NCBI GenBank assembly: GCA_043720655.1
Contig: JAYSSG010000091.1
Span: 1 to 30,822 of the forward strand
DNA length: 30,822 nucleotides
Direction: 5' to 3'
Origin: Candidatus Altimarinota bacterium
GTDB taxonomy: Bacteria; Patescibacteriota; Gracilibacteria; BD1-5; JAGOOR01
This document shows, one piece after another, positions 1 through 30,822 of this stretch (position 1 is the stretch's first letter; each line of letters begins with the position of its first letter). The notes below the pieces were generated by a model, which was not told where the DNA came from, searched no databases, and was given only the letters and a program-made list of their open reading frames with translations. The translations under genes were made by a program, and so were the position numbers.

Positions 1-389
1 GGTCCGAAGACGACATTTTCTCCTGTTTGCTGAATGATATCAGCCATACGAGGCATAAATGCTTCTTTGGCAGCTTCAATAGATCCAGCTTGGACGAGAG
101 TGTCCAAGAGTTCATTGATGAATCCTGTGAAGTTGTCAGTTCGTGCGACAAAGTCTGTCTCACACGTAAGAGAGGCGATGTAGGCTTTGTTGCCTTCTGT
201 ACGGATGATAATGCGACCCTCATGAGTAGCATTTTCAGATCGTTTTCCAGCTTTTGCGATACCTTTTTTGCGGAGCTCGTCGATAGCAGCGTCGATATTA
301 CCGCCTGTTTCTTCGAGTGCTTTTTTACATTCAGTGATAGAGACACCAGTTGCGTCTCTGAGTTGTTTGATAAGTTCTAGAGTAACCAT
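1..389 (-). CDS. tsf: Elongation factor Ts (N-terminal part; runs off the window edge)
   Basis: Manual translation from ATG at 389: MVTLELIKQLRDATGVSITECKKALEE...LTCETDFVAR. Directly downstream of rpsB. Missing from the ORF track. Confidence 0.97.
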   Translation of the reverse strand, partial: MVTLELIKQLRDATGVSITECKKALEETGGNIDAAIDELRKKGIAKAGKRSENATHEGRIIIRTEGNKAYIASLTCETDFVARTDNFTGFINELLDTLVQAGSIEAAKEAFMPRMADIIQQTGENVVFG

Positions 390-428
390 AATAATAAAGT
401 GAAAAAATAAAAAGAAATAACAAAGAAA

Positions 429-532
429 AAATAACAAAGCACAGAGAAGGTTTTTTTATGACTTATCAAATGCCATATTATTTTCTTTCATATATAAAAA
501 TTACCTTATTTTTGCTTTGTGCTTTGTTATTT
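429..532. repeat. 18-bp inverted repeat in the rpsB-tsf intergenic region
   Basis: AAATAACAAAGCACAGAG (429-446) versus CTTTGTGCTTTGTTATTT (515-532), 17/18 complementary. Confidence 0.7.
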
Positions 533-541
533 CTGCTTTTA

Positions 542-1306
542 CTACGCTACCGCTTCTGCTACTGGAGCTTCTTCTTTTTCTGGAGCAGTTGTAGCGTGTG
601 GTCCTTTTTTTGCGATTTTTTCTGATGCACTTTCTCGGACAACTCGTTTCATAGAATCAGCGAGTTCGTCGACGATGAAGGTGATAGATTTGAGATTATT
701 CACATTACCTGGGACAAAGTGAGTACAGAGCTTTGGTTGACCAGTTGTACCGAGGATAGCAAATACTGGAATACCGAGAACATTTGCTTCTTTGATAGCC
801 TGAGTTTCGTAATGACCATCGATAACAAAAATGGCATCTGGGCATTTCTTCATATCTTTGATTCCTTCGTATCGCTTTTGGAGACGAGTGAGTCGAGTCA
901 TGACCATTGCCTTCTCTTTTTTATTGAGACGGTTGATTTCACCCGTTTCGATATCTTTTTGGATTTTGTTGTATTCACGGACTTGTCGTTTGATAGTCGT
1001 GTAGTTGGTGAGAAGACCCGGTACCCATACGCTTGTCACGCTTGGATGACCTGTCTTTGCTGCGAGATCTTCAGCGATCTTCTGAACCTGGACTTTGCTT
1101 CCTACGATGAGGAGTTCTTTTCCAGCTTTGCAGAATTCAGCGAGAGCATCCTTCATTTCTGCGAGCATTTTTTCAGTTTTTGTAAGATCAAAAACGTGAA
1201 TACCATTTTGTTCCCCATGAATATAGGGCTTCATAGTAGGTGACCAATGGCGCGTGTCGCTACCGATGTGTACTGCGTGATGCAGCATGTCTTTTATGAG
1301 AGACAT
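542..1306 (-). CDS. rpsB: 30S ribosomal protein S2
   Basis: HIGSDTRHWSPTMKPYI, GIHVFDL, WVPGLLTN, PDAIFVID motifs. Likely start MSLIKDML at 1306 rather than the ORF-track start at 1471. Confidence 0.97.
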   Translation of the reverse strand: MSLIKDMLHHAVHIGSDTRHWSPTMKPYIHGEQNGIHVFDLTKTEKMLAEMKDALAEFCKAGKELLIVGSKVQVQKIAEDLAAKTGHPSVTSVWVPGLLTNYTTIKRQVREYNKIQKDIETGEINRLNKKEKAMVMTRLTRLQKRYEGIKDMKKCPDAIFVIDGHYETQAIKEANVLGIPVFAILGTTGQPKLCTHFVPGNVNNLKSITFIVDELADSMKRVVRESASEKIAKKGPHATTAPEKEEAPVAEAVA

Positions 1307-1444
1307 AAGAAAAAAAATAAAAAAATAATCCTTAACCTCTTGTTTGCATAGCCAGTTTCTGAGGCTTGAGAGTTTCTTAGGTTTCTCAAGAGGACAGACT
1401 GTATCAGACGAGAGTGGGTTACTCATTTTCCGAGTAACGTGGAC

Positions 1445-1471
1445 AGTATAGGGAATTTCTCTCTTTTGCAA
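1445..1471 (-). promoter_or_regulatory. Putative sigma70-type promoter for rpsB-tsf
   Basis: TTGCAA-15 nt-TATACT on the minus strand, upstream of a structured leader. Confidence 0.5.
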
Positions 1472-1488
1472 CTTTTTATAGTAGGAAT

Positions 1489-1517
1489 TTGCAATCTACA
1501 GAAAGGTATGGTAGACT
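1489..1517 (+). promoter_or_regulatory. Putative sigma70-type promoter for the orphan gene cluster
   Basis: TTGCAA-17 nt-TAGACT with an extended -10 TG, ending 21 nt upstream of ATG 1539. Confidence 0.65.
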
Positions 1518-1538
1518 CTCTCTAATTACTGCTTTTTT

Positions 1539-2099
1539 ATGACTGTTGAGAACAAAGACATACTCGGTAAAGACCTAAAAAGCCCTCAGAATCAAGCTGA
1601 CATGGGAGGTCTCAAAGAATCTCTCCAAACTTGGTGAGACAAAAAAGAAACTACTCAAGAGGCAACCGCAGAAGCCAAGAAAATTATTGAACAGATTGTA
1701 GCAGGAAATCTCTCTCCAGCTGAAATGGAGGGAATGCTCAATAAGCTTCCAATAGATAAAAGAATGCAAGCGGAACGATTGATTATTGAAAGTCAGAGAG
1801 AGCTCATTGCCACGATGTCACAAGAGAAATACAAACAATATCTCCAGGCACAATTTCCTACTGGAATGCCAGCAAATGCTTCAGAAATGGCACTTTCTAT
1901 GGTGACAGATACGTCTGAAATGTATAAAAATGCTCAACGAGAAATAGCGATTACTGGTATTGAAAAACATGCTTCTGACCATGCGAAAGAAATGCTCAGA
2001 AACGAACAACGTATTGCTATCACAGCGACACAAGAAGCAGAAGGTCAAGCGAGATGACTCGCAAATCAACTCGCAGATATTTCTCAATCGAGAGTATAA
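1539..2099 (+). CDS. Hypothetical protein, 186 aa, helical and charged
   Basis: Open ATG 1539 to TAA 2099 with 2 in-frame TGA read as Gly. T-rich leader. Confidence 0.8.
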
Positions 2100-2101
2100 A
2101 T

Positions 2102-2434
2102 ATGACCACAATTCCTACCAATAAACCGACTGAAGAAATCCTTCAATACAAGAGAATGATTGTGGATCTCCAACAGAAAAAACTCCAAGAATTTGATTTT
2201 GACGCTATCTTTGAGGCAAATACCGTGGTGCGAAACTTCTTTGAAAAATGGGATAATCCAGAAGGGGTAAAACTCGTGGATCGTATGACCAATGTGATGA
2301 AGAATCTGAAGGTCCTTGTCGACTTCGTCAAAGCTCGAAATATGAGTATCGAGATGGGTGAAAAAGAGATGGCAGAGTTTCAAACAGAACTCAAAGAAAT
2401 GAACGACATGCTCGGATGATTTATGAACGTATAA
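2102..2434 (+). CDS. Hypothetical protein, 110 aa
   Basis: ATG 2 nt after the upstream stop. One TGA(Gly), TAA at 2432-2434. Confidence 0.8.
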
Positions 2435-2444
2435 CTATTTTTTT

Positions 2445-2846
2445 ATGACTGAAGTACAAAAAGAAAAATCTCCTGAAAAAGAAAAATCTCAAAAACTACT
2501 TTCTTCAGAGGTGATTCAAAATAATGAGATAGAAGTGAGCTCATTGCAAAAAGTACTTTGAAACCTTTCGGCTCTAAAAATCGAAAAATGAAAGAAATAT
2601 AAAGCTCCAGAAAAGCCTTTAAAAATCATCGAAGATACAGAAATAAACATAGGTTTTGGTTCCACAGAATCTATTGTTGGTGAGTGAAAAAATATTGTCA
2701 TGTCAGAAACTTCTGGATTGACAGTTAAACAATGAAAAGATTTTTCTGTGAGTGTAGGTCTTACAACTATTATTGGCGAGAACGGGCAGTGAAAAATTGA
2801 GCAAGAAAGATGAATGTTTTGAATTACTCTGACAAAGAAATTTTAG
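2445..2846 (+). CDS. Hypothetical protein, 133 aa, beta-rich C-terminal half
   Basis: Open to TAG 2846 only when several TGA are read as Gly. Absent from the ORF track. Confidence 0.75.
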
Positions 2847-2854
2847 GAAGATAT

Positions 2855-2883
2855 TTGCAATGCATTACTTGATACTGTATACT
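2855..2883 (+). promoter_or_regulatory. Putative internal promoter
   Basis: TTGCAA-17 nt-TATACT upstream of ATG 2904. Confidence 0.55.
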
Positions 2884-2903
2884 ATCTCTGTAACTCTTTT
2901 TTT

Positions 2904-3422
2904 ATGACAAAAATCCTAACTTCAGAAATATCTCAAATAGATAACCCATCCGATTTTCAGGCTGTTGGTCTTTGAAAGAAGATAGAGAATCTCTGATGAG
3001 AAGAATCGCTCTTTGCTTCACTCAAATGACTTGTCAGTCAAGCGAAAGGATATATGGAAAAGGCAAAAGGATTTGCTTCTCAAGCAAAACAAGATCGAGA
3101 AATGGCCAGTAATTTGGCTTCTCAGGCTCAGGCAAGTACTATCGAGGCAGGCGCTCTTGCGAAGACCACTGCCACGCTCAAAGAGGAAACTTCTGAACTC
3201 AAGAAATGAGCTGATGTTTCTGCTAAGAATGCTAATTCTTCTGAAAAAGAATCACTCGATGCTCTCGTTAACGCTAAAAAAGAGGCGAGCACAGCCGAGT
3301 CTGCAAAGAATGAGACTCTTCAAACGCAAGAACAAGTAACTCAGGCTGAAGTCAGAATAGAGGAGAAAATAGCGAGGATAGATGAAAAAGAGTCGATCGA
3401 GAAGAGTAGTCTTTTAGTATAA
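2904..3422 (+). CDS. Hypothetical Ala/Glu/Lys-rich coiled-coil protein, 172 aa
   Basis: Open to TAA 3422 with TGA=Gly, including tandem TGA TGA at 2994-2999. Confidence 0.8.
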
Positions 3423-3447
3423 CTTTATATCTTTAACTTTTTTATTT

Positions 3448-4806
3448 ATGACATCATCACAAGGACAAGAAAGAGCCATATCTTCGGCAATCAATACTTC
3501 TGAAGTAGCTCCAAATGCAGCCTCTGGTTTAGGTACTGTGGAAGCAAGCGATCGAGCGACACTTGAATTGAAAGGATCTCTAAAATCTCTTGGCCATGAG
3601 CCTGATAATGCTCCTGCACCTTCTGATGTTGCAGTAAAACCAACAGAGAACCCAAAAACAGAATTTGAAAAACAAAAACAAGAAACCCAAGGAGAATTGC
3701 AAGATATTATAAATGAAAGACAAAAACTTGCAGAAACCTGAAAACAGCTTGATACAAGAGAGGGTGAGATCAAAATACAACTTGAAATGCAGGCAAGAGA
3801 ATGAATAGAACGTTCTAAAGAAGCTAGAGCAGCTGTCAATGAAATCAGCAATCTTATTCCAGATTGAGCGCCAAATTCTCATAGAGACGCTCTGAAAAAA
3901 ACTCTTGAAACCCTGCCTGATATGATGACAGCAAAAGATGTAGCAGATTTTACAGAAAGAGCTCGTTGGGATGCTGCTAAAGCAAGTGTTTGAGACAAAG
4001 ATTTTGCAAATATGAGTCAGACAGAAAAAGATGTGGTCTCTGAAAGAGTGAAAAAGATGGGGGAAAATAATTCTTCAAATCCTGAAAGTGGTCATTGGGA
4101 TGCCGCCAAGGAATCAAGCGGCTTATCTCCAGATACAAAATGGGAGAATATGAGTCCTGTAGAACAAAAATTAGTACAAGAAAGATTTATGGAAGCGAAG
4201 AAAAAAGGAGATGTACCAGTTCCCGCTTCATCAGCTGCTGCGACAGTTTCAGAAGCAAATCTATGAGACGCACCAGTGGTGGCGCCAACAGTTGCTCCAC
4301 AAATATTTTCAGAGCCAACTGATACTTCTGAAGTAGCTCTAAATGCAGCACCCGATACTTCAACAAATACAATACAAATACCACGAACAGAAGGTCGTGC
4401 ACCTACCGTCGTTGGGAGATGAGTTTCGAGCTGAGACGCACGAGATGCAGAAACTCAAGCTTCTCCTGTGGATTGAAAGAATGATAATACGAACATTGAT
4501 ACATCTCTGTGATTTGATCGTATACAATGAAAAAAGCATTGATATCATACTGAACTTGATAAAAAATTATCTGACGGTTCAACTGTATCAGTGTATAATA
4601 ATAATGGTACAAGGTCCATAAATATTGGACCAAATATTCGCTTCGCTGATGATAATGCTTATAATTCTAATATTAATATCACCTTTAAAAGGGACGGGAA
4701 TATAAATGAAATTGTAGATACTAGAAATTGGAATCCTCTTACAGGTAATTCAAGGACTAAAATCTTAGAAGAATTGAAAAATATAGGTCTTACTCTCCCA
4801 AACTAA
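3448..4806 (+). CDS. Hypothetical protein, 452 aa, with internal repeats
   Basis: ORF-track pieces 3448-3741, 4012-4266 and 4591-4806 are one frame joined by TGA(Gly). Followed by a terminator. Confidence 0.85.
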
Positions 4807-4816
4807 TATACATTTT

Positions 4817-4860
4817 GAGCACTAAAAAACCTGTGATTCGTCACAGGTTTTTTAGTGCTC
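4817..4860. terminator. Bidirectional intrinsic terminator
   Basis: Perfect 20-bp stem GAGCACTAAAAAACCTGTGA-TTCG-TCACAGGTTTTTTAGTGCTC between convergent genes. Confidence 0.92.
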
Positions 4861-4869
4861 GTAGATCTT

Positions 4870-7800
4870 TTACTGACACAAACAAGCAACTACTTTGTCT
4901 GTTACCTGGTAATCTCGTGTCTGAGTTTTTCCATAACAATAGAATCGGTTTTCTCTTTCATAGATATAGAATCCTCCGAGTTGTGTAGGATTTGCTATTT
5001 TTCCAAAGAGGAAATTAAAGGTCCCCCATGTTGGCTCTCTTTCTCCAGAAGCACAAGCCTGAGCTTGGCTATCTTCTACCCAACAACTGTTGTTTTGATT
5101 ACATACTGTATTACAAGATTTAGTGCTATCTGTATCTACCCATGCGAGTGCCCGAGAACATACATGTCATGGTCGTGTAGTCGTACAATAGGAATCAGCT
5201 ACTACTTGTCCAGCTGTATTCTTACAGACAACGTCACGAGTGGTATTGCAAGTTGTCCCACACGTACTAGCATCACCTCGATACCATACATAACTTGTAC
5301 AGCTTTGTGTTGTTGTTGGTTTTGTCCCTGCATTACAGTAGGTATTTGAAACACTTGTACCATCACTTCTCCTACATGTTACTGGACGAGTTTGTGATCC
5401 ATTCGTACATGTGCCCCAATCGTTATTACTTGCATACCAATCATATGTCCAGCTATTACAACTTTGACTTGTGCTTGGTTTATTTCCTGCATTACAATAA
5501 GTATTTGTCACAATAACTCCATCATCTCTTTCACAGAGAATAGTACGATCTTGTACATTATTTTGACAAGTTCCCCAGTTTCCGATTTTCCAATCGTATG
5601 AGAAACTATTACAGCTCTGAGTTGTTGCTGGCTTTGTACCACTATTACAGCTCGAATTTGCTACTGTTTGTCCAGAACTATTTTGGCATAGTACATTTCG
5701 AGTCTGTTGATTAATTGAACACGTTCCCCAAGATCCACTGACCCAAGAGTATGTGGTACTGGTACAGCTTTGACTGCTTGATGGTTTTGTACCACTATTA
5801 CAGCTCGAATTTGCCACAATAACTCCATCATCTCTTTCACAGAGAATAGTACGATCTTGTACATTATTTTGACAAGTTCCCCAGTTTCCGATTTTCCAAT
5901 CGAAGGTAGTTATGTCACATGCCTGAGTATTGCATGTCTGACTTGTTGTTGGCATAGTGCCAGTACATTGCCAATTATTGACGACATATCCGATATTGCT
6001 ACGACACTCGACAATACGAGTTTTGGTTCCACCTCCACAGGTTGCATTGCAAGTATTCCAGCTTCCTGTATACCATGAGTAGTTTTGAGTTTGCACACAG
6101 CTACTTCCATCTCGGGTATACCCATAATCACACGTCCAATCACATGTTCCAGTTTGAGCATAGATTGAATTACTTGGTTTTCCCGTACAGTTTGTGCATA
6201 CAGTACCAGTAAGATATTGTCCTACACCACAATTTTGTGTGTAGGGAACACACTGGCTTCCTGAAGAGTAATAATTGGCATTACAAGCCCAGCTACATGA
6301 TCCTGCAGAGGTATAATAACTATTTGATGGTCCAGAGACACACGATTGGCAGGTACTTCCATTTGAGTATTGTCCAATGCTACAGTTCTGAGTATTGCTG
6401 ACACACGTATTCCCATCTCGGTAATATCCACTGTTACAATTCCAGTCACAGGTTCCATAATTTGAATAACTCGCACTTGATGGTTTGGTGGTACAGCTGT
6501 AGCAAGAGCTTCCAGAGAGATATTGCCCAATACCACAGGCTTGAGAGTCGCTTTCACATTTCCCATTTCTCTCAACATATCCTGAATTACAAGTCCAATC
6601 ACACGTTCCTTCTTCTTCATAATAAGCGTTAGAAGGACGACCGTTACATGAATAACAATTATCTCCAGATTCATATTCACCGAGTCCACACTCATTTGAA
6701 TTATCATTGTAATCTCCTACAGTAAATGTCTTATACCCCTCGATATCTGCATCATCTTTGTCAGTCACAACTACTTTGTACTCATAATCATCTTTCTTGA
6801 ATTGGATAAAGTTGTTGAGTGTTTTTTGTCCATCATTTGAAGATGTAAATGAGTAACCGTCATCATAATCGTTATCTATCTCATAGTAGGAAGAGGAAGT
6901 CGTTTTCACCCATGATGAAGACTCTGATCTGCGATAGTAGACCTCAAATTCTACATCTCCTTCATAGGAAGTGTCAGTGGAAGAACCATCTCGAGCACGG
7001 ATTGTCAGGTCTACTCAGTCATTTGTATCAGGAGAAGCATCGTCAGTACTAATATAAAAGTTATCAGTGTCTTTATTATTATCGTCGTTATCAGAATCTC
7101 CTACGGTAAATATTTTATACCCTTCGATATCATCATCGTCTTCATCAGCGACTACTACTTTGTACTCATAATCATCTTTCTTGAATCGAATAAAGTTAGC
7201 GAGGGTCTTCTGTCCTCTGTTTGCAGTAGTGAAAGAATAGCCGTCATCATAATCGTTATCTATCTCATAGTAGGAAGACGATGTCGTCTTGATCCATGAA
7301 GAAGATGAAGACGCTCGATAGTAGACTTCAAATTCTATATCTCCTTCATAGGACGTATCAGTAGAAGAACCATCTCGAGCACGAATAGTGAGATCTACAA
7401 AATTATTTATGTCTGGAGAAGCATCGTCAGTTGTGATATAGAAATTATCAGTATCACCTGAAGAAGAACCAATATCACCCACAGTAAATATCTTGTATCA
7501 TTCTGTATCGTCATTATCTTCGTCAGTCACGACTACTTTGTACGAGTAATCATCTTTTTTGAATCGAATAAAATTATTGAGTGTTTTTTGTCCATCATTT
7601 GAAGATGTAAATGAGTAACCGTCATCATAATCGTTATCTATCTCATAGTAGGAAGAGGAAGTCGTCTTCACCCAAGAAGATGAGGATGAAGTACGATAGT
7701 ATACATCGAAGTTCACCGTTCCTTTGTATGACGTATCAGTAGAAGAACCATCTCGAGCACGAATAGTGAGATCTACAAAATTATTTATGTCTGGAGAAGC

Positions 7801-8502
7801 ATCGTCAGTTGTGATATAGAAATTGTCGCCACTACTATTATTATCTGAATCATCATCTCAATTTTCACAATGCTCTATAGATCTTTGTGCATAAGCAAAT
7901 ACTTCTCGTCGGTATGCAATAGTGTTTGGCTTAAATGAGCTGATAGAAGGTATAATATCATTATCTTCTGCATACTGCATGACGGGTTTTTGCCAAGAAA
8001 CAGCGCCTGTTCCAGTAAATCTCCAGTCATCATAGCGCTCTCATCGGAACTCAAATCCAGCACTATCCATAATCATAGAAAGTGCTTCAGACTTTGTAAT
8101 ATCTTTCATTGGTTGGAAAAATGCTCTTCCTAGTGTGTCACGACGAGAGGTAGTAATGATATTGTTATCTGCCAAAATCTCTACTGATCGGCAAGCCCAC
8201 GTATTTGGACGTGAAGAAGTGACATCGTAGAAAAGATTGTCACAGTCATAGTCGTCTATTTCTGGGATACTATCGATTCGATCACATTTTTCTGCTACAC
8301 GAAGCGCGAGCGCTGCAACTTCTTGACGATAGATAGTCCGATCCAGACTATAGTCTCGGCAATCAGACTCTTCATAAATAATTCATGTATCTGCGAGATC
8401 ATGAGCCATAGTACACTCAGAGCCGGTATAGGCCATAGCAAGAGGTGAACACGCGATAGCGGCTCAGATCACTGCTAGATGTCGAATAAAATATGTATCC
8501 AT
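4870..8502 (-). CDS. Secreted surface protein, 1210 aa: signal peptide, SLH-like domains, 3 Ig-like repeats, 4 Cys-rich repeats, 6 TSP1-like repeats, Cys-rich C-terminal cap
   Basis: Single frame ATG 8502 to TAA 4870 with TGA=Gly. N-terminus MDTYFIRHLAVIGAAIACSPLAMA; SLH-like FQPMKDITKSEALSMI and FKPNTIAYRREV; TSP1-like WYTGSWNTCNATCGGGTKTRIVEC. Confidence 0.9.
5150..6080 (-). repeat. Six tandem TSP1-like repeats
   Basis: W-x4-5-W-x2-C...R-x3-C...C-x4-5-P...C pattern. 88 bp identical at 5509-5596 and 5815-5902. Confidence 0.85.
6715..7827 (-). repeat. Three tandem ~110-aa intragenic repeats with identical DNA blocks
   Basis: Repeat NFYITTDDASPD...LTIRARDGSSTDTSY...GYKIFTVG. 95 bp identical at 7352-7446 and 7730-7824; 89 bp identical at 6815-6903 and 7577-7665. 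Confidence 0.92.
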
Positions 8503-8651
8503 AAACGAAAATAGTAATTAAATACCTCACATATATTGATAATATCTGTTTTTTTCATAAAGCAAGCTTTTTATGTATTTCACTATAAAAATATATTTTA
8601 GCAAATTAGTTTCATTTGATTTTACTCTTAAAGAGAAGTAATATAGGGCAT

Positions 8652-10100
8652 ATGACTACACTTGATATTATCGTTCGTCTTCTGGAAGCGGCTGCTTTAT
8701 GAGGTCTTGTCGGACTCGAAAGAGAAGTCATAGCGGCTAATAGGCAAGAAGATAACCCTAATAATCATTCTGTATTTGGAGGTCTTCGCTCGTACACTCT
8801 GATGGCCCTTCTCGGAGCGATATCAGTCTATTTAGGTGATATTCTCTGATCGCCACAAAACATGGTTATTTTTATTGGGACTATTGTATTTCTCTTTATT
8901 CTTCTTTCCTATATTTATTCCGCTTTCCACCATAATCTTTTTGGTGTGACAAGCGAGCTCGCCGCTTTGGTGACCTTTCTTCTCGGAGCGATAGTGATGT
9001 TGGGTGAAATACAGGTAGCTATTTTTATTGGCGTTATGCTGACTATTATGCTCGCATACAAGTCGCGCATTGCTCCTATTATTGATAGGATTGGAGGTAC
9101 GGAAATTACCAACACTCTCAAATTTGCAGTTATCGCTCTCATTATCTTACCACTTCTGCCAGATCACAAATATGCTATTGGAGACCTACTAGTTTTCCTA
9201 CCTCAAGGGCGATTTATGACTACCTCATTTTTTAATCCCCATAGTATATGGCAATTTGTGGTGGTGATGTCAGGAGTGAGCTATGTTTGATATTTCTTAA
9301 GTAAAATCTACGGATCTCATAAGGGTATTATTTTTTCATGAGCTATCGGTGGAATGGTCTCATCTACAGCGGTAACATCTTCTATGGCTGAGAAAAGTAC
9401 ACACGATGTAGCCCATCTGTACCCAACAGTTATTGCGACCATTACTGCTTGTACTATTATGCTTTTCCGTGTCATTATCATCGTGGTAGCCTTTAATCCA
9501 TATCTTCTCGGGACACTTCTGATACCGATTTCGTCGATGATTCTCATGTCAGTGATTATGCTCGTGTGGCTCTGGAAAAAATCAAAGAGCCATGAAGTTA
9601 TCACTGTTTCAAGTAAATACGAAAGTCCTTTTCAGATTATACCTGCACTCAAATTCGCAGGACTTATTGTCCTTATAAAGTTTTTCTCCACACTTGCCGT
9701 TTCATATCAAGATGTATTTTCGCAGATTTCATGGCTCGAAAACCTCAAAAATTTCCCTATTTATCTTATCTCTCTCCTCTCTGGCTTGGCTGATGTGGAT
9801 GCCATTACTCAGGATATGGCTGAAAAATCTGCTCTCGGAGCTCAATCTCTTACCTCACTTGCAGCAACCGTCGCTATCATTATTGCTCTTGTGACAAATA
9901 CCACTATCAAGATTGGTCTTGCAAAGAAGTTTTGAAGTCCTCAATTTGGATCATACGTTATGAGAATATTATGAAGTATTTTAGTGGTTGGAGTCGTCGT
10001 CTTAAGTGTTATGGTCTCTCTCGGATACAGAAATACTTCACTTGCTTCTGAGTGAATCATTCCAGAAAATCCAGTGATACTCTTCACTCTGAGTAAATAA
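8652..10100 (+). CDS. MgtC/SapB family membrane protein with DUF4010-like C-terminus, 482 aa
   Basis: LLEAAALGGLVGLERE (first G = TGA), GGLRSYTL, GGMVSSTAVT, LSGLADVDAIT motifs. Confidence 0.88.
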
Positions 10101-10121
10101 AAATTTGAGACAAAAGTGTGA

Positions 10122-11885
10122 CTATGTACGGAGTCGTATATGGAGTTCTTTAAGGCTCTCTTCATCGACATCGCTCGGAGCATTCATGACCATATCTTGT
10201 GCTTTTCCAGACTTTGGAAATGCGTAGATGTCACGGATATTATCTTCTCCTAAGAGTATCATGATGAGTCTATCAGCACCAAATGCAAACCCACCATGAG
10301 GCGGGACACCATATTGAAATGCCTCATACATACCTCCAAACTTTGTTTTTACTTCTTCTTCAGGTCGCCCTACCATGCGGAATGCTTCGGTCAAGAGCTC
10401 TAAATCATGGTTTCGAATCGACCCTGACAGGATTTCGTAGCCATTGAGCGTGAGATCATATTGAAACCCATAGATATCGAGAGGATTCATCACTTTTAAA
10501 TCCTCAAGAGAGGCATTGATACTACTAAAAGGATTATGAGCAAAATCGAGTTTCCCTGTTTTTTCGTCTTTTTCAAACATTGGAAAATCCGTAATCCAAG
10601 CGAATGAAAGTGTCGTTGTGTCAACAAGCGAGTATTTATTTCTCAGAGCAATACGTACATTTCCGAGAACTTTGTTGACTATATCTCTTTGATCAGCTCA
10701 GAAAAATATCATATCACCGACTTGTGGATTCAGTGTTTCTTCGAGTATTTTGAGCTCATTTTGACTCGTAAATTTCAGAATCGGACTCTTTGGTCCCTCT
10801 GTTTCATAGATAATATAAGCAAGACCTTTTGCACCCTGTGAAATAGCTAATTCTGTGATTTCATCGATATCTTTTCGAGACATCGCTACTCCAGGAAGTT
10901 TGAATGCTTTTACGACACCGCCTTTCTGAATGGCTCCAGAGAAGACAGAAAAATCGGACTTTTCAAAGACTTTACTGAGGTCTTCAAAATGGCAATCAAA
11001 TCGGATATCTGGCTTATCCGATCCGTATTTTTCTATAGCTTCATGATGTGTAAGTCGCTTGAAAGTCGGTGTGAGGAGTTTTCGTTCTGGACAGATTTCT
11101 GTTACGAGTTCTTTGGCAAAATTTTCAGCCATTTCGAGGACATCTTCTTGATGAACGAAACTCATTTCACAGTCTATCTGATAAAATTCACAGCTATGAC
11201 GATCTGCTCGAGGATCCTCATCGCGGAAACAAGGAGCTATTTGGAAGTATTTATCCACTCCTGCTACCATAAGGAGCTGTTTGTATTGTTGAGGAGCCTG
11301 TGGAAGGGCATAAAATTTCCCTGGATGGAGTCGAGAAGCTACCAGATAATCCCGTGCTCACTCTGGAGAGCTCACGGTAAAAATAGGCGTCTGTACTTCG
11401 AGAAATCCTTTTTCGCTAAACCATTTTCTTGTGTAATTATTTACTTTTGCACGGAACTCAATTTTCTTTCTTTGGATATCTCTTCGGAGGTCGAGATAAC
11501 GGTATTTAAGACGAATATCTTCATTGATATTCCCGTGGTCATTGATTTCAAAAGGCGGTGTTTTTGCCTTACTGACAATCGTACAAGTGTGTACGAGTAT
11601 CTCAATAGCACCAGTGGATAAATTCTCATTTTCTTGACCTATTGGACGAGGACGGACTTCTCCTTCTACTTTTATCACCCATTCGGCACGTGCCGATTCG
11701 ATAACCGAAGCCGCTTCCGGGTATACTCCAGGATCAAAGACGAGCTGAGAAATCCCATATCGATCTCGAAGGTCGATAAAGGTAATTCCTCCATGGTCTC
11801 GACGGTTGGCTATCCAGCCAGCGAGTGTGACTTTTTCTCCAAGATGATGAGCATTGAGCTGTCCGCAGGTGTGAGTTCTGTGCAT
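10122..11885 (-). CDS. aspS: Aspartate-tRNA ligase, probably non-discriminating, 587 aa
   Basis: MHRTHTCG, RRDHGG, SPEGARDY (G = TGA), QIAPCFRDED, PPHGGFAFGADR. Three ORF-track pieces form one frame. Confidence 0.97.
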
Positions 11886-12064
11886 AAAAAGGAATGAAAG
11901 ATAGATACTTTTTTGTATTATCGTTATTTTTTAAAAAAATACACCTTTTGTTGAGAAAAATCGGACAGATTTTATTACTTTTTTTGTTTATTTGTCAATC
12001 GTATTCTGAGGCTGATTGGCTCTATCGGGTTGAATTGAGCAAAAAGATGCGGTATTCTATCTGT

Positions 12065-12889
12065 ATGTGAAAACATAAGAAACATAATCATTATAGCTTC
12101 GGATGAGTACCCCTCATGGATTGGTATGGTTTTGTGTTGGCTGCTTTTATAGTGGCAAGTGTTACGGCGTATGCCTTTTCTGTGTCTTTTGGTTCCTCAC
12201 GTGGTGCATTCAACAGTGCTCCCCAGGAATCCTTGGCTCTCGTGGCTATAGCTATTGCAAACAATGTTGGGACTGGAGCTTCTCGTGCCTCAGAAATTCC
12301 CGTGATGTCGCCCAATGATGTCGCCGTTGCTGGGGGTGCTATTGTACACGATGCGATGGATGGGGAAATATTTTTCTCTGATAATTTCCAACAACTGTCT
12401 GAGTATGAAGAAGTCGCTCGAATCGATGTGCCTTCTTACCTCAAAAACAAAACAAACAAACAAGAAGCTCTGGAGAGCTATATCGATGAGCTCATAAAAC
12501 ATACAGAAAAAGCCCGTGCCACTCTGCAGGCTATCACAGCTCAGATGCTCTTTCATAAAAATGCACTACAAAGCACTCAGTCAGATATCAAAAATACTCA
12601 AGCAGCTATAGAGGCATCCTACAAGAATCGAGACAGTAGTGGTATCATGGATAATATCGCTGATCTGGATGAATTTGTACTCGTACAGCAGGATCATAAG
12701 TATGGGCAAATATTTGGACAACAAATAGCCAAAGAATATCAGGATGTTATCACATTTTCAGAAAGCAAAATCCAAGTACTGAAAGCAAATATTTCCGCTC
12801 TGGTCCAATGAGTAACGGTCAATCTCCCAAAATGAATCCAGGTGACAGATTTGGAAAAGCTCCAGATATTTTCTCGTGAAACACTCTAA
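12065..12889 (+). CDS. Hypothetical protein with N-terminal membrane anchor and helical C-terminus, 274 aa
   Basis: ATG 12065 (second codon TGA) or 12116. Hydrophobic segment YGFVLAAFIVASVTAYAF. Ends at TAA 12889. Confidence 0.8.
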
Positions 12890-12893
12890 TTTT

Positions 12894-15236
12894 ATGTCTC
12901 AAATTTTTTCTTCTCTTGCTCGACTTTTCCAAAAGAAATATACCAAAATGTTTCTTATTTTCGGTGGGGTAATGCTTATGTGAGTCTGTTTTTGACAAAA
13001 TAATCCACAGTATACCGAGAGCGATATGACAAAAAACATTATTGAAATTTTTGACCTTATCTTTGGCTTACTGGCACTCATATTGTGACCAATGGTAGTA
13101 TTGGCTGGTTGGCTTCTCTCTCCAGACTGGACAATGGGTGACTTTTTTGGACTTCGTGGATATTTCAAAGAAGTATGGATACTTGTTGCCAATATTGTCT
13201 ATATCATCTTTGCCCTGATGCTCCTCTATATGGCTATTATGCAGATATTTGGAGGCTCTGAGAGTGAATATGCTTTTAAAAAGAAACTTCCGAGTTTTCT
13301 TGTAGGTATTTTGCTGGTGCCTTTTACATGGTTGATTGTCAGCTGGACACTCTCTTTTGCTAATCAAGCGGTGGCTGCTGTCCTCTCGATACCGATGGGG
13401 TCTATTGGTAAAATAAGTAAGACAGATGTTGGGACTCAAGATACTTCTATGTGGCACAAAAAAATGCTTCCAACGCAATTTGATTTTTCATCCAATGAGA
13501 GTGGATATGGTAATATGAAGTGTTCAGATGGTCTTTTGCAAAATAAAGATGGTACGACGACTCCCTGTATCTCACCAGCAGAATTTTTGACTCAAAATCA
13601 AGCGTGACCATTTTTTATCATTATGATTTATGCGTATAATATCTTTAAAATACAAGATGCAGATATTAATGAAATTAAAGATTTTTGTTCTGCAAAGACT
13701 GATTCTGGAAACAATGTAAAATATGAATCAGCGAAGAGTTGCGTGGAGAGTTTGGTGAGTATTCTTCGAAATTTTTGATTGAGCCTTGTCGTGACGGTAT
13801 TCTTTGCTGTGATGCTCATCGCTCTTTGCTGGGTACTTCTGATGCGAGCCATCAAGCTCTGGATATATATCATGCTTTCTCCTCTCTTTGGTCTCGCATA
13901 TTTCACTGGAAAATGATTTTCTGAAGGTGTAGGGGAGGCTGGAGAGTCATGATTTGGACAGGTATGATTTAAGTCATTTTTCAAGCTTGCAATGGTGCCG
14001 GTATTAGTCTCGGCTGTACTTGCTTTTGGACTTCTCTTTGTTTGAGTCGTGCGTGATAATTTCCACGGCGGAGTCAAAAATCCTGGTCAAACAGTCTTTT
14101 GTACGCAAGAAGGTGTCGGCTATATGGTGACCTATTGTATCGAGCAGACATGACCCACAACAGCACCAGTCTATAATTCAAAACTTATTATAGGAACTGA
14201 TACTACGACTGATGGTAAGAGCGATTCGAGAATTACTCTTAATTTCTGAGATGCATTTTCTCATATTATTGGTGGTGCTGAGGGGGATGGTGTTATCTCA
14301 TCTGCCTGAGGCGCTGTAGCTGGCGGCATTAGTAGTGTCGATGATGTTTTTGCTCATATTATCCTGACAATGATGGCTCTAGTATTTATGTTTATGGGGG
14401 TCAAAGTTGCTGCTAGCTATGATCCAGTGACTGAAGCCGCCTTTAAGCCATTCGCTTCTCTGGGTGAAAGTGTGGGTAATTTCGTCGCCCATTCACCAAG
14501 TTATTTACCTTTGCCACATCCAGCCTTTGCGGCGCTTACGCCAGCTGGTATGAAGGGGCTGAGTACTGTACTGGACAATAGTGTTCGTGAACATGAATAT
14601 GCCGCCGGTAAGAGTGCTGCGGATCTGTTTGATGGGAATCTAAATAGTTTTAAGTCATCTGTTTGAAATGCTGCCGCAAGTGCTGATGAGCTTAATAATA
14701 ACATGCAACGCGTTTCAAATGAAGCTCTCTCCCGTAATCCAAAAGAAGTCGCAAGTGCTATTAAACAGACTCTTCAGAAGATTAACACACCAGAAGCTAA
14801 ACAATTAGCAGAAATTATTAATGATAATGACAAATCTAATAAACGTCTCTGAGATGCTATTGATTCACATCAAGCACTTGTTGATACTGTAATTACTCAG
14901 GCAGGAGCAAGTAAAGATCCTCTCCGTCAGATGCTTGATAAGGCGAAGCAGGTATGAGAAGTACACAGTACTCAGGCAAGTACCCCACGGACTATCGACG
15001 GTAATATATGAACAATCACGGGTTCTTGAAAAAATCATACTGTTACAATTGACTGACAAACCCTTAACTTCAATTCCAGTTTTAATCAAACTGCACTCAA
15101 CCAAGATCAAAACAGAGCAATTACTAAATTAAAAACAGCTATAACAACGAATAACACTTTGGATATGGAAAAAGCTCAAAGACTTTTCCCTGGACTCCCA
15201 GAAGCAGATCTTAAGAAATATCTCCAGATTCCTTAA
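12894..15236 (+). CDS. Large multi-pass membrane protein, 780 aa, VirB6/TrbL-like pattern
   Basis: One frame with many TGA(Gly). Multiple TM segments; WILVANIVYIIFALMLLYMA and MRAIKLWIYIMLSPL. The family call is pattern-based. Confidence 0.75.
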
Positions 15237-15248
15237 GAAATATCTTCT

Positions 15249-15276
15249 TTGCCTTCCCGATACTTCTTTCTATAAT
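15249..15276 (+). promoter_or_regulatory. Putative promoter giving a near-leaderless mRNA
   Basis: TTGCCT-16 nt-TATAAT, 8 nt before ATG 15285. Confidence 0.6.
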
Positions 15277-15284
15277 GCGGGTAT

Positions 15285-16379
15285 ATGAATTTTTTAGCAA
15301 CTTGTACTCCATGAGTGGAGCGATTGGTACGGAGTGAACTTGAACGTCAGGGGATTCCTGTGACCTATGGTCAGGATCGTTTGGTAGGTTTTTCGTGAGA
15401 CATGAAGACGATGATACAGTCTAATATCTGGTTACGCACCGCCAATCGTGTGTATATCGAGCTTGAGAAAATTACACTGACATCGTTTGATGGACTCTTT
15501 GCCTGTATTGAGAATATTGACTGGAGTCAATGGATACCCGGTAATACACCTGTGATGGTTTCTGCAACGAGTATTCGTTCAGTACTGTCTCATACGCCTA
15601 CATTGCAATCTATCACAAAAAAGGCTATTGTTCGTCGTCTTTCACGAGGTACGGATGAATGGCACGAAAATATGTTTAATCAGCCAATAGAAGTATTTAT
15701 TCTTGTTGTGGCTGATGAAGTACATATTCTTATCAATACTTCTGGTCCCGCTCTACATAAGAGATGATACCGAAGTCAAACAGGAGAAGCTCCTATCAAG
15801 GAATCCCTTGCTGCTGCCATGATTCTCTTGAGTGGTTGGAAATATAAGACTCCTTTCTATGACCCCCTGTGTGGTAGTGGAACTCTACTCATAGAGGCGG
15901 CTATGATCGCACGAAATATTGCCCCTGGATTGTCTCGATGATACGATTATCTCCAATTCCCATGGGGTTCTCGTGAGCTCCATGACGAATTGGCACAAGA
16001 AGCAAAAACAAAAGCATTTCAGCAATCTTATCAAATATTCGGGAGCGATATTGATGGGCATATGGTAGATATTGCACGAGAAAATGCCCGCCATGCAGGC
16101 GTGGCTGATACGATTACTTTCTCAGCCTCATCACTTACAGATGTTCAATACCCTGAGTGAATTCATCTGGTTACTAATCCACCTTATGGGAATCGTCTTG
16201 AGAGTGATGATCTCGATTGACTCTATACTGATTTAGAAAATATTTTCGTACAAAATAAACTCTCTGGAGGTGTCATCACTACGTATGATAAATTCCCACG
16301 AAAAACAAGTGATTGGAACAAAATGAATCTCATGAATGGGGGAGATAAATGTCAGTTTTGGAAAACAAAGCAGAACTAG
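15285..16379 (+). CDS. THUMP-domain rRNA methyltransferase (RlmL/YpsC-like), 364 aa
   Basis: [21 protein letters not shown] (G = TGA), [25 protein letters not shown]. Confidence 0.92.
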
Positions 16380-16384
16380 TTTTT

Positions 16385-17143
16385 TTACTTTTGTGAGTCA
16401 AAAAATCGAGCAATTCTCCTGATAAATCCATCATCTGAGAAATTTCCTACCATAATACTGCGGAGCTTTTGGACATCCTCAAAAGATATTTTTCACGAAT
16501 GACGTTTTTCGCCGAAAGCACCGGTATTGATACTCTCTGAGAAGTTTTCCCAAAAGTCTGCATCGCAGAGCATGGTATAGGCGGGGAGTTCTCGTAGGGA
16601 TTCTTCGAAAAGCTGCATAAGGTCGGCATCTGATCCTTGCATGATTTTTTCAAGGATTTGATATATCTTGCCCAGAGAAAGTTGGAAATTTTGGTGCAGA
16701 ACCTTGTAGAGTGTTTTCTCGAGGAGATCGTTTTTTCCAGGATGGAGCCTGCTGCGCTTATTCTTCTCTCGAAAATAGTTTGTTATGTTTACTTCAAAGA
16801 GATTTTCAAGGATTTTTTGATAGGTATTTGTGACGAGAAAACCATCAAGTTCCTTGTTGCGGACAATGTGGTGAAAGTTTATTTCTGAGTCTCTGAGGAG
16901 CTTCATATTTGCTTCTCCGATACGCTTCGAGACATCACTGAAATATTTTTTGATTCTTGTTTCAATATGCTCTGAGGTTTCGATGAGATCTATCCGAGTT
17001 TTATCCATCATTGCCTCCTTTTCGAGACGCAATTTTCTATCTGAAAATTCTCTTCCGATCCATTGTTCAGCCGCCTCGAGCTTTGCTTGAAGCTCTTGAT
17101 TTTTTTGTGTGAGTTTTGTGATAGAAGGGTCTGGTATTGTCAT
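16385..17143 (-). CDS. Hypothetical protein, 252 aa, N-terminal coiled coil
   Basis: ORF-track 16493-17143 extends through TGA to TAA 16385. Confidence 0.8.
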
Positions 17144-17172
17144 ACGAATACTACTTTATCACATATTTTTGA

Positions 17173-17646
17173 TTATTTCAAGAATTTATCTGAAATAAGT
17201 ATTCAATCGAGGTGATCTACTTCATGCTGTATTACTCGAGCACCAAAACCAACTATTTTTTTCTTCATTTTCCGTCCTTTGATATCTATCCATTCGACTT
17301 CTACTGTAATTGGTCGCTCGACGTCGCCAGTTACTCCTGGAAGACTCAGACATCATTCTTCATCAATATCAGTTTCTGTTGATTTTGAGAGAATAACAGG
17401 ATTGATCATGACTGTGATAGGATATGAGTCGTCATCTCTTTTTACCGGTAGTCATACGATGATAATTCTTTTACTGAAACCGACTTGAGGTGCAGCGAGT
17501 CAAATCCCATGGTGTTTAGGGTTTTTGATATAATTGAGCATAGTCTCACTGAGTACTCTATGAGCATGCAATTCTGTACTTTTCAGAGGCTTTGCAACTG
17601 CTCTGAGTATAGGGTTATCGGTTCATGTTTGGATAGAGAGGTTCAT
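17173..17646 (-). CDS. def: Peptide deformylase, 157 aa
   Basis: GIGLAAPQVG, EGCLSLPG, HEVDHLDG, each containing a Gly encoded by TGA. Missed by the ORF track. Confidence 0.97.
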
Positions 17647-17683
17647 AGGAAAATGTAGTCAAAAAACTATAGAAGTAAAGAAT

Positions 17684-18274
17684 CTATCGATATTCTTGCC
17701 GTCATTTCAGTGCATTCATAAGTGTCAGACTATCGACATAGTCGATGTAGCCAGCATTTGGGAGTCAGCGTGAAAGGCGTGAAATTCGGACATTTTGAGG
17801 TGTATTTTCCCGTAAGTAGAGAGCTGTTGCCTCTCATTCAAAATTTGGATTGGTAGCTATGATGATCTCCTCTACACCATCAAGCCTTCTAAAAAGTGAA
17901 CTAAAATTCAATTCTTTTGGTCATCGCCCATGGAGTGGGGAGAGTGAGCCTCCTAGGACATGGTAGAGGCCTTTGAAAACTCCTGTTTGTTCAATGGCGA
18001 GGAGATCTGCATATTCTTCAATGACACAGATAGTATGAGTATCTCGTGTATCACTACTACAATATTTGCATGTTTCTGTTTCTCGATCTTTGAGACCATG
18101 ACAGAGAGGGCAAGTAGATATATTTTTTTCTACAAACAGGAGCCTTTCTGAGATTTCTTTGAGAAGACCTATTTTTTTTGTCACAATAAAAAAAGCGAGT
18201 TTCATCGCAGTCTTTTCTCCAATGCCTGGGAGTTTTGCGAGTGCATCGATGAGTTGTTTGAGTGATTCAGGCAT
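17684..18274 (-). CDS. recR: Recombination protein RecR, 196 aa
   Basis: LPGIGEKTA, C4 finger CPLC...CKYC, YHVLGGSLSPL, ATNPNFEGEATA, SRLSRGLP. Confidence 0.97.
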
Positions 18275-18276
18275 TT

Positions 18277-18615
18277 CTATTGAGTAAGAGTGATATAGGA
18301 AATATCGACAGGATCTATGGGGCGCATTTTTTCATCTTTTTTATACAGTTCACTGACAGATTCTTGCTTTGCTATTTTGGCTCGTAACATATGTTTTGTT
18401 TGTTGTCTTTCTCGTCGCACACTCTCTATTCTCGTCATCTGATAGCCGTTATTTGCATTAGCATTGAGTATCCATACATAGAGAGATCCTACGAGTATGA
18501 GGAGTATGACAGTGAGACTATAGGCTCGTGAAAAAGAGATTTTTAATTTCTCTCTTGCCTCTTTACGGAGTGAACGAAAAGTAGCTTCGAGATTTTCTGA
18601 GAAATATTTATTCAT
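18277..18615 (-). CDS. FtsL-like cell division protein, 112 aa
   Basis: Directly downstream of rsmH. Basic cytoplasmic N-terminus, one TM helix, then coiled coil. Confidence 0.6.
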   Translation of the reverse strand: MNKYFSENLEATFRSLRKEAREKLKISFSRAYSLTVILLILVGSLYVWILNANANNGYQMTRIESVRRERQQTKHMLRAKIAKQESVSELYKKDEKMRPIDPVDISYITLTQ

Positions 18616-18681
18616 AAGAGTGTGACAGTGTGTCTGAAAATATCAGCCTATTGTATGAGAAAATAGTATATTTCAAAGAAC

Positions 18682-19659
18682 TTATATTTTTTGTGCGACT
18701 CTGAGGAGGGCACTTCGTGCTCGAGGGTTTTTTGCTATTTCTTCTGCTGAGGGGGTAATGGGTTTTTTTGTGAGTATTTCGAGCGTTCAAGGAGTTGTAT
18801 CTTGCCCAGTGATGGGATCTTTTTCTGGTGTAGATTTTTCTCGAAAAAAATGCTTTACAATACGATCTTCACCCGAGTGAAAGGCTATCATCGAGAGTAC
18901 CCCTGAGGGTGTCAAAATATCGTGTGCATCAGTAAGCATAGTCCGAAGTGCTCCATATTCATCGTTGACAGCGATTCTAAGAGCTTGAAAAACTCTCGCC
19001 AGAGAATCACGAGATACTTTTGTGATAATATCCGAAAGTTTCTTGGTAGTCTCTATGGGTTTTATCTTTCTTGCTTCGAGTATTTTTTTTGTGAGATATC
19101 CTGCTTTTGGCTCATCGCCGTATATGCGAAACATTTCTGCCATTTTATCGTACTCAAGGGAATTAAGGAGAGACTTTGCTGTTATCGGGCTATCTAGATC
19201 AAGACGCATATCAAGTGGTCCATCAAAACGAAAAGAAAAACCACGTTCTGCTGTATCAAAATGGACACTGCTAACACCTAGATCAGCGTACACAGACGTC
19301 AGATTAGATACTCTATGTAGGGCACTGTTCTGATTTATTGATGTGTACGATGCTATATTTTCAACCACCTTTTTTATATCGCGGAAATTACTGAGTATAC
19401 AAAATATAGTCGGTTGCTCTTGTATCGGCTTTTTCTCAATCACTTCTAAAATTCTTTTTGTTGCACTTTTGAGATTTGTTTCGTCACAGTCGAGCCCAAT
19501 AAATATATCTCATTTTCCAAGTTTTTTGATGACTCATGATGCATGACCTCCAAGTCCAAGAGTACAATCAATGATGACATTGGTGCCAGTTTCAAAAATA
19601 CGAAGAGACTCAATGAGCTCTTCGTATAAAACTGGTATATGTTGAATGGATTCAGACAT
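18682..19659 (-). CDS. rsmH: 16S rRNA m4C1402 methyltransferase, 325 aa
   Basis: [61 protein letters not shown]. Confidence 0.97.
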
Positions 19660-19661
19660 TA

Positions 19662-20066
19662 CTATTGAACGGCTGCTGGTTTTGGTTCTGGCTGTGCATC
19701 TTCTGCTGGCTTTTCCATCACGTATGAAGATTCGATGAAACATCCATTTTTGAAAGCTACATCAGCTTTTGCAACGAGTACTTTTATCATACTATCACAT
19801 TCTTGTGCTACTTTTTTTGGTTCATCATTGTCGATTTTTCTCTGCATTTCTTTGAGAGCATTCTGGAGTTTTCCTTTACCTGCCTCTGGAGCTTTTTCTA
19901 TAGAACACGTGATGTATTTGATAACGGGTTCACATACTTTTGCAGATTGGTCTTTATTTTTGATTGGTGTATCAGCAGTGACGATGATATTGTCGAGATT
20001 TTTTTGACCACAGGAAACGAGCAATACTGAAGCCAACACTAATGATACAGGGAGAAATTTTTGCAT
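19662..20066 (-). CDS. Putative lipoprotein, 134 aa
   Basis: MQKFLPVSLVLASVLLVSC lipobox. Four further Cys, possibly disulfide bonded. Confidence 0.75.
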   Translation of the reverse strand: MQKFLPVSLVLASVLLVSCGQKNLDNIIVTADTPIKNKDQSAKVCEPVIKYITCSIEKAPEAGKGKLQNALKEMQRKIDNDEPKKVAQECDSMIKVLVAKADVAFKNGCFIESSYVMEKPAEDAQPEPKPAAVQ

Positions 20067-20117
20067 AAAGAAAGTTATAAAGTGGTGGAATGGTAATATT
20101 TTTGTAGCCCTTGTCAA

Positions 20118-20516
20118 TTATTCGGTCTTGACATCAAGTATATCAAAATCTCGTTTATCACCCTTTATGGTGATGTCTATTATTTTAGTAGGATGAACCA
20201 TACTTTTGATGATTTCTGGCCATTCTATCAGACAAATAGTATCTGGATCTTCCAATATCTCATCCGCTCCGATACGCATAATATCGCTGAGTGTTGTAGC
20301 TCGATAGAGATCGAAATGGTACACATTATCACCATATTTTTGATAGTAGGTGTATGTCGGCGAGACTATCACTAAATTCTCATCTCCTAAATGGTGACGT
20401 ATGAGCTCTTGTGTAAAAGTTGTTTTACCAGCACCAGGTAGACCTTGTAGAAATATTCTATCTCCAGAAATAAGAGAAAAGAGGTGTTTTTTGAGATCTT
20501 CTTGGTGTATTTGCAT
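20118..20516 (-). CDS. tsaE: t6A biosynthesis ATPase TsaE
   Basis: GLPGAGKT, SPTY, HFDLYR, LIEWPE. Confidence 0.95.
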   Translation of the reverse strand: MQIHQEDLKKHLFSLISGDRIFLQGLPGAGKTTFTQELIRHHLGDENLVIVSPTYTYYQKYGDNVYHFDLYRATTLSDIMRIGADEILEDPDTICLIEWPEIIKSMVHPTKIIDITIKGDKRDFDILDVKTE

Positions 20517-20522
20517 GAGAGC

Positions 20523-21533
20523 CTATGGTTTTAGAAGTCTTTCTACTGTAGAAACTAACTTTTCTGATGTGACTTCGTCTGCATCAAAAAATGATTGTCC
20601 CATTTCTGTCAGTATTCCATGCGTTTTTGAGCTGTAGCTGATAGCGAGAAGTGGTATTCTCATAACAGAAGCCAGAATAATGCTATGGAGTCTCATTCCA
20701 ATAATTGCATCACAAATAGTGTAGGTTGCCAGTGTTTGCTCTATTGTTTGTGCTATTTTAACCCCAGGAAAGAGAAATCTCTGCAAATAATATCCATCAT
20801 GGGCAGCGATGTTATCTGGATGGAGCGAATGTGGGAGGAGATAGACTGTGTAATCTTTCTGGAGCAATGTCCTTATGGTGGCTGCTACGACTTTATCTGA
20901 TACAAATCATCATCTCAGAGCCACTCCAATGATTTTTCATTCTTTTTGTTGCAAAGAGGATTCTTTATTTGCTTTGTATTCAAAAACAGGATCGACCTGT
21001 ATATTTGCTGTATATCAAAGGAAAAATACTTTTTTCTGACTTTCTTTATCTCGTACAGTGATGGTAGCATTTTTAAAAATTCCTTTAGCATATTGTTTGA
21101 GCTCATTGTCTTTTGCGCTGACTCATAGGGAAAGGTAGGTAAGAGGTTTTCTCATTATTTTCGCAAGTATTGCGCGCATCCACCAGAGATGGAGAGGTGA
21201 ATGTCACTCTTCTGAGGCGCCATAGAGAAGTCCACCACCACCGATATAGATATGACTTGAAGCGTAAAATGCACGTAATGTCTGTAAAAGATATCCTATA
21301 TTTCTCATGGGATTTTTCCGTATATTTGTTGGAAAATAGGGAAGTATGGTGAGATTTGTTTCTGAGAGATTTTGTGAACGAAAAAATCTCCATGTTCGAG
21401 AGGGATCATGAGAAAAGAGTGTAATTCTTACCTCTGGATTTTGATTTCGAAGACTCTGTATTTCACAGAGGGTGATGAGTTCGTCACCGAGATTTTCAGC
21501 GCCTGTGGCGGTCATGAGAACGATAGTATTCAT
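20523..21533 (-). CDS. Polysaccharide pyruvyl transferase family protein (CsaB-like), 336 aa
   Basis: GAENLGDE, GGGGLLY, ITVRDKES, DPVF, IGMRLHSIILA. One frame across several TGA. Confidence 0.88.
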
Positions 21534-21541
21534 TGGTGGTA

Positions 21542-21997
21542 TTATTTCTCTATTCCTTGGGTAAGTATCTGGAAATGTTTCTTTGAGACCGTTTGTACTG
21601 AGAGTCGTGATCCTTTTTGAGTCACAACCATATCAGACAAGAGAGAATGAGATTTTATATCTTTCAATGATATAGTATCAAATTTTTTTACAAAATCCAT
21701 TTTTCGTGTTATCCATATTGGTTTTTCGAGGGTACTTTTGCTATCATAATGCTCATCCATGACGTCGAGAGCAGTCATATCAGGAAGTGCCTCGCTTGAT
21801 ACCCGCATCAGTCATACAATTCATGGGATGTCACAATTAGAATGATAGAAGAAGCATATATCTCACACCTTCATCGAATCACGCAGAATATTTCTTGCTT
21901 GATAGTTTCGTACACCAGTCCAAGAAGTCGTTGCATCTTTCTTGAGGTTATCAATGTTGTAACAATTTGGCTCAGATTTGAGAAGAAAATAATTCAT
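21542..21997 (-). CDS. EVE domain protein, 151 aa
   Basis: YFLLKSEP, WTGVRNYQARN, FFYHSNC, SRLSVQTV. Confidence 0.92.
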
Positions 21998-22008
21998 AGA
22001 GCGCAGCC

Positions 22009-22036
22009 AGTATAGTGTTTTGTTCTTCTGGGTCAA
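22009..22036 (-). promoter_or_regulatory. Putative promoter for the EVE-csaB-tsaE unit
   Basis: TTGACC-16 nt-TATACT, 11 nt before ATG 21997. Confidence 0.65.
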
Positions 22037-22045
22037 AAAGCAATA

Positions 22046-22073
22046 AAAAACATCCGCCTAGGCGGATGTTTTT
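22046..22073. terminator. Intrinsic terminator after the H1-like gene
   Basis: Perfect palindrome AAAAACATCCGCCTAGGCGGATGTTTTT. Confidence 0.85.
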
Positions 22074-22090
22074 GAGAGAAAATAAAATAA

Positions 22091-22300
22091 TTATTTTTTC
22101 TTTGGAGCTGCTTTCTTGGCAGTCTTTTTAGGAGCTGCTTTCTTGGCAACTACCTTCTTGACCACCTTCTTTGGAGCTGCTTTCTTTGCAACTACTTTCT
22201 TAGGAGCTGCCTTCTTAGGAGCTGCCTTTTTTGCAACTACTTTTTTGACAACTTTCTTTGGAGCCACTTTTTTAGCTGCCGCCTTCTTTGGAGCTGGCAT
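22091..22300 (-). CDS. Histone H1-like basic nucleoid protein, 69 aa
   Basis: AAPKK/VVAKK repeats, 29 Lys, no acidic residues. Has its own promoter-like site and a terminator. Confidence 0.88.
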   Translation of the reverse strand: MPAPKKAAAKKVAPKKVVKKVVAKKAAPKKAAPKKVVAKKAAPKKVVKKVVAKKAAPKKTAKKAAPKKK

Positions 22301-22463
22301 AAGAAAAGGAATTAAGAAATAAAAAACGATACAAAAATAAGTATATCTATTAATTTCCTATATCCAATTATCTATAAAGAGAAAATACCTTTCCAAAAAA
22401 CATATTTATATCACAAAGTAACACTACAGAATAGAGTAGGTATTTTTCGAGTATTTTTTATAC

Positions 22464-24464
22464 TTATTTTTCTTCTTTTTTATGAAGATATTTTTCGATA
22501 TCATTTCGTATTTCGTATATTTTTGCAAGATCAGTCATGGAGGCGAGCTTTAGGTCAGGGATACCAGATTGTCGTACCCCGTACACCTCTCCTGGTCATC
22601 GTAATTCCATGTCAATTTCTGAGATTTCAAATCCATCATTTGTTTTCTCTAATGCCTTCAGTCTTTCGGAGTTATTTTTGTCTGTTAAGAGGTAACAGTA
22701 TGATTGCCATTCGCCACGTCCAACGCGTCCTCGAAATTGATGAAGTTGTGACAGTCAAAAACGGTGCGCATCTTCGATGCAGACGACCGTCGCTTGAGGA
22801 TTATCGATGCCTACTTCTATGACAGATGTAGCTGAGAGGATATCATACTTTTTATCCAGAAAATCCTGCATAATCGTATCTTTTTCTTCTGGTTTCATTT
22901 TTCCATGGAGTATTCCTATATTTCTATGAGGAAAAATCATGGCAAGTTTTTCTGCTGTTTCATGGACTGAGACTGCATCTATTTTTTCACTTTCATTTAC
23001 GAGAGGAGATATCCAATACACCTGGAACCCCATTTCTATTTGAGAATCAATCCATTTATAGGCTTCGTGTACATGGATTTCTGTGACAATTTTTGTCATG
23101 ACTTTTTTTCGTTCTGCAGGATATTCTCGAATGATGGAAATATCTTGATTTCCATAGAGAGCCATTGAGAGAGTTCTCGGTATTGGTGTGGCTGTCATCA
23201 TCAATACATGAGGTGCTATTCATACAGTTCACGAATTTTCCTGAGAGATTTGCTTTGAGACATATTCTGTGAGCTTTTCTCGCTGTTCGACGCCAAAACG
23301 ATGCTGTTCGTCGATGACGACATAGCTGAGTTTTTGAAATTCTACATCTTCCTGAATAATTGCATGAGTACCAACGATAATATGTATATTGCCATTTTTG
23401 AGTTCAGATTTTATAGCTGTTTTATCTTTTGTCTTGAGACTTCCGATAAGGAGCTTCGATGTGATATTGTGAGGTGCTAGAAAAGTCTCTAGTTTTTTCG
23501 CGATTTGTGTTGCGAGCAATGTGGTGGGAGCCATGTAGGCAATTTGTCATCCACCTCATTTGATCCAATGAAGCATAGAGAGGAAAGCAACAATTGTTTT
23601 CCCTGTTCATACATCGCCTTGCAAAAGTCGCTGCATACAAATGTCCTTCTCCATATCTTTGAGTACTTCGAAGAGAGTAATTTTTTGGTGACTGGTCAGT
23701 CAGAAGGGGAGTTCTGAAATCGCCTGTTTCATAAAATCCACATCGAGAGCCACACTCTCTACATGACCCAGGCTGGCATCCTGTATTATTTTTTTTCTCT
23801 GAATAGCACGATATTGCAGTTCAAAGAGTTCTTCATAAGCGAGTTCATGTTTTGCAGCCTCAAAGGCTTTGAGATTTTTAGGTGCATGGAGATTTTGAAT
23901 ATTTTGAATTCTCGGCGCATGTTTTTTCTCCTCTCGTGTATCTATTGGTAGGACTTCTGGAAGGAGTGAGAGATACGGAAAAAGAAGAGGGATTTTCTCT
24001 CGAAACCACTTTGTATTGATTCCTTGTAATTCTATATAAATAGGAAGATACGCCTGTCTCTCAGAGTCAAAAGGTTCTATATCGGGCTGAACGAATGTGA
24101 GCTTTCCATATTCATATTTTGGCTTGCCATGGATGATGATAGTATCGCCGATTTGAATTGGTTTCTTGAAAAAAGGCGTATGAAAGAAAACACATTCTGT
24201 GAGCATGCCATTGGTATCTGATATGACAAATTTTGTGAGATTTTTCTGATACTTTGTTTTTTCACGGAGGATATTGACGAGCGTGACCTTGATGGTGTTT
24301 TTCTCTTGTATATTCACATAGGCGAAACTCTCGAGAACAGTACTTGTGTTTTCCAGATCTCGGGGGAAAAATAGGAGCAGGTTCTCGACAGTCTCGATAC
24401 CACCGCGATGCAAGCGCTGGATATAACTGTCTGTAGTATGAAGGAGTGATTTCGTCAATTGCAT
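22464..24464 (-). CDS. recG: ATP-dependent DNA helicase RecG, 666 aa
   Basis: LLQGDVGTGKT (second G = TGA), MAPT, DEQHRFGV, MTATPIPR, RFGLSQLHQFRGRVGRG. Confidence 0.97.
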
Positions 24465-24515
24465 ACGATTTGTGTGTGGTAGGAAAATCAATAGAATTAT
24501 AGCGTAATTTTTTCT

Positions 24516-24980
24516 ATGACAATGAAAAAGACTCTTTCTTCTCCTGAATGCGATGATGACTACTACGCTCTTGAAAAAAAGCGCATTGCTGAAGAAACGA
24601 AAAAAGCGAATAGAATTCATGAACAAGACATAGAGTCTCACCTTACTGCGGTTATTCCATACTACGAAGAGGCTGATAAGGAAGAGGCTCGACTCCTGGT
24701 GTTACTTAATAATCTTCTTGTGAATCGCTTTGCTGAAATAGGGCTTGTCTATTGGAACATATTCCGCCATGCACCGATTGAAATTCGTGATTATGCTGAT
24801 ATGTTTTGAGATGATCTCGATACTTCTTCTGTTGAGAGGATTATTGCATTTTTGGAAAACAAAAAAATTGAATCCGAGAACCTTGTTGATATCTGATTTG
24901 ATGATCAGGCTATTGGGGATGGGTTTGGTGTTATTGGAGAAGAAATTGAAGATGAATCTCAAGAAGAGGAAAGAGAATAA
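24516..24980 (+). CDS. Hypothetical acidic protein, 154 aa
   Basis: Open to TAA 24980 with 2 TGA(Gly), followed by a terminator. Confidence 0.8.
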
Positions 24981-25009
24981 AAAATACCTACAAAATGTAG
25001 GTATTTTTT
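24979..25009. terminator. Bidirectional intrinsic terminator
   Basis: AAAAAATACCTACA-AAA-TGTAGGTATTTTTT. Confidence 0.85.
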
Positions 25010-25020
25010 ATATTTTAACA

Positions 25021-25128
25021 TGGTGGTGAGTGAGGGATTCCGTCGCTTCTCCGCCAGCGACCCGGCTCTCTCATTTTCGAAGTGACGAAAGTCACTTCTC
25101 ATACTCGATTCTCACCCCTCACTCATCC
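25021..25128. repeat. tRNA-Ser-derived inverted-repeat element
   Basis: 25021-25036 is identical to the tRNA 3' end at 25187-25202. The far end (25116-25127) is a near-perfect inverted copy. Two internal hairpins. Confidence 0.8.
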
Positions 25129-25143
25129 AGATAAAATTGCCAT

Positions 25144-25175
25144 AAAAAATCCCCTCGCTTTCGGAGGAGATTTTT
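25144..25175 (-). terminator. Intrinsic terminator of tRNA-Ser
   Basis: Minus strand AAAAATCTCCTC-CGAAAGC-GAGGGGATTTTTT just after the CCA end. Confidence 0.8.
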
Positions 25176-25186
25176 GATGTCATTCA

Positions 25187-25279
25187 TGGTGGTGAGTGAG
25201 GGGTTCGAACCCTCGCGGCGACTTTCGTCACCCTACAGGATTAGCAATCCCGCCCCTTCAACCACTTGGGTAACTCACC
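25187..25279 (-). tRNA. tRNA-Ser(GCT), 93 nt, CCA encoded
   Basis: Acceptor GGTGAGT/ACTCACC, D-loop AAGTGGTTGAAG, anticodon loop TTGCTAA, long variable arm with GAAA loop, T-loop TTCGAAC. Confidence 0.96.
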
Positions 25280-25290
25280 ACGTGAAATGG

Positions 25291-25318
25291 ATTGTATGAA
25301 AACTTTTCGTATGAGCAA
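25291..25318 (-). promoter_or_regulatory. Putative tRNA promoter
   Basis: TTGCTC-16 nt-TACAAT, 11 nt upstream of the tRNA 5' end. Confidence 0.6.
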
Positions 25319-25476
25319 ATTTTTATTGTAAACAGGCGCTCTGATTCTTTCCATAAAAGGGTGGCTATTTCTTTTCAAGAAGCTTTTTCAGAAAGAAAAA
25401 CAAAATTTCTCTTATAAAAATTGACTTATTAGAAGTATCGCTATAATTCCCGCAATCTATTTACTTTCCTTTTTGT

Positions 25477-26136
25477 ATGTCTCATTTGTCTCTCGCAGCT
25501 ACTGCACGTGATCCAAAAGCTGATCTCCGTGAAGTCCGTGGAACTGCCAATCGTGGCGGATCTGTGCCAGCTGTTGTTTATGGTAAAAAACTAGCAAGTG
25601 CACCAATTCTCGTTGATACATCCGATCTTTTACGTGTTTTCCGCGCATCAGGCTTCTCTCATATTATTGATCTCGTTCTTGATGGTAAAAAACACCCAGT
25701 ACTCATCCATGATGTCCAAGTACATCCAGTGAGTGGTGATTTTGTGCATGTTGATTTCTATGCGATTGTTGCTTCTGAAAAACTCCACGTAACGGTTCCA
25801 GTGAAGCTCATTGGTAATAGTCCAGCAGCTCGAGATGGTGCTATTATTGAGCATATTCTCCAGGATATTGAAGTAAAATGTCTTCCATCAGATATTCCGA
25901 CTGACATCGAAGTTGATATTTCTGCTCTTGTGAATCCAGGTGATATCATTCATATCTCTGATTTGACTCTTGATCGTACAAAAATTGAAATCCTTCATCA
26001 TGAAGATACTGATGCTATTGTACTTGCTTCTGCATTCCAAGAGTATGTCGAGGAGGTAGCAGCAGCTGAGGTAGAGGTCCTCACTGAAAAGAAAGAATGA
26101 GAAGGTGAAGCAGCCGAAGCTCCAAAAGCTGAATAA
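25477..26136 (+). CDS. rplY: 50S ribosomal protein L25 (long CTC form), 219 aa
   Basis: VPAVVYG, DVQVHPV, HVDFY, VPVKLIG. Acidic tail continues past TGA 26098 to TAA 26136. Confidence 0.95.
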
Positions 26137-26141
26137 TTCTT

Positions 26142-26471
26142 ATGTTAATTCGAATTGTGTGACAGGGGTCTGATGCTGAATTACTTTTCTCTCGTGTACA
26201 GCACTCTCTTGAGGAACTTGGACTCCTCCCCTGATCGACACTTGAGCGACATGATACACCAGAATACCGAGAATCGCTTCATATTACAACAGAGCCTGCA
26301 TTATGTATAGAAGAATCCAGCATTGATTTCCGTGATATGATATTTGAGGGTATGGTTCCAGAGCAAGATGAATTAAATAATTTGATGATTTCTCTTTTTT
26401 GAACTGGAGAATCATGATCATCGGGTTGCGGTTCGTGTACGGGTGGTTCGTGTGGTACGTGTCCTGTTTAA
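26142..26471 (+). CDS. Small thioredoxin-fold protein with Cys-rich tail, 109 aa
   Basis: Manual translation MLIRIVGQGSDAELLFSRVQHSLEELGL...EPALCI...FEGMVPEQDEL...GCGSCTGGSCGTCPV. Four TGA(Gly); missed by the ORF track. Confidence 0.8.
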
Positions 26472-26494
26472 TTTTTATCTCTATTCTTATTTCT

Positions 26495-27124
26495 ATGAAA
26501 AAAATCATTTTTTTCTTATTTGTAGGTCTTTTCCTTACTTCATGCACTACATCGGGTGATTATACCAATCTTACTGCTTGTCTTGCTGAAAAAAAGGTAG
26601 TTATGTTTGGTGCTTCTTGGTGTCCACATTGTGCAGAACAAAAGAAAATGTTTGGACGATCTGCAAAGAATATGCCCTATTTCGAATGTGTAAAATGAAA
26701 CACACAGGTACAAGAATGCACAGAGAGAGGTATCACAAGCTATCCAACATGGCAGTTCAATGAAGAATCAATCAAAGCTCTTCCAGAGCTTGCTCAAATA
26801 GATCTCTTCAATGGTGAACTAGAAAAAGTACGGGCCTCCATCAAATCAATTCGAGAAGCTATACCATCTGACGATGCTACTTCTTTAAAGATTATCAATG
26901 ATTTTAATACAGAGACAGAAGCAATGGTGATTTCTGATCTGACTCCTTTTGATAAACTCACAAAGCTCACTTCACTTTCTATCGGTACTGATGGGAAGAG
27001 TGTCGAGAAGATTCCTGCCTACCTCACAGGGCGTGTCACTGGTACCCGCGCACTTAAAGATATTGCTCTCTATAGCGGATGTTCCGAGGCATATAAACAA
27101 GATACTCAACCTGTTACTAAATAA
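26495..27124 (+). CDS. Thioredoxin-like lipoprotein with WCPHC site, 209 aa
   Basis: Lipobox FLTSC; MFGASWCPHCAEQKKMFG, YFEC, GITSYPTW, IALYSGC. Confidence 0.88.
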
Positions 27125-27149
27125 TATTTCGAATTTTTAACTTTCTTCT

Positions 27150-28940
27150 ATGAAATACCTGACAATTGCCATCATCGCCCACGTCGATCATGGTAAAACA
27201 ACCCTCGTTGATGCTCTCCTCAAACAAGGAGGTGCCTTCCGTGACAATCAAGCCGTTGAGGTGTGTGTCATGGACAGTAATGACCAAGAAAAAGAACGAG
27301 GCATTACTATTTATGCAAAAAATACAGCGATTCAAATCGGTGATACAAAGGTAAATATCGTAGATACTCCATGACATGCTGACTTTGGTTCAGAAGTAGA
27401 GCGTGTTCTTCGAATGGCTGATTCTGTTCTCTTGCTTGTCGATGCGTATGAGGGACCTATGCCACAGACTCGATTTGTACTTCGTAAATCTCTTGAGCTT
27501 GGTCTCAGACCAATAGTGGTTATCAATAAAATTGATAAACCAACATCACGTCCTGATTATGTCCTTGATTCTGTCTTTGATCTCTTTGTACAGCTCGGTG
27601 CGACTGATGAGCAATGTGATTTTGCTCATATTTATACTATTGCTCGAGATGGTGTCGCAAAGCGCGAGATTGCTGATGAATCAAGCAACCTTCAACCTTT
27701 GTTTGATCTTATCCTCGAAACAGTACAACCACGAGAAAATGATGAAACAAAGCCATTTTGTATGCAAGTCGCAAATCTCTCCTATGACTCATTTATGGGT
27801 CGACAGGGTATTGGACGTATCGCAGATGGTGTCGTCAAAACTGGGGCTAATGTATTTATCATCGGAAATGATGGTGTCAAACGAAAAGGTAAAATCAGTA
27901 AAATAACTACTTCTCTTGGGCTTGCAAAGGCAGAAGTACCAGAAGGTATTGCGGGAGATATTGTTTCTATAGCGGGTATTCCTGATATTTATGTAGGCGA
28001 GACGATTACAATGGACGAAGCAACCGTGGCTCTTCCACCTATCCATATTGATCCTCCTACTCTGAAGATGCAATTCTTCGTCAATGACTCTCCGTTTGCG
28101 GGAAGAGAAGGCGATTATGTCACCTCTCGTCATATCCGTGATCGACTTGACCGTGAGCTCGAGATGAATGTGGGTCTTAAGGTTGAATTCAAAGATGATG
28201 GCTCATTTGTCGTGGCAGGTCGTGGAGAGCTCCATCTTGCAGTATTGATCGAAACCATGCGTCGAGAAAAATTTGAACTCCAAGTCGGTGCCCCAGAAGT
28301 TATCTTCCATGAAGAAAATGGAGTGAAAATGGAACCATTTGAGAAGTGTGTTATCAATGTACCTGATGAATCAGCAGGTTCCGTTATTGAGCAAATGGGT
28401 AAGAGAAAAGGAATTATGCAGGATATGAAGAGCGAGAGAGGTCTTACAACCCTTGAATTCTTCATTCCAACACGAGGACTTCTTGGTTTCCGACGAGAAT
28501 TTACAACCATGACCCGGGGAGAAGGTATTCTTGCGAGTGCATTTGATAAATACGCTCCATACGGGGGCGATCTCAATAAGCGAGAGGTGGGATCTATGAT
28601 CTCTGCCTGAGATGGTACTGCTATGACATTTTCACTCTTCAATCTCCAAGAACGTGGACCTATCTTCATCGAACCACAGACTGAAGTCTATGAGGGTATG
28701 ATTGTCGGAGAACATCTTAAAGGTTCTGATCTTGTCGTGAATGTGACAAAAAATAAACAACTTACGAATATGCGAGCCTCTGGTACTGATGAGGCGATGC
28801 GTCTCACGCCACCTCGTGTTATGACTCTTGAAGATGCGCTTGATTATGTAGGAGGAGATGAATATGTCGAAATCACACCAACTAAAGTCCGTCTCAGAAA
28901 GAAGCGACTCAAGGAGCATGAGAGAAAGAGAGGAGGGTAG
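27150..28940 (+). CDS. typA: Translational GTPase TypA/BipA, 596 aa
   Basis: [26 protein letters not shown] (first G = TGA), NKID, GRGELHL, EITP. Confidence 0.98.
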
Positions 28941-28970
28941 AAAATAAATAAAAATTCTTATAATCCTCCT

Positions 28971-29519
28971 ATGATTGACTATATACTTCATATTAATGGT
29001 CGTGGGGGGAGTGGGAAAAGCACTCTCTTAAATGCCCTTAATCAACGATTAGGGCTTGAAAAAACTGCCAACTATACTACTCGACAGCCTCGATATCCTG
29101 GTGAACAAGGGTATTTTTTTGTGACTGAGGAAGCGTTTCAAGAAAAATTTAAACACAATGAAATTATTGAGTCTTACTTCCGTAAATCAAATAGATCTTT
29201 TTATGGCATTCCGGCCCCGACTCAAACAGGTATCATTCAATCCGAAATTATGGGGCTGGTAGCTCTTCGAAAATGGTGTTTCCAAAACAATGTGTCGTTT
29301 TTAAGTATTTATCTCGAAGTCGATACTGATACACTGCTGACACGCCTCAAAAAACGTTCTGATGTGAACGAAATAGCAGAAGAACGACTCAAAGAAGATG
29401 AATACTACGAGCTTTTCAAGGAATGTTCTGACATTATGTACGATTACAATGATGTTACTGTTGATGAAGCAGTAGAGAGTGTGATAGAAATGATGACCAA
29501 TGCCGGACTTTCTTCTTAA
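28971..29519 (+). CDS. gmk: Guanylate kinase-like protein, 182 aa
   Basis: GRGGSGKSTL, YTTRQPR, YFFV, YGIP. Confidence 0.8.
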   Translation: MIDYILHINGRGGSGKSTLLNALNQRLGLEKTANYTTRQPRYPGEQGYFFVTEEAFQEKFKHNEIIESYFRKSNRSFYGIPAPTQTGIIQSEIMGLVALRKWCFQNNVSFLSIYLEVDTDTLLTRLKKRSDVNEIAEERLKEDEYYELFKECSDIMYDYNDVTVDEAVESVIEMMTNAGLSS

Positions 29520-30446
29520 TTATTTCGTAGGGTATTCAAGCTCAAACTCACTCTCTGCATCTCTTTGAAATTCAAAAAGAGAAGGGGAGTATGTTGTCAC
29601 ATTGATGCGATTATTTTTTGGTGAAAACGTGAGAATACGGAGCCATCCATTTCCTCCATTACTTTCTTCTTGGAAATCAGCTAGCATCTGATAGACATCA
29701 TTGTCTGCCAGATTTTTGTCTATTCTGCGACTTTCTGAATGGACATGACCAGACACGACAAGTTGGAGATTTTTATGGAGTTTCACAAAGTCATCCCAAA
29801 TATAGTTTGTGTCTGTGCAAACATGTGGATTTCTCCCAGCATCTTTGTCGAGAAAGGCGTGTGTTGAGAGTAGGGCTCTATGGTCAGGATATTTCTCTAA
29901 AATCTCATTTCACCATTTGATTTCTTCTTTTGTTGGACAAAAATCGAGGCTTATAAAAATATATTTTTCTCAAGCAAGTGTCAGTAAAATGTATTTATTG
30001 TCAGTATCTTTACCCATTTGTCCGCCCCACCAGCTCTGTGTACTATAACGTGAAATAGGGAAGTACTTATCATAGAGCGTAGAAGGGTGGTCATGATTTC
30101 CGAGAGCGAGTAATACGGGCATATTTTCTGTGTCCAGTTTTTTTATGCCTGCATCAAAAGTTTTCCACTGCCTTTCATCGGTTGCTACCTGCACTTGATC
30201 TCCGACATGTACTACTGTTTTTATATTCAGTTTTTGTGTGTTTTGGACAATCCAGTCTATCTGACTCATAAATACTTTTGGGAAATCTTGTACTTCAAGC
30301 TGTGTATCAGGAAGAACTATAATGGAGAAATCTTCTCCTGTTACTGCAGGAACATCTTCACGGTACTGAGTAGTAATTGGGATGGATTGAGAGACACAGC
30401 TAGTGAGAAGAAAACTAGAAACGAGAAAGAGAAGTATTTTTTTCAT
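29520..30446 (-). CDS. Calcineurin-like metallophosphoesterase lipoprotein, 308 aa
   Basis: Lipobox LLTSC; LPDTQ, HVGD, GNHD, TH, GHVH metal motifs. One frame across TGA. Confidence 0.9.
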
Positions 30447-30497
30447 AAAAAAAGATATTATAGAAAGTATAGTGATCTCTGTTTTATTAGCAAAATA

Positions 30498-30822
30498 TTA
30501 TTTCTTGACGACGATTCCGTATAAAAACCCCGCAATAGCTCCTGAGAGATGTCAGAGAAGACTGATATTTCCATAGAATCCTAATCCTATATTGAGAGCA
30601 ATCAACATCAGTCCTCATTTGTATTCGGGATTTCATCTTCGATAGAAATCAAGTGTATATATTGATAGCAGTGCCATCGCAAAACCACTTCATCCTATTG
30701 TAGGTCATGTTGAAAAAAACATCAATACCCCTCAAACAAATAATGTTGTCCATATCCAGAGTCACCATGTATATTTCATACCGTGAGTGATTTCTACGAT
30801 TCGTCCAATAAATAAGAAAAAA
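30498..30822 (-). CDS. Rhomboid intramembrane serine protease (C-terminal part; start lies outside the window)
   Basis: With TGA=Gly: TIGGSG (GxSG) and ISLLGHLSGAIAG. Seven TGA in 108 codons; not in the ORF track. Confidence 0.9.

Follow-up and report, generated by a model that had tools for sequence, protein, structure and literature searches.

A thrombospondin-repeat fibre on a triple SLH-type wall anchor in a code-25 bacterium, a candidate for host adhesion

Within the window considered here, i.e. the whole stretch of 30,822 nucleotides that was analysed, one long gene on the minus strand (4870..8502) appears to encode a Sec-exported fibrillar surface protein, non-covalently anchored to the cell wall, whose likeliest job, proposed with reasonable though far from full confidence, is adhesion to the surface of a host or prey cell. 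The fibre would be a good candidate for host gripping, and its bearer, from a sediment/freshwater habitat, is probably a tiny host-dependent cell of the code-25 Gracilibacteria/Peribacteria. Type IV pili are the sole CPR attachment mechanism with experimental support of which we are aware. For uncultured code-25 CPR bacteria, the gene provides a concrete and expressible attachment candidate, namely a fibre anchored to the wall, whose modules are defined and which has natural module-swap variants in sister species. Gracilibacteria of groundwater are host-dependent (PMC11452946), and giant surface proteins were proposed for host attachment in a code-25 relative whose wall is of the Gram-positive type, Vampirococcus (PMC8080830).

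Under code 25, the gene runs from an ATG start through 1210 codons to a TAA stop, with seven in-frame TGA codons read as Gly, and only 5 codons separate the ATG from the upstream stop. The mature protein has a mass of 131.8 kDa and a pI of 4.29, the whole protein counting 65 Cys. Table 11 splits this frame into fragments, e.g. 5167-6909 and 7015-7482, and the proposal of an earlier, sequence-only reading that such fragments merge into a single secreted protein of 1210 residues once TGA stands for Gly is borne out by the code-25 frame, the alignments and the tRNA set. Residue 40, encoded by TGA, lines up with Gly in all ten aligned homologues, residues 215 and 335 stand opposite Gly in orthologues, as does residue 154 in one orthologue, and the orthologues' own TGA codons face Gly of the 1210-residue protein in four of five cases. 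On contig C46, a tRNA with the anticodon UCA adjoins tRNA-Gly(GCC), and TGA as a sense codon is also required by housekeeping genes on the same contig as the fibre gene, namely AspRS, RecG, RsmH and RlmL.

A chimeric assembly, contamination from a eukaryote or a wrong choice of code that alone leaves the frame open could in principle produce such a gene: the repeats resemble one another internally, the thrombospondin array of one orthologue (G015) holds a scaffold gap and the public contigs end at an 88-nt repeat. Such an artefact is nevertheless scarcely credible, since independent MAGs have full-length orthologues in this very slot, including one on a 701-kb contig, the TGA codons face Gly in homologues, the genome contains a tRNA(UCA), and the neighbours are bacterial housekeeping genes that likewise use TGA as sense. 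Besides, contigs of three runs from one study match positions 4600-6700 at 100% identity, with an even depth of ~43x and depths consistent with the assembled order; the listed contig pieces from those runs leave a stretch of 28 bases (5845-5872) uncovered, and one 88-nt piece lies at double depth, as expected from the near-identical cores of thrombospondin repeats 2 and 4.

At the N-terminus, a signal peptide (residues 1-24; 8431..8502, minus strand), read from the sequence, combines a hydrophobic core, preceded by a charged n-region, with a putative cleavage site between A-M-A and Y, so that cleavage would occur after residue 24. All 10 homologues share A24 and Y25 and, in a hydropathy scan, this is the sole hydrophobic stretch of the protein, which otherwise has no transmembrane segment; these Sec-type features agree with the signal peptide announced earlier. 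It is followed by a triple SLH-type cell-wall anchor (residues 25-219, 195 residues; 7846..8430, minus strand), assigned by homology to PF00395-matching proteins. The SLH-like anchors of the sequence-only reading hold through 46-52% identity over ~215 residues to nine such homologues (9 of 10 homologous N-termini match PF00395, best E 8.5e-12) but not through a match of their own, as residues 1-230 retrieve no Pfam family, SLH included, at E<=10. Against the PDB, the best match of the anchor-family profile is the SLH trimer of Sap (3pyw, E 0.017). YRQE, TKSE and YRRE stand for the three TRAE-like motifs in this copy, where homologues have TRQE, TRAE and YRRD/E; Arg59 and Arg198 are invariant, and the second-unit motif, TRAE in the family, has its Arg replaced by Lys in the TKSE copy.

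A CsaB-type polysaccharide pyruvyl transferase (20523..21716, minus strand; PF04230, 116.5 bits, profile positions 1-280 of 280) is encoded on the same contig, 12 kb from the fibre gene, and, judging from sequence, probably makes the pyruvylated wall polymer bound by SLH domains. Homology and this co-occurrence suggest that the N-terminal triple SLH would dock on such a pyruvylated secondary wall polymer, following the CsaB-dependent mechanism of SLH anchoring (PMC6081394). Nine ORFs of the genome bear this SLH anchor, the other eight including a subtilase, an M23 peptidase and Big_13/fn3 modules, whereas the Ig-like, six-Cys, thrombospondin and cap modules occur in this ORF only. In this CPR cell, a display system in the Gram-positive style, made of SLH domains and a pyruvylated polymer, would carry adhesin-like fibres alongside proteases and a peptidoglycan hydrolase.

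Beyond the anchor lie three acidic Ig-like beta-sandwich domains (residues 226-351, 352-479 and 480-604; 6691..7827, minus strand), assigned from the model and its fold matches, free of Cys and with a pI of 4.05. Three acidic Ig-like repeats had been claimed and are indeed found, with starts at 226, 352 and 480 and a mutual identity of 82% as protein; on their DNA, TRF reports a period of 384, 2.9 copies and 80% matches. The model (pLDDT 90-98) predicts seven-to-eight-stranded Ig-like beta-sandwiches. With VIA, the domain gives Z 11.5 to the MG2 domain of complement C3, Z ~11 to the C-terminal Ig domains of GH2 enzymes (rmsd 1.9 A) and Z 9-10.5 to InvE, intimin, invasin and FdeC; no Pfam match is significant, the best being BatD (6 of 46 members, 3.3e-4). 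This module is found without the others in 50 of 185 retrieved proteins. The resemblance of the Ig-like stalk to the adhesins invasin, intimin and FdeC favours adhesion. Since the best fold match is a macroglobulin domain of the type found in complement C3 and alpha-2-macroglobulin, and since phage-evasion proteins also contain fast-evolving repeat arrays like the one described below, the protein might instead be a protective or decoy coat against host proteases, phages or grazers, with no role as an adhesin. This is very improbable: there is a single MG-like fold type with neither thioester nor bait region, rods of thrombospondin and EGF-like repeats are typical binding and spacer modules, and no defence genes adjoin the fibre gene.

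The Cys-rich half of the protein begins with four six-Cys, probably EGF/furin-like repeats of period 51 (residues 605-806; 6085..6690, minus strand), assigned from EGF_MSP1_1 and fold matches, whose starts at 605, 656, 707 and 758 confirm the places and pattern given earlier for four Cys-rich repeats. EGF_MSP1_1 scores 28.6 bits on residues 600-812 (cut-off 27), but with the whole protein as query its score falls to 12.3 bits; of the 25 members of the Cys-repeat family, 15 match it. The repeats are modelled with pLDDT 77-95, and Foldseek brings up CRELD2 (1.5e-4, probability 0.99), the mastigoneme protein Mst1 (6.5e-4) and the Cys-rich region of EphA2 (~3e-3); the profile matches the Cys-rich regions of EphB2 (E 0.028) and EphA2 (E 0.084) weakly in the PDB. 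The label of ephrin-receptor-like/GCC repeats, by contrast, is not supported, as none of the 25 family members matches PF07699 (GCC2_GCC3) at E<=0.1, and what evidence there is speaks best for generic Cys-rich repeats of the EGF/furin-like kind.

Next in the chain, thrombospondin type-1 (TSP1) repeat 1 (residues 807-865; 5908..6084, minus strand) covers PF19030 (TSP1_ADAMTS) from position 1 to 55 of 55 and precedes repeats 2-6 (residues 866-1112; 5167..5907, minus strand), also assigned with PF19030, the six starts lying at ~807, 866, 917, 968, 1019 and 1072. PF19030 reaches 138.1 bits over six stretches on residues 805-1115, for a gathering cut-off of 23.8, and 87.6 bits on the whole 1210-residue protein; a six-frame scan of the genome yields five matches, all within the fibre gene, and none in 14 control genomes. 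Of the families expected from a Pfam scan, TSP1_ADAMTS was thus retrieved, and SLH (for the protein's own copy) and ephrin-receptor-like/GCC were not. With phmmer against the PDB, the segment matches THSD7A (1.2e-6) and also thrombospondin-1. The AlphaFold2 models of the repeats (pLDDT 86-96) are predicted three-stranded TSR folds, as the sequence-only reading had foreseen, and the top Foldseek and VIA matches are TSR structures without exception: THSD7A comes first in Foldseek (4.4e-7), followed by the TSRs of properdin, Sema5A and TSP-1, and VIA gives Z 7.3 to THSD7A across two domains and, for repeat 1, an rmsd of 2.1 A to a semaphorin-5A TSR and 2.5 A to a thrombospondin-1 TSR. Profile and predicted elongated three-stranded fold together support six genuine TSP1_ADAMTS repeats.

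Individually, these repeats differ. Repeat 1 is canonical, with six Cys at the expected positions, a C-N-A-T-C-G-G-G motif and one Arg opposite thrombospondin-1's first ladder Arg, and the ADAMTS-type pattern ascribed to it earlier is upheld. Repeats 2-5 have four Cys each and lack the second and the sixth, two residues that pair together in the TSR disulfide pattern of thrombospondin-1. Repeat 6 is truncated and merges into the cap, whose Cys probably complement the four that this repeat keeps. The six repeats with a W..W-C...R-C pattern described earlier are right in number and place, yet only repeats 1-5 have two Trp each (W-x4-6-W), the sixth having a single one.

The C-terminal cap (residues 1113-1210, 98 residues; 4873..5166, minus strand), delimited by orthologue conservation, has eight invariant Cys and a C-L-C-Q terminus, is 67-75% identical in the orthologues of G003 and G015 and is also found in P0069 and P0053. 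It is modelled with pLDDT <60, matches nothing in Pfam, Atlas or the fold search, and is the likeliest candidate for a binding tip. From the predicted folds, the three Ig-like, four EGF/furin-like and six thrombospondin repeats would form a thin rod holding this cap off the wall, with a length estimated at ~50-60 nm from known domain sizes. The 58 Cys past residue 600 would form extracellular disulfides through oxidative folding; the genome, 84% complete, contains a DsbB homologue and no DsbA, Thioredoxin_4 or VKOR partner. The mildly basic thrombospondin segment (pI 7.9 vs. 4.0-4.4 for the remainder of the protein) and/or the cap would bind an anionic glycan or protein of another cell, a proposal based on analogy with the TSRs of TRAP/MIC2, properdin and thrombospondin-1.

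The same features bear on another reading, in which the protein is a structural subunit of an S-layer or sheath, self-assembling into an outer protein layer where the repeats act as lattice or spacer domains. The N-terminal triple SLH, the Ig-like domains, the acidic pI (4.3) and the size (~130 kDa) are reminiscent of the Sap/EA1/SbsC class, and SbsC domains do appear among the weaker fold matches of the modelled segments. S-layer proteins are, however, typically almost free of Cys, as opposed to the 65 Cys present here, and the model is a thin beads-on-a-string rod (low pTM, 0.33-0.43) with no compact lattice unit; with a passenger that differs between sister species and eight further SLH proteins in the genome, a structural role seems quite unlikely.

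Regarding the adhesive reading, the locus itself is informative. An SLH-anchored gene lies next to MgtC/DUF4010 and AspRS in four sister species as well (G003, G015, G014 and G008), with passengers made of two to three acidic Ig-like domains, four six-Cys repeats, 7-9 TSP1 repeats and the cap, or, in G014, of nine six-Cys and four TSP1 repeats, or of ten six-Cys repeats. The TSP1 repeats number 6 in this gene, 7 in G003 and at least 9 in G015, where the scaffold gap interrupts the array, and TSP1 repeats 2-5 are the fastest-changing block between orthologues (47-54% identity vs. 88-90% for the adjacent AspRS). A fixed anchor and slot with swapped passengers and a variable number of repeats is the pattern expected of a surface protein that determines specificity.

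General stickiness could also explain such a fibre, as a matrix protein attaching to particles (mineral or organic), to the polysaccharides of biofilms or, e.g. in stacks, to sister cells, with no specific host. The architecture is equally compatible with this role, the habitat is sediment and freshwater, and TSRs and EGF-like repeats have ligands of many kinds; in addition, Vampirococcus cells are described as sticky and pile-forming (PMC8080830). Module swapping at a fixed locus in sister species is nonetheless more in keeping with a determinant of specificity than with a generic glue, and a conserved cap rich in Cys hints at a defined ligand, which leaves stickiness as an unlikely though serious contender. 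Pushing specific adhesion further, the MgtC/AspRS slot may be a cassette locus where a constant SLH anchor is recombined with exchangeable Ig-like, EGF-like, TSR and cap modules; that it sets host range, the TSR array and the cap recognizing envelope glycans of a host that could even be a microbial eukaryote, is a speculative extension.

TSP1 repeats are usually seen as a domain of the animal lineage passed to apicomplexans (PMC3417536). PF19030 was found in 9 of 40 sampled relatives, in 5 of 400 other Patescibacteria and in none of 400 Pseudomonadota, with the exception of one Sphingomonas genome having TSP1 proteins annotated in RefSeq. The earlier view of a eukaryote-type repeat does not survive as such, the repeat being present in relatives of this bacterium and 24-fold in a RefSeq protein of Sphingomonas. 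Next to the bacterial TSP1 proteins of Sphingomonas, the fibre is further evidence for the use of TSP1 repeats by bacteria. If the speculative host-range reading of the MgtC/AspRS slot is true, these repeats would be a working module of prokaryotic cell-cell adhesion with a bacterial history of their own, and no borrowed animal invention.

Compared with known systems, the apicomplexan TRAP/MIC2 proteins likewise expose TSRs at the surface of a host-dependent cell, with presumed host binding, and their TSRs are among the fold matches (Z 2.4-3.3). They are held, however, by a transmembrane anchor and possess a vWA domain and a cytoplasmic tail coupled to a gliding motor, all absent from the 1210-residue protein, and the resemblance is only a functional analogy, not family membership. 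With ADAMTS-type TSRs, the protein shares the profile score, the six Cys and CxxTCGGG motif of repeat 1, tandem rod-like arrays and a predicted fold superposing at 2.1-2.6 A with 32-36% identity; it differs by its bacterial bearer and SLH wall anchor, by having only four Cys in repeats 2-5 and by a short putative Trp/Arg ladder (W-x4-W with one aligned Arg). To our knowledge, C-mannosylation and O-fucosylation of TSRs would be unexpected in a bacterium. Identity is only 24-28% to animal proteins vs. 35-47% to metagenomic and bacterial arrays. Like CRELD2, Eph, Mst1 and the EGF of Plasmodium MSP1, the six-Cys repeats would be beta-hairpin units, ending in a C-x3-C-x2-G-Y-x5-C tail, but the whole 51-residue unit fits no curated family.

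Among bacterial proteins, WP_422513524.1 of Sphingomonas sp. 3-13AW ('thrombospondin type-1 domain-containing protein'), from a genome with 48 PF19030 matches in four genes, bears 24 TSP1 repeats and is 41% identical to the 1210-residue protein over all matched stretches, but belongs to a Gram-negative alphaproteobacterium using the standard code, lacks SLH, Ig-like, six-Cys and cap modules, and retains another subset of Cys in its repeats. The sister genes at the MgtC/AspRS slot share the signal peptide and SLH anchor family (42-74% identity) as well as the six-Cys and TSP1 module types; this gene and those of G003 and G015 have four six-Cys repeats, where the other sister genes have nine or ten together with four or no TSP1 repeats, and in addition possess two or three acidic Ig-like domains and the conserved cap. 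As for the SLH proteins of Firmicutes, such as Sap and EA1 of B. anthracis or SpaA and SlhA of Paenibacillus alvei, the anchor is very divergent here (missed by Pfam, best PDB E 0.017), the bearer belongs to the CPR and has a genome of ~0.8-1 Mb, and the passenger is Cys-rich, made of modules otherwise known chiefly in eukaryotes; what both have in common is an N-terminal triple SLH-type module bearing TRAE-like motifs, various passengers on one anchor and a genome that encodes a CsaB-type pyruvyl transferase.

The candidate adhesin gene occupies 4870-8502 of the window on the minus strand as a single 1210-codon frame, which starts with ATG, ends with TAA and contains seven TGA codons in frame (table 25); translation with table 11 splits this frame into fragments, e.g. 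5167-6909 and 7015-7482. The sequence-only reading, which gave no strand, had merged such fragments into one protein by decoding TGA as Gly, and the single frame bears this out. Decoding of TGA as Gly in the adhesin is well supported. At residue 40 (TGA), the alignment column is Gly in 10 out of 10 homologues, the TGA codons at residues 215 and 335 face Gly in the orthologues from two sister-species MAGs, G003 and G015, the one at residue 154 faces Gly in one orthologue, and reciprocally four of the five orthologue TGA codons face Gly in the adhesin. Outside the window, at C46:4061-4227 of the source genome (G000), a tRNA with anticodon UCA (labelled 'SeC' by ARAGORN) lies 12 bases from a tRNA-Gly(GCC), an arrangement expected where TGA is decoded as Gly, and sense TGA is also required by further genes on the contig of the adhesin, among them AspRS, RecG, RsmH and RlmL. 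Decoding of TGA as Trp (code 4) would fit residue 496 alone (window 7015-7017), where both orthologues have Trp and most repeats of the Ig-like family an aromatic residue; the remaining informative positions and the reciprocal cases match Gly, and code 4 was rejected. Under TGA = Gly, residue 496 is best read from the alignment as a TGG-to-TGA change, with Gly replacing the usual aromatic residue of the domain.

Regarding the assembly, the region 4600-6700 is 100% identical to contigs of three runs from one sediment study, with even depth, 28 bases (5845-5872) lying outside every listed matching contig piece. An 88-nt piece (window 5509-5596 and about 5815-5902) appears at double local depth in the public contigs, as would be expected from the near-identity of the cores of TSP repeats 2 and 4. 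Both eukaryotic contamination of the locus and an assembly chimera were rejected in view of synteny, TGA usage and read-level support. Besides, a variant strain with 8 substitutions over 4691-5691 was seen in one public run (X4).

Using HMMs built on the adhesin's own repeats together with Pfam, the module order comprises a signal peptide (residues 1-24), which ends in A-M-A before the invariant Tyr25 and forms the sole hydrophobic stretch of the protein, a conserved anchor (residues 25-219), three acidic domains of ~126 residues each sharing a mutual identity of 82% (residues 226-604), four six-Cys repeats of 51 residues each (residues 605-806), six thrombospondin type-1 (TSP1) repeats (residues 807-1112) and a C-terminal eight-Cys cap (residues 1113-1210). 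The mature adhesin has a mass of 131.8 kDa and a pI of 4.29, the TSP segment alone being mildly basic (pI 7.9).

The SLH-like anchor proposed from the sequence stands by homology and not by a direct domain match. Pfam SLH finds no match in the adhesin's own N-terminus, but the latter shares 46-52% identity over ~215 residues with nine SLH-matching proteins (best SLH E-value among them 8.5e-12), one of which is annotated as S-layer homology domain-containing protein in Candidatus Peribacteria. Searched against the PDB, the profile of the anchor family retrieves the Sap SLH trimer as best match (E 0.017). Three TRAE-like motifs are present in the adhesin, namely YRQE, TKSE and YRRE, the family having TRAE at the second unit, and in SpaA and Sap it is the Arg of this motif to which the pyruvate ketal binds (PMC6081394). 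The contig of the adhesin also encodes, at 20523-21716, a pyruvyl transferase of the CsaB type (PF04230, 116.5 bits). With such an anchor, it is also possible that the adhesin is an S-layer subunit. Nine ORFs of the source genome, adhesin included, carry the adhesin-type anchor, the eight others being on contigs C22, C32, C48, C54, C59, C81, C83 and C87 (loci L032-L039) with passengers such as a TPR-bearing S8 subtilase, a peptidoglycan peptidase of family M23 and Big_13/fn3 modules, two of the proteins being Cys-rich; the Ig-like, six-Cys, TSP1 and cap modules are found in the adhesin ORF only. Considering these varied passengers, SLH anchoring looks like a general display system of the cell, and such an SLH-displayed surface toolkit would suit an epibiotic or predatory lifestyle.

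The TSP1 repeats are recognized by Pfam at residues 805-1115, where PF19030 (TSP1_ADAMTS) scores 138 bits in six stretches and is covered over its whole profile by repeat 1, as well as by phmmer against PDB sequences, which retrieves THSD7A (1.2e-6) and thrombospondin-1. The folds of the Ig-like, six-Cys and TSP1 modules are predicted with good confidence. In an AlphaFold2 model built from 45 aligned arrays, the TSP repeats reach a pLDDT of 86-96, and the top Foldseek matches are THSD7A (4.4e-7), properdin, and the thrombospondin repeats (TSRs) of semaphorin-5A and thrombospondin-1; an independent all-against-all structural scan ranked the same TSR proteins first. The predicted repeat 1 superposes on the TSRs of Sema5A and TSP-1 with an rmsd of 2.1-2.6 A, the sequence identity being 32-36%. 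As the model adopts the TSR fold, the TSP1 claim of the sequence-only reading stands at the level of prediction. At sequence level, the Trp/Arg ladder of the adhesin appears short. Repeats 2-5 have only four Cys each, and the two lost ones would form a pair in the disulfide pattern of thrombospondin-1 TSRs.

The view of the acidic repeats as Ig-like is likewise corroborated by structure prediction, a second model covering residues 480-812 (40-row alignment, pLDDT 88) in which the acidic domain adopts an Ig-like sandwich. The predicted domain matches complement C3 MG2 (Z 11.5), the C-terminal Ig domains of GH2 glycosidases (Z about 11, rmsd 1.9 A) and the stalk domains of InvE, intimin, invasin and FdeC (Z 9-10.5); no significant Pfam family was found for this Ig-like family, and its profile gave no matches in a PDB sequence search. 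In the model, the six-Cys repeats are beta-hairpin units, with fold matches to CRELD2 (1.5e-4, probability 0.99) and a Chlamydomonas mastigoneme protein (6.5e-4) and weak matches to the Cys-rich regions of Eph receptors. Since PF07699 is unmatched, the label of ephrin-receptor-like/GCC repeats once suggested for them is left unconfirmed; EGF_MSP1_1 rises barely above cut-off on the excised segment and matches 15 of 25 members of the six-Cys family, and EGF/furin-like Cys-rich repeat is a safer name. Regarding the cap, its eight Cys are invariant in four other sequences (67-75% identity), its model has a pLDDT below 60, Pfam returned only noise, all scores of an Atlas feature search were below 0.8 and the structural scan gave no fold match covering it.

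The relatives that the anchor alignment retrieved are MAGs bearing the name uncultured Candidatus Peribacteria or Gracilibacteria bacterium, and the runs containing adhesin-flanking DNA come from metagenomes of sediment and freshwater. An SLH-anchored gene with differing passengers occupies the slot beside MgtC/DUF4010 and AspRS in four sister species: two Ig-like domains, four six-Cys repeats, seven TSP repeats and the cap in G003; three Ig-like domains, four six-Cys repeats, at least nine TSP repeats (a scaffold gap interrupting the array) and the cap in G015; nine six-Cys and four TSP repeats in G014; and ten six-Cys repeats in G008. The gap in G015 is a run of N at about 7800-7900 of the locus L016 (G015:C6), and this array is evidently hard to assemble, with an uncertain repeat count. 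The adhesin is far less conserved than the neighbouring genes, with an overall identity of 67-74% to G003 and G015, falling to 47-54% for TSP repeats 2-5, against 88-90% for AspRS and 79-84% for MgtC. Its modules are also found separately in many metagenomic proteins. Beside AspRS, two ORFs without Pfam match, one of 786 aa with 18 TGA codons (12876-15236, plus strand) and one of 331 aa (11894-12889, plus strand), are conserved in sister species (62-72% identity). Directly downstream of the adhesin (3414-4806), overlapping ORFs of 452 aa (3448-4806, plus strand) and 401 aa (3414-4619, minus strand) have neither Pfam match nor counterpart in the sister loci, and the stretch from the adhesin to the next conserved gene is variable among species.

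Regarding function, the adhesin would be exported via Sec, its signal peptide then being cleaved, and its anchor would bind a pyruvylated wall polymer, while its disulfides would form extracellularly. Of the components that form disulfides, the source genome (84% complete) yielded one, a DsbB-family match at C53:15629-15832 (30.6 bits); the DsbA, Thioredoxin_4 and VKOR profiles gave no match there. The protein could project as a rod ~50-60 nm long and may bind another cell at an anionic glycan or a protein, through its basic TSR segment, its cap or the two together. The same molecule could instead serve as a generic sticky or matrix protein, or as a protective coat. As for lifestyle, giant surface proteins were proposed for host attachment in Vampirococcus, which has a Gram-positive-type wall (PMC8080830), and groundwater Gracilibacteria are apparently host-dependent (PMC11452946), both being relatives and not the source organism.

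In the literature, TSP1 is regarded as a domain of the animal lineage that apicomplexans acquired by transfer (PMC3417536). The top-scoring TSP arrays are bacterial, metagenomic and eukaryotic (hemichordate, euglenid) with 35-47% identity to the adhesin, compared with 24-28% for vertebrate ADAMTS. PF19030 was found in 9 of 40 relatives and in 5 of 400 evenly drawn Patescibacteria (3 of these 5 above cut-off), in none of 14 control genomes and, at E<=1e-5, in none of 400 Pseudomonadota besides the seed genome, Sphingomonas sp. 3-13AW. This 4.4-Mb alphaproteobacterial genome has 48 TSP1_ADAMTS matches in four genes (contig C1, about 275-277 kb, 404 kb, 428-432 kb and 577-581 kb), including a 24-repeat protein that RefSeq lists as 'thrombospondin type-1 domain-containing protein'. 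Literature searches combining Gracilibacteria/Patescibacteria with thrombospondin, and prokaryotes with thrombospondin/TSP1, returned no paper on a bacterial TSP1 adhesin. Bacterial TSP1 proteins are already known by annotation in RefSeq. Beyond these, the window contributes a longer variant that carries Ig-like domains and a conserved cap, a view of the MgtC/AspRS slot as a locus where modules are swapped, the set of SLH-anchored enzymes encoded in the source genome and the sampled frequencies of PF19030.

Follow-up and report, generated by a model that had tools for sequence, protein, structure and literature searches.

An RtT-type tRNA-linked repeat with a distinct core behind tRNA genes of Gracilibacteria

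Introduction

In the account given in PMC8144298, tRNA-linked repeats (TLRs) have been known in Escherichia coli since 1978 (Egan & Landy 1978; Rudd 1999). They were described in E. coli, where 22 copies occupy ten loci, and copies behind 5S rRNA are found in Enterobacterales. Their hallmark is a 3′ end of 18–19 bp that is identical to the end of the upstream tRNA or rRNA (PMC8144298). The TLRs rrA, rrB and rrF, located behind 5S rRNA, lie between dual terminators, give read-through products and are processed near the repeated tail. Their RNAs bind Hfq and CsrA in vitro. Another member of the group is RtT RNA (rttR) from the tyrT-tyrV operon, which Rfam lists as RF00391. TLRs are without an established function, and an early claim that rtT acts in the stringent response was withdrawn (PMC8144298).

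Here, we analyzed a stretch of 30,822 nt (the window) from a Candidatus Altimarinota bacterium of the Gracilibacteria (assembly GCA_043720655.1, contig JAYSSG010000091.1). The genome, referred to below as G000, comprises 790 kb in 91 contigs, with 39% GC. Behind its tRNA-Ser(GCT) gene, the window carries an RtT-type tRNA-linked repeat in a new lineage, with a distinct core. The class as such is already known and unexplained.

Several other described systems share features with this element. MITE- and REP-like repeats are likewise short, multi-copy and intergenic, with inverted ends and with presence or absence among close relatives. In contrast to them, the ends of the element are rewritten for each neighboring tRNA, its orientation and position are strict, and it has no known parent transposon. 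Inverted arm and tail and a duplicated tail are present; no autonomous partner was found among the transposase families looked at, a non-exhaustive set. tRNA-like acceptor mimics (minihelices, viral tRNA-like structures, the tmRNA domain) share with the element a stacked acceptor/T-type helix and a single-stranded NCCA, but the element has no D or anticodon equivalents, and most of its members pair the T-stem part only. In tRNA genes, the T-loop class of tyrosine-integrase att sites, reportedly set out by Williams in 2002, is said to have a duplicated segment that extends from the T loop to the CCA. Unlike such sites, the element has neither integrase nor cargo between its repeats, and one structured, covarying core occurs at many tRNA types.

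Results

The tRNA-Ser(GCT) locus

The tRNA-Ser(GCT) gene was located by ARAGORN on the minus strand, at 25187–25279, with an encoded CCA and a score of 57.2 bits with the Rfam tRNA model. Upstream of it lies a promoter-like site, a weak consensus match only (25325–25353, minus strand). The gap between the tRNA and the element measures 55 nt and contains a terminator-like hairpin with a run of six U (25136–25184, minus strand; −17.9 kcal/mol).

The last 16 nt of the tRNA, including the CCA, recur exactly at 25021–25036. This confirms the original prediction, made from the letters of the window, of an exact tail copy 166 bp away. These 16 nt match the window at these two places only, against 0.01 expected by chance. 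The full direct repeat has 22 nt with one mismatch and a spacing of 166 (25185–25206 and 25019–25040, both minus strand). Its first copy consists of the T-loop end, the 3′ strands of the T stem and the acceptor, and ACCA with two further nucleotides; its second copy forms the tail of the element.

The repeat unit spans 25021–25131 on the minus strand, with model matches of 120.9 and 111.7 bits. It has a three-helix fold, which is closed by pairing of a 5′ arm with the tail. The inverted 12-nt arm that had been predicted, with a stem enclosing two hairpins, is present. The arm (25116–25127) is the complement of the T-stem and acceptor part of the tail and pairs with 25025–25036 over 12 bp, 11 of which are standard on the tRNA-sense strand. 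The odd pair is A·C on that strand and G·U on the plus strand, and this single non-Watson–Crick pair of the basal stem favors the strand opposite to tRNA sense.

After the arm comes a purine-rich junction with the family motif R-Y-GAGAAUC (25105–25115; AUGAGAA in E. coli RtT), and then the hairpin P2 (25079–25098), with 8 bp and a tetraloop, whose helix is conserved while its sequence is exchanged among copies. A conserved GAGAG junction follows, together with the 5′ strand of a 3-bp helix, S1, for which a pseudoknot with the S2 loop is possible (25062–25075). The last hairpin, S2 or P3 (25042–25061), has a conserved purine-rich loop. All of these features were assigned to the minus strand. 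On this tRNA-sense strand, the element folded with −45.8 kcal/mol (z = −4.0 against shuffles), and the plus strand reached z = −4.3. No promoter-like site was found on the minus strand before the element. Beyond the tail, a distal bidirectional terminator (24977–25011, both strands; −16.6 kcal/mol) also ends a convergent ORF on the plus strand (24516–24980).

Copies behind other tRNAs

Every tRNA of G000 was scanned for further copies of its own tail. The same layout was found behind tRNA-Tyr (contig C85) and tRNA-Leu(TAG) (contig C17), and the Ser, Tyr and Leu(TAG) elements had 82% identical cores and different tails. A covariance model, R1, was built from these three elements. It detected five copies in G000, behind Tyr, Leu(TAG), Ser(GCT), Gly(GCC) and Leu(GAG), with a core of ~90 nt. 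The degenerate copies among them abut tRNA-Gly(GCC) and follow tRNA-Leu(GAG), respectively. An identical tRNA-Leu(TAG) is present twice in G000, with the element at C17:1–72 and with a terminator only at C53:15983–16067. Contig C17 begins within the tRNA. Either the gene is present in two copies, or the metagenome bin combines strain variants that have and that lack the element.

Within the order, R1 matched 13 of 61 genomes (G000 counted), with up to 8 copies per genome. A same-strand tRNA was located within 400 nt upstream of 28 of the 33 matches examined in relatives. The test set beforehand was whether other tRNAs, too, have such structures next to them, and whether the ends of these agree with the tRNA in question. 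The outcome was clearly positive: in 21 of 28 element–tRNA pairs, the element ended with an exact 16–24-nt tail of the upstream tRNA. The remaining seven tails had one or two mismatches or were decayed. Altogether, 18 isoacceptors were linked to elements, belonging to Tyr, Ser, Gly, Leu, Gln, Val, Arg, Lys and Asn tRNAs. Orthologous copies behind tRNA-Val(TAC) in two genera had clearly related cores and tails differing at four positions; despite these differences, each tail agreed with its own tRNA. The suggestion of a tRNA-targeted repeat or tRNA-end mimic was thus right in spirit, and it is now extended to a multi-copy family whose tails match the local tRNAs.

A phylum-wide search (R2; 150 other genomes, 24 candidates scored per genome) returned two weak matches and counts as a weak negative. 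Both matches showed the arm-AUGAGAA...GAAUCC-tail frame behind tRNA-Ser, with other cores. In Rfam scans, no family besides RtT matched the element over its full length.

The element abuts the tRNA in 10 of 28 copies. Long gaps occur in 18 copies; in 14 of these, tRNA and element are separated by a terminator-like hairpin and a U run, as in the window copy, and the block of tail and terminator is often repeated on either side of the core. Tandem units were found in the genomes G003, G053 and G055. A mini copy sits between tRNA-Tyr and tRNA-Leu, 11 nt ahead of the latter, and must therefore belong to the operon transcript. In two other genera, copies close 23S-5S-tRNA operons after tRNA-Val(TAC) (L015, G049:C6, and L016, G051:C11). 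Their position at rRNA-operon ends echoes that of E. coli TLRs ending rrn operons.

The 5′ arm

In at least nine informative copies, in which the tRNA has a G·U pair in its T stem, the arm is Watson–Crick complementary to the tail instead of repeating the tRNA 5′ strand. The arm is therefore kept, or made, to match the tail as its pairing partner. Covariation extends to the two bases that follow the arm and the T-loop-derived bases ahead of the tail (U-A in 13 copies, C-G in 10). Most arms pair over 5–8 bp; the window copy has the longest arm of the family and is the only full acceptor-plus-T minihelix. In some relatives, a true T-loop sequence follows the arm.

Fold, covariation and strand

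Pairs were counted in an alignment of 29 distinct copies that had been fitted to the model, with S1 as the only helix outside the search model. Standard pairs occupied 92.9% of the cells, compared to 71.9% in shuffles, and both-sided changes were seen at 21 of 25 pairs. When the partners were slid by 1–3 columns, pairing collapsed to 31–45%. All eight pairs of P2 covary (97.8% paired), and its 8 bp persist through complete replacement of the sequence, of which there are at least three types, exchanged even between orthologs of G000 and G003. S2 had both-sided changes at five of six pairs (95.8% paired). In S1, three base pairs join G-N-C with G-N′-C across the 5′ strand of S2, and the middle pair occurs in four Watson–Crick types. 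An S1/S2 pseudoknot is therefore possible. Invariant purine-rich stretches separate the helices. As candidates for these junctions, K-turn and double T-loop motifs were compared by eye and set aside, as the fit of the AA-for-GA variants is not a clean one.

A preference for the plus strand had been proposed from the G-U pair and the GNRA loop. The G·U pair of the window copy is as described. Across the family, however, the tRNA-sense strand has 21 G·U against 10 A·C pairs (8 against 2 in the inner helices), which is a modest vote for this strand as the folded one. The NCCA end of the element also lies on the tRNA-sense strand, and most copies have a P2 loop other than GNRA; the GNRA loop is not conserved. 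The likeness of one hairpin to the variable arm of tRNA-Ser fared similarly. The 12-nt inverted match is real, but a derivation from the variable arm was not supported. The match is most likely coincidental, because the same hairpin sequence is found behind Tyr, Leu, Gln, Gly and Val tRNAs. Other copies linked to Ser(GCT) have hairpins unrelated to the variable arm of their own tRNA.

Orthologous copies were compared between G000 and G003. In the G003 ortholog of the window locus (L042, G003:C1) and in the Gly(GCC) copies of both genomes (L008 and L037), the arm and the S2 variant were kept and P2 was exchanged. The tail of L042, a Ser(GCT) copy, no longer fits its tRNA or its own arm. Such differences indicate mosaic evolution or gene conversion among copies, in addition to decay.

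Comparison with E. coli tRNA-linked repeats

The Rfam RtT model (RF00391) found 18 sites in E. coli K-12. The copies checked there, behind Tyr, Pro, Lys and Ser tRNAs, each ended with the tail of their own tRNA and had AUGAGAA or AUUCGAA after the arm; both variants also occur in Gracilibacteria copies. With the window copy, RF00391 scored 27.2 bits, below its gathering threshold of 45 (E = 0.0016–0.008 in small searches). The alignment covered model positions 1–130 and matched the arm-AUGAGAA and GAAUCC-tail motifs, giving the shared frame of arm, AUGAGAA, insert, GAAUCC and tRNA tail. A genome-wide search of G000 with RF00391 gave no match at E ≤ 10, and a search of 54 kb from family loci gave none at E ≤ 1. 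In the opposite direction, R1 matched four copies of the E. coli tyrT locus (E = 2e-5 to 7e-4). Homology to E. coli RtT is not proven, because the score is below threshold and no match at E ≤ 1 was obtained in the 54 kb.

Both groups of elements are found directly 3′ of a tRNA or rRNA gene and on its strand, and their last ~18–24 nt equal the 3′ end of the upstream gene, including the CCA. Like the E. coli TLRs, the elements occur at many loci and in tandem arrays, with some copies between two terminators. In both, AUGAGAA or AUUCGAA comes after a 5′ arm that is paired to the T-stem segment of the tail, and GAAUCC precedes the tail. The window element agrees with the TLR definition in being downstream of a tRNA on the same strand, in the identity of its tail and in its presence at several loci, sometimes in tandem. 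The cores differ: two hairpins and a possible pseudoknot are found here, whereas E. coli TLRs have a longer, GC-rich and otherwise folded insert. The 12-bp acceptor-plus-T minihelix of the window copy also contrasts with about 7–8 bp in RtT, and the host genome here, about 1 Mb in size, belongs to the code-25 Gracilibacteria.

Presence, absence and recombination

Empty sites in relatives, which the original prediction had proposed to look for, were found. At Ser(GGA), G015 has the element and the sites of G000 and G003 are cleanly empty; the sequence 3′ of the element continues that 3′ of the tRNA. At Tyr, the element is present in G000, reduced to a 5′ remnant in G003 and absent from G015. 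Within this clade of three genomes, Leu(TAG) is the only site occupied throughout. As the unit is bounded by direct repeats, its precise loss would be easy, and empty sites are therefore no proof of insertion. Among congeners, 17 had a Phage_integrase match, with one tyrosine recombinase each (two in 2 of them), with or without elements.

Two tRNA-Gln(TTG) loci carry genes between repeats. In G000 (L004, contig C89:1–6200), the tRNA is located at 21–96, and a direct repeat of ~80 nt, consisting of its T arm, 3′ end and downstream terminator, is found 5.7 kb further on. The interval encodes a ferric-reductase/rubredoxin/FAD-NAD fusion, an ArsP-type permease, an ArsR regulator and an MFS transporter, without an integrase. 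It looks like an island without visible means of integration. In G003 (L064, G003:C2:152762–155918), two elements in tandem come after the tRNA, then an APH-family phosphotransferase gene, which is encoded on the opposite strand, and then a third element. The third element, 1.4 kb away, still has the exact tRNA-Gln tail, so that the cargo gene is bracketed by repeats.

Discussion

A probable structured RNA with a tRNA-like end

With some room for doubt, we think that the element is probably a structured non-coding RNA, read in the tRNA sense and ending in a tRNA-like NCCA. In the window, it would be transcribed by read-through of a leaky terminator after tRNA-Ser, and copies that abut a tRNA or lie within tRNA operons would be transcribed directly. 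The RNA would fold into a three-helix junction, in which pairing of arm and tail exposes a single-stranded NCCA, and the tRNA 3′-end machinery could then trim and protect it. For the 12-bp window copy, RNase P may cut at the 5′ side, too. The expected product is a stable small RNA, whose level would report read-through of a strongly expressed tRNA unit. Arrays and losses would arise through recombination between the direct tail repeats. In favor of this reading are the covarying helices, the G·U bias toward the tRNA strand, the copies that abut tRNAs or lie within their operons, and the read-through products of rrA, rrB and rrF in E. coli. Against it speak the terminator between tRNA-Ser and the element, which is a good one, the lack of a promoter-like site ahead of the element, and the odd pair in the basal stem of the window copy.

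Alternative readings

A role as RNA alone gives no reason for the match between the tail and the local tRNA. Together with the arrays, the cargo between tail copies and the swapping of modules, this match keeps a role at the DNA level alive, and the RNA and DNA-level readings are compatible, not exclusive. Taken by itself, a mobile or recombination element is rather unlikely in our view, though it deserves serious attention. It would be non-autonomous, with arm and tail serving like terminal repeats or as a folded att-like site; the arm–tail hairpin would reproduce the duplex of the tRNA-gene 3′ end, and any RNA made would be incidental. A host or phage recombinase would insert it at or next to T-loop/3′ ends of tRNAs, duplicating the tail. 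Such a mode fits the patchy occupancy, with only Leu(TAG) filled throughout G000, G003 and G015, as well as the clean filled and empty states at Ser(GGA) and the filled, remnant and empty states at Tyr. The duplicated segment, from T loop to CCA, corresponds to that of T-loop-type att sites, and the tandem arrays, the cargo between tail copies (the APH gene in G003, the 5.7-kb island in G000) and the exchange of the P2 module between orthologous copies point the same way. However, the number of tyrosine recombinases in the 17 congeners is unrelated to the presence of elements, no autonomous partner was seen, and empty sites can also stem from recombination between two direct tails. One core with different tRNA tails would be hard to produce for a single site-specific recombinase. 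In addition, E. coli and Gracilibacteria copies have conserved unpaired motifs in common, and the G·U asymmetry points to a transcribed strand. A guide-RNA-like reading, with a scaffold and a 3′ guide, can also be imagined, but we know of no TnpB- or IscB-type partner for E. coli TLRs.

The directly repeated tRNA 3′ end could in principle be the attL/attR remnant of a lost island at tRNA-Ser, one of the explanations offered at the outset, and a real island with such repeats does exist at tRNA-Gln on contig C89. We nevertheless regard a plain scar as scarcely credible, since the same covarying core of ~90 nt, without cargo inside, is found at 18 tRNA types in many genomes, and independent deletions would not leave identical boundaries. 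A decayed partial tRNA duplicate, i.e. a pseudo-tRNA with an expanded T loop, would account for an arm and tail that together equal fused acceptor and T stems, and for the true T-loop sequence in some relatives. It is very improbable: where the tail complement and the tRNA 5′ strand differ, the arm agrees with the former, the core is common to unrelated tRNAs, and ARAGORN and the Rfam tRNA model call only the real tRNA-Ser. We find it just as hard to believe that the functional product is the plus-strand (antisense) RNA, pairing for example with the 3′ end of tRNA-Ser or acting like a primer-binding site. The wobble pair and the GAAA loop of the window copy do fit the plus strand, which holds a perfect 16-nt complement of the tRNA-Ser 3′ end and has the z-score of −4.3. 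Against this stand the family-wide wobble counts, which favor the tRNA strand, the P2 loops, most of which are not GNRA, and the copies within tRNA operons, which are necessarily transcribed in the tRNA sense; bidirectional terminators also block the plus strand on both sides.

Tail matching and the wider family

Tiny Gracilibacteria genomes hold hardly any dispensable DNA. The presence of the TLR design in them argues for its selection or active propagation, and against a mere peculiarity of enteric tRNA operons. The Gracilibacteria copies also add comparative data beyond E. coli: they cover many tRNA types, covary strongly and show an arm that changes with the tail.

A more speculative idea, to which we give only an outside chance, is that the TLRs of E. 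coli, of Gracilibacteria and of other CPR bacteria form one ancient superfamily with a common arm-AUGAGAA...GAAUCC-tail frame, in which arm and tail are matched to a tRNA as a specific mimic of its 3′ end. Arm and tail would then stay matched to one tRNA because the element mimics the end of that tRNA. As an RNA, it might be a decoy or sensor for enzymes or toxins acting on the acceptor end of that tRNA; as a folded single strand, it might offer a copy of the tRNA-gene end for templated, recombinase-mediated homing. If true, this would provide a concrete, testable function for the 45-year-old TLR puzzle.

Neighboring genes and genetic code

Other genes of the window include a ribosomal protein L25/TL5 gene (25477–26136, plus strand) and a RecG ORF (22464–24641, minus strand). 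The ORF at 24516–24980 (plus strand) encodes 154 aa without a Pfam match and converges on the RecG ORF. It overlaps the start region of RecG, as called from the first GTG, by ~125 nt, and the true RecG start probably lies further downstream. A tRNA-Gly with the anticodon UCA was found on contig C46 of G000 (4149–4227). Since this tRNA is present and ORFs are long only if TGA is read as sense, G000 uses code 25 (Gracilibacteria/SR1).
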